Virus record (IMG/VR): IMGVR_UViG_3300045988_109049
Origin: a virus
Length of the DNA: 64,000 nucleotides
Reading direction: 5' to 3' (one strand)
Positions 1 to 64,000 of this stretch are shown here, piece by piece; the first letter of the stretch is position 1, and every line of letters starts with the position of its first letter. A program made the translations under genes and the position numbers. The notes below the pieces were generated by a model. The model was given only the letters and a program-made list of their open reading frames with translations, ran no database searches and was not told where the DNA came from.

Positions 1-2942
1 AGAGCCTTGCCATATATTCTATCAGCTGTAATCGTATTCTTCTCATTAAAAAACTCTCCAGCAAGAGATTCTATTCTCATCATTATTCTGCCAGTAGCTA
101 AATTAGATATACCAGAAAGAACATTAAGTGCTAGATTATTCATAGAAGTAACCTTATTTATGAAGTTAGCTACTTTGCCTTTGTCAATATTTGTTTTACC
201 AAATGTTCCTTCATCTGCCATATATTTTCCATACACTTGCATATTAAAGAAATCATTTAGTCTCTCTACAAATCTAGTTCCTTCTCCTTCTTTTGTCAAT
301 TTACTTTCGACTTTCCTACCTATTATTTTAAATTTCTCTATGAGTGGTTTACCACCTTGAGTCTGAACTACCTGTCTTTCCTTTAATAGATCCCTCCCTA
401 ATTCAAGTACATCAATAACTTTATTCATTTCATCAAAGTCATTAACCATTGCAGCATAAGCTGTAAGAGTACTTACGATATCAGTAGATAAATCATTTGC
501 ATCTTCTCCTTCCTTCAATTTAGTAAAGTAAATAGGAAGTACTTGTACCTCATTTCCCTCAAAGTCTTTTATGGTGGCTCTATCCCCAAAATCAACATCA
601 TCAGTTCTTCTAACAAACTCATCTTTAATACTTTCCCATATCTGTTTTACTCCAGACCTTACATTATTAGATGCTTTCACTCTTTCAAGTAAGTCTTTTC
701 TTATTTTAACAGCATTAGTAAGTGTAGTATATTTCTCTGGTAAGTACGAATCTAACTGAGACTTAATGTTCATTACAGTATCATAATATTCTTTCTGAGC
801 TTTATTCAATCTTTGATATTGTTTATTACCATAGATAGACATTCTAGGTACTTTCTTACCATTGACTATTTCCATATTAGCATCAAACCAAGCCTGTCTT
901 TCTCTTTTGTACTTCTCAGCATCTTCACCAATAGGGTTTTTCCCATACTTTTCATTAAGAGTTTTAAACATTTCCTTTAATTTCTCTTTGAATATAGCTT
1001 GATTGATTTCAGAGATATAATTACCACTTAAATTACCCTTGCTATCCCTCTCGAACATCCAATCAGTGTTCTTGATACCTGCCTTCTCAAGTTTAATAGT
1101 AGCAGCCTGTAACTGTTTCATTACATCAATAGTCCTGAACCTTGCTTGTTCTTTACTCTTCTTGACAGCTTGGTCCATTATTTTTAGAGCATAATCAGAG
1201 GAATCTGCCATACTATCAAGCCATCTATCGAAGAAAGAAATATCTTCATCAGCCATCTTTACTAGATCTTCAGCTTTAATAACTTTCCCCTTAAATTTAC
1301 CAAAAGGTATCATAATACTCTCTCCAATAAAGGGCTTAATGAAATCTATAAATAAAGGCATAGATACATCATTATACTTAACAAATAAGTCTCCAACTAG
1401 GATAGAAGCATTATCTAGTACTACTCTAACTCTCTGACCATATCTATTATCAGCATATCTCTCTTCATCTACTAATGCTTTTCTTATATCTTCTATAATG
1501 TTCTTATAAGAATACATGTAATTTCTTATATCTCTTAATACTGAAGCTCTCTCATTTACATTAGTTGCTGAGGTATCTCTTAACATCCCAAGTCTACTGC
1601 TTACTTTCTGTAGTTCTTCAAGAGCATTATTAAGAAAAGAATAAATTCCTTCAATTTCATTGTTATCATCTAGCTCCATTTCTAGTCTATCAATAAGGAG
1701 CCTTTGATTGGTACTAAACTGACTATTAGGATTTCTCTTTTCGTAAATCTTAAGTCTTTTAAGCTCATTATTAATAATATTCTGTAGTACTTTTCTATCT
1801 CTTTGAATTCTTTCATTGGTTTGATAGAATAGATCAGATGACTTGATATTATCTATACTTATCTCCTCATCCATTCTACCATTAAGGATATCCCTTGCTA
1901 ATCTACTAAAATCTTTATCTGCTTCATATATAGCTTTTTGTATCTGGTTGACATTTATGGTCTTGAAGAAGGATTTAATAGCTGAGATAACTCTCTCCAA
2001 TAAGTTCTTATAGGGTTTCTGTTCTATGGGTTCTGATTTTAACAAATGTTTTGCAAGTAATTTACCTGCTGCTTCCTTGGCTAATTTAGCAGTATCTCCA
2101 TTATAGAGTATATTATATGTATCATATTCATCACCAAGTATTTCATCTACGAGACCATTTGAATTTAGGTTATTGATTAATCTATTAATAATAGGAGACT
2201 CTCCCATAGCTTCAATAGCAAAGTGAGCAAACTCTTCAGGAAGAGCTTTCTCTCCTTCAATACCATTAGCCAACCTAATCATCTCTACTAATCCATTAGC
2301 TGCTGTTTTTGCTGTATCAAAATCAGTAACCCCATTAATACCCATTCTTTTCTCAAGATTTGTAAGAACTCCTGTTGTAACACCGTTAGCTGCTAGAATA
2401 TCTCTTAATCTATTATTGAGATTGGAATTGTATATCATTTTATCAGCTTCAATTGAATTGAGCCTATTTCTCTTTTCAACTTTTACTCCTATGAGTATTC
2501 TTGGTGATTCAGTATCTTGAATCTTAATGATTCTAGCTACATAATCATCTCTGAAATCTGAGGTTTGATTGAATGAGATTGCTTTCTGTAATAGTGTCTG
2601 ATAGTTCTCATCATTATTTATCCAAAGAGCGGGTCTATTCATTCCTCTCTTATAGTATCCAATATCTCTATTCAGCTTTTCAAGTACTTTAGACTCAGGA
2701 ATAACATCACTAAAATTAGTCTTTTTCAGCAAACTATTGATTGTGGGTTCATTGTTTTCATCTAATGTTAGCTTAGAATTCCAATTCTTAATAAATTCAC
2801 TACTCTTAGTAATTAAATAAAGTCTGGTAGCTTCTGATCTATTATTCCCAGTGTAGGCAAGCAAGCCCTTAAAGAGCTTGCTGTCTACTATCTGGCCTTT
2901 ATCATTTCTCACTTGAGGAATAATTGCACAATTTCTTGACAT
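1..2942 (-). CDS. Large virion-associated/ejected-type protein, N-terminal ~980 aa (gene runs off the window start)
   Basis: Not in the ORF track because it is open at the window edge. Hand translation from ATG 2942..2940 (MSRNCAIIPQVRNDKGQIVDSKLFKGLLAYTGNN...) stays open to position 1. No other minus-strand ORF >=60 aa is listed for 1-2948. Lies directly downstream of the giant RNAP gene. Confidence 0.6.
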   Translation of the reverse strand, partial: MSRNCAIIPQVRNDKGQIVDSKLFKGLLAYTGNNRSEATRLYLITKSSEFIKNWNSKLTLDENNEPTINSLLKKTNFSDVIPESKVLEKLNRDIGYYKRGMNRPALWINNDENYQTLLQKAISFNQTSDFRDDYVARIIKIQDTESPRILIGVKVEKRNRLNSIEADKMIYNSNLNNRLRDILAANGVTTGVLTNLEKRMGINGVTDFDTAKTAANGLVEMIRLANGIEGEKALPEEFAHFAIEAMGESPIINRLINNLNSNGLVDEILGDEYDTYNILYNGDTAKLAKEAAGKLLAKHLLKSEPIEQKPYKNLLERVISAIKSFFKTINVNQIQKAIYEADKDFSRLARDILNGRMDEEISIDNIKSSDLFYQTNERIQRDRKVLQNIINNELKRLKIYEKRNPNSQFSTNQRLLIDRLEMELDDNNEIEGIYSFLNNALEELQKVSSRLGMLRDTSATNVNERASVLRDIRNYMYSYKNIIEDIRKALVDEERYADNRYGQRVRVVLDNASILVGDLFVKYNDVSMPLFIDFIKPFIGESIMIPFGKFKGKVIKAEDLVKMADEDISFFDRWLDSMADSSDYALKIMDQAVKKSKEQARFRTIDVMKQLQAATIKLEKAGIKNTDWMFERDSKGNLSGNYISEINQAIFKEKLKEMFKTLNEKYGKNPIGEDAEKYKRERQAWFDANMEIVNGKKVPRMSIYGNKQYQRLNKAQKEYYDTVMNIKSQLDSYLPEKYTTLTNAVKIRKDLLERVKASNNVRSGVKQIWESIKDEFVRRTDDVDFGDRATIKDFEGNEVQVLPIYFTKLKEGEDANDLSTDIVSTLTAYAAMVNDFDEMNKVIDVLELGRDLLKERQVVQTQGGKPLIEKFKIIGRKVESKLTKEGEGTRFVERLNDFFNMQVYGKYMADEGTFGKTNIDKGKVANFINKVTSMNNLALNVLSGISNLATGRIMMRIESLAGEFFNEKNTITADRIYGKA

Positions 2943-2948
2943 ATCTTA

Positions 2949-5803
2949 TTAACTTAATAAATTTGTTGCACCACAAATACTGTCACCATTTTCATCTCTA
3001 TAATCTACATTAGGCTGAATAGACGTTACATCATTTTCTGAACCTGAGGGAATTTCAAGGGAAGAGCCATATATATCTTCATAAGCCTGTCTTAATGCAT
3101 CCTCACTAAAGGCCTCTCTGTACATTTCAGAATAAGCCAAATCCTCTTCTGTCATTTGAGGAGTTTCATAAGAAGTAACTGCTTCATCAATAACAGCATT
3201 AGGATTATAACCTTTCTTGTTCTTATCAATTACAGAAGTCATTTCACTTGCTTCCTTACCATACTCATATTCAATAAAGCTATTCTTGAATCCAAGTGGC
3301 TCAATCCTTCTATAGACGGCTACATTAGACTCTTCAACTCTATCTGCAGTTAATCTGTAATAAATATAGTTACCTTTGTTTCTTCTTGCAATGAAATCAA
3401 AGAAGTCATATACAGGACCATCAGGAGTATCTATTCTCTTCTTGATGATTTTTTTATCCCCAAAATTAGCATTTTCATCTATTACAAATGTAACTTCATC
3501 CTTAATCTCATTGTCTTCACCTATAAATGAAGTTGAGGTATCATCGGGAACTTCAGGAACAAGCTTTCTATTATCAAGGTGATTATAGATATACTGTTCA
3601 ACAAAGTTACTATAATCATCCTCAGATGTAAGGAGACTTCTCAGTGTTTCAATGTACTCTGGAACTGCATTTCTTACAGCTACAGGAGCCAAGTGAATAA
3701 ATGTGGAAGGACCAAATGCAAAGCCATTTCTGTAGAAGCTGTATCTGAATAAGTTAAGAGCAAGCTTTTGAGCTTCTGGGTTACTCATATATAATAGAGA
3801 AGTCCAGTCTCTCATATATCTTTCTCTTAGAGTGGGACTCAATTGACCAACATTCTTAAACACCACAGTGTCCACAGGATTTGTATCATTTGCCCTTATC
3901 ACTCTAAGTCTCTTAATAAACTCAAGGTCAGCTATATCCTCATTCTCTGCAACCACTTTCTTGAAGTAAGTTGGGAAATTATTGATGAAGTCCCTTCTCT
4001 TGTCAGCAGATGTAATCATCTTTGTAGGATTACCATTCTCATCTACTGAACTCCAATCAGGTTCTGCACCAAAGAAATCTGTCTTAGACATTATATAAGC
4101 AAGCAAATCATTGTGAATACTATTCATAGTCTTCACATTTAATCTACCTGTCTTTGTCATGTTTCTAAGAACATCAACTACCTCATCAAATGACTCAGTG
4201 AATTGAGGGAAATACTTGCTTAACATTCTCTCTGATTGCTTCAATCCAAGTGTGTAGAATGCCTGTAAGAAAGGCAATTTACTTGCAAGCAATTGCTCTC
4301 TTATGTTGTCAATGTCATCATTAAGAGAAATACTGTCACTGATTACACCTGCTCCTACGAGTGGAAACTTATCATTCTCCTCTATATCTTTCAAGAAGTC
4401 TTGGACCTTTTGGATTTTGAGTTTTGTATCAGCAATAGTTGGACCTGCTGCACCACCTTGAGTATCAGACCTTGTAGCTTGTACAAGTTTACCAAGACTA
4501 TCGGCAGTTCTCATGATTCTCTTAAATAGGAATCCTACAGCAACTTGCTTCTTATAGAATTCAACCTTGCTGTAATCAGAAGTCTGATTAGCACTTATGA
4601 TACCTGTCATTTCTTTTGCAATAAGAATGTTGTTCGCAAGGTCCTCAATTAAGAAATCATTGCTCTTATAATTATCATAAGTAATCTCTTCCATCATTGC
4701 AGCCTTCTTTTTGTATTCTACAAGAACTTCATCAATCACAGTGTCCTTATTTTTGCCTTCTCTACTCTCCCTAAAATAAGTCTGGGTAATATCCATAACA
4801 ATAGGTTGTGTCATAAGCAAACCTATCTCAATAGGGTTATAACCTAGTCTTGAAAGAAGCATAGAAGCATCAGCAGTGAATGTATTTTGGTTAATACCAG
4901 CCAACACAGGATCTTTCACATTATCCACAGATGCAGCCAAGAAACCTGCATTATTCTTTGATATAAACTCTTTGTCTTCATTCATAATGTTATGTAAAGA
5001 AATAAGTCTCTTCCCATTCAATATAAATGAGCCATTCTCTACATCAAGGCCTAATTCAGTATGTTGCATTAAAGCATGATTAGCATTATGATTTGCATAT
5101 ATACCTATCAGTTTTGCACCAGTCATATTCTGTTGATGAAGTTGTACTTGAGTTCTTGGAGAAATAGGGTCAAGTCTTTTCTTAGTTTTTTCAGTAAGCC
5201 TATCAAGTTCTTTTAAATCCATTGAAAGTAACTTAGTAATAATCGAGCCATCAGAAATATTTAAGTCTCTTTTTAAATCTGATTCATAGCTCGAACTAAG
5301 AATACTAATAATTCTTGCAGCTTTCTTTTGATAATCAAAACCACCTGGGTTAAGAATCTTAGAGGCTGTATCTGTATTCGTTAGAACTCCCCACATCATA
5401 TCTATCATCAAGTTGTTTCTTGCTTCAAGACTATTTTCTTGTGGAGTTTTATTAAAGTCATACTTTACTTTTCTAATCTTGTATGTATCAAGTCTGTACT
5501 TTTCCTTGTTTTCTTCAAACCATTTCTTAAACTCTACAGGTGCATTTGCAAAGTCCTCTAATAGATTTCCTGCCCTAAATAAGGTAGCTAATTCATCAAG
5601 TATTTTTTGCTCACCTTTGAAATCCTGCTTTGCTCTTCTGAAGTCAAACTTATCTACCTTGAATTCAGGAAGCATAATATACATCTTATCCACATCAAAG
5701 TCAGAACCTGACAGAGTGGTAATCTCAGCAGGAAGCATAATTGCAGAACCATTCTGTTGAGGTAAGAATCCCTTGATATACAGAGGAGCCATTGAATACT
5801 TAT
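2949..5803 (-). CDS. Giant virion-type RNA polymerase, exon 2 (C-terminal ~950 aa, carries the DxDxD metal-binding motif)
   Basis: SGSDFDVDKMY (about 5688-5702) matches the beta-prime NADFDGD-type catalytic loop. The size and position fit the crAss-like single-chain RNAP. The 5' limit is set at the inferred 3' splice site, not at the GTG at 5870 used by the ORF track. Confidence 0.65.
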
Positions 5804-6713
5804 CTTCAGTTGGTTGTTTTGTTATCTTACAGATGTTTATTCTGTAATTCTTTATGTTTCCATAAAGCACGGACTATATCTTCATCCTATAAGGATGTTG
5901 GGCACTCGTGGGTATATTATATTCTATTTTCATAGTTTCAATACCTAGTCTCTGAACCTTTTATAACCATTTAAGTTATAACTTGGCTGCTGATTGTCCC
6001 TACTTATTGAATTGTCACACACTTGCATATTCCCAGTAATAACCATATCTTTTCTGATGAGTTTTAATACCACTAATTATGTTAGCATCTTTCCTAATAT
6101 TTCCTAATTGTCTGGCAGCTTCTCTAATAGATTGGTAAGTATTTATAATATTACCATCATTATCTATTTGATTAATCTGTCTTTTATTAGGATTAGATTC
6201 TCTAAGTTTTAATCCTATTTTAACTGCTTTATTTCCATAACAGTTATTATAAGACTTAGTACACCATTCAAGATTTTCTACAGAATTATTAGTCTTATTT
6301 TCATCTTTGTGGTTTATACATTCCAAATTGTTAGGATTTGGAATAAAAGTATCAGCTACTATTCTATGTACTGCAATAGTTCTTTTCTTGTTAGTGTCAT
6401 CGTATAATTTCACTATAGGATAGCCACTACTATCAAGTACTGAGGATAAAGGTTTCAAAATGTTACCTTGCCTATAACTAAATACTTTACCACTTTTAGT
6501 TACTTTATAGCTTGGATATTCTCCAAATCTACTTTTAATATTAAATAGTTCTTCTTCCATATAATGTTTTTGTATAGATTTATATGTGCAAAGATACTAT
6601 AAATATTTGAATTATGCAAATTTTGTATCAATAATCTAACAGGATGTTCCAGCAATTCACCCAATTTATTATTCTTTAGTATTACTACTAAAGCGAGTCC
6701 CAATCTTTCGATT
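5804..6713 (-). mobile_element. Group I intron splitting the RNAP gene (boundaries +/- ~10 nt)
   Basis: Minus-strand core elements: P gaattgctggaaca (6645-6658), Q aatcagcagccaag (5982-5995), R ggttcagagacta (5946-5958), S agatatagtcc (5871-5881). These are followed by a GAAA-tetraloop hairpin (5850-5867) and a second hairpin (5827-5847). Contains an HNH ORF. Confidence 0.8.
6015..6560 (-). CDS. Intron-encoded HNH homing endonuclease
   Basis: INHKDENKTNNSVENLEWCTKSYNN is an HNH_3-type motif. The C-terminal IREAARQLG segment looks like a NUMOD/IENR-type DNA-binding repeat. The ORF lies between the P and Q elements of the intron. Confidence 0.75.
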   Translation of the reverse strand: MEEELFNIKSRFGEYPSYKVTKSGKVFSYRQGNILKPLSSVLDSSGYPIVKLYDDTNKKRTIAVHRIVADTFIPNPNNLECINHKDENKTNNSVENLEWCTKSYNNCYGNKAVKIGLKLRESNPNKRQINQIDNDGNIINTYQSIREAARQLGNIRKDANIISGIKTHQKRYGYYWEYASV

Positions 6714-9700
6714 AAACTCTATAACCAATCAACTTTCTAAGGTCTTCAGGCAACTTGTTGATGTCAAGTTCATGAGTCCCTTCCTTCATAAGAGGTTCAT
6801 AGAATTCTCTTGAATAAGCAGGCATATAACATTCGAGATATTTGATTCTCTTGTTCTCACCTTCTCCTTCAAATACCACATGAAGCTCATCAGTCAAGCC
6901 ATAATCAGATACCTGAATTAATGCTCCACCTCTAATCTTCTGCTTGGTAATTCTGCTCTTGATGATACTATTAAGAAGAGTCTGTACTCTTTGAGATTGT
7001 ACAGGATCAAATAATGGAATATTGAACTGACCATTCTCATTAAGGGTACAGGCTCTGACCATATCAATTCCATATCTCTGATTACCTCTAATCTCTTCAA
7101 GTAGTGCCTCCTCTATCTTCTTAGGGTCTTTGAATATATCATTCACATTCTTGAATGCTTGCAAGATATTCTCAGTATTGATTGCATTATACAGGTCCAG
7201 CCATTCCTGCTTGGTCATTTTCTTACCATCAACCTCAATAATAGCATCTGATGCAATATCAGCAGTAATCAACTTTCTAATCTGAGTACCTACAAGCTGC
7301 ACAGCATCAATAGCATGTTCAGGAGTTGCAGTCTGAATACCATAATCTTCATAGCTTATTTTATGTACTACATTAGGATTCTCAATACCATTAGGCATAG
7401 TAGTATTCTTCAATACCTCCTTTACTTGCCTGAAGTCACTAACCTCGTTAAGGTCAATAACACCTTGCTTCCCGACTTTAGTAGTAGATTCAAATTGAAC
7501 TACATCAATATTGTTCTCTTCCATGAATTCATTAATAGCTTTAAGCTTGCTTGATTTACTAAGTGGACCAGCTATTAACTCATGCATGGCAAGTAATAAG
7601 AATTCAGAGTTCTTATGCTGTACAGGAGTCTTAATACCAGTATGACCTTCTACACCACTCATGTTGCTAATTTGGGTATATACATAAGGTTTCTTAGTCT
7701 GCCAGATGATATTAAAGTCAGCAATGTTCCAAGTACCATTTTTGAAATTATTATATGCCTGCTCCATCTCATCTGTCCATTGGCCAGACATACCAAGTAT
7801 TGCTCTATAGGAGCTTAAACTTCTATAAGCCTGTGCATCTGCAACATTAACTGCCTTAAACTTGTTAATAATATTATCTCTATCCATCTTGGGCATTTCA
7901 CCTTTCTTAACTCTCTCATCAAGAACTGTTTCAATATCACTCAGTACTGAAGATACAACCTCATCATCCTTCAAGTAGATAGTTCTTTCCCAATCTCTAC
8001 CAATTCTTTCTCCCTTATAAGTAGCTTTGGTATTCATTCTAAGAGCTGGGGCATGAACCTCCTTATATCTCTTCTGAAAGTCCTCTACATTCTTATAGAA
8101 AGCTAAGTCGGTAGTAGTTAACTCAATAATTTGAGAAGTAGCTAATTTACTATTCCAGTAATACTCTCTTAATGCAGCTTTTGTATTATTCTTTACTATA
8201 AGGTTTTTGTTAATACTATCTGCTTCTTGTTTAGTAATATCTCCTCTTATAGACTTCTGATTTATTAAGTCTTTAATTTGTTGGAACAAATCTGTAGCAA
8301 CTCTATCATCTACTGGATTATTGTTGTTATAATCTTTCAATAACAACTCCATATCAGTAGTCCATAAAGTAGTACCAAGGATTTCTTTAGCTTTGATAAG
8401 AGACTTTGCAGTTCTTGAGTTCTGCTGTGATTGACCTGCAAAAGGTAAGTACTTATACTTTCCATTTGGTAACTCATCAAATAAACCAATTCTTGCCCAG
8501 TCTCTATATGCCTCTTCAAAGCCATTATCCATAACTTCTCTAAGAGTATCTCTAATGAATTCCTTTAACTCAGCACCACTGCCTTCCCTGCTCAATCTAC
8601 TCAATCTGTCAAGGAATGTTTCTCCATTATTATATCTAATGGAATTAAGTGCAGGTAAGAACTTAAACTCAGCTCCCCCTATACTCTTAATACTTCCATC
8701 CTTCTTCCTGGAAATATCATAGTTTGCTATAGGGGAGATGTTTGGATTATTATTCTGAAATTCCTCATCTCTTGCTCTGACAAGCATTATTCTGTCATAT
8801 TCTTGATTGACTAAATCAGTTAGTTTATCAAGGATAATATCATCATAAGTCAGCTTGTTCCCATTCTCATCATATTCAACTCCACTTACATACTTTCTGA
8901 ATCTAATGAATTCGGCAGAAGGAGAGTCTGAAAGAATAGGAACATGATACCAGGCCCACTTTACACTTGTTCTGCTGTCCTCTGGATCTCCCCAATATTC
9001 AGTAAGTAATGCTAAAGTATAGTCTAAGTCATCCCAATTAGTATAATCCACTTTATCAGAGTTCAATACTACTTTATGATTTAGGCCTCTTCTCATTTCC
9101 TCAGAGTTAACCAGTTGCTCTAACCAGTCACTTCTCCATCTCCCATCTTTAAAGAACCACTCATATTGCTTAAACTCAGTATTAATAAATTCTTCAAATC
9201 TCTTCCTATCTCCTCTTACATTCTTAAGCTGTTTAATTAACTTTCCAAGATAATTTGGGGTGACATGAGAGTAATAAGACTTATCATTCTCTCTAACACT
9301 ACTTTCAATAGCATCTTCAGTTACATTAGCCATCATATTTGCAATTGCACTATAAGCTGAACCAAATGTATTGATTAAGTCTCCTCTCTTCTCTATTCCA
9401 TCTTCTCCTGTTTCTGACTTTATTTCCCCCTTCTTGATTCCTTTGAATATAATATTCAATTGAGGTAGTAGGACCATAATAGGGTCAGTAAACTTAGCTG
9501 TATCAGAAGTTCTAATATCAGTTAGTGCATTTCTTAATATAGAGGGATTGGCATCAATACCAATCATATTCAACAGCTTTAGTATAGTTTTCCAGATCCT
9601 ATCATCCTCAAGAAGTTCTAATCTTGCTTCAGTATCCAAATTAGAGAATTTATTGTTTAGAGTTTCAACCCACTTAAGACCTTTTTCAGCATTTTCAATA

Positions 9701-11064
9701 TTTATGTCCCCATTCTTCTCATATACACTATCATTATCAAGTTGCATACCATTCTCATAGTTATCTCTCCAAGCATCAAGAAGGTAATATACACCTTCAG
9801 GCTTGTTAATAGCAATGGTTTGCATCTTGAATGTACCATCAAGCATCGTCTTTTTCTTCTGGATCCAATAGGGTATAAAATCCTTTCTAAAATCTTGATA
9901 GAACTGAGAAAATAGAGTATCATCTTTCTCAAGCAATTCTCTTACTTGAGCCACCCAGGGTTTATTCCTTTCAAGCTCCTGTATAAGAGGAATCATATCT
10001 TCAGAAGTAATCATATCTCTCAATTTATCAATAAGAGTTGCATGAACATAATCAGCATCTAAATACCTTAGATTACCCAAATCATCTTCCTCATACATTC
10101 CTTCATAGTCAAGCCTGGGTATTTCCCTAATAACTTTTCTAACTGCTTGAGATGATAATTCATGGGAACTAACTTGTCTAAAGTTAGTCATCCAGCCATC
10201 TTTAAAAGTCTCTTCCTTATTATAATCATCAGCTTGCTCATCAAGCTCACTGTATCCTTCAGGAGTATCATCATTTAAGTTAGCATCTTTAGGAGCAATA
10301 TAGTTCAAGTCAATTCTAACTCCTTCTGTCATTATGAGTAATGTGCTAGCTTCTTCTGCCAAAGGTTTAAAGTTATCAACAACTTTTCTATAAGCTTGTT
10401 CCTTATATACAGCTTTTCTTCTTGCAGCATCCAATTTTTGTTCATCAGAGAATCTTTCAGATTCATCTATAACACCCTCATCAATTAATGTCTGCTCTCT
10501 TGCATTTATTGCCCCAAGTTCAATTTGTACTCTATTCTCTTCTGTATCGTTGATATAGGATTGAAATATATCCAATACTCTATCAAATAATCCAGCAGGG
10601 GTGTATTTCTTTATGGCATCAAATCTATTAAGGGAGCTTAACTCCATCTGTAATTGTAATCTTTCTTCATCAGAAGCTGTATCCATTCTCTTATTAAGAG
10701 AATCATTCATTTCCTGTAGTGCTTTATCTACCTCATTACTAAAGAACCTTGCAATAAGACTTACTCTATCTCTTCTTGTTCTTGGATCAAAGTCTAAATC
10801 AACCTTAGCTTGTTCTTCAATAGAAGAGACCTTAGGAGCATCAAATGAAGGAGATAATGCTTCATCGAGCATCTCTACTGTATTTGCACTTCTTAGTTTA
10901 AATCTAAAATTATTAAGTTCTCTTACAGTAGGATACTCTTCAATAGATTTATTATTCTCTTTTTGCCACAAAGCTACAAGACCCTTTACAGATTCCTCTG
11001 TTTCATCTTGTAACTCCTTAGTTAGGTACCTAATCTCTTCAGTTGTTACTAAACAATTATTCAT
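6714..11064 (-). CDS. Giant virion-type RNA polymerase, exon 1 (N-terminal ~1450 aa)
   Basis: A 1450-aa ORF that ends in a stop immediately at the start of the intron sequence. It continues in frame with exon 2 after intron removal. Confidence 0.65.
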
Positions 11065-11092
11065 ATAATATACTTGTTAAATAAAACAATAG

Positions 11093-11124
11093 CAAAGGTA
11101 AGTATTTATCCTTAATAAACCAAG
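11093..11124 (-). promoter_or_regulatory. Candidate Bacteroidota-type promoter upstream of the RNAP gene
   Basis: Minus strand reads cTTGg, a 19-nt spacer, then TAccTTTG (-7 box TAnnTTTG at 11093-11100), about 28 nt upstream of the ATG at 11064. The -33 box is imperfect. Confidence 0.3.
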
Positions 11125-11287
11125 ATATTAAGTGTGAAAGTTACCATCAATTAATTTGATTACTAATTACAGTATGAAGAAATAAGAGGTTAATTTATAT
11201 ATTTACATCTAACCCCTTTAAGATGTTTATATTAATTTACTTTATCAGAATAAAGTAGCCTTTTGAATTCTTCCTTGACCTTAAGAA

Positions 11288-11333
11288 GAAAAAAAAATTA
11301 CTAAGGGAGTAACAAGATCTCTCCGTTACTCCC
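11288..11333 (-). terminator. Candidate intrinsic terminator after gene 11377-12003
   Basis: Stem gggagtaac/gttactccc (11305-11313 and 11325-11333), followed on the minus strand by a T9 run after a 7-nt gap. Confidence 0.4.
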
Positions 11334-11376
11334 ATTTGAAAATTTTCTAATATTGTCAGGAAGAGATGTAAATAGA

Positions 11377-12003
11377 TTACTCTACTACATATTTTACTCC
11401 ATTATAAATAAGATGTGAAATCGTATTTATATTTACATATCTTTCTCCAGTCTCTTTTTCTGTTCTTTTGATGTCCATATCCATACATTTATATTTACCA
11501 TCTCTAGAAACAAACTGCATCTTGTAACCTCTTAGTACTCTATCCTCTCCTTCAATATAATCCTTTACAGGATTGTTTTGAATGAATTCTAGAGCTTCCT
11601 TATAGGCTGTAGCCATAGACTTCTTTTGTCTTTTAGCTTTATCTATTAATGCAATAGCCTCAGCTCTTTGAGATTCTCTCTCAGACTCAAACTGTTTCTT
11701 AGTCTTAGCCTTGTCTTGTTTCTTGAAGACCACAGTGAATACCTCAGAGGACTTAATACCTTCAAAGATAGTTCTTATGCCCGGAGTACCATCTTTCTTA
11801 TCTTCCTTAGTAACCTTTACTTCTTTTTCATACTGGTCAGAAGTATTGAGCATATTATGAATATACTCATTGCTCAGACTTACAGTCTTACCACTCTCAA
11901 GATGTTCAAATACAACACTATCCTTCTTTATTTCTTTTACAATGTAATGGGACTCTTCTGAGAAGACGTCACCTACTTCAATTTCTGTAAGATTTACTTT
12001 CAT
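11377..12003 (-). CDS. Hypothetical protein
   Basis: ORF track. Tightly packed downstream of the vWA gene. Lys/Glu-rich middle segment. Confidence 0.5.
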   Translation of the reverse strand: MKVNLTEIEVGDVFSEESHYIVKEIKKDSVVFEHLESGKTVSLSNEYIHNMLNTSDQYEKEVKVTKEDKKDGTPGIRTIFEGIKSSEVFTVVFKKQDKAKTKKQFESERESQRAEAIALIDKAKRQKKSMATAYKEALEFIQNNPVKDYIEGEDRVLRGYKMQFVSRDGKYKCMDMDIKRTEKETGERYVNINTISHLIYNGVKYVVE

Positions 12004-12015
12004 GCTTTTATTATT

Positions 12016-12771
12016 TTAAGATATTACTTCTTTTGAATAAGCTGCATATACAGCAGTCATTTCAATATCACCACTTGCTTCAAAGCTATCCATGGTAGTC
12101 TTATAAAGGTCTCTTGTCCTTTCTCCTCCTCTTGCCAATGCAACAGCTTCAATAAGCTGTGAAGTCTTTAAGCTTGTACTGAAGGGGGCACTCACACCAT
12201 TAGTAATCTTTGAGAGTTCTTTATACCACTCAGTTTTATTTATAGTCACTGTATCAAACTTAATTCCTTTTTCAGCAGCTTTCCTAGCTTCTTCTCTCCA
12301 ATCAATTTGATTATTAACCACTTTGTTACCATAATGGTATCCTACTCCATGTGGTTCTGAATCTGCAATAAGGAGAACTGCTTTGATAGAACCCTCTCTC
12401 CAATTAGTCTCTTCTACTATCTTCTTAATGACAAGTTCATAGAATTCCTCTACATCGCCCCCACTTGTATTCTTTGCCTTGGTGACAAACTCTATAAGTC
12501 TAGTCTCATCATTAGTAAGCTCACATACTTGATATGCCTTACCAAATTTATCTTTTCTTGGCATATCACAATAATCACCAAAAGCTACTAATCCTATCCT
12601 TAAATTAGAATTCTGTTCAAAGAGTTTAGGGATCAGTTCCTTTATATTCAACTTAACTGCTTCAATGTAAGCCCACATAGAGCCAGTAGTATCAAATGCA
12701 ATCACCATATCAAGCATACTATCATTTAGAGGTGATTTTGTGTCTTTTTTCTTAACTAAATTCGTTCTCAT
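12016..12771 (-). CDS. von Willebrand factor A (vWA) domain protein
   Basis: VIAFDTTGSMWAY matches the MIDAS DxSxS/DxTxS motif at the first beta-strand. The downstream alternating pattern (LLIADSEPHG) fits a vWA Rossmann-like fold. Confidence 0.55.
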   Translation of the reverse strand: MRTNLVKKKDTKSPLNDSMLDMVIAFDTTGSMWAYIEAVKLNIKELIPKLFEQNSNLRIGLVAFGDYCDMPRKDKFGKAYQVCELTNDETRLIEFVTKAKNTSGGDVEEFYELVIKKIVEETNWREGSIKAVLLIADSEPHGVGYHYGNKVVNNQIDWREEARKAAEKGIKFDTVTINKTEWYKELSKITNGVSAPFSTSLKTSQLIEAVALARGGERTRDLYKTTMDSFEASGDIEMTAVYAAYSKEVIS

Positions 12772-12946
12772 ATTCTTTTTCTACTAAATACATTTCATCA
12801 TTTTCAGCATCATATGCGACAGCAGAGTTATAGGGAGTAAACTTGTGAGCCCAACAGAATTGAACAAAATTAAAAATATTTGAAAAGCAGAATATTTTAG
12901 GATTATCCTGCAGCCAGGCTTCTCTTAATTTATCTATATTCATCAT
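12752..12946 (-). CDS. Hypothetical small protein
   Basis: ORF track. Start and stop overlap both neighbouring genes. Confidence 0.4.
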   Translation of the reverse strand: MMNIDKLREAWLQDNPKIFCFSNIFNFVQFCWAHKFTPYNSAVAYDAENDEMYLVEKEYENEFS

Positions 12947-13827
12947 ACCAGTCCTCTTTTGATAAATTCTTCACTTAAAGGAATAGCTAATTCTCTCGCA
13001 CTAGGATGAGCATTAGGAGCACATCTTAATTCAAAGAAATGTTTCCAATCGTTAATAAAGCCAGTCATTACTAATTCTGTCTTTAAGGCATTAGGTAGTA
13101 CTGCTCTTGCTTGTTGAGGAGCCCAGGGATTATTCCTAAACCCAGTCTTATACCTCTTGTCAGGTATCTTATCTTCCCACTGTTTTAGTAAGTTAAGATA
13201 GTTAGCCTCGGCAGCTCTTAGTGCTACTAAGAATCCATTATAATAGGTATTACTTTCATAGTTATAATCCTCCAACCAGCAAGGTTCAATAAAGGTAAGC
13301 TCATTACCAAACTTGTCCTTAGAGTAGTTACAATAACGGGTACTCTCTTGAGCAAAGGAGAATACTCTATGTCTTACAAACTCATGTGATACACCTCTAT
13401 CACAGATAAAGTGTACAGTTATCCTCTTCTCATGGTACTCTGTAGGCTCACAGATATACTGTAAGTCATCAAGCCAGCCATTCTCTACTAACACTCTAAG
13501 GTTAGTAGTAACAGCTACTCTCCTCTGACCATCAACCTCACATACTTTGAAACCCTTTGAATAAGGGTTCTTAGTATATTTACCCCAACCATTAGCTTCT
13601 ATAGGCATTATAGTCTCCATAGGCATAGCTAGATACACTGTACCATGCTCCAACATGGCACCATGACCAGACTTAATCATTCTATCTACAAATCCTTTAG
13701 CAGAATCCTCTGTCATTTTATCTTCTGACTTATAACAGGTCCTTCCAGCTCTTTCTATGGCTTTATATATCCCATCTATTCCAGGTTCCTGTTCTAAAAT
13801 CTCCCATGAGGGTTTAATTAATTTCAT
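12943..13827 (-). CDS. thyX: Flavin-dependent thymidylate synthase ThyX
   Basis: VRHRVFSFAQESTRY is the ThyX RHRxxSxxxxSxR signature. Start moved to ATG 13827 (MKLIKPSWEI). The track start at 13836 is a TTG abutting the upstream stop. Confidence 0.85.
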   Translation of the reverse strand: MKLIKPSWEILEQEPGIDGIYKAIERAGRTCYKSEDKMTEDSAKGFVDRMIKSGHGAMLEHGTVYLAMPMETIMPIEANGWGKYTKNPYSKGFKVCEVDGQRRVAVTTNLRVLVENGWLDDLQYICEPTEYHEKRITVHFICDRGVSHEFVRHRVFSFAQESTRYCNYSKDKFGNELTFIEPCWLEDYNYESNTYYNGFLVALRAAEANYLNLLKQWEDKIPDKRYKTGFRNNPWAPQQARAVLPNALKTELVMTGFINDWKHFFELRCAPNAHPSARELAIPLSEEFIKRGLV

Positions 13828-13836
13828 ATACAACAA

Positions 13837-14082
13837 TTATTGATAAATAAATTTTAATAACTTCTCTTTTGATACCATCCCAGACAATTTCCTTAAAAGA
13901 TTACCTTCGTTATCTGTAACTAGAAGTGTGGGGAGTGACTTAATGTTATATTTGAGAGAAAGCCCTTCTCCATCCATAGAGTCTATATTAACACTTTCAT
14001 GCTCAATATTGCATTCTCTTAATAACTTTTCCAACTCTTTACATGGCCCACACCAATCAGCATATATCTTTATCACCTTCAT
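13837..14082 (-). CDS. Thioredoxin-like protein
   Basis: IKIYADWCGPCKELEKLL contains the WCGPC active site. ATG at 14082 is preferred over the extended track start at 14103. Confidence 0.8.
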   Translation of the reverse strand: MKVIKIYADWCGPCKELEKLLRECNIEHESVNIDSMDGEGLSLKYNIKSLPTLLVTDNEGNLLRKLSGMVSKEKLLKFIYQ

Positions 14083-14449
14083 TTGTTTCCTCCTCTTCTG
14101 CAATATCCACTATTTCCATACAATCTTCACACCAGTATTCATTATTTGCCCAATCTTCCTGTGCAAATTCTAAAGTATTAGCATCTACCCATGCATGCTT
14201 CAGAATACTTGTACCTCCACAATTATTACAATGTAGAGGTTTTCTATTATCTTCACAGCTTTCTTTCTCTTCTAGAGAGTTTAATACTAACTTTCTTGGC
14301 TCATCATCCTCCCATCTTACTTCTGGGAACTTAGAATCATCGCTAAGTATATCCCAAGCACCTTTGTCTGAAACCCAAACATAAGCAGTTTTTACAGGTT
14401 TCTCTTCAAATATGCTTAATTCTCCATCTCTATTTCTCGCAATATACAT
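14057..14449 (-). CDS. Hypothetical protein (Cys-containing C-terminal half)
   Basis: ORF track. CNNCGG...CEDC could form a zinc ribbon. Confidence 0.45.
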   Translation of the reverse strand: MYIARNRDGELSIFEEKPVKTAYVWVSDKGAWDILSDDSKFPEVRWEDDEPRKLVLNSLEEKESCEDNRKPLHCNNCGGTSILKHAWVDANTLEFAQEDWANNEYWCEDCMEIVDIAEEEETNEGDKDIC

Positions 14450-14499
14450 ATTTTATTCCTCCAAGAACTTTAATAGTACAAATATACCTATCATTGCCC

Positions 14500-14763
14500 T
14501 CATTTCGCATTGTCGTATGTAATTTCTCTCCAATAATTACTCCAAAGTCTAACTAATTGTTTTTCTGTATATGGTTCTGTTATACCCATATTTGCATTTA
14601 CATACCATATTCCGATGGAGTCAACAAGGATAAATCTATTCATGTCTACTTGATATATCTCATCATCGGGGTGTGCTTCCTTTACAGCAGTTGTACAGTC
14701 TCCATTTGTATAGCAGCTTGTTAGTATAATCGATACTAATAAAAGCAATAGGAATTTCTTCAT
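14500..14763 (-). CDS. Putative lipoprotein
   Basis: MKKFLLLLLVSIILTSC is a signal peptide with a lipobox Cys. ATG at 14763 follows the upstream stop at 14766. Confidence 0.55.
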   Translation of the reverse strand: MKKFLLLLLVSIILTSCYTNGDCTTAVKEAHPDDEIYQVDMNRFILVDSIGIWYVNANMGITEPYTEKQLVRLWSNYWREITYDNAK

Positions 14764-14765
14764 AG

Positions 14766-15566
14766 TTACTCCTCCCACTCGATTTTAATTGTGCCTAAAT
14801 ACGATGGTGGACAATTACTTACGGCTTCTTCTCTGTTAGGAAATACGCCAACAACTGATGTATCTCCATGATTATTTTTGCACAAGTTAATCCACCCCTC
14901 TTTCTTCTGGGGGAGCATCATTAAGTCATCTTTATATGTCGCGTCATCTTCAATTAGAACCTTACCTTTTTCATTATAACCATATACGGTTTCTTCTTTG
15001 GCAGTATCTTCTACCAAAGCAATGATTGGATAGCTTACGCCCTTGAATAAAAATTTTCTATCAAAGGAAATAATCCTTGCCTTTCTACCATCACGAGTAC
15101 ATACTGGCTTGCCAGCTTTGGCTGCTTCAAGGTCAAAGGGTTTAAGACTCAATTTCTTTTCTTCCATATTTTCTTTGTTTTGTTTAATTTCTACAAACAT
15201 TTCATTTATTAAGCATGAATATGTTGGATAATGATTTATGTGGCCATTCAATTTGCAGTCTCTTGAAAAATTATCATAAAAAGCACAATTATTACAAAGA
15301 GCATCAGAAACCTTTATTTTCTGGTATGATTTATTCTCTATCCTAATAGGCTCTCCGACCTTTTCAAGTTTCTTGAAGATTACAGATTTACCATCTTTTC
15401 TATAACATGATAAACATTCTCCTCTTATCTCAAATACATCACTACAATGAATATTACTCTTGGTATCTAAATCACAATTCTCACATCCAAGAGATTTTGT
15501 ATGAATACACTGATACCATTCTCCGTTGTACTCAAATATTTCTCCTACTTTTCTTTCCATAATCAT
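14766..15566 (-). CDS. Cys-rich hypothetical protein with a duplicated N-terminal module
   Basis: VGEIFEYNGEWYQC...CENC and VGEPIRIENKSYQK...CNNC look like two copies of one small module. Confidence 0.45.
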   Translation of the reverse strand: MIMERKVGEIFEYNGEWYQCIHTKSLGCENCDLDTKSNIHCSDVFEIRGECLSCYRKDGKSVIFKKLEKVGEPIRIENKSYQKIKVSDALCNNCAFYDNFSRDCKLNGHINHYPTYSCLINEMFVEIKQNKENMEEKKLSLKPFDLEAAKAGKPVCTRDGRKARIISFDRKFLFKGVSYPIIALVEDTAKEETVYGYNEKGKVLIEDDATYKDDLMMLPQKKEGWINLCKNNHGDTSVVGVFPNREEAVSNCPPSYLGTIKIEWEE

Positions 15567-15569
15567 ATT

Positions 15570-16097
15570 TCATTTTAAATCGAATATCTTACTTGAATCC
15601 CTAATAGAATCAATAGACATCTTAGCGCTTAATTGCCCCATAAATTCAGCAAAATTCATTGCCAAGTTCCAACTATTCCATTTGTGAGTAATCTCTACCA
15701 GTTCAAAAGCATTTAATTCGATAAGATTTTCGTTCTTTGTGCGAAGATCTTTAACAGCTTTTCGTATCGGTTCATATTTAGGACCTTTATATTTTGACGA
15801 GATGTCTATATCTCTCCTTTCAATAGTTCTGTATTCAGCTATATATGAAGGTAACATATTTGCTTGTATTGCATTATATACATCACTCTCCACGGGGCCA
15901 TATGGCATAGCATAGAAATTATCGAATATATCCAAAAGGTCATCGCCTCCTTCTTCCTTAGGAGCAGCAGCCAAAAACAGCAGTTTCATGGCTGTAAGTT
16001 TAGGAAACGGTTTGCCCTTAATCGTTTCATGATTATCCCGCCACTCTTCAAAAAGGTGGAGCATATAATCAAATGCCTCTATTTTATCTACTTTCAT
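15570..16097 (-). CDS. Panacea (DUF4065, SocA-like) antitoxin-domain protein
   Basis: LTAMKLLFLAA and FYAMPYGPVESDVYNAI match the Panacea/DUF4065 pattern (KLxKLLY ... W..GPV...vY). Confidence 0.5.
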   Translation of the reverse strand: MKVDKIEAFDYMLHLFEEWRDNHETIKGKPFPKLTAMKLLFLAAAPKEEGGDDLLDIFDNFYAMPYGPVESDVYNAIQANMLPSYIAEYRTIERRDIDISSKYKGPKYEPIRKAVKDLRTKNENLIELNAFELVEITHKWNSWNLAMNFAEFMGQLSAKMSIDSIRDSSKIFDLK

Positions 16098-16101
16098 AAT
16101 T

Positions 16102-16716
16102 TCACTTTACCAGTTCGAAATCATACACAAATACATAGGGGTTTCTCTCCCATGTGCCTTTACCGCTTACTTTATCAATTAGTGCAGCATAGGCTTCACG
16201 AGGTGTATCAAATAATTTTCCCGTTGAACACCAAGAAAAACCCTCTTGCTCATAGTAATTAATCCCCTCTGCCATACAATCAACATCAGATATATCCCGC
16301 AACCTCTCCACTCTTACGGCTGTTATCCTAACTCTGTGTGGCATTAGCTCCGGCTTCACATACATTTTATTTGTCCAGCCTGCACCGTTTGGGAATAAAT
16401 TAGGATTGCACTCATCATTGTAAAAGGAATTGTAGCTTTGAGCGGCGGCTACGATTTCACCTACTTTATACGGGAGTCGGAATATGCTACCTCCTTCCAG
16501 CTTTGCTCCATAACCACAGAACTCACAATAAACACTACCATCTTCGTTGACAACCAAACTCATGGGTTTGTCCTTCCAATATGCTGATTTATACCAACGA
16601 TGTACCGTAGAACAGTCCTCCGGTTGTGGATTCATTATCCGCCTTGTCTGAGTTTTTCTTCCTTCAAGTACGGCTTGTGTAAGTCCGTATTTATCATTGA
16701 ACATTATTTTTTTCAT
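16102..16716 (-). CDS. ASCH/PUA-like domain protein
   Basis: The N-terminus KIMFNDKYGLTQAVLEGRKTQTRRIM matches the ASCH opening motif (GxKTxExR). Confidence 0.45.
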   Translation of the reverse strand: MKKIMFNDKYGLTQAVLEGRKTQTRRIMNPQPEDCSTVHRWYKSAYWKDKPMSLVVNEDGSVYCEFCGYGAKLEGGSIFRLPYKVGEIVAAAQSYNSFYNDECNPNLFPNGAGWTNKMYVKPELMPHRVRITAVRVERLRDISDVDCMAEGINYYEQEGFSWCSTGKLFDTPREAYAALIDKVSGKGTWERNPYVFVYDFELVK

Positions 16717-16977
16717 ATTTCAATCGCCATTAATTAGATAAACTTCTGTAACCTCGTCGTCTCCATATATCTTACCCATAGAATAGACTTTTAAATTATT
16801 TTGGAACTTTCATAAGTTCGTCAATCAATTCTTGTACTGTCATATTCTTTTCTTTTTAAGTTTTCCACATTTTTTACATGTCAATAGGAGCTTATCACAA
16901 GTCTCATAACGAGTGATATGTAATATTATCCACTCATGTGAACATTGAAATTTCCTCAACCATTCCTTCATAAGATA

Positions 16978-17259
16978 TTACAAATTAAATCTCTTGATTT
17001 CTTCCTTAGTAAACCAATGTTCCAATTTCAAAGGCTTAAAGCTAAAAAGCATTTTGTTATAGGAATGTCTATCATAAATTTTATTCCATTCTTTATGCAT
17101 AGATTCATACTTATCAATATCTTCATATAATATGCGAAGCAGCTCATTATGAGCTCTATCTAGTATATACGTTCTGAAAACAAATACTTTTTCATTTCTT
17201 ATGAGAATATATAAGTTGGCTGCTACTATTAAAATTATAAAACTTATCAGTATGTTCAT
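16978..17259 (-). CDS. Small membrane protein
   Basis: MNILISFIILIVAANLYILI is a transmembrane helix. ATG at 17259 overlaps the upstream stop as ATGA. Confidence 0.45.
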   Translation of the reverse strand: MNILISFIILIVAANLYILIRNEKVFVFRTYILDRAHNELLRILYEDIDKYESMHKEWNKIYDRHSYNKMLFSFKPLKLEHWFTKEEIKRFNL

Positions 17260-17588
17260 TGCTTGTCTTCTTTCTTCAATTCCGTAATGAGGGCATCGGC
17301 ACATTCTATTGCATATTGCGCTTGTGCCATTGTATTTTTGAATCCTGTTGTATCATTGTTATGTTGTTCAGCAGCAGTCATCATATCTTTGGCTATCTCA
17401 TACCTACGTTGCTCCCAATCAATGTTCTTGTGTGGTTCTTCTTTAATAAATTCAAGCTCTGATTGCACGTATGTACACCAACTACGCTTGTTATCAACAT
17501 ATTGACGCTCCACTCCTCTTTTGGTGATAATATTTTCTGTCTGTGATACCTCTATGACTTCCCCTGTTGTTTTAACTTTCGCTTTCAT
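17256..17588 (-). CDS. Hypothetical protein
   Basis: ORF track; compact packing. Confidence 0.45.
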   Translation of the reverse strand: MKAKVKTTGEVIEVSQTENIITKRGVERQYVDNKRSWCTYVQSELEFIKEEPHKNIDWEQRRYEIAKDMMTAAEQHNNDTTGFKNTMAQAQYAIECADALITELKKEDKQ

Positions 17589-17603
17589 TTCTTTATTATA
17601 TCA

Positions 17604-17915
17604 TCAACATTTCTTAATTTCTACTTCTAGACTATCTACCTTCCACTCATTTAAATTACCTTTATCTGGTAGTATAATTTGGTCTCTTACTGCTCCTTCT
17701 ATATCACATTCTGAGTAGTCTATGTCTTCAAAGTAATCCCCATCTTCATCTACCCCTGAATCCACTATTGTATAGTCATCTACCCATATCGGTACTATCT
17801 TACTTAATGTTATAGTAGCTTCAACCTCAATTTTCCTACTTGAATTTGATTTTATATTCCATGGGGAATGATCATTATGTTCCACTCCTTCTGGATAATA
17901 TCCACTTTCAGTCAT
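17604..17915 (-). CDS. Highly acidic protein, candidate non-canonical HicB-like partner of HicA
   Basis: Overlaps the hicA stop by 4 nt. DEDGDYFEDIDYSECDIEGA loosely follows the HicB N-domain pattern DGxY...C...G. No DNA-binding domain is visible. Confidence 0.3.
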   Translation of the reverse strand: MTESGYYPEGVEHNDHSPWNIKSNSSRKIEVEATITLSKIVPIWVDDYTIVDSGVDEDGDYFEDIDYSECDIEGAVRDQIILPDKGNLNEWKVDSLEVEIKKC

Positions 17916-18121
17916 TTCTTCTTTTTCTTTAAGTTCGTATCTAGGTTATTCTCCTTAATCAACCTCCTAATAATCACGTCCTTAATGTTCTTCGGGATGC
18001 TGATATGCCTCCCTTCACTATTTATGTAAATAGAATGGCTTCCATTACATCTATCATAATAGAAGCCATTACTCTCTACCATTTTAATAAATTCTCTCCT
18101 TGTATATTGTTTTCTTTGCAT
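17912..18121 (-). CDS. hicA: HicA-family mRNA interferase toxin
   Basis: 69 aa. FIKMVESNGFYYDRCNGSHSIYINSEGRHISIPKN..VIIRRLIKENNL matches the HicA consensus, including the GSH catalytic His. Confidence 0.7.
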   Translation of the reverse strand: MQRKQYTRREFIKMVESNGFYYDRCNGSHSIYINSEGRHISIPKNIKDVIIRRLIKENNLDTNLKKKKK

Positions 18122-18137
18122 GGAATCTTTTTAAAAT

Positions 18138-18551
18138 CTACAAAATTCCTCTCATCTTTAGTAAAATCTCTACTCCATTCCAATCCACATAGGGTAATGT
18201 ACTATATTCATCATGCTTTAGTGGTATTCCAAGAGCACTATCATCTATATAAATATGTGCAAATATCTTTTTAGAGGAAGTCCAATTATGTTGGGTAGGA
18301 TTTTCATTGACACCATATAGAGGAATCTCGTTTTTACGAAACCAATCAATAGCTTCCTGAAGAGTATCCACAAGTCTAACACCCTCATTGGTAACACATT
18401 TATTGTTACAGTGACTCCTCATAGTATATAAGATAATTTGATGTTCTTTCTCTACTAGTTTTCTCAATACAGGTATTGCACCTATATCTTTACCTATTTT
18501 AGGGAACTCATGAGTTACACAAGTTCCATCAAAATCTACTGCTATTACCAT
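18138..18551 (-). CDS. HAD-superfamily phosphatase-like protein
   Basis: IAVDFDGTCV is HAD motif I (DxDGT). YIDDS near the C-terminus fits motif IV. Confidence 0.55.
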   Translation of the reverse strand: MVIAVDFDGTCVTHEFPKIGKDIGAIPVLRKLVEKEHQIILYTMRSHCNNKCVTNEGVRLVDTLQEAIDWFRKNEIPLYGVNENPTQHNWTSSKKIFAHIYIDDSALGIPLKHDEYSTLPYVDWNGVEILLKMRGIL

Positions 18552-18839
18552 CTACTTCCCTCCTTCGTTACTAGTTAGATATTCTATTTCAAATTCAGAT
18601 TTAGGAATCTCAAAGCAACAGTGAGTCCCAAATTCAACCCATCTTAGTTTATATCCCAAGGATTCAAGCCTTCTAGATAAAGGTGCTTTAGTACTAATGA
18701 TATTCACAAACTTATTATTTCCCATATAGTTTAATCCATTATTTCCTGTACCGTAGACTTTCCCTATCTTAGACAAATTAGGTCTACCAGGCTTATAGTA
18801 AAGCCCAGTAGCCTTGTGTTTCATTTTATACGGAATCAT
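18552..18839 (-). CDS. Hypothetical protein
   Basis: ORF track. Confidence 0.4.
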   Translation of the reverse strand: MIPYKMKHKATGLYYKPGRPNLSKIGKVYGTGNNGLNYMGNNKFVNIISTKAPLSRRLESLGYKLRWVEFGTHCCFEIPKSEFEIEYLTSNEGGK

Positions 18840-19254
18840 TACCAGTTTCTCTTTTATTCAACCACATCACAGTCATTATAGCATAATTAGCAAGATCCAG
18901 AAGGGTATCTTTAATAGACTCATTCTTAACCATAGCCTTCTTATTAACTAATGACTCCAGTCTATTCATCTTGTCTCCCATCCTTACTAGACCTGCTATA
19001 AGTCCAAACTTATTAAGAGAACAATCAAAGGAATTACCATAATCATGATTCTTAGCTGCATAAGTCTTAGCCATATTAGTAGTTATGTCCATAAAGGAAT
19101 CTACACTACTGTCAAGTTCTGGTCTTTGCCCTAAGATTTTCAGTTCATTCATTACAGACCTTATAGGATTTAAAGCCTCTATAGATACTCCTGCTCTTAT
19201 AGCATTTTCAAGTTTATCTATAAGATCTTTATACACTTTATTAATTTTTACCAT
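18826..19254 (-). CDS. DUF1599-like (nucleotide-modification-associated domain 1) protein
   Basis: AAKNHDYGNSF ... GLVRMGDKMNRLESL matches the KxxDYG...R..DKxxRL pattern as I recall it for DUF1599. Confidence 0.4.
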   Translation of the reverse strand: MVKINKVYKDLIDKLENAIRAGVSIEALNPIRSVMNELKILGQRPELDSSVDSFMDITTNMAKTYAAKNHDYGNSFDCSLNKFGLIAGLVRMGDKMNRLESLVNKKAMVKNESIKDTLLDLANYAIMTVMWLNKRETGNDSV

Positions 19255-19291
19255 TTCCTTAATTTATTTTTTTTTTACTATATTATCTTAA

Positions 19292-19609
19292 TTAATGAAC
19301 CCAGTAGGTTGGAAGAGGACCATTGTCATCAAGATATTCTCTATAGCTCTTTGGTAAGTCCTTTATTTTATAAGACTGATTAGTTCTAATATTTACTAGA
19401 ACATCTTCCCCCATAGAGGCTATAATATCACCCTTAACCATAATCTTCTCTCCATTGAATTCAAAGTCTTCTATACATAACTTATGTCTAGACACATCTG
19501 CATCCAACTTTACCCTATGGACAAAATATGCTCCAGATTTAACCATTATATCATACAGTACTTTAGCTATATCTTCTGCTATCTCTTCTGGAGCTTCGCA
19601 GTTGATTTC
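19292..19609 (-). CDS. polA: Family A DNA polymerase, exon 2 (C-terminal 105 aa)
   Basis: EINCEAPEEIAEDIAKVL continues motif C (compare Taq VHDELVLEAPKE) when joined to ...VTPYD of exon 1. Confidence 0.8.
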   Translation of the reverse strand, partial: EINCEAPEEIAEDIAKVLYDIMVKSGAYFVHRVKLDADVSRHKLCIEDFEFNGEKIMVKGDIIASMGEDVLVNIRTNQSYKIKDLPKSYREYLDDNGPLPTYWVH

Positions 19610-20473
19610 CACATATGTTACGAATATGTCGATTCCACATATTCTCTTTAGATTTCTCTAAAGGTCGGACTATATCTTATAAAAATCTCCACATATAGGC
19701 TAGTTGCCCATTGGTTAGATTTCTATCAGTGCTTTTCAGCTGCTCTTGCAGCTTACTCCATTTCTGGATAGTCTCTGAACTCCATAATTTATAAGAGTAA
19801 CAATTAATAGGATATTTAGCTAATATAGAATGAATAATATAGGCTCCCTCATATTTATTTATTCCTAAATAATATAATGGTCTGCTATGATTATTATCTA
19901 CTCTTACTTTAGCTTTTACTCCTATACTCTCAAAGAAAGGAATAAATACATTTTCTTGAATATTCAGAGAAAATTTCTGAGTATTAAGGTTGTAATATAA
20001 GTCCCTCTTATGAAGGCTCCCATCATCATAGAACCACAATGCTAAACCTAACTCATCAAGATTACTCACTACTTCTTCTATAGGGAGTTCCTTGATTAAT
20101 TTAAGTGAAAACCAAGCTCCTCCATAATAAGTATATATGGGAGTTTGGTTATAACCATTGCTGTCTACATGATTTATTTTGCCTTTACCAATTAATTGTT
20201 TTTTATACTCTAAGTATTCCTTATGCTTACAATTGGATGTATATATAGTACTACCACTATTAGTAGTAGATATGCAACCATCCCCTAATATAGCAGTAAG
20301 AAAAACCTGAGTTTGCTCTCTTGTAAAATCATAAAGCTGCTTATTGCCTATTTCTCTTAAGTTACTTAAAATCATATTTAATACTTTTACTAGTTTATTA
20401 TTACAATAATTCAGTGATTAAATCTTTAAGGGTTTCAAGCAATTAACACTGTTTTACTACAACAAAATTACTT
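19610..20473 (-). mobile_element. Group I intron in PolA motif C
   Basis: The 5' exon ends in gaT and the intron ends in G (19610). R ggagttcagagactatcc lies at about 19766-19783 and S aagatatagtcc at 19667-19678. These are followed by a GAAA hairpin, a second hairpin and cgtaacatatgtg before the splice site. Confidence 0.85.
19677..20375 (-). CDS. Intron-encoded LAGLIDADG homing endonuclease
   Basis: Two LAGLIDADG motifs: FLTAILGDGCIS and LALWFYDDGSL. The ORF 3' end runs through the R element and stops inside the S element. Confidence 0.8.
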   Translation of the reverse strand: MILSNLREIGNKQLYDFTREQTQVFLTAILGDGCISTTNSGSTIYTSNCKHKEYLEYKKQLIGKGKINHVDSNGYNQTPIYTYYGGAWFSLKLIKELPIEEVVSNLDELGLALWFYDDGSLHKRDLYYNLNTQKFSLNIQENVFIPFFESIGVKAKVRVDNNHSRPLYYLGINKYEGAYIIHSILAKYPINCYSYKLWSSETIQKWSKLQEQLKSTDRNLTNGQLAYMWRFL

Positions 20474-22438
20474 ATCGTAGGGTGTTACAGTAATTAACAC
20501 CTTGAATAATAAGTCATTACGTCTTAAGTATTCAAAAAAGTTTATCATGCTTACCTTATAACACAATGCTCCAGTATGCTGTATTCTGTAGTTGATAGAT
20601 TGCTTCTCAGAATCTACTTTCCTCTTGAAATACTCCTTAACCATCCTTACTGTATCACAGTCAGGAGAGCTAATCTTCATATCCCTATAATAATCCCAAA
20701 ATCCAGGTTCTTTAAATCTAGCTCTTACCTTAGCCATCCAGTTAAAGTCGTAGATGTAAGCCTTATACCCAACTTTAGGATTAAGGAGAATATAACCTTT
20801 CTGCATAACATCTTTTCTACAGAAGTCTTGATAAGTTTTAATACCTCTAAAACCCGACATATAAGCATTATATATCTTCTTAGCCTCTTCTATAGGTATT
20901 CCCTTATTATTAGATATAGTATTAGCATCACCTCCATAATTAATAGCAAATTCGATACCTTTAGCCTCATTCCTAAGAGAATGATACTTTTTCTTTATCT
21001 CATTTATAGGGATATCTCTAGGTATTTCTTTATAAGACATATATGCAGTCAAGCTATGTATATCTCCACTACCATGAATAAGCTCCTCTATAATTGCCTT
21101 ATCATTAGCAATATCAGCTAAAATATAAGTTTCTTGACCAGAATAATCAATACTTACCCACTTGTTACCATCCTCAGCTATAAAACAAGCTCTAGTTTCA
21201 GCATCAGCAGGCATATTAAGCATGTTTATATACTCAACCTTAGCTGACTTGTCCTTACCACCTGAGCTTATCCTTGCTGTATCCGTGCCCAATGAATTAA
21301 AGTTGGTATATAGCCTTCCAGTATCCCTATCTATCTGTTTAAGTACATTTGCCCCATAGGTACTGCACAGCTTCTTCATTTCCTTATACCTTATATATAA
21401 GGGAACAAGACTGCACTTATCTTTCTGAGGACCTAGTACCTTAGCTCCTATACTGTCCTTATCCTCATCATCTTCTTTATCCAGAGCAGTGGTATCGACT
21501 CCATATTTCTTGAATAAGGGGATAACTTGTTTAGGACTATTCCAATTGAGAGTTACCTGTGGTTCAATATTAAAACCTGAAAATAGATTACCTTGCCTAT
21601 CTATCTTAATGTATTTTGAGTCAGGCTCATGCTCTATAAGCCACTTATCCATTTCACTTTTGATACTATTAAGAACAGATTGATCATGTTCCATCTTCTT
21701 TTGCCACCTATCTCTATCTATTCTTATACCACAATAGCACATGTAAGCAATAGGAAGTATAGCCTTATTTTCATACTCCATGGCAGTAAGAAGTCCTTGC
21801 TTCTCCAATTGTTTCAGTTGTAATTCTCGTATCTTCTCAAGGTACTTTACATCATTAGCAGCATAAACTATAACATCTCCTGTAAGGCCTTTATAGATGA
21901 TTTGTCCTCTTATAGACTTATCCAGTTCTATTCCAAGGTACATTTCACCTAACTTCTTCAGATTCATATACAAGATATACTTAGCTTTCGAGCCTTTCTT
22001 GCTAGGGTCTGCTGGTATATAGTCATACCTAGAACACTGTATTTTATCCCATACTTCTGGACTTAGTACAGTAGGGTAACCCAACCACATTAATTTCTCT
22101 GCTAGAAATAAGTCATAGACATTACGAGGAACTATATGATATTTATAAAGCCACTGTAGGTCAAACTTAGCATTATGAAATAAGAAAAGCCTATCAGATT
22201 CAAGATAGTTTTCATATAAAGTAATATCTGTAGTAAGACAATCTATTACTACTTGAAAATCAAAGCACCCTAATTGCAATGACAAGAGCTTATCCTTATG
22301 ACAACTTAATCCACTAGTCTCGGTATCAACTCCTACAATTCTAAGAGGTTTAAGTAGGGATAGACTCTCGTCTACCCCTATTATTTTGTACTTCTCAGGT
22401 TCAAATAATTCTATATTTTTCGTAACTACATATATCAT
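20474..22438 (-). CDS. polA: Family A DNA polymerase with 3'-5' exonuclease domain, exon 1
   Basis: ExoI VGVDTETSGL, motif A SIDYSGQETYILA, motif B RNEAKGIEFAINYGG. The ORF stops one codon past the motif C Asp. Confidence 0.85.
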
Positions 22439-22707
22439 TATTCAAATATTATAATATGTCCATACCCTATTGAATAAATAATAGACTTAACAACTGCTCC
22501 AGCTTCTTTCAGGAACTCTCCTTCTATTATCATAGGACCTCCTGGTGGGGAAATAAATCTCTTAGTCTCCTCTACATATCCAGATTTCACATTTATATAA
22601 TCGTGCTTCAATACATAGGTTTTGGAATCTTTTCCACTCATATTCTTGAGTTTTCTTAGACAATTATCTATTCCTCCCCTAGAATTAAGTTTTATTATGT
22701 TATCCAT
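22438..22707 (-). CDS. Hypothetical protein
   Basis: ORF track; start/stop coupling with both neighbours. Confidence 0.4.
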   Translation of the reverse strand: MDNIIKLNSRGGIDNCLRKLKNMSGKDSKTYVLKHDYINVKSGYVEETKRFISPPGGPMIIEGEFLKEAGAVVKSIIYSIGYGHIIIFE

Positions 22708-23195
22708 TATTTCATATATGCTATCAAGTTTTTGAAATCAATGACATACTTATATTTTTCAAAGAATCTACTTCCTAAGATTCCATGGAGTTGTACACCG
22801 GATTCTTGCTTAATCACCTTGAATGCTGCATCTAAATCAGCCATACTGAACTCTTCTTCGAATTTTTTCCTTTTATATGTTACTGTAATTTTGCAAGAGC
22901 CAGTACTAACTTCATTTCCTTCAAATCCTACTACGCTAGATTCCCTATCAATGATTTCATGGTCTAGAAGAGGTAAAACAGAACTGTTTATATAGGATAA
23001 ATTACTACCTGTGTCCAATAGAAAATTTAATTTCTTTCTATTACAGTTAAATGTTGCTACTGGTAGCTCTGTTAAATCCATAGATTCTTTAAAGGAGATT
23101 TTACTATTGTTTCTATTCCTTACTTCCATGATGGTATTAGCAATAAAAGCTACTGCTAATACCATTAATATCACGATTATTATATCTAATATCAT
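22707..23195 (-). CDS. Membrane-anchored retropepsin-like aspartic protease
   Basis: N-terminal TM helix ILDIIIVILMVLAVAFIANTI, then FLLDTGSNLSYI (D-T/S-G active-site loop) and GILGSRFF (the ILG flap-region motif of clan AA). Confidence 0.5.
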   Translation of the reverse strand: MILDIIIVILMVLAVAFIANTIMEVRNRNNSKISFKESMDLTELPVATFNCNRKKLNFLLDTGSNLSYINSSVLPLLDHEIIDRESSVVGFEGNEVSTGSCKITVTYKRKKFEEEFSMADLDAAFKVIKQESGVQLHGILGSRFFEKYKYVIDFKNLIAYMK

Positions 23196-23218
23196 GCCTC
23201 ATAATTTTTTTTTAGTTA

Positions 23219-23758
23219 TTATCTAAGTCCAGTGGAACCAAGACCTCCTCTTTGTTTTCCTTCCAGATTCTCTACCTCAACTAATTTTATTCCAGAACTT
23301 AATAGCCATTTTAACTTCTGCCATATAGAAGCATGTTGGCTAAGTCCGATTTCAAATTGACAGATTCTGTCCCCCCTTTTAATAGAGGTTTCTCTCAATG
23401 GGGAGCAGATATAGTTCCACTCATCCTCTTCTCCTTTATAGAGATTATCTACAAAACCCAAACCATTAGGGATAAACAATCCTACCTTTCTAGGTGTGCT
23501 ACTCCTTGACAGTATTTTAGCTGTAAATCCTTTTGGTAATTCCATAGCTACCCCAAGTGGCACATAATAAGTTTCCATTGTTACATTTCTATATCCAACT
23601 TCATTTCCATCTTGATCTACTCTTCTCTTGAGAGTGCCTGATTGAGGGGCTGGAATATTCATATTTACAGCACTTCTTAAATCAATACAGTCTCCAAGTT
23701 TATTAATTTCAGGCATACAACCATCTACTAATACTTTTACCTTTATCTTAAGTTTCAT
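23219..23758 (-). CDS. dut: dUTPase
   Basis: Motifs GDCIDLRS (I), SRSS (II), GFVDNLYKGE (III) and GDRICQFEI (IV). There is an insertion between motifs I and II. Confidence 0.7.
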   Translation of the reverse strand: MKLKIKVKVLVDGCMPEINKLGDCIDLRSAVNMNIPAPQSGTLKRRVDQDGNEVGYRNVTMETYYVPLGVAMELPKGFTAKILSRSSTPRKVGLFIPNGLGFVDNLYKGEEDEWNYICSPLRETSIKRGDRICQFEIGLSQHASIWQKLKWLLSSGIKLVEVENLEGKQRGGLGSTGLR

Positions 23759-23781
23759 ATTTATTCTATATTTTTTTATTA

Positions 23782-23997
23782 TTAAAACAAATAATTATAA
23801 TCTACTATATGAGGAGGAGTCAAAGCTCTCTTCTTTTTAAACATAATTTTATTTCCTGTCATAAAAGAGATGCTATCTACGTTATATCCTATAGTTTCAA
23901 GGTACTCCTCTACATTATCTATTTTATTAGCCACCTCTTCTGGTATTTTTATACAATCCACGGTGGAACTTTGATGATCCAATACTACAATTTCCAT
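23782..23997 (-). CDS. Hypothetical small protein
   Basis: ORF track. Confidence 0.4.
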   Translation of the reverse strand: MEIVVLDHQSSTVDCIKIPEEVANKIDNVEEYLETIGYNVDSISFMTGNKIMFKKKRALTPPHIVDYNYLF

Positions 23998-24014
23998 AAT
24001 TAAATAGTTATTAG

Positions 24015-26579
24015 TTAATCACATCTTGAATAACCACAATTCATGCAGTGTGTACAACCTCCATCTCTAACTAGGTTTCCTCCACACTCTGGGCACACTT
24101 CTCCTTTAATCTCTGAAGATTTAATATACTTGGCTAATATTCTACACATGGCAGAACTGAAGGAAGTTATATTATCATTTACTTTTTTGGCTGTTTTAGT
24201 AATAAATTCAATGCTAACTCCATGTCTTAATAGCATTGATGAATACAAAGTAGCAGCTTTCTCCTCTATATTAGTATTAGCCAATTGTAAATCAGATAAT
24301 TGAATAAATTTACTATCAAAGCTGTAATGCATTTTACCCTTCTTGATAATCTTTCCTTTGTGGGGAGGAATATCGATAGGTCTCAGAGGTCTGAATGCAA
24401 AAACCTCATAAGGCTTCCCTTCTAATAGTCCTACAAGAACGATAAATTGCTCCCCCTTTACTCTGACTTGATGATAGTCAGCCTCGAGCTCTTTAGGTCT
24501 TTTAGGAGCCTGTCTATTATCTATTATAGCAGGCTTTTCTATCTTATTCAGAACTCCTTCTCTGCAGCCATCTCTGTATATAGTTTGTCCTTTGTTTCCA
24601 GTCTTCCATGCTTCTATATAGATATCAGCAATTTCTTCCTCAGTAATTTCTTTTGGGAGATTTATAGTAGAACTGATGCTATGGGTAATATATTTCTGTA
24701 TAATACCCTGCAACTTAATTCTCTGTCTCCAATTAATTTCTGATGCGGTAGATCCATAATAAGGACTATCCTTGAAAGCTATTTTGAGATACTCTATATC
24801 CTGTAACCTCTCCAGATATTCATTACTATTAAAGTTACCTCCAAATGTAGAAAAGCAAAGCCACTTTGCTAGATTAGGATGAACCACGGTAAATAGGGTA
24901 TATTTCTCCCCCTTCACATCTGTGTAGTCGGCTCTGTCATTAGGAGACATACATTTTCTTTTTCTTTCATAGAAAGGTAAAAACACAGGTTCAATACCAG
25001 AAGAACATTGAGCCATAATACTCACAGTACCTGTAGGTGCGACGGTTGACCAGCTTATATTCCTTCGACCATAACATCTCATTTTAGCAGTTGTTGAGGT
25101 GAAATTTTCATTAATGAAATTATACCACTCATTCTTACCAAAAACAAGTGATTCTTTGGTTTCAAACTCCTTGGATGCATCCCAGGCTGGGAATGCTCCT
25201 CTTTCAATAGCCATATCTATTTGAGCATCAAACTGACCATTGAATATAATCTTCATCAGTTGCTCTACATTTTCAATACCCTCGTCAGAGTCATATTTCA
25301 ATCCTAACATAGCTATGGCATCTGCTAACCCAGTAAACCCAAGACCTGCTCTTCTACCTCTTCTAGTAGTCTCCTTTATCCTATTCCACAGATTAAATTC
25401 TACAAAATCTTTTTCATCTTTAACTACATTTATGATTTTATCTATGGCTTCCAGTTCAAGATCTACTAAGTCATCTGCTAATCTCATAGCTTCATAAGAA
25501 TGTTTGTAGAGTAATTCTTCATTGATATGTGCCATATCTGTAAATGGATCTACTATGTAACTTGTTAAATTAATATGAATTAATCTACAACTATCAAAGG
25601 GACCCATTGGTATTTCACCGCAAGGATTTGTCCCGATCATCTTAAATTCTTCATAAACACCATCAGGAGCATAATTATGCATGGTACTTTCAAATATTAT
25701 TCCAGGTTCTGCAGTATTATATGCACAATGCATTAGAGTATTCCATAATTTTCTTGCTTTAATCTTTTTCAGATAAACCCTCTTATCAACGGAAAGAGAT
25801 TCTCCAATACAAAGCAACTTGTCATATTCCATCTCCTCTAGTTGTGATGGACTATAGTTAGTATATACTGGCCATCTAAGCAAATAATCCTTATCATCAA
25901 CTACTGCTTTCATAAATTCATCTGTAACCTTCACACTGATATTAGCACCAGTCACTTTAGTAAGATCTTGTTTCTTAGTGATAAATTCCTCAATATCAGG
26001 ATGATTTATATTTATACTTAACATTAAAGCTCCCCTACGGCCTCCTTGTGCTACCTCATTAGTAATATCAGAACATACTTCCATGAAAGAGGCTGCCCCT
26101 GTAGATACCTTTGCAGCATTATTTACTTTAGTTCCTCTTGGTCTCAAGTTGGATAGATCATAGCCAACACCTCCTCGTCTTTTCATAAGTTGAACCTGTT
26201 GACTTCTAGTATTCATTATGCTAGAATAACTATCTTCTGGAGATCCTATTACAAAGCAGTTAGATAAAGAGACTAATTTTCCTGTGCCTAATCCAGACAT
26301 GACAGAACCTCCAGGGATTACATACTTAAATCTTTTAAACAATTCGTATATATCCTCCTCTTTTAGCTCTTTCCTATTATATCCATAAGAGGATAACATT
26401 AATTTGTCCTTTTGACTGATAGAAGTATTATCTGCATATTCCCTCTCTATTCTACCAAATTCCTTAGCAAGTCTTCTATGCATATCATCAGGAGTTCTCT
26501 CTCCTTCCATAGCATACTTGTTTTTCCATGTAGAAGCTGCTAACTCATCTCCATTAAAGTAATTTAATAAATCATTCAT
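24015..26579 (-). CDS. nrdJ: Ribonucleotide reductase, class II (B12-dependent)-like
   Basis: TNPCGEIPM is the active-site Cys loop. C-terminal CPECGG...CTHCMNCG is a zinc ribbon. No NrdB-like partner is present in the window. A thioredoxin gene is nearby. Confidence 0.75.
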   Translation of the reverse strand: MNDLLNYFNGDELAASTWKNKYAMEGERTPDDMHRRLAKEFGRIEREYADNTSISQKDKLMLSSYGYNRKELKEEDIYELFKRFKYVIPGGSVMSGLGTGKLVSLSNCFVIGSPEDSYSSIMNTRSQQVQLMKRRGGVGYDLSNLRPRGTKVNNAAKVSTGAASFMEVCSDITNEVAQGGRRGALMLSININHPDIEEFITKKQDLTKVTGANISVKVTDEFMKAVVDDKDYLLRWPVYTNYSPSQLEEMEYDKLLCIGESLSVDKRVYLKKIKARKLWNTLMHCAYNTAEPGIIFESTMHNYAPDGVYEEFKMIGTNPCGEIPMGPFDSCRLIHINLTSYIVDPFTDMAHINEELLYKHSYEAMRLADDLVDLELEAIDKIINVVKDEKDFVEFNLWNRIKETTRRGRRAGLGFTGLADAIAMLGLKYDSDEGIENVEQLMKIIFNGQFDAQIDMAIERGAFPAWDASKEFETKESLVFGKNEWYNFINENFTSTTAKMRCYGRRNISWSTVAPTGTVSIMAQCSSGIEPVFLPFYERKRKCMSPNDRADYTDVKGEKYTLFTVVHPNLAKWLCFSTFGGNFNSNEYLERLQDIEYLKIAFKDSPYYGSTASEINWRQRIKLQGIIQKYITHSISSTINLPKEITEEEIADIYIEAWKTGNKGQTIYRDGCREGVLNKIEKPAIIDNRQAPKRPKELEADYHQVRVKGEQFIVLVGLLEGKPYEVFAFRPLRPIDIPPHKGKIIKKGKMHYSFDSKFIQLSDLQLANTNIEEKAATLYSSMLLRHGVSIEFITKTAKKVNDNITSFSSAMCRILAKYIKSSEIKGEVCPECGGNLVRDGGCTHCMNCGYSRCD

Positions 26580-27612
26580 TATTTAACCAATCTGTTATCA
26601 TGTTAGTTTTTGAAATATTTATAGGATATTCTACATTATTAGTAGAATAATGGTGGAGCTCTGATACTATCTTACTCCAATGCCTACATAAGTATTGCTT
26701 GTTTCTTCCATAGATGTGATCTTCAAATCCAACAGTATCCTCATATATCCATATGAGAGGTTTTTTATTATATTTATTGATTACTATAAATCTGTAATCT
26801 AATAATCTATAATTCTTATAAAGATCATCCTTATCTAGAGTTTGCCTTATAAGATACCAATAAAGCTGAGCTTGTATCCAATAATTCCAGTCTATAAAAG
26901 ATTTATAAAATTCCCATTCATTCTTTCCAGATGTTTTTAAATCACAAGGTATAATGGATTTATCCTTATGATTAACTACTAGTAAGTCCGCCATACATCT
27001 CAATGGGATCCCATTCCATTCTCCTTTGAACTTTAATTGATAAAACCTCTCTATTTCAGGATTAAATGGGTTATTAGGTTCAAAGTACCACTTAGTCATT
27101 CTATGTGTTTTCAATACTTCTACACATTCACAGGCACTTATGTAATCTTTAGTTGATACTAATGTTTTATCTTTGGATAAAAATAATAGAGAGTAATAAT
27201 CTCTACACTCTTCTTTTATCTTTCTTATTCTATAGGAGGCATACTTAGGATTGGAATAATATCCACAAGATTCCCCAATACTTGATATAATACTGTCTGG
27301 TATTTGCTCTATACTACTATAAGATTCATGGCATGTATTGAATAGCATTTTGGCTACCTGAGCCAGAGAGTCACTAATGTTAGGAAGTTCAGCTACCTCA
27401 TATCTTTTATTGAACTCTTCTTGACCATCTGTAAGAAGAGTATCTACCATACTACCAAATAACAAAGAAGGAGTCTCTACTTTATCATATAAATTCCTCA
27501 AACCATTAAATCCTTCTCTGTTAAATCTAGCTATAGTGGAATAAGAATAGGCTTGATCGGACCTATATTCCTCCTCATTTACTTTCCACGAAATATCATA
27601 TAAAGACTTCAT
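26572..27612 (-). CDS. PD-(D/E)XK family nuclease (RecB/Cas4-like exonuclease)
   Basis: MADLLVV...IIPCDLKTSG fits the D...(D/E)xK motif. ATG at 27612 (MKSLYDISW) is preferred over the TTG at 27645. Confidence 0.5.
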   Translation of the reverse strand: MKSLYDISWKVNEEEYRSDQAYSYSTIARFNREGFNGLRNLYDKVETPSLLFGSMVDTLLTDGQEEFNKRYEVAELPNISDSLAQVAKMLFNTCHESYSSIEQIPDSIISSIGESCGYYSNPKYASYRIRKIKEECRDYYSLLFLSKDKTLVSTKDYISACECVEVLKTHRMTKWYFEPNNPFNPEIERFYQLKFKGEWNGIPLRCMADLLVVNHKDKSIIPCDLKTSGKNEWEFYKSFIDWNYWIQAQLYWYLIRQTLDKDDLYKNYRLLDYRFIVINKYNKKPLIWIYEDTVGFEDHIYGRNKQYLCRHWSKIVSELHHYSTNNVEYPINISKTNMITDWLNNE

Positions 27613-27889
27613 AATCCGAATTATTAAAATCATTGGGCAATTCAAGCCTCATTAAATACACATCTACTTCAGATTTGAGTATATGTAAACCTTCTAGATC
27701 AATTTTAGCATATTCTGGTCTTGGGTGTTCACTAGTCACATTCTTTTTTACTTTAAGTATTGCCGAATCTACTAACTCTTTTAATGAAGAGAAATCTCGA
27801 CTGTCTAAGAATTTGTAACCCAAGTTAATATCTTTTTCAGGAAGTAAACTAATTAATTTTCTAATTCTCTCTACTGGTGTACTATTCAT
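27596..27889 (-). CDS. Hypothetical protein
   Basis: ORF track. Confidence 0.4.
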   Translation of the reverse strand: MNSTPVERIRKLISLLPEKDINLGYKFLDSRDFSSLKELVDSAILKVKKNVTSEHPRPEYAKIDLEGLHILKSEVDVYLMRLELPNDFNNSDYEVFI

Positions 27890-28379
27890 AATTCTTTATA
27901 ATTTCTATTGCTTGAAGAAGCTGTTTCTTAGTATATACCTCAAAATAAATAGATTTCTCTCCTTTTTCTAGGTGTAATCTATCTAGGTAATGCAGAAACA
28001 TCTTCTTTTTAATATAGAATACATCATTCTCTATCCCTTTGGCTTCAATATACACATTGAGATTATTATACTTAAAATAGAAATCTGGAGTATATCTAAT
28101 ACCTACCAATTTTCCAGTCTTCTGTACTAGCATCCTCGATGGACAATTATTTACCCCCTCCTCAAGTCTCTTGGCTACCTGTCTATCTGTCTCCTTATCA
28201 TAATAAGGGGTTATTGGTTGGAACCCCTCCCATAAAGTAAAAGTCTTAGGCTCATATTGAGGATTGAATCCATGTTGCAGAAGGATATTATAAAATCTCT
28301 TCTCTATAACACTCTTAAAGGTAATGCTACTATCCTTGCAGACAGTAGCATTCCTTATCTTTTTATTTGCAGTTTTCAT
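27882..28379 (-). CDS. T7 endonuclease I-like PD-(D/E)XK nuclease (junction resolvase candidate)
   Basis: IRYTPDFYF...VYIEAKG matches the PDF...E-x-K core of the phage endonuclease I family. Confidence 0.5.
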   Translation of the reverse strand: MKTANKKIRNATVCKDSSITFKSVIEKRFYNILLQHGFNPQYEPKTFTLWEGFQPITPYYDKETDRQVAKRLEEGVNNCPSRMLVQKTGKLVGIRYTPDFYFKYNNLNVYIEAKGIENDVFYIKKKMFLHYLDRLHLEKGEKSIYFEVYTKKQLLQAIEIIKNYE

Positions 28380-28954
28380 TTAAAGTCAAAACATTCTTGC
28401 GTTAGCAAATTTTGAAGCTCTTCCAATAATCCAAGAGCAATTTGGGCTTCTCTGGCAGATCTGAAAGCAGCGAAGTTTTTGTAATCCTTGATACATCCTT
28501 TTCTCAGGTTATAAACTTTCATACTAATTATATCTACCATATATATGTCAGGGCTATTACTAATATGATCTTCATAATTGGCATCTAGATCGATAGCTAT
28601 TTCCCTTAAGAACATAGTATATAGTGAAGCTGGACAAATATTAAGTAAGGTAAAAAGGAATTCCATAGAATTCTCTTCATTTAGACTGGATTTTTGGCAT
28701 ATTTTCCTAAGATAATACTCTACATCTTTTTCAGATTTAAGGGGTCCTTCTTCTAGATCTTCTCTCTCTACTATTAAACCTTTTTTAATTAGTTTACTTA
28801 TGCTATTAGAAAGTACAATAAATTCTTGAATTACAGAAAAGTAATCTCCCCTACGTACTCTTCTTATAACGTCACCCATTTTTACTTCTTCACCTGCTTT
28901 AGTGTAATACCTTTTCTTATTCATATTTTTCTGTTTAATGTCAATATTCTTCAT
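28376..28954 (-). CDS. Hypothetical protein
   Basis: ORF track. Confidence 0.4.
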   Translation of the reverse strand: MKNIDIKQKNMNKKRYYTKAGEEVKMGDVIRRVRRGDYFSVIQEFIVLSNSISKLIKKGLIVEREDLEEGPLKSEKDVEYYLRKICQKSSLNEENSMEFLFTLLNICPASLYTMFLREIAIDLDANYEDHISNSPDIYMVDIISMKVYNLRKGCIKDYKNFAAFRSAREAQIALGLLEELQNLLTQECFDFK

Positions 28955-29432
28955 ACCATTTTATGGAATACCCATAAATATCTCTTAATTTTTTATCTAT
29001 TTCATCAAATAGATAATGAGGCATCTTTGTCCCACTCCTTGCAAAGTATGCAGGATGCTCAATTTTTAAAATGTGATTAAATCTTTTATTAATATATAGA
29101 TCAAATGTTTGAGCTTGCTTACCGAATAATACATATATAATGGAACAAGAACATTCAGATAGATTCTTTAATAGTTTGGCTATGAATGGTCTCCAAACCA
29201 TGACATGAGAACCTATTTTATTCATCTCCACTGTGAGGGCAGAATTAATCATTAATATACCCTGCTTGGCCCAACTCTCTAAAGTTTGGTCAAAGATAAT
29301 ATTATTGTGGGGAATTTCAAAATCTATTACTGCTTCTTTTATCACTTGAAGAGAAGGAGATAAATTCTCTTCTAAGACTTCCTTCCTATTTCCAAATAAT
29401 ACACCAGTGGCTATTCCTTTCTGGGGATAAGG
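28941..29432 (-). CDS. ung: Uracil-DNA glycosylase (family 1-like), exon 2
   Basis: PYPQKGIATGVLF completes GQD|PY. Also present: NSALTVE..GSH, LFGKQAQ and EHPAYFARSG (compare HPSPLS). Confidence 0.8.
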   Translation of the reverse strand, partial: PYPQKGIATGVLFGNRKEVLEENLSPSLQVIKEAVIDFEIPHNNIIFDQTLESWAKQGILMINSALTVEMNKIGSHVMVWRPFIAKLLKNLSECSCSIIYVLFGKQAQTFDLYINKRFNHILKIEHPAYFARSGTKMPHYLFDEIDKKLRDIYGYSIKWYEEY

Positions 29433-30366
29433 CAATTTGTTACCCTAACAGCTCTTTATCTGTTAGTTCTATATGTTACCATATAGTTCGGACTATATCT
29501 TCATTGTTTACAATGCAGGGCACTCGTGTCAGGTTTATTATTTGAGCTATTCACCTGTTAGTCTCTGAACCTTCTACATACTTTTATGCTCTTCTGTAGC
29601 TTGGCTGCTGATTGACTCATTAAGTTGTTCCAGCAATTCACCCTGTTTATCCAGAACCCTTCTTTTACTATAAGTAATTAATTTATACTGCATAGATGGA
29701 ATAACAAAATCTTTAATCAGCTCTACAAATTTAGGAAAATCCTTAGCTTGCAGATACATACTATTATCATGCTTGCCTACAGTAAAATGTAAATCAAATT
29801 TATCTAATAATATATTAGCTAATAAAGATTGTTCTTCTAAAGTAAAAGAACAAGTAGATAAGATACATGAATTTTTAGTTACATAACCATCGTCCATATA
29901 CCATATAGCTAAACCTAAAGTATCCATATCTTTTACAAATTCTTCAAAAACTCTTTTATGACCATTAGAATCATAGTATTTTAATCTTATATTTGTAAAG
30001 ATAGGATGTAATCTAGATTTAAATCTATACCCTACTAATTCGTGTGAATATCTTTTATTATTTATATGATACTCAACTATAGGAGATACTAAATTATACT
30101 TATTTAGTATATTCCATTTATACTCAAGATATTCTTTTTGTTTTTCAGAATGTGCTATACTAAGACACATATTCTTAGTTTTACTTCCTACTGAACAAAA
30201 ACATCCATCTCCTAATAAACTTCCTATAAGAAGTTGTTTTAAGTCATTACCCATTTCTAAATCTTTATGATTCTTCATACTATCAAAATTTTTAATAGTA
30301 CAAAGATAAGGTATTTGACCTAATATTACAATACTTTAAGTAAATTATTTATAGTTACTTATTAAA
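29433..30366 (-). mobile_element. Group I intron in the UDG catalytic GQDPY motif
   Basis: The 5' exon ends in gaT (30367) and the intron ends in aaattG (29433). Q caatcagcagccaag lies at 29600-29613, R ggttcagagacta at 29559-29571 and S aagatatagtc at 29491-29501. These are followed by a GUAA hairpin, a second hairpin and ggtaacaaattg. Confidence 0.85.
29574..30278 (-). CDS. Intron-encoded LAGLIDADG homing endonuclease
   Basis: LLIGSLLGDGCF and LAIWYMDDGYV are the two LAGLIDADG motifs. Confidence 0.8.
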   Translation of the reverse strand: MKNHKDLEMGNDLKQLLIGSLLGDGCFCSVGSKTKNMCLSIAHSEKQKEYLEYKWNILNKYNLVSPIVEYHINNKRYSHELVGYRFKSRLHPIFTNIRLKYYDSNGHKRVFEEFVKDMDTLGLAIWYMDDGYVTKNSCILSTCSFTLEEQSLLANILLDKFDLHFTVGKHDNSMYLQAKDFPKFVELIKDFVIPSMQYKLITYSKRRVLDKQGELLEQLNESISSQATEEHKSM

Positions 30367-30552
30367 ATCCTGTCCCAGAAACACTACCTTCAAATCCTCG
30401 AATAGACATAACTTAAAAGCCCTAAACACATCAGTTTGCTTAGGGCATACAGACTTTATCATATACTCCTTAGATAATATATTCATTACATGATTAAGCT
30501 CTACTTTATCAATGACCTTCATCCAACCTCCAAAATATTCTTCTGTCGTCAT
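30367..30552 (-). CDS. ung: Uracil-DNA glycosylase, exon 1 (62 aa)
   Basis: Ends ...VVFLGQD. The next three codons and the stop are intronic. Confidence 0.8.
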
Positions 30553-31259
30553 TCCAGTGCTAGTAAATCGTCTATATTATTTTCTAAAAGATTATTTAGA
30601 GATTCATTTATATCTTCACCTTGAGGTGGAGGAATAGTCTTTATGAACTCTTCAGCATTATCTATTTTAACTTCCACTTGGCTTAGGTATCCATAATCTG
30701 CCAATTCCGAAAGGAATGCAGGAATAACCCTTTTAATTATATGTTTCTCTAATATACCTGGTCTATCTAACAAGAATAGTGTCGGAGACACATGTACTAC
30801 TATCTTTCTAGTAGGAGCTAACCTGCGATCCTTCAATACGTAACAGGAGTTAACCATTAGTAACATATTCATGCATCTATCTAATATTATTCCTCTGCAT
30901 CCATAGTACACCTGATCTTTACAAGACACTTTACTCAAGGAGAATGAATCAAATAAGGCTCTAATTAATGAGCTATTTCCTAATGCAGTATTCTCTTTTG
31001 AGTTTAAGAACACAGGAGTAACTATTCTACATTTTCTTGACAACAACTCATCTAACTTACTCCCAGATAGTTTAGAGAATCGGCTCCTCAGTATAGTGGG
31101 AATCTCTATATTCATATCCTCTTTTAGAGTAGCTTCAACAAGAATTCTATACGGGTTTGTATTGTTAATTCCATATAGTGGAGGGGCAGATACTGAGGGT
31201 CCACTAATTAATATTGCTTTGTGTAAGTCCTTTATATATTTTCCTGAAAAAATCATCAT
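30549..31259 (-). CDS. Hypothetical protein, last gene of the E2-like/JAB/E1 operon
   Basis: Start overlaps the E1 stop (31256-31259) and stop overlaps the UDG start (30549-30552). No motif recognised. Confidence 0.45.
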   Translation of the reverse strand: MMIFSGKYIKDLHKAILISGPSVSAPPLYGINNTNPYRILVEATLKEDMNIEIPTILRSRFSKLSGSKLDELLSRKCRIVTPVFLNSKENTALGNSSLIRALFDSFSLSKVSCKDQVYYGCRGIILDRCMNMLLMVNSCYVLKDRRLAPTRKIVVHVSPTLFLLDRPGILEKHIIKRVIPAFLSELADYGYLSQVEVKIDNAEEFIKTIPPPQGEDINESLNNLLENNIDDLLALE

Positions 31260-32206
31260 GATATAGTTTTAAAATACATAGTTTCTGCATTATATTCAGT
31301 ATAGAACGGAAGGTCCCTGTCTATAAGTGGATTACATTTATTTGCTATAAAATTGACAAACAAATTAACTATAACGGATCCAATCATATTAGCCATAAAA
31401 GTAGTTTGTTTATAACTGCATACAGTAGGATCGGCCTCAAAGTCTGAGAACAAATAAGGTTCATATCTTCGTATATTATCCATATCGTCTCCTTTTATAC
31501 AGAACACTTGAAATTCTTCTGCTGCCAATCTGCCATCTATAAACAGACATTCTTCTCGTCTTTCTTTGGGTAATTCTAACACCTTATCAGTCCAATTCTT
31601 AAAAGCATCTTTTCTAGCTTTCATATTATCGAACCCACAAATAGTTATTCCAGTTATGGTTGAAGAGGTATCCAGTTTTTTAGTTAAAGCTGAAACACTA
31701 TAATAGTCTGAATAATTTTCTATCATATCTGCTATAGCATTTGCCTTATAAAGACCTATTTGAGACTTACTATATAACTGTCCAGACAAATTAACTGTTT
31801 CTACCTTATCTGGGTCATATAAAGTTAGTGACCTGACATCCATTCTAGATAACATAAATACTACATAGCTTCCTATCCCTCCTAATCCAGCTACAGTAAT
31901 ATTTTGCTTAAGTATCTTATCGAACCAAAGGGCAGAGCTAAATCTCGATGTTTCTTCTTTTATTAATAAGGTCTCAGAATTTTCAGGAATTTTATCTATA
32001 ACCAAATCCTGATCTATTAGTGCAGATATTAACATAGAATGTTCTTCTTCATTAAGATAAAATCTACTACCTTCTACAGTAATTTCACTAACAAATTCTC
32101 CATCCATAATAACTTGCCTAATACTGGAAATAGCCTTTCCTTTGATTAACTCTATTAAGTCTCCTACAGGTAGTGATTCATTAGTGTTTTGATCTAAGCT
32201 TTTCAT
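31256..32206 (-). CDS. ThiF/MoeB/E1-like adenylyltransferase
   Basis: ITVAGLGGIGSYVVFML is the GxGxxG loop. LTLYDPDKVETVNLSGQLY corresponds to DxDxVexSNLxRQ with Gly in place of Arg. Also GLYKANAIA and ICGFDNMKARKD (DNxxxR). A Cys lies in PTVCSYKQT. Confidence 0.7.
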   Translation of the reverse strand: MKSLDQNTNESLPVGDLIELIKGKAISSIRQVIMDGEFVSEITVEGSRFYLNEEEHSMLISALIDQDLVIDKIPENSETLLIKEETSRFSSALWFDKILKQNITVAGLGGIGSYVVFMLSRMDVRSLTLYDPDKVETVNLSGQLYSKSQIGLYKANAIADMIENYSDYYSVSALTKKLDTSSTITGITICGFDNMKARKDAFKNWTDKVLELPKERREECLFIDGRLAAEEFQVFCIKGDDMDNIRRYEPYLFSDFEADPTVCSYKQTTFMANMIGSVIVNLFVNFIANKCNPLIDRDLPFYTEYNAETMYFKTIS

Positions 32207-32221
32207 ATTATCATTTCTCCT

Positions 32222-33406
32222 TTAAAAAATATAATCACTTAATATTTTAATACATTCTTCTATGTATATATTACTATCAAGCTTCTCTAATTCTTCTTTG
32301 ATTGCAGTAGCACATAATGTAACTATCTCATCATTATCCACTCCTTGTCCAACCAAATCCTCATCTATTGTATACCAACACAGGAATTCTATAAATCCTT
32401 CAGCCCACTTCTTGAACATCTCCAGTCCTTCTTCTCCCTTCCCAAATCTTCTTTCATATATAGGTATCATTCCTGCTACCCAAGATTTTATATTTATTTT
32501 ACTTTCTCTAGGGATAACCACACTTCCTGTTACCAATTGAAGGGTTAAAGACTTTGCCAGACCTTTATTAAAACTATACTTCTTTGTATCATCTCTAAAT
32601 TTTAAAGTCTGCTGTCTCTGACCTAAATCATCTTCTTCCATTAGATTATATATATCCTTTTGTGTCAATGGTTCAAACTTGGAAAAAGGCTTATACGTGT
32701 GAAGAGGAGGATCAAATCTACTATTTATTTTCTGAATCTTAGACTCCTCTATCTCTTTAAGTCTGGATTCTAACTCTGTATATTCACTACACCCTTCTAC
32801 TTCTATATCAAGATAGTAATATTCCAATTCCTCAGTATTAGTTCCTTCAAAATTTCGAACTTCCTTGATTTGGGTGTTACCAAAACTAGGATAGCAGAAA
32901 CTTTCCACAATACACTTGTTAACCAATCTTCTAGTTATGGCTGCTGTATAATTCCCTCTATTATTAACTATTAAGGAAACAAAGTGATTTCTATCCAATC
33001 CTTCCTCTTTCAGAGTTCTTATATCTGTTCCACTGAAGAAGGTATCCATGTTATTATGTGAATGGATTAATCCCATATGACAATCTAGCAGCTCAGGGTT
33101 GTTCGCTACATAACTGCATACATCAGGAGACATATCAAACTCCGTATAAGCAGAACTTCCGATATCCATAACACATATATCTTCACATTTTATGATTAGA
33201 CTTCTATCTTCAAAGGATCCCTCAGATGTAAAAAATAGAACTCCAGACCACTCATCTTTCCATACCTTTCTACATATGTATCTTATTTTTTCTTCTACTT
33301 TCTTCGGTATTATCATTTTATAAGTAGTAGAATTCTTGGTCATCTGAATTATTTGTTCCTCTGCTTTTTTCTGACTCATCTCTGAGACTTGATTTATTCC
33401 TTCCAT
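32222..33406 (-). CDS. JAB/JAMM (MPN+) metalloprotease domain protein with unknown ~200-aa C-terminal region
   Basis: DEWSGVLFF supplies the conserved Glu. HSHNNMDTFFSGTD is an exact HxHx7SxxD JAMM motif (about 33023-33064). The true start may be a downstream ATG (33379, 33343 or 33316). Confidence 0.7.
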   Translation of the reverse strand: MEGINQVSEMSQKKAEEQIIQMTKNSTTYKMIIPKKVEEKIRYICRKVWKDEWSGVLFFTSEGSFEDRSLIIKCEDICVMDIGSSAYTEFDMSPDVCSYVANNPELLDCHMGLIHSHNNMDTFFSGTDIRTLKEEGLDRNHFVSLIVNNRGNYTAAITRRLVNKCIVESFCYPSFGNTQIKEVRNFEGTNTEELEYYYLDIEVEGCSEYTELESRLKEIEESKIQKINSRFDPPLHTYKPFSKFEPLTQKDIYNLMEEDDLGQRQQTLKFRDDTKKYSFNKGLAKSLTLQLVTGSVVIPRESKINIKSWVAGMIPIYERRFGKGEEGLEMFKKWAEGFIEFLCWYTIDEDLVGQGVDNDEIVTLCATAIKEELEKLDSNIYIEECIKILSDYIF

Positions 33407-34631
33407 ATTTACAATTTACTAATTTTAATATTCTATTCAATAAAAAACCTATTATATCTGGATTTAAGATGGTAGTAACATAATTATTAATATTATCTCC
33501 TTCTGTTATATGAACTACTACTTCTTTCCCCTTAAATGTGCCCATCACTCCTAGATTAGATCTATTAATCTCTAAAACATCCCGGGTATTAGTAATTCTG
33601 TAAATACTATCCTTAAATACAAATACCTTGGTTAAAATATTTTCTAGAGACTCTTCCTCTTTTCTTATAATTCCTTTTTGATATATATATCTTCCTTTGG
33701 TATTAAACCAAGTGATAAATTCATTACTTACTAGTAGTATAAATTTCGTTATATTCATACCAATAGAGTAACCCCCATTTTTGTAATTGAAGATAAGTTT
33801 TTTCTGTTCTATGAAATATTTAATGAAATCATAAACCATAGGCTTCAAACATGATGGTATATATACCGAATCATTAAGACCGATATGATCTGTTTTAACA
33901 CTTCTGTTAGAAGCCACCTCCTCTAATCTCCTATAAGGACCTCCACTTAGGGATTCTGTTGCTACATACTTCTCCAATTCTACACAAAACAGTCTCCAAA
34001 TATCCAAATCATAAAGAACATTCAAGGAATTTACTGTATTTCTTATAGGACCACTTCCCAAACATACTTGAAGAAACTCTTTAGGGTTCCTCTTTGGTAT
34101 TCCACATACATGGGAATGCATATAGTCACAAAAATACTGTGTCATTGTATATTCCCCTCTATTAAGAAGGAAGGATCCTACCATAGTACCGTCCATATCT
34201 ATTGTTACTTTGACATATAGTTCAGTAATATCTATAAAATGATCATATTCATTACTAACTCTTACTTCTGGGAAATATACTATGATGTGAGACTGTATCT
34301 TACTCCCTAATTTCAATATTACCTCATCCAGAAGATCCCTAATGCTAGGGATACTACTTAGAATTTCATCAGGTATGTCCTTTATTAATTGTATATTAGA
34401 CATTTTTTTCTTTAACCTGGATGACTCCTCAGTGCCCAGTGCTGTTTCAATACTTATATTATCATAAGTTTTCGAGAATTCCTCTTCTATTTCTGAAATG
34501 GTAGGAACATCTTGTAAGTCTACCTTATCTTCTCCAAAGAAATCTTCGAATATTTCTAATACACTTGTTATATTTCGTAAACGTTCCTTACATATTGCTT
34601 CTATAACTTTCCTAGTTTTTTCCCCTATCAT
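33318..34631 (-). CDS. Candidate E2/UBC-like protein (437 aa)
   Basis: A beta-rich stretch is followed by YMHSHVCGIPKRNPKEFLQVCLGSGP. This resembles the UBC HPN...G.ICL catalytic region (about 34050-34125). It sits directly upstream of the JAB and E1 genes. Confidence 0.35.
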   Translation of the reverse strand: MIGEKTRKVIEAICKERLRNITSVLEIFEDFFGEDKVDLQDVPTISEIEEEFSKTYDNISIETALGTEESSRLKKKMSNIQLIKDIPDEILSSIPSIRDLLDEVILKLGSKIQSHIIVYFPEVRVSNEYDHFIDITELYVKVTIDMDGTMVGSFLLNRGEYTMTQYFCDYMHSHVCGIPKRNPKEFLQVCLGSGPIRNTVNSLNVLYDLDIWRLFCVELEKYVATESLSGGPYRRLEEVASNRSVKTDHIGLNDSVYIPSCLKPMVYDFIKYFIEQKKLIFNYKNGGYSIGMNITKFILLVSNEFITWFNTKGRYIYQKGIIRKEEESLENILTKVFVFKDSIYRITNTRDVLEINRSNLGVMGTFKGKEVVVHITEGDNINNYVTTILNPDIIGFLLNRILKLVNCKYGRNKSSLRDESEKSRGTNNSDDQEFYYL

Positions 34632-34641
34632 ATCATATAAT

Positions 34642-34674
34642 AAAAAAAAAGCAGGTAAGAAGAATCTTACCTGC
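34642..34674 (-). terminator. Intrinsic terminator between the Ubl-like gene and the E2-like gene
   Basis: Perfect 9-bp stem gcaggtaag/cttacctgc (34651-34659 and 34666-34674), followed on the minus strand by T9. Confidence 0.7.
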
Positions 34675-34691
34675 TAGTAAACAAACCTTTA

Positions 34692-35321
34692 TCAAACAAA
34701 ATCAAACATTTCATCAATCTCATCATCTGAGTAGGTGGAGAGCTCTTTTTTTGGCTTTACAGTGTTAGAGAAGTACTTACCATTAAGAATATTAGTAGCC
34801 TCCTCTCTTTCCAAAATTTCAGCATCTACCAAAGAGTCTAATAGGCATTTAATAGAGGTTTTCAATGAAGTTACTTCTTTCTCTAAATCACCTTTAGGAG
34901 CTTCTTTCTTAGATGTAGAACCGTGATGCTCTTCAACCAGTTTCAGAAGATCTTCAGATTTACACAGAGTATAATTTTTCCCGTACTTTCTAATACAGGC
35001 ATCCTCCAAGTGATATTCTTTTATACTATTGTAAATCTCTTTTCTATTTACAGCTCCAGATCTAATCTTTTTATTAGGAGAAGTCAACATGAACACAAGC
35101 TCATTAGTAGTCTGTCCTTTATAAAGGACATCATGAGGAAGAATAGAATCATTATTGATTAATTCAGTTTTTGAAAGTCCTTCATAGAATGTCATGTCAT
35201 GATAATTTACGCCTGATCTATCCAGATCTCTCTTCAGTTCCCCTAATGTAGTAGCACTAGACATAATTACTTTTTTCTCTTGTGTTCTCGTAGATACGAT
35301 TGTGATTTTTCTTGCTTCCAT
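34692..35321 (-). CDS. Candidate beta-grasp (ubiquitin-like) N-domain protein with helical middle and acidic C-terminal tail
   Basis: Residues ~5-88 (KITIVS..KKVIMS..TTLGELKRDLDRSGV..MTFYEG..ELVFMLTSPNKKIRSG) follow the beta-beta-alpha-beta-beta ubiquitin pattern and end at Gly. The protein tail is DDEIDEMFDFV. Confidence 0.35.
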   Translation of the reverse strand: MEARKITIVSTRTQEKKVIMSSATTLGELKRDLDRSGVNYHDMTFYEGLSKTELINNDSILPHDVLYKGQTTNELVFMLTSPNKKIRSGAVNRKEIYNSIKEYHLEDACIRKYGKNYTLCKSEDLLKLVEEHHGSTSKKEAPKGDLEKEVTSLKTSIKCLLDSLVDAEILEREEATNILNGKYFSNTVKPKKELSTYSDDEIDEMFDFV

Positions 35322-35365
35322 AATTAATTTTATTAAATGTTTTTTTTTTTTACTTTTTTTTTCTT

Positions 35366-36367
35366 TTATTTTTCGAATAATTCTTTCATTATTTTAATGA
35401 AGTCATTCTTGTCTTGAAGAGAATGATAAAGGCCTGATATATCATTATCTCCTTCGAATTTAGGTAATATCAAATTAGTAAATCCTGTGGATTTAGCCAG
35501 TTTCTCCCCATCTATAAGTCCTGCTTCATCATTATCAAATAATATGAATATCCTTTTATACCTTCTTTTAAGCTCATTAATAGCTGTGTTGCTTATTCTA
35601 TAGCCTTCTCCCTGAACAGCTAAGGATGGAATTCCGGTATTAGCCCATAAGCAAAGAGCGTCTTTTACAGAAGAACATATGCATACTGAATCTCCATATT
35701 CAGGTATTTTTGTCCACAAACTAATTACAGACAAGTCATGTTTGTTACTCCATTTATAACCATCTTTGTTAAATGGTTGGTAAATCTTCAAAGTAACCTT
35801 TCCTTCTTTACGTTCTACATACGCATAGGCATATTTATCTGCTGCATACACTCTTCTCACTCCATCCTTTATCACGATCTTATGAGATATAGGATAAACA
35901 TCAGCATATTTTAACCATTCCAGACTCACTCCAAAGGATTCCCAGTACTCTATATCATGTTTCCTCCACTCTCTTATTTTGCATTGTAAGTCAATTGACT
36001 TATTATAACTTTTAGTAGTAATTATACTGCAGGAATTATAAGGTCTTATATTAGAATTATTAGAGAATCTAAGCATATCCTTATCTATTCTTTCTAAAAC
36101 TTCTACATATGATATCCCCCATAGTTTAGACAGAAGGTCAAATAATCCTCCTCTGTCTCCTGTAGATAAATCAACATAAAATATTCTCTTTCCATCTCTA
36201 GAGTATAACCCAAAAGAAGGTCTTTTATCTTCTCTGAGAGGAGAATTTATTATACAAGGTATTTCAGTGATACCCAAATAAAAGTATAGAATACTAGATT
36301 CTGTTGTTTTCTTCAATATGTCCTCTAAGCTAATTGAAGATCTTCCAGAAATAAATGGCATATTCAC
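35366..36367 (-). CDS. DnaG-like Toprim primase
   Basis: VCICSSVKDALCLW and ILFDNDEAG are Toprim E...DxD motifs. The gene sits in the replication module. Confidence 0.65.
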   Translation of the reverse strand: MNMPFISGRSSISLEDILKKTTESSILYFYLGITEIPCIINSPLREDKRPSFGLYSRDGKRIFYVDLSTGDRGGLFDLLSKLWGISYVEVLERIDKDMLRFSNNSNIRPYNSCSIITTKSYNKSIDLQCKIREWRKHDIEYWESFGVSLEWLKYADVYPISHKIVIKDGVRRVYAADKYAYAYVERKEGKVTLKIYQPFNKDGYKWSNKHDLSVISLWTKIPEYGDSVCICSSVKDALCLWANTGIPSLAVQGEGYRISNTAINELKRRYKRIFILFDNDEAGLIDGEKLAKSTGFTNLILPKFEGDNDISGLYHSLQDKNDFIKIMKELFEK

Positions 36368-36386
36368 ATTATTTTTCTATTTATTA

Positions 36387-37313
36387 TTATTTATCAAACC
36401 ACGGAGAGGATTGCATTGGCATGTCAAAAGGAGATCCTGTCTGGGTCAAGTCATTATTGAAGTCAGTCGGTTCTATTGTGTACTCCTTTAAATCACAGAC
36501 TTCAAATTCTGTAGTAGGATAAGCTCCAGCGGCTTTTCTGTTTTGAAGTTCTTCATCCAGTTTGCTATAATCTGCTACACTATTCTTCAGGAACTTTTGA
36601 ACATAAACAGCTTGATACTGTTTGCCATCTTCAGTAGTTCTTACTCCGAATAGACCTTTGACTCTGTTCTTAGGCTGCAAAGAGATTGCTTCTTTCAATT
36701 CTGAATAATCTCCTTTGAAATAATTTTCAATCTTATCCAATCTAGCTTCCGCATCAGCTTTATTAGGAAGTTCTACCACTTCTCCATTGGATTTTCTATA
36801 GGATTTATTAGGAATATTTAAATATGCCTTCAAGAATCCTGTAAGATCCTCTTCCCCTATATAAGCTGGCCTAAAATCAGCAGGTTCGAACCAATTAAGA
36901 TTGGATGGAATAGTGCCAGATTTTGCATTTTCTATAGGCAGCCAAGTAGTTTCTCCATATTTATTTATTACTTGGACTTTGCTTCCATCTCTGTTATATC
37001 TAACCTCCCTGGCAATGAAGAAAGATATTTTAGTTTTCATATCAATTCCATTGCATTTCTCAGGGTCTGTCTGTACAATAAAATCTATTCTTACTTGAGG
37101 AACAGTATGTTTATCACCTTCTGGACCAACTTCAACTTCACTTAAATATGAAGGACCATCATTAATAGTGGTATTATACAATTTTTCTAGTGTTTCCTTA
37201 TCAGGATTAACAGCTAATACACCTACTGAGCCTACTCCAATATACTTTTTAACTACACTACCTTCTGTAGATTCACTACCCGTAGCAAAAGCCATAAAAA
37301 TCTTGTTTGTCAT
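36387..37313 (-). CDS. Putative ssDNA-binding protein (tentative)
   Basis: Assignment rests on position between primase and helicase genes and a beta-rich N-terminal half. No diagnostic motif was seen. Confidence 0.3.
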   Translation of the reverse strand: MTNKIFMAFATGSESTEGSVVKKYIGVGSVGVLAVNPDKETLEKLYNTTINDGPSYLSEVEVGPEGDKHTVPQVRIDFIVQTDPEKCNGIDMKTKISFFIAREVRYNRDGSKVQVINKYGETTWLPIENAKSGTIPSNLNWFEPADFRPAYIGEEDLTGFLKAYLNIPNKSYRKSNGEVVELPNKADAEARLDKIENYFKGDYSELKEAISLQPKNRVKGLFGVRTTEDGKQYQAVYVQKFLKNSVADYSKLDEELQNRKAAGAYPTTEFEVCDLKEYTIEPTDFNNDLTQTGSPFDMPMQSSPWFDK

Positions 37314-37339
37314 ATTTAATATTCTCTTTATATAATGTT

Positions 37340-37377
37340 AATAACAATAATAATAATAATAACAATAATAATAATAA
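37340..37377. repeat. (AAT)n microsatellite interrupted by AAC
   Basis: aataacaataataataataataacaataataataataa, in the intergenic gap upstream of gene 36387-37313. Confidence 0.8.
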
Positions 37378-37384
37378 ATTTTGT

Positions 37385-37816
37385 TTATACAAATTCTTTC
37401 AAGGTAGGTCCTTGAACATTCTGCTCTTTATCTTCATGATCTATTTCTACAGGATTTGCTACAGAAGCTACTACAGGATCTGAGAAGACTTCATCATGAA
37501 TCTCATATACCTTCTTCTCCTCATTGAATACTACTATATTCGACTTTGGTTCATATTTAGTTATTTTGATGGGTTTCCCGTTTCTATCCATCTTGCCAGT
37601 GTCCTCTACTACTCTAGTTATGAGCTCTTCACTAGAATGTCCAGTAAGTATTCTTACTCCAACTTCATGACCCTCTATCTCATTGATCAGATCTTCACAT
37701 TCTTTGTTCAATTCTCTTATTTGCTCCAACAATTTATTCTTCTTGGTAACTAAGGAGCTTACATTTTGTGCTACTCTTTTCACAGTAGCTAGTTGTCTAA
37801 TTGAAATTGTTTTCAT
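37385..37816 (-). CDS. Hypothetical protein
   Basis: ORF track; N-terminal coiled-coil-like segment. Confidence 0.45.
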   Translation of the reverse strand: MKTISIRQLATVKRVAQNVSSLVTKKNKLLEQIRELNKECEDLINEIEGHEVGVRILTGHSSEELITRVVEDTGKMDRNGKPIKITKYEPKSNIVVFNEEKKVYEIHDEVFSDPVVASVANPVEIDHEDKEQNVQGPTLKEFV

Positions 37817-37817
37817 A

Positions 37818-38078
37818 TTAATAAGCTAAAATTGTTTTGTTATTACTATCTCTTATTTCTACTATATTTAATTTATTCTTGTAGTACTCTAGTATTTCAG
37901 TAAAGCATCTATCCGCTACACCAATGCTAAAAAGGATTGTAATAAAACATTTTGTTAATTCTGTATCTTTATTATGTTCTACACAACAATACTCTAGGAA
38001 CAACTCCATCATAGCTGTTCTAGTTAGTTTCCCTCCTGCATTGTTATTTATTATTTTAACTACGGTTTCCCTATCCAT
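37818..38078 (-). CDS. Hypothetical small protein
   Basis: ORF track. Confidence 0.4.
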   Translation of the reverse strand: MDRETVVKIINNNAGGKLTRTAMMELFLEYCCVEHNKDTELTKCFITILFSIGVADRCFTEILEYYKNKLNIVEIRDSNNKTILAY

Positions 38079-38445
38079 AAATCTCCTTTAACTTATCTAC
38101 TATTATAGATAAATCATTAGGGATCTCATCAGGAAGATCATCCAATGCCCCAAGACTGTCTTTAGCAGGATACTCCCCGTCAAATTCTTTCACAAAGTGT
38201 TTAATGGGTTTTTTATTCTCTGCGTCATATCCTACCTTGCCAAATAGAATAATATCGAACTTACCTTCAGGTGTTATATAGTCATCCACCATCTTTCCAG
38301 TAGTCTTAAACTTATAAGAAATGGAATCACCATTTTTATCTTTATACTCCTCATAGTGGGCACAACAGATAATATTCTTATTCTCCGGGAATCCCTTAAA
38401 GGCATCAAATATAAGACCCACACCATAGCCAATCTGCTTAGGTGT
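38071..38445 (-). CDS. AAA_24/Sak4-like RecA-family ATPase, exon 2
   Basis: TPKQIGYGVGLIF... continues exon 1 in frame after intron removal. The combined length of ~256 aa is typical for this family. Confidence 0.6.
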   Translation of the reverse strand, partial: TPKQIGYGVGLIFDAFKGFPENKNIICCAHYEEYKDKNGDSISYKFKTTGKMVDDYITPEGKFDIILFGKVGYDAENKKPIKHFVKEFDGEYPAKDSLGALDDLPDEIPNDLSIIVDKLKEIYG

Positions 38446-39420
38446 CATTTTGTTACCCTAAAGGCTTTTTATCCTTTAGTTCTATAGTTTCTTGCATTGT
38501 TACCATAGTTCAGCATACATTTTCATCCTCTAATTGAGGAGTCGGATACTCTTGGATACATTATATTCTCTATATAATAGAGGTTCAGTATCTATGCGTT
38601 ACACTGTGCAGTCCTTTTATCTACTGCATTTAGCACGGTATTAAGTGCTTTATCCCTTTTTCTTTTCAAAAACACTGTAGCATCTTTATACAGATAGTCA
38701 AAGATAGCTTTTCTTACTTTTATACTATAACTAAAATGTAAACTCCAATAGGGAGTGGTCTTTCTATTCTCTTTATAGATTACCCATTTTAGTTCAGGTA
38801 TAGCTGTTAAAAACCTATCTTTAATTTGCTCTGCAAATTTAGGTGAGTTACAAATCATACTGAAATGTCTATCACCAATAGACCCATCTCCATCCATAAA
38901 ACCTCTTATGAAATCTCTTTCATACTCCTGAGGTATATTAGGAAATTCAAAATCAGAATCATAAGTTTTTCTTGGTTGTATATTATATAAAGACCTTAAA
39001 TCATTTATAAGTTCCTTATCACATATTTGAAGAATAGTAGTTTGTTTCCTATTACCACTAGGTTGATAATATCTAAGATTGTTATCAGGAGCTATCTCTC
39101 TCTGTATTAATCTTAAAATTTCATCATCTTCAGATACACATCCAAATCTCAATCTTATTAATTTACTAGGTCTGTCTTTTCTTACTGATTCTTCTATAGA
39201 ACCATCAGCTACTAAATAGCCTAAAATATAGGCTTTAACTTCAGAGTCGATTATTTTAAAATAATCACTTTTGTGTTCCTTCTTATTAGGAATAAAGTCT
39301 CTCATATTATTTATATTTTGGTTGGCAAATATATAAATAATTTATGAGATATGCAATACCCTTCACCGTTTTTACCCGATTATTTTCACATAGATTGCTC
39401 TATGCAGGGACACACATTCT
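38446..39420 (-). mobile_element. Group I intron in the ATPase gene (divergent family member)
   Basis: The 5' exon ends in gaT (39421) and the intron ends in ggtaacaaaatG (38446). The 3' hairpin architecture is the same as in the UDG intron. The P7 halves are changed together: gcata (38593-38597) and tatgc (38513-38517). Confidence 0.7.
38592..39305 (-). CDS. Intron-encoded LAGLIDADG homing endonuclease
   Basis: ILGYLVADGSI and FIRGFMDGDGSI. Confidence 0.8.
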   Translation of the reverse strand: MRDFIPNKKEHKSDYFKIIDSEVKAYILGYLVADGSIEESVRKDRPSKLIRLRFGCVSEDDEILRLIQREIAPDNNLRYYQPSGNRKQTTILQICDKELINDLRSLYNIQPRKTYDSDFEFPNIPQEYERDFIRGFMDGDGSIGDRHFSMICNSPKFAEQIKDRFLTAIPELKWVIYKENRKTTPYWSLHFSYSIKVRKAIFDYLYKDATVFLKRKRDKALNTVLNAVDKRTAQCNA

Positions 39421-39816
39421 ATCCCATCCACCCTTCATGGCATTCGCCATATAGAAATCCTGAGCAAGATAATTCATATCATCTATAATAATATTCTTAT
39501 AGGGTGATTTCTTTATTATGTTAACAATTTCTGCAACCGCTGCAAATCTGTCAAGTCCTGTAAGATTATCTACCTGTACCCTATTTCCTGTAGCAAGAGT
39601 ATTTATATTTATAAGTTTCTGTGTAGGTTTACCTACATTCTCTACTCCGATACTACCCTCAATCAATTTAAAGTCAGGGTTAGGAACACCTCTGCCAATA
39701 CATTGGATAACATAGGTTTCTTTTGGATCAAGTCCCTTAATACCTAATTTATCCCTACCACAATAAGAAGTGGTTTTTCCAAACCCACTCTTTGCTAAAA
39801 CAAGTATCTTAGCCAT
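39421..39816 (-). CDS. AAA_24/Sak4-like RecA-family ATPase, exon 1
   Basis: Walker A VLAKSGFGKTT and Walker B-like NIIIDDMNYL. The exon ends ...KGGWD. Confidence 0.6.
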
Positions 39817-39823
39817 TCTAATT

Positions 39824-41014
39824 CTACTTTTTAAATTTGTTATACTTCTTATTTATTTTTCTTATTCTATAAGTGATAAAAGACTTATGTACCTTTTTTC
39901 CTCCCTTCTCTTCCTCTGATTCCAAAAAGTTATATACTTTCTGTATAGCTACCCTCTCAGTAGGTAAGGGCAATTCATGAAATACAGATGCTGCTCCATC
40001 GAAATATAAGGGGTATATATTACCTCCACTTCCACTATGTCTATCCTCTAAAATAGAGAGAAATCTTATTTTCTTTTTGAATTTGGTTATGTCATATCCC
40101 TCAAACTCTCTCAAACCATACTTAAAAGGACTGAATAATCCGAATATATAATCTATATCCCTTGAAGTTACCTTGCAATCTCCTAAACCATCCGTAGTGG
40201 GATAGAGCATATTCAACTTCCTATTTTCAATTCCTTCTTGACTTTGAGCTTGATGTTGCACAGCTACTATATGATATTCCAACTGGTCTCTTAAAGTTAG
40301 GAAGTATTTACTCATTTTCTCTATATTCTCTATCTTATTATAGCCTGACTCTCTAGATAAATTAGTAAAGTTATCTAAGATTATAACATGATAACATTCA
40401 GGGTCATTCCATTCAAAATAGTCGGAAACTTCTATATCTTTTAACTTTTCGGACAAACTATCTTTCACCTGTACAGTCTTTTTATGCAAAGTTCCCCTGG
40501 ATAAAGCATATTCTCTACAGAACTTATTAATGCCCGTGGGATTTTTTACATCATCTATAAAGGTCACTATCTCTTGGAATTTTTCAATATAAGTTTTATA
40601 TCTTTCAGATTCTATAAGTTCTAGTTCCCTCTCACCTAAAAGTTTCTCTTTCGATACTGACTTTAGTTGCTGGGTATCTATTCTTATATTATCCAACCTA
40701 AATAGTAAATGACATAAAAAATCGTAAAACTTGTCTGTTTTACTCATCTCTAAAGTAAAGTATAGAATCTTGAGATTATAGCTAGCATTTTTCTCTATTA
40801 TATCAAATATAGGTTCATATACTAACATGTAATCTACTAACTTACTCTTTCCAACTTTTTGTGAAGCAGTTATTATACCATATCTTTTTTTCTCAAATCC
40901 AGGAAAATCATAACTCATTCTCTTGAAGGGAATAGGAATACAGTTGGTTTTTCCTTCTATGATTCTATCTCTCCTTTCCTTTAAATCCTTTATAGCTCTA
41001 GAATAATCTTCCAT
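39824..41014 (-). CDS. DnaB-like replicative helicase
   Basis: Walker A ITASQKVGKSKL, Walker B HVIILDNF, and HIVAVQHQAQS typical of the RecA-like DnaB C-domain. Confidence 0.6.
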   Translation of the reverse strand: MEDYSRAIKDLKERRDRIIEGKTNCIPIPFKRMSYDFPGFEKKRYGIITASQKVGKSKLVDYMLVYEPIFDIIEKNASYNLKILYFTLEMSKTDKFYDFLCHLLFRLDNIRIDTQQLKSVSKEKLLGERELELIESERYKTYIEKFQEIVTFIDDVKNPTGINKFCREYALSRGTLHKKTVQVKDSLSEKLKDIEVSDYFEWNDPECYHVIILDNFTNLSRESGYNKIENIEKMSKYFLTLRDQLEYHIVAVQHQAQSQEGIENRKLNMLYPTTDGLGDCKVTSRDIDYIFGLFSPFKYGLREFEGYDITKFKKKIRFLSILEDRHSGSGGNIYPLYFDGAASVFHELPLPTERVAIQKVYNFLESEEEKGGKKVHKSFITYRIRKINKKYNKFKK

Positions 41015-41017
41015 ACA

Positions 41018-41620
41018 TTAACTTAATTGAGTAGTCCAATCACTTCTAAGGTCGTCTGTCTGCCCTGCATTCTCAATGTAACTAATCAGCTCAGAGTCTC
41101 CCTCTACTTCTCCTGAAGCTCCTACTTTTTCCTTAAATATGAAATACTTCAACAGTCTCATATACGTGTAGTTCCCATTGAATCCTTCTACATACTTTTT
41201 AGTAGCCTGAATTATCTGTTCATCTGTATATTCATTACCATACTTTTTAAAGAATAATTTAAGCCTTCTCACAATTAAGGCTAGTCCATCTGCCCAATAA
41301 TAACTTGTACCTGCTTTTTTCCCTTTAGGAAATATTGCTTTCATTTGCTGAGCTAAACTAACCAATCTGTCTTGTGGTTCTTGCTCTTTACTAGAATCTA
41401 ATATTACTGAGTCTAATACTGTAGAACCTTCATTGGTCAGTTTCCATCCTATAGGTTGTCTGTACTCATCTCTATCTGCTGTAATGAATCCTTTTTCAAT
41501 AAGGCCGATTTCAGCTTTCTTTAAGTCAGCCTTATTGAATATGGATAACATTAAGAGAACTTCTCCCAGGCATAAACTATTTTGGGTTATAGCCATTTCA
41601 TTTAAACATATTGTAGTCAT
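41018..41620 (-). CDS. Hypothetical protein (replication-module associated)
   Basis: ORF track. Start/stop coupled between the two helicase genes. Confidence 0.4.
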   Translation of the reverse strand: MTTICLNEMAITQNSLCLGEVLLMLSIFNKADLKKAEIGLIEKGFITADRDEYRQPIGWKLTNEGSTVLDSVILDSSKEQEPQDRLVSLAQQMKAIFPKGKKAGTSYYWADGLALIVRRLKLFFKKYGNEYTDEQIIQATKKYVEGFNGNYTYMRLLKYFIFKEKVGASGEVEGDSELISYIENAGQTDDLRSDWTTQLS

Positions 41621-42840
41621 AGTTCCAGGTCCTCCAACTTGTAAATCTTAGTTATATATTTTTTATTTACTCCTTCTAGAACATTCCTAAGATATTCAGT
41701 ATCTCTGGTATTTTCATAGTAGAAGATGAACTGGATAGGATCTTCAGCTCTTAAACTTCTACCAAATTTTTGAATAAATGCTCTTTCCTGTCCATCTAGT
41801 TGTACAATTATTCCAACCTCAATATCAGTTAAGTTTTGTCCTTCCTGCAACATTCCGACAGCAAATAGGTTATTTATTCTCTTACGATTAAAATCATCTA
41901 TTATCTGTAAAGAATCAACCCTCTTGGAATGTATGGCATTTTGACCTCCTAATTGCTCAGCTTGTTCTATACTGGTACAAAAACATATAAGTCTTTTGTT
42001 ACTTACTTTGCAAAGTAGAGACCTTACGACATCTGTCTTTAATTCCCCCAAGAATCTTTTCCTCTTTGATCCAGTTTGAAGCCATTTGTTCTTGATGAAT
42101 TCTTGTCTCCTTAATAGAAATAGATTCTTCCAATATTCGAATTGATTGGACAAATAATCATATTTCTGTTGCTCACTGCAGTGTATAACTAGGGTTGCAT
42201 TCGGGTATTTATTCTTATTTCTTAAATACATCCACCTATCTTGGAATAAACATTCATAGGTGACTCTATCTTCCTTTTTCCCCCACTCCTCTACTATGGT
42301 ACAGGTGTAATGTTCCTTATTCAAAGACAATGGAATAAGATATACTTTAGGTTCAGGAAGCATCTTCCACTCTAATGCTTTTTTAAGTGGAATTTTCGAG
42401 ACTAGAAATTCACCGAAAATTCTTGTCAGGGCTTGAATTACAGAATCAGGAAGAGTAGCAGAAAGTAATATTACATTGTCTACAGGCATACTGGATAGAA
42501 TATCCATCTTTAGATCAGTACCCAGATGGTGAGCTTCATCAAAGATAATTAAATCCCAATACGTGTTTCTATATTTAGCTAGAGAGGCATAACACTCTAT
42601 ATTGATATTGTTGGACTTGAACTTCCATTTGGCTAATTCTACCTCCCAATTCGATTTATGAGCAGTTTCAGCTACCACTAAAAGAACCTTTAATTCTCTC
42701 TCCTTTTTTCTGCTCTGTAAATAATTAGCCATTTCTATAGCTACTCTGGACTTCCCCAAGCCAGTAGCCCATAGTAGGGCTACTCTTGGGTTCCTCCTAA
42801 TTAATCTTATTGCATCTTGCTGTAAATCTTCTCTATTCAT
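41617..42840 (-). CDS. Superfamily 2 (DEAH/SNF2-like) helicase
   Basis: Motif I WATGLGKS, motif II IIFDEAHHLG, motif III LLSAT, motif VI QKFGRSLR. Confidence 0.7.
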   Translation of the reverse strand: MNREDLQQDAIRLIRRNPRVALLWATGLGKSRVAIEMANYLQSRKKERELKVLLVVAETAHKSNWEVELAKWKFKSNNINIECYASLAKYRNTYWDLIIFDEAHHLGTDLKMDILSSMPVDNVILLSATLPDSVIQALTRIFGEFLVSKIPLKKALEWKMLPEPKVYLIPLSLNKEHYTCTIVEEWGKKEDRVTYECLFQDRWMYLRNKNKYPNATLVIHCSEQQKYDYLSNQFEYWKNLFLLRRQEFIKNKWLQTGSKRKRFLGELKTDVVRSLLCKVSNKRLICFCTSIEQAEQLGGQNAIHSKRVDSLQIIDDFNRKRINNLFAVGMLQEGQNLTDIEVGIIVQLDGQERAFIQKFGRSLRAEDPIQFIFYYENTRDTEYLRNVLEGVNKKYITKIYKLEDLEL

Positions 42841-43202
42841 GTTAATTCTTTATTAAGAAACTCCGATATAGATCTTATCATCTTTGCAAGTCTAGGACTA
42901 TTCTCTTTAATCTCCACTACCCATATCGTGCACTCATGAGGATCATCCGGGTAACTCGCTTTGACTGCTATTTGTGTTATTAGAATTATGAACCATGCTA
43001 TATTAAACCACGGAACTAATAATAAGAGCCACATTATGATACGCAAAGGAGTAAGAGGGAGCCTTCTACTGGAATCCCTATCTAATCCCCAATGCTGAGA
43101 ATAATAGCTAGGACCTGAAGATGTTTGTGTATAATCATATACGGTAATATTCTTCCATATGAAGCCTATTACCATCATAGCCAGCACTATAAAAATAATC
43201 AT
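42837..43202 (-). CDS. Membrane protein
   Basis: Predicted TM helices IIFIVLAMMVIGFIW and IIMWLLLLVPWFNIAWFIILI. Confidence 0.5.
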   Translation of the reverse strand: MIIFIVLAMMVIGFIWKNITVYDYTQTSSGPSYYSQHWGLDRDSSRRLPLTPLRIIMWLLLLVPWFNIAWFIILITQIAVKASYPDDPHECTIWVVEIKENSPRLAKMIRSISEFLNKELT

Positions 43203-43203
43203 A

Positions 43204-44007
43204 TTATTTACTTATTTTACTTATATCTAAAAATACTCCGCTGTTTCCATTAGAAGTTACTGTAGGTACAGTACCATTCCACTTTTCAATCCACATTTGT
43301 TGTAATATTTGAGGAGTTAAAGATTTGGTTCTTAGAATATTGGCTTCATACTCAGCTTGTGCTGCTATTACTTTCTTTTGAGCCTCAGCTTTGACAATAG
43401 CCAATTCATTTTCCGCTTTTTGGCTCTTTTGTACAGCCTCATTTTTACTATTTATGGCTTCTATCAGAATTTTAGGATATTGTAACCCTGATGTAAGCTG
43501 CTCAAGTTGAAAATTTTCTTCTAATAATTCCTTAGATAGTTTATCCTCTATAGCTTTTTCAAATTCTTCTCTTTTACTAACTAGTTCATCAGTAGTATAA
43601 GCATTTAATTGTATTCTAAAAGCATTTCTCACATAATTATATAGGGTAGTATTAATAACCTCTGTAATATTTACCTTTCTATATTTCTTAAATACTTCAG
43701 CTGACTTACCGTCGACTATCTTAAGGGAAATGGTAGGATCTACTACAAAAGAACTGCCATCTTTAGCATTAACGCTAAATGGAGGATAATCCACAGTTTG
43801 AACGAATGTAGGATACTCATAAATAGCAGTTGTTATAGGATTATACCATACCATTCCAGTTACTAATGTAACCTTATCAACCCCTTTGTCGTCTCCATAA
43901 AGATTGACTTTGATACCTTCATAACCTGCATCTACTCTCTCAGCACAACTAGATACGGAAAGTATTAGTAATGCAACTAGTAATCCAAAAATAAATTTAC
44001 TTTTCAT
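43204..44007 (-). CDS. SPFH/band-7 (prohibitin-like) lipoprotein
   Basis: Signal peptide plus lipobox LILSVSSC. GYEGIKVNLYG opens an SPFH-like domain. C-terminal coiled coil: AENELAIVKAEAQKKVIAAQAEYEAN. Confidence 0.5.
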   Translation of the reverse strand: MKSKFIFGLLVALLILSVSSCAERVDAGYEGIKVNLYGDDKGVDKVTLVTGMVWYNPITTAIYEYPTFVQTVDYPPFSVNAKDGSSFVVDPTISLKIVDGKSAEVFKKYRKVNITEVINTTLYNYVRNAFRIQLNAYTTDELVSKREEFEKAIEDKLSKELLEENFQLEQLTSGLQYPKILIEAINSKNEAVQKSQKAENELAIVKAEAQKKVIAAQAEYEANILRTKSLTPQILQQMWIEKWNGTVPTVTSNGNSGVFLDISKISK

Positions 44008-44200
44008 CTTTTTTACTTTTTAATTTTATTATTGTTAAACATTTGGTTTTGATTGAAATAATCGATAGGAATATGATAATAAAGAATCCAATTATATTCT
44101 CTACTGTATTAGATGTGGACATCATTACTAATCCTATATTAAGTATAGTAACAAATAGGATAAGCCACACTGCTAACTTAATTATTGTACTTGTTCTCAT
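43997..44200 (-). CDS. Small two-TM membrane protein
   Basis: Hydrophobic segments AVWLILFVTILNIGLVMM and IIGFFIIIFLSIISI. Confidence 0.45.
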   Translation of the reverse strand: MRTSTIIKLAVWLILFVTILNIGLVMMSTSNTVENIIGFFIIIFLSIISIKTKCLTIIKLKSKKDEK

Positions 44201-44227
44201 TTTTGAATAGTATTATCAAGAGTAGAA

Positions 44228-44767
44228 TTACCAAACAGTCTGTATTCTTTCTCTTAGCTGTTTATTATTACAGCATATATAGTTAAAGAGCTTACTAATG
44301 GTTTTATATGTATCATAAATACCACATAAATCCCCTCCCTTTTCATCTAGTTCGTTTGATACACACAGCATATCCAATTTGTTCTTTGGAGCTTCCATAG
44401 TATTCAACACTTGATTAGTTAATTCGATTACAGTATTTCCTGAAGATATAAAATCATCTACCATTATGACAGGAGAATTAGTCGGAATACAAAGAGATCG
44501 TCCCTCATGATGACTTCTTGGAAATCCATATACCACAACATCTCTTCCCATTTCTACCAGTTTGGTAGCTATTCCACCTAACAATATATTTCCAGATCTA
44601 TTAGTTCCGACTAAATATAATGTTCCTATCTTCTTATCATATGCTTTCAAAATGTTCTGAACTACACTATGTATATAATCAACGTTCAACATAAAGTATT
44701 CCCCAGTAGGGTAAGTGCAATCTACATATTTGTCATAGTATAGTAACTTTGCATTAGTTGTTTTCAT
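44228..44767 (-). CDS. Type I phosphoribosyltransferase
   Basis: PVIMVDDFISSGNTVIELT is the PRPP-binding motif (hydrophobic x4-DD-x-xxxGxT). Confidence 0.65.
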   Translation of the reverse strand: MKTTNAKLLYYDKYVDCTYPTGEYFMLNVDYIHSVVQNILKAYDKKIGTLYLVGTNRSGNILLGGIATKLVEMGRDVVVYGFPRSHHEGRSLCIPTNSPVIMVDDFISSGNTVIELTNQVLNTMEAPKNKLDMLCVSNELDEKGGDLCGIYDTYKTISKLFNYICCNNKQLRERIQTVW

Positions 44768-44785
44768 TATTATTTGTTCTAAGGT

Positions 44786-44821
44786 AAAAAAAAAAGCAAG
44801 GTAAGTACCTCCTTACCTTGC
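44786..44821 (-). terminator. Intrinsic terminator
   Basis: 10-bp stem gcaaggtaag/cttaccttgc, followed on the minus strand by T10. Lies downstream of gene 44838-45260. Confidence 0.7.
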
Positions 44822-44837
44822 TTTATTCCATTATTGG

Positions 44838-45260
44838 TTAATCCTCAAATATAACATAAGAATCAACTATGCCTCCAAGAGATTTGGCCAGCTCATTGAC
44901 ATTGAACTCTACTCTAACTTTCACCGGGAGGCTCAACCAATATGATTTTCTGTTCCAATATTTTTTTGGAACATCATTAACCATTCCCTCATAAGCATCC
45001 CTGCTTATATTTATAATCTGCTTGGCAGGCTTGAACTTTCTGGTAGTGTAATGTATTACCTCCGGCTTTTCCTTTTTCTTTCCATCTACTCTTATAGTAT
45101 GGACGATTACCTTCTCCGGATCTTCTGCAGTTTCCTTCTTAAATATCTTCTTTCCATTTTTTAATACTTTTACTTTACGAGTTGTTTTAAGGCACTCCTC
45201 CTTGCTAAACATTGTTCTTCCTGGAAGAATAATGGTTAGACTTAACTTAGTTTCCATCAT
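44838..45260 (-). CDS. Hypothetical basic protein
   Basis: ORF track; Lys-rich. Confidence 0.45.
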   Translation of the reverse strand: MMETKLSLTIILPGRTMFSKEECLKTTRKVKVLKNGKKIFKKETAEDPEKVIVHTIRVDGKKKEKPEVIHYTTRKFKPAKQIINISRDAYEGMVNDVPKKYWNRKSYWLSLPVKVRVEFNVNELAKSLGGIVDSYVIFED

Positions 45261-45262
45261 AT

Positions 45263-45508
45263 TTAGTCGATAATTAGGGTATCTTTATAAATATTGTCTC
45301 CACATTCATCACAATGCGCTATTAATTCTGATTCTCCCATTATTTCTACTGCTTGAATTAGTAAAGTTCTTAATAACTCCTCATTATCTATCTTCTCTAT
45401 GACCTTTAGAGCTTTCTCTTTAAATTCTTTGGGATCTAAATCTATAGTCTCAACTCCATCTATTGTTAAAGAATGAGCCATGCATCCAGATGTATATTCT
45501 ATTTTCAT
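45263..45508 (-). CDS. Hypothetical small protein
   Basis: ORF track. Confidence 0.4.
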   Translation of the reverse strand: MKIEYTSGCMAHSLTIDGVETIDLDPKEFKEKALKVIEKIDNEELLRTLLIQAVEIMGESELIAHCDECGDNIYKDTLIID

Positions 45509-45564
45509 GTCATTTAGTTAAATTTTCTGTTAATATCTATCCTCATTTCCATATTTGTTTTTTT

Positions 45565-45924
45565 TTATTTCAATTCAACAGGTTCATCTTCCCATGTAAG
45601 ATCCCTACCTATAAGTTTCTTAATAGAGCCTTTTGGGAGAACAACTAAGTAATCTAATTTGTTACCATCAGAATCAAATTCAAAATTATCCCAGAATGAA
45701 AGAACTTCTATAGCTTTTCCCCTATCCATTTTGAATGGACTATTGTAAGTTGCTCTACTATACCTTTTACCATCTCCATCGACTATACAACTTATCCCAT
45801 TAGAAGCGCACTTATCACATAAAACAGGATCACATTTTTTGTATCTCTTATAATATCCACTTCTGTATAAAGAATAATCTGATATTATTTCCGTACCATC
45901 CTTATTAACCGCCAGATATGCCAT
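45565..45924 (-). CDS. Hypothetical protein
   Basis: ORF track. Confidence 0.45.
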   Translation of the reverse strand: MAYLAVNKDGTEIISDYSLYRSGYYKRYKKCDPVLCDKCASNGISCIVDGDGKRYSRATYNSPFKMDRGKAIEVLSFWDNFEFDSDGNKLDYLVVLPKGSIKKLIGRDLTWEDEPVELK

Positions 45925-46100
45925 ACTGTATAATTTATTTCTTTAATATTACAAATAATTTTACTCTTACTTATAGTTCACAAATTTGTGGAGCATGAGG
46001 GATTCGCGAAGTTAGTAATTTCTTTAATATTCCAAAATAATTTCTATTATACTGTTATCTATGTGCTTGATTATTCTTAACTTTGTACAAAACTTAAAAT

Positions 46101-46661
46101 ATGGAGTTATACAAACAGAAAAGAAAACTAGTAACTGTCACTTGTGATTACTGTAGAGAGAGTTTCTCTAAACCAGAATCAGAGTATAAAAGAAATATTA
46201 AATTAGGCAGACATAACTTTTGTTCAAGGTCTTGTTGCGGTAAATACATTGCATCTCTCAACAAGCCTCTTACTCAAGCTCAAATAGGGTCTAGAAACTC
46301 TATAAGAAACTATAGTAGTAATAGAAATGATGAGTACACACCATTTAGAGAAATTCTAAGAACCGTAAGAAACAGGTGTAAAGAATTTAATCTAGATTTA
46401 CCTTATCTTGTGGAACTTTGGAACTCACAAAATGGTATTTGTCCTTATACAAGACTTAAACTTGTTTTACCTACTTGGAATACTAATCCTGACATAAGAT
46501 ATAGAGCTTCACTTGACAGAATAGATTCTTCTAAAGGATATATTAAAGGTAACGTGCAATTTGTTGCGACTCCTATCAATTATCTTAAAGGAACTATGTC
46601 AGATGAGACTACTAAAGCTTATCTCAGAGAAATTGCCGCTTCTATTTTCATAGAAGATTAG
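46101..46661 (+). CDS. Free-standing HNH endonuclease on the opposite strand to all neighbours
   Basis: GICPYTRLKL...ASLDRIDSSKGYIKGNVQFVATPINYLKG is an HNH core. There is an N-terminal CxxC...C..CC zinc-finger-like region. A TAacTTTG box lies about 25 nt upstream. Confidence 0.65.
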   Translation: MELYKQKRKLVTVTCDYCRESFSKPESEYKRNIKLGRHNFCSRSCCGKYIASLNKPLTQAQIGSRNSIRNYSSNRNDEYTPFREILRTVRNRCKEFNLDLPYLVELWNSQNGICPYTRLKLVLPTWNTNPDIRYRASLDRIDSSKGYIKGNVQFVATPINYLKGTMSDETTKAYLREIAASIFIED

Positions 46662-46900
46662 ACTATATCATCACCTCAATAATTTGAGGGTAGGACGCTC
46701 AAGCTGGTAATTAAGGAGACTGTACTCCTCCAGTAGTCGTTGCACTTTCATTAGGTGTACCTAATGCTTAGCTCAGGATTGGCATGATAAAAGCTAGTTC
46801 TGAGCTTTTATTTTAGCGTTCCCTGAGTTCATCCTATTTTGTAAATACTATCACTAGTAAGCGGGTCCGAACTTAAACCCTCGTCTTACTAACTTTTAAT
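46600..46900 (-). ncRNA. ORF-less group I intron-like ribozyme core without identifiable coding exons
   Basis: Minus-strand elements: P gaactcaggg (46821-46830), P5 hairpin (about 46788-46810), Q aatcctgagc (46771-46780), P6 hairpin (46750-46765), R caacgactac (46733-46742), S gatatagtc (46661-46669), GAAA hairpin (46639-46656). P and Q pair perfectly (CUCAGG/CCUGAG). The ends are not defined. Confidence 0.6.
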
Positions 46901-47732
46901 AAAAGAATTTCACATGTTTACCACTTTGATATGTAGTAGGTTCTCTACTGGGGTCAACCGATAGTTGACAGATCCACCACTCTATTTAATCTAATAGAGA
47001 AATCTTCATAAGGAGTTATAAGAATTAAAATTGAAGGGTCACACCCTCTGCATACACCAGGCAGCTTGCTCCTAACTAATAAACAAACTATATATAATAT
47101 TAAAGGTGTATTGAAAGTAGGTATAGCCTTATTAACTTCCTTCTTGACCCTATTATTCACCTTTCTGTTTCCAAGCAGGTGAGGCTCAGCCTACAAGTTA
47201 GGCGGCAGCTCTATAAGTGTTGCCAGTTAAAGTTTTGATGTCTTTCCATCAGTCTTTACATGTTCTCTTACCAAATAATTAGCAATCAAAACCAAATCAT
47301 GCCCCATATTATAGTGGAAGAAGTTGTTAATACTGATTTTTTTTTGCTGTATGTAACATCTTCTTCCACCTATAGTCAATCTCTTTTCATTTTTCTTACT
47401 TTCTTTCCAGATTTCATTTTCTCTGTCTTTTTCACCTGGAGTTCTTCATTACTGTAATCATTAATATTTATTCTTTTCATTTTTCTATTTCGTCTTACTG
47501 AAAAATAACTTGAATATTGTTTTCCAAATACCGGATCTTTGTTTCTCAGGCTGTTGAGTGTTCTCCATTGCAGTCTTTCTGTTATAGTTTACACTCTTCT
47601 TCCCTACTGTGATAAAGACAGTATTTGTCTTGTCATTTGAGTCTTTCCTAGATAGGGCTGTCTTCTTCCTTAGTAAATCTTCTTTTAGTTGTCATTTTCT
47701 TTAGAATTGGTTAAAAATATAAATAGTTATAG

Positions 47733-47804
47733 TGGCTCCTCCCAGATTCGAACTGGGATTAGAGGCTTAGAAGGCCACTGTTCTTTCCATTGAACTAAGG
47801 AGTC
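47733..47804 (-). tRNA. tRNA-Arg (anticodon UCU)
   Basis: Hand-folded cloverleaf. Acceptor GACUCCU/AGGAGCC has one A-C mismatch. D arm GUUC/GAAC. Anticodon loop CUUCUAA. T arm CCCAG-UUCGAAU-CUGGG. No encoded CCA. Confidence 0.7.
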
Positions 47805-47959
47805 TTTTAAAAATGATAGTCTATTCCTATCAGTCAAATAAACAAAAATCTTTATTGAATCTGAGAAAGGTATAAGTGTTTTGCTATACGTATAATTGCT
47901 ATTGAACCTATATTACTCCTATCTTTCATGGGCTTTTTGTATTATTATGATTTCCTGCG

Positions 47960-48031
47960 CACTCCTAATAGGAATCGAACCTATATCTACTCTCTAGAAG
48001 AGAATTGTTCTATACATTGAACTATAAGAGT
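47960..48031 (-). tRNA. tRNA, best fold gives anticodon UCU (Arg)
   Basis: Acceptor ACUCUUA/UAGGAGU, D arm GUUC/GAAC, anticodon stem AUUCU/AGAGU with loop CUUCUAG, T arm AUAGG-UUCGAUU-CCUAU. Confidence 0.6.
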
Positions 48032-48066
48032 GTATATTGCCTATCTTCGCAGATTAGCAATTCGTT

Positions 48067-48798
48067 TTAAAATAAATTAAGTACTTCTTTCCCTAGAATT
48101 TTAATTGCTTTTTCTGCATCCTCAGGATTCTTAAAGTAGATAATACCTGCATGTTGTGTTCCCTCATGTTCAAATACTTCGATCTCCCCATCTTTATAGA
48201 GTTTCCCTATAAAGTATCCAGCATTTTCTGTAGTTTTTTCCCAAGTTTTATTGAAGTACTCAGCAATGAACTTTAAATGTGCTAATGTTTGTTGTTTTGT
48301 TACTTCTTTTGCTGTAAGTGGAAAAATCTTTCTTCGACCTATAATAGCCGTCATGATATATTCAAGATCTATATTTAATTCACTTTCCTTGAAAGTACTC
48401 AATGCTAGTGTTCTTAGTGCTAAATTATCACTGTTGTACCATTCTCTTGCTTGTTCTAATGTTACTTTTATTGTTCTAGATTCTTCCGTGATTGCTTCTC
48501 GTTTATTTAAGTTGTGATATGTTTCTGGTATGCTACCATTTATTAATCCTATTGGTTGATTAATACATTTTCCGTTTATTCTGGTGATATAGATATCCTT
48601 AAGAACCAAACCTTTCTGTCTCCTTTTTGTACTTGGATCAAATCCTACTACCATCATTTGAGGGCAATATCTAGGATCTTCGATCATATCATATTGTTTA
48701 ACTAAGTCATAGTTACATAAAAATTTGTACTTTTTATAGTTAGGGATTTCACTAACTGGTACTTTATGATCTGTAAATATTACTATTATTGTTCTCAT
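48067..48798 (-). CDS. Hypothetical protein
   Basis: ORF track. Confidence 0.5.
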   Translation of the reverse strand: MRTIIVIFTDHKVPVSEIPNYKKYKFLCNYDLVKQYDMIEDPRYCPQMMVVGFDPSTKRRQKGLVLKDIYITRINGKCINQPIGLINGSIPETYHNLNKREAITEESRTIKVTLEQAREWYNSDNLALRTLALSTFKESELNIDLEYIMTAIIGRRKIFPLTAKEVTKQQTLAHLKFIAEYFNKTWEKTTENAGYFIGKLYKDGEIEVFEHEGTQHAGIIYFKNPEDAEKAIKILGKEVLNLF

Positions 48799-48811
48799 GT
48801 TATCTTTTTTT

Positions 48812-49024
48812 TTATTTGTTTAACCATTTATCTAGAGTTAATTTTTTCAATTCTTCTTTAGAAATAGTCTTGTAACAGATATAACACATGGATATTATTA
48901 TAGTTATGAAGTGTAGGAAGTACCCATTGTCATATATGCTATCTACTCCTGCTAAGAAGAAAAAAGACAAAAGGAATGTTACATATAGCAACACTCCTTT
49001 TATAATCAGTTTTATGACTCTCAT
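48812..49024 (-). CDS. Small membrane protein
   Basis: Two hydrophobic helices: VLLYVTFLLSFFFLAGV and FLHFITIIISMCYICY. Confidence 0.45.
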   Translation of the reverse strand: MRVIKLIIKGVLLYVTFLLSFFFLAGVDSIYDNGYFLHFITIIISMCYICYKTISKEELKKLTLDKWLNK

Positions 49025-49124
49025 CTTACTTACTTTTTTGAACTATTATCTTGTGCTGTAAGATATATAAAGAATGCTCCTGTTAATAACAAGCATAAGA
49101 TTGTGTAATAAGGTTCTTCCATGG

Positions 49125-49355
49125 TTATTTCCATATTATAGTTACTGTGTTTTGTATTAAATGTGCTTCTTGTTCTGTTATTGGAATTAACTTATCAAAA
49201 CATTTAATATAGGCACATTTTATTTCTGTATAACTCTCAATTACCTTTATATTTTTGGTGTGATGTTCTGAAAGATAATTTTTATATATCTCTCTTGAGA
49301 GTATGTAATTATCTGAACTACATATTCTCGACTTTCTAAATTTGGTTCTTGACAT
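49125..49355 (-). CDS. Hypothetical small protein
   Basis: ORF track. Confidence 0.35.
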   Translation of the reverse strand: MSRTKFRKSRICSSDNYILSREIYKNYLSEHHTKNIKVIESYTEIKCAYIKCFDKLIPITEQEAHLIQNTVTIIWK

Positions 49356-49548
49356 AGTTTTAATTGTTTGTTAGTCTGTTATTTGCATTTTACACCTAAA
49401 ACTTATTGCAACAAGTATACTCATTATCTCTCGATTTATATAAATCTGCAAGCAACATTGTCATTATCTCTCATAAGAAACTGGTGTCCTCAATGACTTG
49501 GAAAGTTATTAAGTTTTTAATTAATCCCTATAAGGGATAATTTATATA

Positions 49549-49869
49549 TTAATCATCATAAGGTCTGACAAAAGTATATACATATATATTAAGTTCTTCA
49601 TTATATGAGAGCTTATAGTATACATGAAGAGCATTTAACATGGAGGGTTCTTTATCATTTTTCAGTTGATATAAACCTTCATTCCATATTGCCTCTTTCT
49701 CATAACCAAGTTCACTCTCCATAATAGAAGCAATGGCTTTTCTTACATGAGGATAATTCTCATCGTTTGTCTTTATATGATATACTTTGTGTTGAGTATA
49801 GTCATTATTAGACAATTGTGGCTGATACTTTATCTGATAAAGTATACCATTATAGAAGTGTTTGGACAT
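49549..49869 (-). CDS. Hypothetical protein
   Basis: ORF track. Confidence 0.45.
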   Translation of the reverse strand: MSKHFYNGILYQIKYQPQLSNNDYTQHKVYHIKTNDENYPHVRKAIASIMESELGYEKEAIWNEGLYQLKNDKEPSMLNALHVYYKLSYNEELNIYVYTFVRPYDD

Positions 49870-50049
49870 TTTTAGGAGATTTGATTCTATAATGTGTTCA
49901 GTAAATTTAGTTATATTTTACAGATAATACTTAAGAGAGTATAATCTGCTAATCATTCTTATTTTGTACTAGACTTTAATAGTTCAAACCTGTTAGTATA
50001 AATTACTATTAATACTAAAAGGATTGAAACTATTAAAGCTTAGAGGAAT

Positions 50050-50075
50050 AAAAAAAAAGGGTACATAGTACCCTT
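50050..50075 (-). terminator. Intrinsic terminator after the 86-aa gene
   Basis: Stem aagggtac/gtaccctt with a 3-nt loop, followed on the minus strand by T9. Confidence 0.65.
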
Positions 50076-50078
50076 TCT

Positions 50079-50339
50079 TTAGAATGATGCAAGTACAGGT
50101 GCTCCACCATTACCCTCTTCATGTAGAAGCCAGAAGCTATCTCCGTCAGGAGTAGTGACATTGCTGAGCATAGGATTTGTGGGAATTCCTTTTGATGCTA
50201 CAGCTCCAGTACTACTTCCAAATGTAAAGAAGAGTTTGTCTGTCTTAGGATTCCTCTTAACATCAATGCGTGAAACATGCATTTTGTCCTTAAATTGCTC
50301 AACAGTTAAAGTTGCATTGAATACAAGATTATTTCCCAT
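50079..50339 (-). CDS. Hypothetical small protein (first gene of the minus-strand block)
   Basis: ORF track. It has its own strong terminator, which suggests a discrete and possibly abundant transcript. Confidence 0.5.
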   Translation of the reverse strand: MGNNLVFNATLTVEQFKDKMHVSRIDVKRNPKTDKLFFTFGSSTGAVASKGIPTNPMLSNVTTPDGDSFWLLHEEGNGGAPVLASF

Positions 50340-50523
50340 AATGGTAATAATTTAATTGTTAGATAATAAGTTAATACCGGGGGAATATCCCCACTGGCTA
50401 AGTGATGGGGGAGGTTTGGTTGGTGTACATCTCTCTCATATAAAACAAGCCAAGAAAAAAAAATAAAAAAAAAAAATAAAAAATAAATTTTTCATAGCAC
50501 CGAAATAAAATCTCACTAAATAA

Positions 50524-50555
50524 TTTGCATATATTATTTATTTTGCTTACATTTG
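50524..50555 (+). promoter_or_regulatory. Bacteroidota-type promoter (-33 TTTG / -7 TAnnTTTG)
   Basis: TTTG (50524-50527), a 20-nt spacer, then TAcaTTTG (50548-50555). Faces the plus-strand gene block. Confidence 0.45.
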
Positions 50556-50895
50556 TACCTGTTGAGAATATCTACAGTTCTTATCTCTCCAGAGATTCAT
50601 ACCATAAAGTTGATGTACAGGCTTTGGAGATGAATAGGGTAGTAGTTCCAAATAGGAATGAGGTAACCCCTATACAAAAACTGTCTTGGTTATAAGGAGT
50701 GGTAGCCTACCAATGTAGATGAGAAAAGGTTGAGGGTAAAAGGCTCTTGGGGTAAACCGCCCACTATGAAATTCCAAGATAAGGGGATACAGTAATGTAT
50801 CCTCTAATGGATTTAAAAAAAATTTAACAAATCCATAAGGGATAACTATACCCTAAAGGAAATGAAGTAAAGTATAAAAATAAAAGAAAAGTAAC

Positions 50896-51489
50896 ATGAA
50901 AGAAATCATTGTAGGAAGTAATGACAGTAGATCATACTTATCTTCATCGAGTATGTTATCTAGATTGTGGCATTCTCTGTTCTTTAGAACTCAATCTAAG
51001 AATATTTTCGAGCAACTAGAAACTACTATTAATGGAATCAAGATATCTTGTTTTGATTTAGTAATAAGTTTTAATCAAAAGACTTTAAAGTGGGAATTTG
51101 CTAATAAGAGATTTAGATATAAATCTAATTACACATTATTTGATATACTTGATATTCTTCAAAAAGAAAATAAAGATATATACGTTAGATTAAGTCTAGG
51201 AAAAATATCTTATATGGAAGACAATGAAGGATTTACACACTTATGCAACTATTTAGAGAAAAATTATCCTAAAATCAGATTTTTTGGTGGATGTAGGATA
51301 AAAGATAATAAGCAACTTTATAAATTTGACTCTAATATAGCAGAATCAGATATCCATCTATGGGTAGCTTCTTCAATGGAAGATTCTAAATGGTATGAGA
51401 AGGTACTTCCGAAATTATACTCCAGAAGAAGGAATAAAGAGAATTACTTAAAGATAAAACCAGGAATAAACTTGTTCGATTTTGTATAA
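50896..51489 (+). CDS. Hypothetical protein
   Basis: ORF track; first plus-strand gene. Confidence 0.5.
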   Translation: MKEIIVGSNDSRSYLSSSSMLSRLWHSLFFRTQSKNIFEQLETTINGIKISCFDLVISFNQKTLKWEFANKRFRYKSNYTLFDILDILQKENKDIYVRLSLGKISYMEDNEGFTHLCNYLEKNYPKIRFFGGCRIKDNKQLYKFDSNIAESDIHLWVASSMEDSKWYEKVLPKLYSRRRNKENYLKIKPGINLFDFV

Positions 51490-51507
51490 AATTCATAATC
51501 AATTATA

Positions 51508-51639
51508 ATGTATAAAATACAAGAAAAATTAGATGAGATAATAAAGAACCAAGAGATCCTTAATAAAATTCAAGTGGCTATTTATGATCTATTACTAAGG
51601 ATAGAAAGTAAAATGCCATCTGGGGAAAAGAGTTCTTAA
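51508..51639 (+). CDS. Possible 43-aa helical peptide
   Basis: Below the ORF-track cutoff. ATG 51508, MYKIQEKLDEIIKNQEILNKIQVAIYDLLLRIESKMPSGEKSS. Fills an otherwise empty gap in the gene block. Confidence 0.3.
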   Translation: MYKIQEKLDEIIKNQEILNKIQVAIYDLLLRIESKMPSGEKSS

Positions 51640-51731
51640 GAAATTATTTAGCGGATATAGCTGGAACTATAACAGCAGAATTAGGATTAGTTGACATATT
51701 AAATGAGATAAAGAAAAGATAAGAAAAACTT

Positions 51732-52052
51732 ATGAAAAAATTAATTATTGAATGTAACGGAAATATAGTTAAAGTTAACTTGACTGTAAATAACACACAA
51801 ATTATAGATTCTTACAAAATAAAATCAGTACATGATATGATGGATATATTAGATAAGGTAAGAGAATCCAGTAAGGACTTTTATGCAGTGCATCATAGAG
51901 GTATTGTAGGAATGATAAATGAATGGAGAGCTCATAATCTTCTTTATAATTTACATATAAAGAGAGATAGAACAGGAACTGTTGATCTTAATAAAGATCA
52001 AAGTATATGGGCAAAAATAGCTTATGCTATTTTATCTTTTCTATACTTTTAA
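51732..52052 (+). CDS. Hypothetical protein
   Basis: ORF track. Confidence 0.45.
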   Translation: MKKLIIECNGNIVKVNLTVNNTQIIDSYKIKSVHDMMDILDKVRESSKDFYAVHHRGIVGMINEWRAHNLLYNLHIKRDRTGTVDLNKDQSIWAKIAYAILSFLYF

Positions 52053-52072
52053 CATAAAATAACTAAGAATTA

Positions 52073-52104
52073 TTTGTATAATTAAATAATTATGTCTACC
52101 TTTG
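52073..52104 (+). promoter_or_regulatory. Bacteroidota-type promoter
   Basis: TTTG (52073-52076), a 20-nt spacer, then TAccTTTG (52097-52104), 26 nt upstream of ATG 52130. The -7 box lies within the palindrome gtctacctttgtagac. Confidence 0.45.
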
Positions 52105-52129
52105 TAGACATATAAATATTGTAACAATT

Positions 52130-52576
52130 ATGTATGAAGATATATTATTAACTCCTTTAGATTCTTCAAGAAAAGAAGAAATAAATAGCCCTCAAGATTT
52201 ATTTATCTCCTTCTTGAACAAATTAGAAGGGTGGAAAACTAAATGTAAGAATCTTCACTGGGCTGCTCCAAAGAAAAACATACATGTGTATCTAGATGAG
52301 TTCCTTGATATTTTAGGAGATTATCAAGATGGCTTAGCTGAAGGTTATATGGGAATTTTAGGAAAGATGCAACCTAATGTAATAAAGGGTATTCCAAGTG
52401 ATACGTTAAATGCTATGGATTTTATAGAGGAAGTAAGATCGGATACTCTTTTATTTTATAACAAAATACCTCAAGAAACTATATATAAGGGGATAACATC
52501 TGAGTGTGAGACCTTTATACAAAATATTAATAAGTATAGATATTTATTCGGTCTATGTGATATCAGGCCTTATTAA
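52130..52576 (+). CDS. Hypothetical protein
   Basis: ORF track. Confidence 0.5.
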   Translation: MYEDILLTPLDSSRKEEINSPQDLFISFLNKLEGWKTKCKNLHWAAPKKNIHVYLDEFLDILGDYQDGLAEGYMGILGKMQPNVIKGIPSDTLNAMDFIEEVRSDTLLFYNKIPQETIYKGITSECETFIQNINKYRYLFGLCDIRPY

Positions 52577-52680
52577 TATATTTTGCTCCCTTCTTCCAAT
52601 GATTAGGAAATCAGTTTTGTACTCTGAGAATAAAGGTTTGAATCCTTTAGGGAGCTCTAAACTTTAATAGTTTACAAATA

Positions 52681-52842
52681 ATGGATGTACAAAGAGTAAT
52701 GAGTGTTTATGTGGGAAGCACAGTAAGAGAAGTTGTTGACTATGCCAACAAACATCTTGTAAAAAAAGATGATATTGTGACTATAATGGAGCGTGGAACT
52801 CAAATCTATCTTATTTATTATAAGCCTATCGCAGTTCAATAA
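52681..52842 (+). CDS. Possible 53-aa protein
   Basis: Below the track cutoff. MDVQRVMSVYVGSTVREVVDYANKHLVKKDDIVTIMERGTQIYLIYYKPIAVQ has globular-looking composition. It is on the same strand as the block and is preferred over the antisense 64-aa track ORF. Confidence 0.4.
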   Translation: MDVQRVMSVYVGSTVREVVDYANKHLVKKDDIVTIMERGTQIYLIYYKPIAVQ

Positions 52843-52854
52843 AATAATATTAAT

Positions 52855-53136
52855 ATGGAGAAGCAAGAAACAGTAGAAAGAGAGCTAATGTCTCAAGAAG
52901 AGTTTGAGAAATATATAGAAGATAATAGTGGATTAAAAACTTTTGAAGCTGTTGGAAGATATAAATCGGTAGGAAGAGCTTATAGAAGAAATCATATAAC
53001 AAGAAATGGGCTTATCATACCAAAGAGACCATTTAATAATAGAAAGAATACTTCTAAAAGAAAAGGAGCTCATAGTAGAAGTGTGAATGAATATAAAAAG
53101 AGAATCTATGAACAAATTAAGTATCTCAGAAGATAA
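52855..53136 (+). CDS. Hypothetical basic protein
   Basis: ORF track; Arg/Lys-rich C-terminal half. Confidence 0.45.
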   Translation: MEKQETVERELMSQEEFEKYIEDNSGLKTFEAVGRYKSVGRAYRRNHITRNGLIIPKRPFNNRKNTSKRKGAHSRSVNEYKKRIYEQIKYLRR

Positions 53137-53332
53137 GCATAGCAAAGAAGATTATGAGCGCATCCCAGTATCTTACTGTAGAAATTGCCTATCTTTAAGT
53201 ATCATGAAGATAGATGATGATGACCCAGAATTAGATTACTGTGATGAATGTGGAAGCACATCTATCCTAGTAACGGATATAGCAAAATGGAGAGAGCTAT
53301 ATAAAGAAAAATATGGAAAATATTTAGTTTAA
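53108..53332 (+). CDS. Zinc-ribbon protein
   Basis: CRNC...CDECG forms two CxxC pairs. ATG at 53108 is preferred. Confidence 0.45.
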   Translation: MNKLSISEDKHSKEDYERIPVSYCRNCLSLSIMKIDDDDPELDYCDECGSTSILVTDIAKWRELYKEKYGKYLV

Positions 53333-53339
53333 TAATATA

Positions 53340-53636
53340 ATGAAGGAGAATATGGAAAAACCGGAAGTAAAAGAGAATGAAAAAATGAGTTATGAACAAT
53401 TAGAGAATGTAGCTCATCAACTAAGTGAACAAGTAAGACAATTATATGCAAAACTACAAGAAGCTAATCTTGAGAATATGTTTAAGAGATTAGATTATTT
53501 ATTTAGAGTTGTGGAAAATGCTCATTCATTTAGTGTAGATTTTGTCAATAAATGTACTTCAGAAATAGAGTCTTTAATGACTCTTCCTGACCCTGAAGAT
53601 GAACCTAAAGAAGATTCAGGACAATCTGAAAATTAA
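53340..53636 (+). CDS. Hypothetical acidic coiled-coil protein
   Basis: ORF track. Confidence 0.45.
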   Translation: MKENMEKPEVKENEKMSYEQLENVAHQLSEQVRQLYAKLQEANLENMFKRLDYLFRVVENAHSFSVDFVNKCTSEIESLMTLPDPEDEPKEDSGQSEN

Positions 53637-53640
53637 ACAT

Positions 53641-54024
53641 ATGAATAGGAAAGCTAATAATGTTATTAGAATTCCTACTTCACTAGATGGTAAATTTTTC
53701 GAATATTGGTTTAAGTTTCTTAGACCTTTCCATAGTCTAACAGATAGAGAAATAGATGTCATTGCATGCTTTGTAAAGCATAGATATGAGCTTAGTAAAG
53801 TTATCAAAGATAATGATATACTTGATAAAGTTACTATGAGTGAAGATACTAAAAGAAAAGTGAGGGAAGAGTGTAATATAACTCTTCCGCACTTTCAAGT
53901 AATTATGGGAAAGCTAAGAAAGAATGGAGTAATAATAAATGGTAAAATAAATCCCAGGTTTATACCAAACTTAGAGGAAGAATGTAATGCTTTTCATTTA
54001 TTACTGTACTTTGAATTAAAATGA
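53641..54024 (+). CDS. Possible DNA-binding/regulatory protein
   Basis: SLTDREIDVIACFVKH resembles the first helix of LuxR/sigma-70 region 4-type HTH domains. ATG at 53641 avoids overlap with the upstream gene. Confidence 0.3.
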   Translation: MNRKANNVIRIPTSLDGKFFEYWFKFLRPFHSLTDREIDVIACFVKHRYELSKVIKDNDILDKVTMSEDTKRKVREECNITLPHFQVIMGKLRKNGVIINGKINPRFIPNLEEECNAFHLLLYFELK

Positions 54025-54299
54025 GGTACGAAGATATTCTGAATAAGGTTGCTACAGATTTAAACATTCCTGTTGAAGTAGTAAGATTAGCCTATAAATC
54101 TTATTGGGAGTTCATAAGGCAAACTATTCAATCCTTACCATTAAAGGATAATCTAAGTGAAGAGGAGTTCTCTAAATTAAGAACTAATTTTAATATTCCA
54201 AGCCTAGGGAAACTATCTTGCACATTTGATAGAATGACCAGGATGAAAAAGAGATTCGAATATATAAGTAAATTAAGAAAGAAAGATAAATATGATTAA
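54021..54299 (+). CDS. HU/IHF-like DNA-binding protein
   Basis: MRYEDILNKVATDLNIPVEVVRLAYKSYWEFIRQTI and IPSLGKLSCTF follow the HU helix-helix then GFGxF beta-arm pattern. Confidence 0.45.
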   Translation: MRYEDILNKVATDLNIPVEVVRLAYKSYWEFIRQTIQSLPLKDNLSEEEFSKLRTNFNIPSLGKLSCTFDRMTRMKKRFEYISKLRKKDKYD

Positions 54300-54717
54300 A
54301 GTAAAAAAGATACGTCCTATGTTCACTACATTAGTGACTACCATGAATAAGTATGAGAATGATGTAAAAACCTCTACTGGCCTAATAGATACAAGTAGAC
54401 AAAAAGGGACTCTAAAAGAATATCAGACAGTACTTGCTGTAGGAGACTCAGTAAGAGGAATTAATGTAGGAGATATTGTATGTATAAATCCTTCTAGATT
54501 TGCGGTTAAGAAACATAAGGAAGGATCATTAAAAGATGGTATCGTTACTGATAATCCAGTTGTAACCTATAATTTCGATATTATCGAACTTGATAATAAA
54601 CAATGTTTATTACTTCAAGACAGAGATATTGATTTTGTAATTGAAGATTATGAGGAAATTCCAGATGTGGCTCCTTCAAATATAATCATACCTAGGAAAG
54701 AGAAAATTCTTTCCTAA
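54292..54717 (+). CDS. GroES/gp31-like fold candidate
   Basis: IRPMFTTLVTT...TSTGLIDTS...VLAVGDSV...VGDIVCINP parallels GroES IRPLhDRVlV...aGGIvl...VlAVG...vGDiV. Confidence 0.3.
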   Translation: MIKVKKIRPMFTTLVTTMNKYENDVKTSTGLIDTSRQKGTLKEYQTVLAVGDSVRGINVGDIVCINPSRFAVKKHKEGSLKDGIVTDNPVVTYNFDIIELDNKQCLLLQDRDIDFVIEDYEEIPDVAPSNIIIPRKEKILS

Positions 54718-54724
54718 ATTCAGG

Positions 54725-54770
54725 AAGGCCAGTCAGTTAGTTGGCTGGCCTTTCTTTTATTTTTTTTTTC
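54725..54770 (+). terminator. Intrinsic terminator
   Basis: Stem aaggccag/ctggcctt (54725-54732 and 54745-54752), followed by tttcttttatttttttttt. Confidence 0.65.
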
Positions 54771-54787
54771 CTTAATTTTCTTTATTT

Positions 54788-55129
54788 ATGAGTATAGAAG
54801 ATATTATAGAGTCTTTGAATAGGTACATACGTCTAGAAAGAAATGAACAAGGGATCTCTGTTAACAGCCATCTGGTTTTGCAAAGAATTGTAGAGCCTAA
54901 TTCAACATTTAAATCATATAAGAAGTATGAATGGATAGTATGGCTAATTGATAATGATTCTAAATATAGAATTCTCACAGTATCTCTTGTAGAAAAAGTC
55001 CTGAAAGATCAGGAAGAGAAAATAAATAAGAGATTATGTAATTCTTTATTAGAAGCTCTTTTTAGATTTATAAGAACTGAGGATTACAATCAAATAGTAA
55101 ATGGTAATTATAAGGGAGGAAGTCTATGA
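54788..55129 (+). CDS. Hypothetical protein
   Basis: ORF track. Confidence 0.45.
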   Translation: MSIEDIIESLNRYIRLERNEQGISVNSHLVLQRIVEPNSTFKSYKKYEWIVWLIDNDSKYRILTVSLVEKVLKDQEEKINKRLCNSLLEALFRFIRTEDYNQIVNGNYKGGSL

Positions 55130-55665
55130 GGTTATTAAAATATGAAGGATTTAAATTGACATTTGAACCGGAGTTACTTACCATAAAAGTCTTTAAGAAG
55201 CTTCATCAGAGAGATAAAACCAAAGATAAAAGTAAATTTTTACAGGAGTTAGGGTATATATATTTTTTTGTAGATCCTAGATCTGATTTTCAAATATATA
55301 CTGATGAAGAGGAGAGACATAAAAAGATATTAGAAGGTATAGGAGTTTCTGACACTTGGAAGATAGATAAAGATTTACAAGAAGCTATAGATTATTATGC
55401 TAAATTCAAACCGATATCAGCTCTGTTATTAGATGATACTAGAGCTATGATTAATGGATACAGAAGCAAGTTAAGAGCTTTAACAGCTACTATGGCTGAT
55501 CTGGATGTGAAAGAAACAAAAGATGTAGGAAGTATAATAAAGCAAATACCTTCTCTAGTAAAAGATTTGGATGAAGCTGAAAAGGCAATTACTAAGGAAA
55601 TTGCTTCAAATGATAGAGTAAGAGGTAGTGTAGAAAAATCCATGTATGAAGATCTTATACTGTAG
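55126..55665 (+). CDS. Hypothetical protein (position compatible with a small terminase subunit)
   Basis: Lies immediately upstream of TerL. The evidence is positional only. Confidence 0.3.
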   Translation: MRLLKYEGFKLTFEPELLTIKVFKKLHQRDKTKDKSKFLQELGYIYFFVDPRSDFQIYTDEEERHKKILEGIGVSDTWKIDKDLQEAIDYYAKFKPISALLLDDTRAMINGYRSKLRALTATMADLDVKETKDVGSIIKQIPSLVKDLDEAEKAITKEIASNDRVRGSVEKSMYEDLIL

Positions 55666-55676
55666 CATATTTTATT

Positions 55677-57935
55677 ATGGATGAAGAAGTATTAATACAA
55701 ACTAATGAATATCAAACTCCTATAACCAGAGAACTTTTATCTAAATATCCAGATGAAGTGGTAGAGCAATTTATGGACTTCATTTCTACAGTTCCTTTTA
55801 TTCAGAATCTTATTTCTTCTTCTAGACCAAAAATAGAAGATTTACCCAGAGATAAGTATAATAGAGCTATTATAGATATAACTAACCCACCAATATATAA
55901 AGATGCAGATTATTTCAGGCAATCTGCATTGTATTTTCTAAAAGAAGGGGTATATACAAAACTTATACCTAATCCTAATCCTAATAGTGAGTATAGAAGA
56001 TTCTGGGATAGAGAAATAGATAGATGCTATAATGGTCTCTTAAGAGAATCTGATGGAATGTGGATTCCAGGATATTTATATTGGTTCCTCAATTATTGTC
56101 CAATGATGATAAATGAATATCAGAAGGGCAAAAAGAAAGCTATAAGAAAGGAGGGATTCGGGCTATTCTTTGAAGGAATTTGGCTACGGTATCTATACCT
56201 TAATGACGCCAGAGAAGAAGGCCATCATGCTGCAGAGCTTGCTAAGAGAGGTTGTAGTAAAAGTTACTCATTGGCATCTATAATGTCAAAAAATTTGATA
56301 ATAGGGGAGTCTGTGGAAACTCAAAGAAGAAATATTACAGTTCTCACAGCATACCAAAAGGAGTATCTTAGAGATGATAAGGATGGAACTTTAAGTAAGT
56401 TTGTTCCTACTTTATCTCACTTGTCAAAATACACTCCATTTCCTAGACTAATGATTAAACAGTCATCTAATGAGATGACCTGGCAAATGGGATATAAGGA
56501 TGAGTATGGGAAACTTCAAGGGTCACTAAATATGGTTATGGGGGTATCTGCTAAAGATGACTCTGATAAGTTAAGAGGAAAGAGAGGTTGGATATTATTT
56601 GAAGAGTTTGGTAACTTTAGTGGACTACTGGAGCTTTACGATGTTACTAGAAAATCAGTAGAAGATGGTGATTTTACTTTCTCTCTAATGTATCTTGTGG
56701 GTACAGCCAACAATAAAGAATCTAATTTCCAGTCTGCTAAAACTTTATTATATGCTCCCAGTTCTTATAATATAAAAGAAGTAAAAAATGTATATGATAA
56801 GAAAGGTCAAGGAAAAGATTACTTCGCATATTTCTTTCCAGCTTACTTAAATAGAGCAGGATGCTTTAATGAAGATGGAATATCGGATGTAGTAATGGCC
56901 CTATTACAAATATTGAATAATAGATATAAAGCAAAATATGGGGCTGATCCAACCTCAGTATTAAGAGTAATAGCAGAAGATCCTATTACTCCTGCAGAAG
57001 CTATTATAAAGGTAAAAGATGCTTATTTTAATGTACAAGCTCTTAATGAGAGAGCTTCTCAATTGGATAAAAATCCTAGCCTATATAATGATATATATGT
57101 TGGGGAATTATATATTGATGGAGAAGGAGAAGTAAAATTCAGACCAACTGATAGTACTCCTATACGGAGTTATCCAGTTGATAATGATACTAAGGGAGCA
57201 TTGGAGATATATGCTATGCCTGAAAAGGACAAATCTGGTAAAGTATTCAATAACAGGTATATTATAGGAGTAGACCCTGTTGATAATGATGTAGCTGAAT
57301 CCTCTTCATTATACTCATGCTTTGTATTCGATTTATTTACTGATACCATAGTAGCTGAGTTTACTGGAAGAAATCCTTTTGCTGATGATAATTTTGAGAT
57401 AACAAGATTATTATGTTTGTTCTATAATGCAAGATGTTTGTATGAGAGTAATAAGAAAGGAATATATGCATATTTTAAAGTTAAAAGAAGTGTTCATCTT
57501 TTAGCTGAAACTCCAGAGTATCTTAGAGACAAACAACTTATAAAGTACAGTAATGTTGGATCTAATGCATATGGAGTAAATGCCAGTTCTGCTATTAATA
57601 ATTATGCTAATTCTTTATTACGAGATTGGTTTAATAAGCTAGTTCCCATAGTTATAGAAAGGGAGGATGGGACTTCAGATCAAGTAAATGTTCCAGTAAT
57701 ATATACTTTAAAAACAAGAGCTTTAATAGAAGAGGCTATACAATTTAATCCTGAAATCAATGTAGATAGAATAAGAGCTATGGGAATGGTTATGATATAT
57801 AGACAAGAATATATTATAAGATATGGTGATAATATGAATGCTGAGTCTAGAGAAAAATATGATGAGGACGATTTAAGTAATGATCCCTACTTTAGAAATA
57901 ACTACGATCTTAGATTTGGCAGTAAATTTAGCTAA
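55677..57935 (+). CDS. terL: Terminase large subunit
   Basis: Walker A-like AKRGCSKSY, Walker B-like GWILFEEFG, nuclease-domain IIGVDPVDND. Lies directly upstream of the portal-sized gene. Confidence 0.65.
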   Translation: MDEEVLIQTNEYQTPITRELLSKYPDEVVEQFMDFISTVPFIQNLISSSRPKIEDLPRDKYNRAIIDITNPPIYKDADYFRQSALYFLKEGVYTKLIPNPNPNSEYRRFWDREIDRCYNGLLRESDGMWIPGYLYWFLNYCPMMINEYQKGKKKAIRKEGFGLFFEGIWLRYLYLNDAREEGHHAAELAKRGCSKSYSLASIMSKNLIIGESVETQRRNITVLTAYQKEYLRDDKDGTLSKFVPTLSHLSKYTPFPRLMIKQSSNEMTWQMGYKDEYGKLQGSLNMVMGVSAKDDSDKLRGKRGWILFEEFGNFSGLLELYDVTRKSVEDGDFTFSLMYLVGTANNKESNFQSAKTLLYAPSSYNIKEVKNVYDKKGQGKDYFAYFFPAYLNRAGCFNEDGISDVVMALLQILNNRYKAKYGADPTSVLRVIAEDPITPAEAIIKVKDAYFNVQALNERASQLDKNPSLYNDIYVGELYIDGEGEVKFRPTDSTPIRSYPVDNDTKGALEIYAMPEKDKSGKVFNNRYIIGVDPVDNDVAESSSLYSCFVFDLFTDTIVAEFTGRNPFADDNFEITRLLCLFYNARCLYESNKKGIYAYFKVKRSVHLLAETPEYLRDKQLIKYSNVGSNAYGVNASSAINNYANSLLRDWFNKLVPIVIEREDGTSDQVNVPVIYTLKTRALIEEAIQFNPEINVDRIRAMGMVMIYRQEYIIRYGDNMNAESREKYDEDDLSNDPYFRNNYDLRFGSKFS

Positions 57936-57969
57936 AAAGAATGTTAGGAATTAATAAACTACTTATATT

Positions 57970-58001
57970 ATTGTTTTAGAAAGCAGTTTCACGTAACTTT
58001 G
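57970..58001 (+). promoter_or_regulatory. Candidate Bacteroidota-type promoter upstream of the portal gene
   Basis: aTTG (57970-57973), a 20-nt spacer, then TAacTTTG (57994-58001). Confidence 0.35.
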
Positions 58002-58023
58002 TAAAGAATAAAATGAATCAAAT

Positions 58024-60426
58024 ATGTCTGAATTAATAAATTTACCTCCACAGCAATTACCATTCTCCAAGAAGAATAAGAAGTGGAGAAAGGCACATCT
58101 TGATTGGGCTGACTCTAAAACTTTCTTCAACTATAGTCTTGTAAGAAAATCTGTAATTCATAAAAAGATCAATTATGACCTTTTGAATGGAAAACTTCAT
58201 ATGTCAGATATAGAATTAGTGTTGAACCCTGATAGTATAAAGGCTGGATTTGTTCCAGATAGGATTCAGCATTATCCTATTATGAATAGCAAATTAAATG
58301 TGTTAAGAGGTGAAGAATCTAGAAGAGTCTTTGATTATAGAGTAATTGTAACTAATCCAAATGCTATCTCTGAAATAGAGAATAATAAGAAGGAAGAGCT
58401 ATTACAGAACCTACAGAAACTAATGGCTGATACATCTAAATCTGAGGAAGAATTTAACCAAGAATTAGAAAAACTTAATGATTATTATACCTATGAGTGG
58501 CAAGACATGCGGGAGATAAGGGGGAATGCTATTCTTAATCACTATGTTAAAGAATATAATATCCCATTATTATTCAATAATGGCTTCATGGATGCAGTCA
58601 CTGTAGGTGAAGAAATATATCAATGTGATATTGTTGGGGGAGAGCCTGTAATAGAAAGACTTAATCCTTTAAAGGTTAGAATATTCAAATCAGGTTATTC
58701 TAATAAAATAGAAGATGCTGATATAATTATAATAGAGGATTATTGGAGCCCTGGTAGAGTTATAGATACATATCATGATGTCTTAAGTAAAAAAGATATT
58801 GAATATATAGAGAATATCCCTGACCATATTGGTCAAGCATCTATTGATTCAATGGATAATATAGATGAAAGATTTGGATATGTAAATAACCATATGGTAG
58901 GAGAAGAGATAAGTACAGATGGGTTCTATTTTGACCCCTTTAATCTATTCTCAGATTCTATCTCAAATTCTTTACTCCCTTACGATCTAGCAGGCAATAT
59001 TAAAGTGCTAAGAATGTATTGGAAATCTAGAAGGAGAATAAAGAAGGTTAAATCCTATGATCCAGAGACTGGGGAAGAAGTTTATAATTTCTTTCCTGAA
59101 ACTTACATTATAGATAAGGATAATGGAGAGGAGGAGCAAATATTTTACATAAACGAAGCTTGGGAAGGTACTAAGATAGGAACTGATATTTATGTAAATA
59201 TGAGACCTAGAGTAGTACAATATAATAGATTATCTAATTCATCTAGATGTCATTTCGGTATTATAGGAAGTATATATAATCTTAATGATAGTAGGCCATT
59301 TTCTTTAGTCGATATGATGAAGAGATATAATTATTTCTATGATGTTATTCATGATAGACTAAATAAGATAATGGCTAGAAACTGGGGAAAACTATTAAGA
59401 TTAGATTTCGCCAAAATTCCGAAGAAATGGGATATAGAAAAATGGATGTATTATGCCAAAGTTAATGGTATAGCAGTTGAAGATAGCTTCAAAGAAGGTA
59501 ATATAGGAGCTGCTAGTGGAAAACTTGCAGGAGCTCTTAATAATTCCTCTTCTGGAGTAATAGATGCTGAGTTTGGAAATTCTATTCAATCACAGATTAA
59601 CCTTCTTGAGTTTATCAAGATGGAGATGTCTGAGGTGGTTGGGATTACTAGACAAAGAGAAGGACAAATAAGTAATAGAGAGACAGTAGGAGGAGTGGAA
59701 AGAGCTACCTTACAATCTTCTCATATAACTGAATGGTTGTTTGTTGTACATGATGATGTAAAGAGACGAGTATTAGAGTGTTTTCTGGAAACAGCTAAGA
59801 TAGCTTTTAAGGGAAGAAGTAAAAAGTTCCAATATATTTTATCAGATAATTCCATGAGAATTATGGATATAGATGGGGATGAATTTGCAGAAGCTGACTA
59901 TGGTTTAGTTGTTGACAATAGCCAAGGTACTCAAGAATTAGCACAGAAACTGGACATGTTAGCACAAGCTGCTTTACAAAATCAAGCATTATCATTCTCT
60001 ACAATCATGAGATTATATAATTCTAGTTCTTTAGCTGAAAAGCAGAGATTAGTAGAGAGAGATGAACAAGCTATACAAGCAAGAAATGCCCAAGCTCAAC
60101 AGCAACAATTACAGACTCAGCAACAAATAGTCCAATTAGAGAATGAACAGAGATTAGCTGAGATGCAGCAGAAAGAACAAGCTAATATAAGGGATAATGA
60201 AACTAAAATCATTGTGGCTCAGATACAGGCTAATAGTAAGGAAGATGGAATAAGTGAGCCTGAAACTGATGATGATAGAGCTAATTTAAGAGAGAAAATT
60301 AGAGAGTTCGATGAAAAGCTTAAACTAGAAAAAGAGAAACTTTCCTTTGAAAGGAAAAAACACTCTGATGATATAAGAATAAAAGAGAAATCTTTACAAA
60401 ACAAAAATACTAACTCTAATAAATAA
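58024..60426 (+). CDS. Portal protein (putative)
   Basis: 800 aa, immediately after TerL. Long Gln-rich coiled coil near the C-terminus. No diagnostic motif can be read by eye. Confidence 0.55.
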   Translation: MSELINLPPQQLPFSKKNKKWRKAHLDWADSKTFFNYSLVRKSVIHKKINYDLLNGKLHMSDIELVLNPDSIKAGFVPDRIQHYPIMNSKLNVLRGEESRRVFDYRVIVTNPNAISEIENNKKEELLQNLQKLMADTSKSEEEFNQELEKLNDYYTYEWQDMREIRGNAILNHYVKEYNIPLLFNNGFMDAVTVGEEIYQCDIVGGEPVIERLNPLKVRIFKSGYSNKIEDADIIIIEDYWSPGRVIDTYHDVLSKKDIEYIENIPDHIGQASIDSMDNIDERFGYVNNHMVGEEISTDGFYFDPFNLFSDSISNSLLPYDLAGNIKVLRMYWKSRRRIKKVKSYDPETGEEVYNFFPETYIIDKDNGEEEQIFYINEAWEGTKIGTDIYVNMRPRVVQYNRLSNSSRCHFGIIGSIYNLNDSRPFSLVDMMKRYNYFYDVIHDRLNKIMARNWGKLLRLDFAKIPKKWDIEKWMYYAKVNGIAVEDSFKEGNIGAASGKLAGALNNSSSGVIDAEFGNSIQSQINLLEFIKMEMSEVVGITRQREGQISNRETVGGVERATLQSSHITEWLFVVHDDVKRRVLECFLETAKIAFKGRSKKFQYILSDNSMRIMDIDGDEFAEADYGLVVDNSQGTQELAQKLDMLAQAALQNQALSFSTIMRLYNSSSLAEKQRLVERDEQAIQARNAQAQQQQLQTQQQIVQLENEQRLAEMQQKEQANIRDNETKIIVAQIQANSKEDGISEPETDDDRANLREKIREFDEKLKLEKEKLSFERKKHSDDIRIKEKSLQNKNTNSNK

Positions 60427-60431
60427 ATAAG

Positions 60432-61490
60432 ATGTTAAGAGTAAAGGATATAATTATTTCAGAGTCTGCTCCGAATGATTCAAAAGTTGGATGGATAACC
60501 ATTAGTAATGGAAAGCCTGTACTTAGATTCAATATAAATGGAGTATGGAAGGATATGACGGAAAAGACTGATAACCCAGGAGAGGATGTAGATAATTATT
60601 ATAGAATATTAGTAGATCCGGCTGGAGGTCTTTGGTTGCTGTCCATATATGGAGATGCAGATTTGAACAATGATGAGCAGACTACTGATATGACCGCAGT
60701 TTGTTTCAGTACTGAAGAATCCTTAATGAGATGGAGATTTGTTGCCGGATACACTGTTGGTCAGTATAAGGCATTAACTGGAGAAACTATTTCAAATGAA
60801 ATTGATTTTGATGATAAGCATCAATTTCCATTATATATTGACTCAGATTTAATTAGTTCAGCAAAATATGGTCAATTAGAAGACACAGATACTTTAACAG
60901 AGATACTCCAAAGGTTATGGGGTAATTGTGGGGAAGGAACTGTAAGACAGTTTACAGACGGCTATGGAAACATATACAATGTATCTAAAGTAGCAGATAG
61001 TAATACTGTTTCAGTAATTAAGTATTTTCCAGAAGAACAATGGGTAACCTTTTTATTTGGGTCTAATGTAAGCTTCTCTGATAATGCTGCTATAATAGCA
61101 GCTATGAATGGAGGGAGCACAGTTACTATAGATTTAGCAGATATACAATCTATTATATCTTCTACTAGATATGGAAATACAGATAATTCTAATGTTACCC
61201 TTTATCCTAATCAGACAGTATGGTGTTCTGTAGCTGCAGAAGCATTAAATGTTACCATCAATACAGATGGTAGGGAAAAAAGTAGTGCGATGTCAGGAGT
61301 AAGTTATTTGGCTTGTAAACCTTATGTTAAGACTATAAATCTTACAGCTGGAGCCAATATCAGTATATTTCCAAGTGGTCCCTTGAGCTTAACAGGCAGT
61401 GGAAACAAATTAGTACAATTTACCTTCGTAAAAACAAGTGAAGGAATTGCTTATGAGGTTTATGTTAGTAAATTAGGAGAAGATTTTTAA
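60432..61490 (+). CDS. Putative virion structural/appendage protein
   Basis: Position after portal; beta-rich, Ser/Thr/Asn-rich composition. Confidence 0.35.
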   Translation: MLRVKDIIISESAPNDSKVGWITISNGKPVLRFNINGVWKDMTEKTDNPGEDVDNYYRILVDPAGGLWLLSIYGDADLNNDEQTTDMTAVCFSTEESLMRWRFVAGYTVGQYKALTGETISNEIDFDDKHQFPLYIDSDLISSAKYGQLEDTDTLTEILQRLWGNCGEGTVRQFTDGYGNIYNVSKVADSNTVSVIKYFPEEQWVTFLFGSNVSFSDNAAIIAAMNGGSTVTIDLADIQSIISSTRYGNTDNSNVTLYPNQTVWCSVAAEALNVTINTDGREKSSAMSGVSYLACKPYVKTINLTAGANISIFPSGPLSLTGSGNKLVQFTFVKTSEGIAYEVYVSKLGEDF

Positions 61491-61494
61491 GATT

Positions 61495-63243
61495 ATGGGA
61501 GTGATAAGAAAATTAAAAGATAAAGAACTGGTTGGAGGAACCCAAGATGAAGAAGTTTATCCTATAACAAGTACACAATCAGTTTATAATAGCCAGAATA
61601 AGACATTGGATCAGCTGTTAGCTCTTAATCTTCCAATAAATATTTCTGCCAATTATTCTGCCAATTATTCTGCCACTGCATACTCTCTTCAAGAGGCTAT
61701 AAGTGCAGTTCCCTTATATGATAGAAGGATTGGATTTGTAGGAACATTTTTATCTAAGGATTTGACTCCGAATAAGTGGGTAACCATACAGTATAATGGT
61801 GTATCTGTAGATAGTAGTGCTTGGGTTAACCCTGATAATTGGGTTCAGATGTTATCTGAGTTAGATATAGTACAATCTATTGGAGAGTCTGAAGATAAAG
61901 TGATGAGTCAGAAAGCTATAAAAGAGTATGTTGAAAGAAATAAAGACTCTACAGTAACGTATGACTTATCTTTATTTGAAGCATTATCTTTTGGAGATAA
62001 TGTCAGCAATGCTTTTGTACCTATATCTGGTGGATTTGAAGGCATGTCTAAGTTTCCTTCTATAGGGGATAAGGTAGCTAACGTAGCTTATGGTTCTATC
62101 CAAGGAGTGGTAATATTCTCTGGGATAGAACTAAGAACAGGCAGAAAAGTGGTAATATATACGAGTTATGGAGGAGTAAATACTATATATATCAATAACA
62201 ACTCTGTCTCTAATATATCCAGAACTCATGTATATAATTTTGCCTTATTAAAGACTATTAACGGTGATAGCATGTCTTCAGAACTTAGAGCTGCATTTAT
62301 ACCAGTGGGGGGTAATGAATTAATTCCTCCTAGAGCTGGAGATGTAGCTGTTTCAGCCGGATCCTCTGAAAGTGCCGTATTTGTTTCAGTTACCTATGAT
62401 GATAGTGCCTATACCATTCATTATATAGTAAATGATGAGCATAGGATGATAAAAGCATCTTCCGATTGGGTGATACAGGACTATACTGTATATAGCTTAC
62501 CAGAGTTAAAATACTCAATAGAAGCTCTAACCGCTAAATTACCTTTATCTAGATTTCTAGTACTTCAAACCGGAGACTCACAAGTAAATGTTGCTAAAGC
62601 ATTAGGTATGAGTTCTAGTGCTACTAGTGGTATGATAACTACTTCATTGATTAGATTAAGTACTGTTCCTGTAATTAATCTAGTGTCTAATAACGCTGAT
62701 ACTAGTGAGAATAGAATAAAGTGCAATATAAGTGAATTTTCTGAGATTATAGGTACTTCAGCTAAAACCTTGCATAGAATATCTTTTATTTATATGGGTA
62801 AGGCATATGATTATGACTTCTATGCAAAAGATAATAATGAATACACTGTTAGAGTTACAGTGGGCGGATTAAATGTGGAGACCCTGTCATTTGTTAATAT
62901 TCAGGCTCTGAATGGTTCTTCTAATGTCAATACTATAAAAACTGCTTTAAAAATAGATAGTTCAAAATCCATTAAGTCTAGACTGGAAGAGCTATCAAAA
63001 TGTACAGTAGTATTAACGGATGATGATGCAAGTGACAATTTTGAGGATAGAACTTATGTAAATTTATATAAAAGTAGAAAGAGTATAAATTCTACTTCAT
63101 ATGCAGGTGTAGCTATGACCTATATGAGTTCGAATTATATACAAACTACTTTCTTCTATAATCCAACTCCGGAAGAGGAAGATTTAGATTATTCAAAAAC
63201 ACATAGAGAGGTCTATTTATTGGGTGAACCTTCAATTGACTAA
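61495..63243 (+). CDS. Putative tail-fibre/appendage protein
   Basis: Composition and position. Contains the internal tandem duplication ANYSANYSA. Confidence 0.35.
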   Translation: MGVIRKLKDKELVGGTQDEEVYPITSTQSVYNSQNKTLDQLLALNLPINISANYSANYSATAYSLQEAISAVPLYDRRIGFVGTFLSKDLTPNKWVTIQYNGVSVDSSAWVNPDNWVQMLSELDIVQSIGESEDKVMSQKAIKEYVERNKDSTVTYDLSLFEALSFGDNVSNAFVPISGGFEGMSKFPSIGDKVANVAYGSIQGVVIFSGIELRTGRKVVIYTSYGGVNTIYINNNSVSNISRTHVYNFALLKTINGDSMSSELRAAFIPVGGNELIPPRAGDVAVSAGSSESAVFVSVTYDDSAYTIHYIVNDEHRMIKASSDWVIQDYTVYSLPELKYSIEALTAKLPLSRFLVLQTGDSQVNVAKALGMSSSATSGMITTSLIRLSTVPVINLVSNNADTSENRIKCNISEFSEIIGTSAKTLHRISFIYMGKAYDYDFYAKDNNEYTVRVTVGGLNVETLSFVNIQALNGSSNVNTIKTALKIDSSKSIKSRLEELSKCTVVLTDDDASDNFEDRTYVNLYKSRKSINSTSYAGVAMTYMSSNYIQTTFFYNPTPEEEDLDYSKTHREVYLLGEPSID

Positions 63244-63247
63244 TATT

Positions 63248-63577
63248 ATGAATGTTAGACATGATGATGATTTTAAAATTTCTGTAAATTTTGTTGGAGA
63301 GGATGGCACTCCATTAAATAACTCTGAGGTAAAGTTTAACTTTGTTTATCAAGATTGCGAAGGTAATAAATATGAAGTATCTTTCGATGGAACAACCAGA
63401 TTGAATAATGTAGTCAAAGATGATCGTGTTGTAATTATATTTAATGCTAACACGTTTCAGAGAGGCCAACTATCTGTAACAAGGAGATACCAAGTGGATG
63501 ATAGTGATTTTAATGATGGGGTATGGAACTACAGTTCTCCTCAAGGTAGTGAATTAATAGATGTGATTATAATATAA
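63248..63577 (+). CDS. Small beta-rich (Ig-like?) structural protein
   Basis: ATG at 63248 (MNVRHDDDFKISVNF...) avoids the overlap created by the track's alternative start. Confidence 0.35.
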   Translation: MNVRHDDDFKISVNFVGEDGTPLNNSEVKFNFVYQDCEGNKYEVSFDGTTRLNNVVKDDRVVIIFNANTFQRGQLSVTRRYQVDDSDFNDGVWNYSSPQGSELIDVIII

Positions 63578-63583
63578 TTAGAT

Positions 63584-64000
63584 ATGCAAGATTCCTGTAT
63601 TACAGTACAAATACCAGTCGTAGAAGAAGAAATAATCTGTCCACAACCTCAGATTCAAGTACAAGAAAAAGTAGTAGTTCCAGCTATTGTTCAAAAACCT
63701 AAATTCATTCCCGACCCGTCATGGGGAAATCTTGACGAATGCCCGGATAATGACATTTGGTTTGTGGTGACAGACGATAAACCGACGACATTTGAAGATT
63801 ATATTTTTGTGCAGTACTCCTCTTTTGATGTAAAAAGTTATAAGATAGATTGGGGAGACGGTAGTGAAATTTATACCGCTATCGCCCCAGCGACTACCAA
63901 TATAACAAACCATAAATATTTAAAAGGAACTGGCAGAATAGATACTAATGGCAGGGAATTTTGGATAATGAAGGTTACGTATGAATTACATTCGATTGAC
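63584..64000 (+). CDS. Structural protein with PKD-like motif, N-terminal 139 aa (runs off the window end)
   Basis: Not in the ORF track. Hand translation from ATG 63584 is open to 64000. YKIDWGDGSE resembles the PKD-domain WDFGDGS motif. Confidence 0.45.
   Translation, partial: MQDSCITVQIPVVEEEIICPQPQIQVQEKVVVPAIVQKPKFIPDPSWGNLDECPDNDIWFVVTDDKPTTFEDYIFVQYSSFDVKSYKIDWGDGSEIYTAIAPATTNITNHKYLKGTGRIDTNGREFWIMKVTYELHSID

Follow-up and report, generated by a model that had tools for sequence, protein, structure and literature searches.

We suggest that the phage represented by IMG/VR record IMGVR_UViG_3300045988_109049 probably encodes a ubiquitin-like modifier system of its own, not described so far, because a predicted ubiquitin-like (Ubl) domain whose tail ends in an invariant Gly is encoded by a gene that always adjoins those for an E1-like enzyme and a JAB protease. 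The window, that is, the whole stretch of 64,000 nucleotides that was analysed, contains at 34692..35321 an ORF whose translation, read from the sequence, is 209 aa long; this ORF and all other features described here lie on the minus strand. With moderate confidence, we interpret it as the precursor of the modifier, consisting of a Ubl domain (residues 1-80), a tail ending in Ser-Gly (residues 81-89) and a separable helical module (residues 90-209), and as part of a four-gene cassette through which the precursor would be cleaved, activated and transferred. Computation provides the elements of this interpretation, namely the predicted fold, the invariant Gly, the intact motifs of the enzymes, the co-occurrence of the genes, the domain boundary and the conserved terminator.

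The ORF is a genuine gene, orthologous to that of crAss001 Gp79, and belongs to a gut phage of the crAss-like Steigviridae. We identified 5105 homologues of its product and 1312 cluster representatives; these counts, the pLDDT of 83-94 and the retention of the terminator in 90 of 97 relatives argue that the ORF, the order of the fold and the hairpin are not due to chance. Among the matching phage records listed, the gene is labelled only as 'hypothetical protein', and searches of Pfam, NCBIfam, PADLOC and PDB profiles with the 209-aa protein gave nothing meaningful. In a scan of genome contigs for cellular homologues, the only matches were three crAss contigs that had been mis-binned into MAGs, and a full-text literature search of partial coverage found no earlier description of the cassette in crAss-like phages. 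In the human gut, Steigviridae crAss-like phages rank among the most abundant viruses. As for cultured members, crAss001 grows on B. intestinalis, DAC15 on B. thetaiotaomicron and FpV4 on F. psychrophilum.

The first-pass annotation had recognized a ubiquitin-like spacing of strands and helix in the N-terminal residues, and this is borne out by structure prediction. Residues 1-80 (35082..35321) are predicted by AF2 and Foldseek to adopt a beta-grasp fold, as expected of an activatable Ubl, with AF2 strands at 4-10, 15-21, 44-47, 65-72 and 74-80 and a helix at 26-36 (pLDDT 83-94). The domain-sized top matches of Foldseek against the PDB were ubiquitin, SUMO1, UBX, DIX and TINCR (prob 1.0; target-normalised TM 0.5-0.73), and structure matches in BFVD include giant-virus ubiquitins. 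We count against the precursor interpretation that the Foldseek E-values were only ~1e-3 with the whole chain as query. The same holds for the AF2 alignment for the 209-aa protein, which was shallow, comprising 20 sequences that are each at least 52% identical to the query, and for the lack of a sequence-level match. At the sequence level, the Ubl domain had no match to the ubiquitin, ThiS or MoaD families in Pfam, NCBIfam, PADLOC or a PDB sequence search, hhalign against ubiquitin gave a prob of 0.1%, and the domain did not fall by sequence into any curated Ubl family (ubiquitin, ThiS, MoaD, Urm1 and others).

An invariant Gly that ends a disordered tail right after the last beta-grasp strand is a hallmark of activatable Ubls. 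The tail SPNKKIRSG (residues 81-89; 35055..35081) ends in Gly89 (codon 35055-35057), after which we propose both the cut by JAB and the adenylation by E1, and residues 83-90 are disordered (AF2 pLDDT <50). Across 152 diverse relatives, the tail is conserved at K84 (94%), K85 (88%), I86 (91%), S88 (97%) and G89 (100%), and the other disordered linkers of the precursor are unconserved and vary freely. The Gly at the end of KKIRSG, singled out by the first-pass annotation, is thus invariant at the equivalent position in homologues; even the distant FpV4 gp53 has it, with ...KQVKSGG there. Model and alignment together indicate a flexible post-strand tail with a conserved Gly, as in activatable Ubls. 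Of 134 loci, 133 have Gly89 in an internal position; in the remaining one, cr106_1, it stands two residues before the stop codon. Counted against the precursor interpretation is that the tail ends in Ser-Gly, not Gly-Gly, and at nine residues is longer than that of ubiquitin.

Gene order and phyletic pattern support a tie between the Ubl gene and the genes for the E1-like enzyme and the JAB protease. The Ubl gene is the first of four, followed by those for a 437-aa protein, a JAB/JAMM protease and an E1-like adenylyltransferase; in Steigviridae crAss-like phages and FpV4-like Flavobacterium phages, the cassette forms part of the replication module, which is middle-expressed. Each of the four genes was found in 74 of 50,697 phage records, with an identical breakdown by organism and host, and the adjoining primase was found in 99 with a different breakdown. 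The order of the cassette is identical in every IMG/VR locus with a long enough contig (80 retrieved), and it is the same in crAss001 and in the distant FpV4. An E1-like adenylating enzyme, the genomic companion expected of an activatable Ubl, accompanies the gene in all 74 records and in FpV4. In crAss phages, the Ubl gene lies directly downstream of the primase, and the cassette stands among nucleotide-metabolism and replication genes; in FpV4, a UDG stands between the Ubl gene and the primase, and the Ubl gene is still beside the genes for the 437-aa protein, JAB and E1. It should be noted, and is counted against the precursor interpretation, that inheritance, rather than selection, accounts in part for a gene order conserved inside a single phage lineage.

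The active site of the JAB/JAMM metalloprotease (32222..33406; crAss001 Gp77; Pfam Prok-JAB E 2.8e-6; true start codon possibly Met31 at 33316) is intact, with E52, H115, H117, S125 and D128 (E...HxHx7Sx2D) reaching a conservation of 97% or more among 74 orthologues, that of FpV4 included. The ThiF/E1-like adenylyltransferase (31256..32206; crAss001 Gp76; Pfam ThiF E 6.7e-18) has 316 aa (228 aa in FpV4) and one detected ThiF domain at residues 96-201. Its ATP/Mg motifs are conserved among 74 orthologues, the conserved positions being GxGGIG, D131/D133, K154, D193-N194...R198 and C263, and its best solved relatives are UBA5 (the best), TcdA, MccB and UBA7. In PADLOC, Cap2 and BilD are matched only over their E1 portion: the E1-E2 profiles align only with residues about 90-185, and the BilD match covers profile positions 206-317 of 453.

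The best NCBIfam matches of the E1-like enzyme are ThiF adenylyltransferases, though below the cut-off, which brings up the idea that the cassette is a sulfur-carrier system, in which the Ubl, once trimmed by JAB, would be adenylated and thiocarboxylated by the ThiF-like enzyme and would donate sulfur to a nucleotide, tRNA, DNA or cofactor, by analogy with ThiS/MoaD/TtuB, QbsE-QbsD-QbsC and CysO-Mec+. The lack of an E2, the placement of the cassette among nucleotide-metabolism and replication genes and the known trimming of sulfur-carrier precursors by the JAB proteases QbsD and Mec+ would suit this idea. However, we find it improbable: no rhodanese, cysteine desulfurase, PP-loop thiolase or other sulfur-acceptor enzyme was seen among the neighbours scanned, the tail is Ser-Gly rather than Gly-Gly, the top Foldseek matches are Ub, SUMO and UBX rather than ThiS or MoaD, and UBA5, the best solved relative of the enzyme, is a protein-conjugation E1.

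The 437-aa partner (33318..34631; crAss001 Gp78, FpV4 gp52) carries a conserved YMHSH (170-174) and Cys190, both invariant in the alignment, and shares its core with FpV4 gp52 (E 1e-12). It has no match in Pfam and no fold match in the PDB by Foldseek (best E 0.65). A role as E2 was considered and rejected, with no Foldseek match, an hhalign prob of 0.9% against UBE2D2 and no Pfam E2 (Prok-E2, UQ_con) match in 24 orthologues. By eye, the order of its AF2 elements (helix, four strands, YMHSH, Cys190, helices) resembles the UBC core. A 236-aa neighbour gave no matches in Pfam, PHROGs, PADLOC or NCBIfam. We count the failure to find an E2-like protein against the precursor interpretation.

Beyond the tail, the precursor continues into a module that is predicted to be all-helical. 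Its conserved first part, residues 93-133 (34923..35045; RxExYxxIKxxxLQxxCxxxFGKNFTxCKTxDLxxLI), was delimited by AF2 and conservation and has predicted helices at 93-102, 106-113 and 122-133, with R93 conserved in 99%, T118 in 98% and L125 in 98% of 152 relatives. The stretch within it that had been called 'helix-extended-helix' (YNSIKEYHLEDACIRKYGKNYTLCKSEDLLKLVEEH; residues 97-132) is predicted as three short helices and matches no SAP, HeH or Rho_N profile; that identity was sought with single sequences, with 31 members against Pfam and with a profile against the PDB, and the three-helix module as such has no Pfam or PDB profile match. Then follows a helical hairpin at residues 143-179 (34785..34895; AF2 helices 143-166 and 172-179), which is variable in sequence and length, with low conservation and indels among relatives; cr126_1 carries, upstream of the hairpin, an inserted ribosomal L7/L12 C-terminal domain (Pfam E 5e-12). 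The protein ends in DDEIDEMFDFV, within a conserved acidic-hydrophobic motif, S-x-Y-S-D-D-E-I-D-E-M-F-D-F-V (residues 195-209; 34695..34739), that is predicted to be helical at 199-205 and is probably a partner-docking peptide. Its family form is [SP]YSxxEIDxMF, and since 0-5 variable residues trail it in most homologues, it is not a fixed C-terminal tip. The likeness to the acidic tip of SSBs proposed by the first-pass annotation thus fails, although the motif is conserved: it is non-terminal in the family, AF2 predicts it to be helical, and no OB fold is predicted.

A functional boundary within two residues of Gly89 is marked by two natural variants. In cr106_1, a 92-aa Ubl ORF ending in ...KKIKSG-KF and a stop codon is followed by an HNH endonuclease gene and then by a separate ORF for the C-terminal module, so that the split falls two residues after the Gly. 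A group I intron behind this split is unlikely, because 516 of the 532 bases between the halves belong to the HNH ORF and each half has stop and start codons of its own. In cr116_1, which is without the Ubl and the enzymes, the C-terminal module is kept as an 82-aa protein that begins at consensus M91, two residues past the position of the Gly (hhalign to the module: prob 96.6%, E 5.6e-10); the acidic-hydrophobic motif is missing from this stand-alone module, and rIIA/rIIB fill the same genomic slot. A scan for the exact junction of cr106_1 gave only the same genome, with no second case in 134 loci, a rarity that we count against the precursor interpretation; the full-length architecture is present in 133 of the 134 loci and in the 150 best of the 1312 cluster representatives.

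This prevalence of the full-length form is what would be expected if the protein were never cut and worked as one chain, with the Ubl as an interaction module as in UBL-UBA shuttle proteins, KKIxSG docking E1, JAB or the 437-aa protein, and the C-terminal module and its motif binding others. The absence of a detectable E2 and the resemblance of the C-terminal motif to a docking peptide would also fit such an adaptor. Nevertheless, we regard it as unlikely, as the invariant Gly ends a disordered tail after the last strand in the manner of activatable Ubls, JAB and E1 with intact catalytic motifs strictly co-occur with the Ubl gene, and the halves are separate in cr106_1, with the C-terminal half alone in cr116_1.

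The persistence of the C-terminal module in cr116_1, where the enzymes are absent, could also be taken to mean that the protein is mainly a DNA-binding or replisome-recruiting factor beside the primase, with an SSB-tip-like tail and an incidental Ubl-like fold. In crAss phages the gene immediately follows the primase, and this position and the conservation of the acidic-hydrophobic motif point the same way. Yet we consider this very unlikely for the protein as a whole, given that in FpV4 the UDG parts the gene from the primase while the gene stays with those for the 437-aa protein, JAB and E1, that the phyletic pattern tracks the enzymes and not the primase, that no OB fold is predicted, and that the motif, absent from cr116_1, has no fixed C-terminal position. 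It may still describe the released C-terminal half.

A further feature that bears on the precursor interpretation is a putative intrinsic terminator or attenuator (34642..34675) between the Ubl gene and the gene for the 437-aa protein. The hairpin, AGCAGGTAAGA-TTCT-TCTTACCTGCT, spans 34675-34650 on the minus strand, and the T run then extends to 34642. The hairpin with T9 that had been described in the first-pass annotation is real, but its stem has 11 bp rather than 9, all Watson-Crick pairs and five of them GC, closed by a 4-nt loop. It begins 16 nt past the TGA that closes the Ubl gene, and 10 nt separate the end of its T run from the ATG of the following gene, which leaves no room for a promoter ahead of the enzyme genes. 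By its sequence, it has the features of a rho-independent terminator (a GC-containing hairpin and a U run downstream of a stop codon), and it is the sole strong canonical terminator within the 12-kb co-directional gene array at 28000-40000. Position and structure are conserved: of 97 distinct relatives, 90 have a hairpin and T run 3' of the Ubl gene, and their hairpins comprise 43 different sequences. A conserved terminator here would fit an excess of Ubl over enzyme transcripts. An Rfam match to L20_leader over the terminator was dismissed as an artefact of the terminator hairpin (32 bits against a gathering score of 58.7), and a scan for sigma-70 promoters, uninformative for Bacteroides, gave counts at the level of shuffled sequence. 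Upstream of the gene, a 44-nt A-rich leader, read from the sequence, runs from the primase stop codon to the Ubl start codon (35322..35365) with no terminator, and it may be a Bacteroidota translation-enhancing leader. The replication module of crAss001 is a block of middle genes that is probably transcribed by the host RNAP (PMC8375218).

Taken together, we propose that the modifier system works as follows. JAB would cut after Gly89, yielding a free Ubl with a C-terminal Gly and a free C-terminal module with a function of its own. The E1-like enzyme would then adenylate Gly89, with the conserved Cys263 as a candidate acceptor, and the activated Ubl might be passed to protein targets with no E2 involved, in the manner of archaeal SAMP/UbaA, or via the 437-aa protein, which could be a non-canonical carrier, a ligase or a target. 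A leaky terminator between the Ubl and enzyme genes, allowing read-through, could keep the substrate in excess of the enzymes. A bolder version, which we offer tentatively and hold to be possible but rather doubtful, is that Steigviridae and FpV4-like phages encode complete and self-contained Ubl conjugation, with a fusion precursor, release by JAB, a minimal E1 and attachment to phage or host proteins, in which the 437-aa protein, of a new fold (HxH...Cys), acts as a non-canonical E2/E3 for middle-phase host takeover or counter-defence. To our knowledge, bacterial Ubl conjugation has so far been characterised as an anti-phage weapon (type II CBASS, Bil) or a likely one (Bub). If true, a phage-side Ubl-JAB-E1 cassette would mean that bacterial viruses use the same chemistry, for counter-defence or replication control, and, as no E2 is recognisable and the conserved partner has an unmatched fold, a new mechanism of conjugation could come to light.

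Among known systems, Bil (BilABCD) also clusters a Ubl gene with a JAB/JAMM peptidase and an E1, and its JAB, BilC, trims BilA after Gly97 to expose the C-terminal Gly (Gly97-Ala98; PMC10557695), comparable to the cut proposed here at Gly89-Ala90. However, the label 'Bil-type' used in the first-pass annotation is too specific. Bil defends the host against phages, whereas our cassette belongs to a lytic phage; no counterpart of the canonical Bil E2 (BilB) was found here in the 437-aa or 236-aa neighbours; the Bil E1 has tandem IAD-AAD-CYS domains, whereas the short E1 here has one detected ThiF adenylation domain in 316 aa and matches part of the BilD profile; and 120 residues extend past the Gly here versus one in E. 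aridi BilA. In Type I Bub, likewise, the Ubl is N-terminal in a larger protein that the operon's JAB cuts after a conserved Gly, as BubCD cuts the Ubl-E2 fusion BubAB after Gly229 (PMC11601596), a cut that is only proposed here. There, though, the C-terminal partner is an E2 and JAB is fused to E1, whereas AF2 predicts an all-helical module here and the enzymes have separate genes; DUF6527/BubE, a serine protease, was not found among the neighbours in a Pfam scan. Type II CBASS (Cap2/Cap3) differs in its E1-E2 fusion, Cap2, whose PADLOC profiles match here only by their E1 part, and its CD-NTase substrate had no recognisable counterpart in the cassette or in the flanking ORFs scanned.

Fusion of a Ubl to an unrelated functional protein is also known from the eukaryotic ubiquitin-ribosomal protein precursors UBA52 and RPS27A, which are translated as such and freed by a deubiquitinase, and UFM1 ends in a single Gly after trimming. 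The likeness of our cassette to UBA52/RPS27A and to pro-UFM1/UBA5 lies in the fusion precursor and in UBA5 as the best solved relative of the E1; in contrast, the Ubl has no sequence relationship to ubiquitin or UFM1, and its processing enzyme is proposed to be the cassette-encoded JAMM protease. In the QbsE/QbsD/QbsC and CysO/Mec+/MoeZ systems, a JAMM hydrolase likewise trims the C-terminus of a beta-grasp carrier that works with a ThiF-like E1, but these systems have sulfur-transfer or acceptor enzymes and Gly-Gly termini, none of which is recognised here. The archaeal SAMP/UbaA/HvJAMM1 and Thermus TtuB/TtuC systems, lastly, consist of a minimal beta-grasp Ubl, a single-domain E1-like enzyme and a JAMM protease, with no E2 or E3, and one E1 serves conjugation and/or sulfur transfer. 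We know of no 437-aa partner protein in these systems. SAMP and TtuB end in Gly-Gly, are free-standing or little trimmed, and are cellular, whereas the Ubl here ends in Ser-Gly, is fused and is viral. By analogy, the gene content of the cassette is compatible with the E2-independent SAMP/UbaA/JAMM type, and we conclude that the cassette is a variant of the known Ubl-E1-JAB systems.

The core of the first-pass annotation, that the target ORF encodes a Ubl with an internal activating glycine served by the adjoining JAB and E1, survived all computational tests applied. The ORF, the peptide strings quoted from it and the terminator were all found where that annotation had placed them. The ORF is not a product of chance, as it has 5105 homologues (90% clustering) and 1312 cluster representatives (50%); the homologues listed share the same overall architecture over about 160-280 aa. 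A literature search found no published description of this Ubl cassette, and because cultured hosts make the Ubl hypothesis directly testable, we consider it to be of high interest.

The window comes from a crAss-like phage, and its 30.5-36.4 kb region is 77.5% identical to the uncultured phage cr128_1 (Steigviridae, Asinivirinae). All cassette and flanking genes treated here lie on the minus strand in a replication and nucleotide-metabolism module, in the order 308-aa protein (36387-37313), DnaG-type primase (35366-36367), Ubl gene (34692-35321), 437-aa protein (33318-34631), JAB protein of 394 aa (32222-33406), ThiF/E1-like protein of 316 aa (31256-32206), 236-aa protein (30549-31259; crAss001 Gp75) and then uracil-DNA glycosylase (UDG). 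Their crAss001 counterparts are Gp81, Gp80 and Gp79 through Gp74, a block of middle genes that is on 10-30 min post-infection and is probably read by the host RNA polymerase (PMC8375218). The 236-aa protein, which is present in most crAss loci and ends in an acidic-hydrophobic tail (NNIDDLLALE), had zero family matches across four libraries and no detectable counterpart when compared with gp49 of the Flavobacterium phage FpV4. The Ubl start codon is preceded by a 44-nt leader (35322-35365) whose coding strand is extremely rich in A (AAGAAAAAAAAAGTAAAAAAAAAAAACATTTAATAAAATTAATT) and which, as read from the sequence, holds no terminator after the primase gene; it may act as a translation enhancer in Bacteroidota. 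An intergenic AAT/AAC-rich, microsatellite-like tract (aataacaataataataataataacaataataataataaa) lies at 37338-37378, upstream of the 308-aa gene. The 437-aa and JAB ORFs as listed overlap by 89 nt (33318-33406), compared with 62 nt in crAss001 and 125 nt in FpV4; since JAB conservation begins near Met31 (ATG at 33316), immediately past the upstream stop codon, taking the longest ORF may have created this overlap artificially.

Two other genes on the minus strand are interrupted. The UDG gene (28941-30552, minus) is divided into an N-terminal piece of 65 aa (30355-30552, minus) and a C-terminal piece of 164 aa (28941-29435, minus) by a group I intron (29469-29716; Rfam RF00028, 85.9 bits) carrying a LAGLIDADG-type ORF (29574-30278). 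A Sak4-like ATPase (38071-39816, minus) is likewise split into pieces at 39400-39816 and 38071-38448 (both minus), matching residues 5-101 and 114-226 of the intact cr128_1 ATPase, with a second LAGLIDADG-type ORF (38592-39305) between them; Rfam detected no intron at this split. The Ubl gene is also present on crAss-like contigs of three MAGs, labelled as Clostridium, Acholeplasmatales and Bacilli (L143-L145), one of these contigs being 94 kb long with a range identical to an IMG/VR crAss contig; most likely this is a binning artefact.

In an AlphaFold2 model built from an alignment of 20 sequences, the N-terminal part of the protein forms strands at residues 4-10, 15-21, 44-47, 65-72 and 74-80 and a helix at 26-36 (block pLDDT 83-94), followed by a low-confidence segment at 83-90 and by helices at 93-102, 106-113, 122-133, 143-166, 172-179 and 199-205. 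Foldseek matched the first ~80-90 residues to PDB structures of ubiquitin and its variants, SUMO1, UBX, DIX and other Ubl domains, with probability 1.0 and target-normalised TM-scores of 0.5-0.73; the E-values were modest (about 1e-3) because the whole chain was the query. Structural matches in BFVD include giant-virus ubiquitins. As sequence methods did not tie this domain to any named Ubl family, the predicted beta-grasp fold is supported by confident modelling rather than by homology.

Absence of the glycine from homologues, which the first-pass annotation had named as evidence against its proposal, is not what we found. Across 152 aligned sequences (the target, crAss001 Gp79, FpV4 gp53 and 149 cluster representatives), conservation reaches 100% at Gly89, 97% at Ser88, 94% at Lys84 and 91% at Ile86, and even the distant FpV4 gp53 reads ...VFMRPKQVKSGG here; neither of the two remaining disordered linkers (about 134-147 and 182-194) is conserved, and both are rich in indels. 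Activatable Ubls are marked by just such a feature: a near-invariant, Gly-ending peptide in a flexible tail directly behind the final beta-grasp strand.

Two natural variants bear on the domain boundary. In cr106_1, the only one of 134 loci with a split Ubl gene, a first ORF of 92 aa terminates in ...KKIKSG-KF-stop; 516 of the next 532 bases belong to a free-standing HNH endonuclease gene (retrieved locus L084, 3157-3672), and the remainder is a 130-aa ORF (METKIM-TRNELIAEAKRLGF...EISDMFNFVER). A relative in that subfamily, cr116_1, lacks Ubl domain, 437-aa protein, JAB and E1 altogether, and its primase-UDG interval holds an 82-aa protein (MSRKELYVKVKELNLQEEIKKKYGDNYT...) that starts at the family-consensus Met91 position (SG-A-M-S-R) and aligns only to target residues 91-171 (hhalign probability 96.6%, E 5.6e-10). 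It follows from these variants that the C-terminal module functions as a protein in its own right, and that the Ubl is a separable unit ending at most two residues from Gly89. Both would match the expected products of a precursor cut at Gly89, which does not in itself prove cutting; we consider such a cut reasonably likely. In place of the cassette, cr116_1 carries rIIA then rIIB after the 82-aa protein (NC_055882.1, L146 11156-15620), which hints at exchangeable modules for host interaction or counter-defence in this slot. The cr116_1 rIIA is itself split by an intron-type endonuclease. HNH homing-endonuclease genes have inserted repeatedly at the Ubl locus, once within the cr106_1 gene at the domain boundary, and three IMG/VR loci (L012, L017 and L022) have a ~620-bp insertion, starting MVEIWRPIQGYEGLYEVSNLGNV, between the Ubl and 437-aa genes.

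Two suggestions about the C-terminal half fared less well. The proposed helix-extended-helix stretch matched no SAP, HeH or Rho_N profile; it is a predicted three-helix stretch with conserved R93, L105, T118 and L125. The likeness of the acidic end to an SSB tip does not hold, for the conserved, predicted helical motif [SP]-Y-S-x-x-E-I-D-x-M-F is followed by variable residues in most homologues and is absent from the cr116_1 protein; it looks more like a docking peptide. In the 308-aa orthologue of cr126_1 (NC_055884.1, L085 6001-6927), this half contains an inserted C-terminal domain of ribosomal protein L7/L12 (Pfam PF00542, E 5e-12), which underlines its modular, linker-rich character.

The gene order Ubl, 437-aa, JAB, E1 recurs in all IMG/VR loci with a long enough contig (80 retrieved), in crAss001, and in FpV4, even though UDG is there relocated upstream of the Ubl gene. 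Each of the four genes was found in 74 of 50,697 phage records with an identical organism and host breakdown, whereas the neighbouring primase was found in 99 with a different one, occurring in crAss-like phages without the cassette and going undetected in the Flavobacterium phages that bear it. The four genes thus behave as a single unit. Among 74 distinct orthologues, FpV4 included, the JAB protein retains the full JAMM signature (Glu52, His115-x-His117-x7-Ser125-x2-Asp128), and the E1-like protein, whose best solved relatives are UBA5, TcdA, MccB and UBA7, retains GxGGIG (107-112), Asp131/Asp133, Lys154, Asp193-Asn194...Arg198, an N-terminal Ser-Arg-Phe and Cys263. The target is very probably a beta-grasp Ubl with a functional tie to E1 and JAB.

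The 437-aa protein has an invariant Tyr-Met-His-Ser-His (170-174) and Cys190, and FpV4 gp52 shares YMHSH, Cys190 and Glu226-Ser-Leu-x-Gly-Gly-Pro-Tyr with it. Its AlphaFold2 model (pLDDT 71) runs helix, four strands, HxH loop, Cys, helices, an element order reminiscent of the UBC core of E2 enzymes, but Foldseek gave no match (best E 0.65), hhalign against UBE2D2 was insignificant and none of 24 orthologues matches any E2 Pfam family; we therefore count it as a partner without an assigned role.

The terminator is real; its stem, first reported with nine base pairs, comprises 11 Watson-Crick pairs. A hairpin (MFE <= -7 kcal/mol) with an abutting run of at least five T follows the Ubl gene in 90 of 97 distinct relatives, in 43 different sequences, so that structure rather than sequence is conserved; in three of the seven exceptions a homing-endonuclease gene is inserted at the site, and the other four have hairpins with interrupted or weak T runs. 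Only 10 nt separate the T run from the ATG of the 437-aa gene in the window, and similarly short distances in relatives, which leaves no room for a promoter. The enzyme genes would then be expressed by read-through, and Ubl mRNA would exceed theirs.

Precedent for a JAB cut after a glycine, like that proposed at Gly89, comes from Bil and Bub: the JAB protein BilC trims BilA after Gly97 and acts on a BilA-GFP fusion as well, cleaving it (PMC10557695), and the Ubl-E2 fusion BubAB is cut after Gly229 by the JAB domain of BubCD (PMC11601596). The proposed Bil-type analogy nevertheless fails, as we found no E2 for the cassette and detected only one adenylation domain in its E1, and the cassette lies outside Bil, Bub and CBASS. 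Conjugation of the Ubl to proteins, as opposed to use as a sulfur carrier, is possible but somewhat doubtful. Given the one adenylation domain detected and the lack of an identified E2, its gene content most resembles that of E2-independent systems, such as SAMP/UbaA/JAMM and TtuB/TtuC, or of sulfur carriers with JAB trimming, such as QbsE/QbsD and CysO/Mec+.
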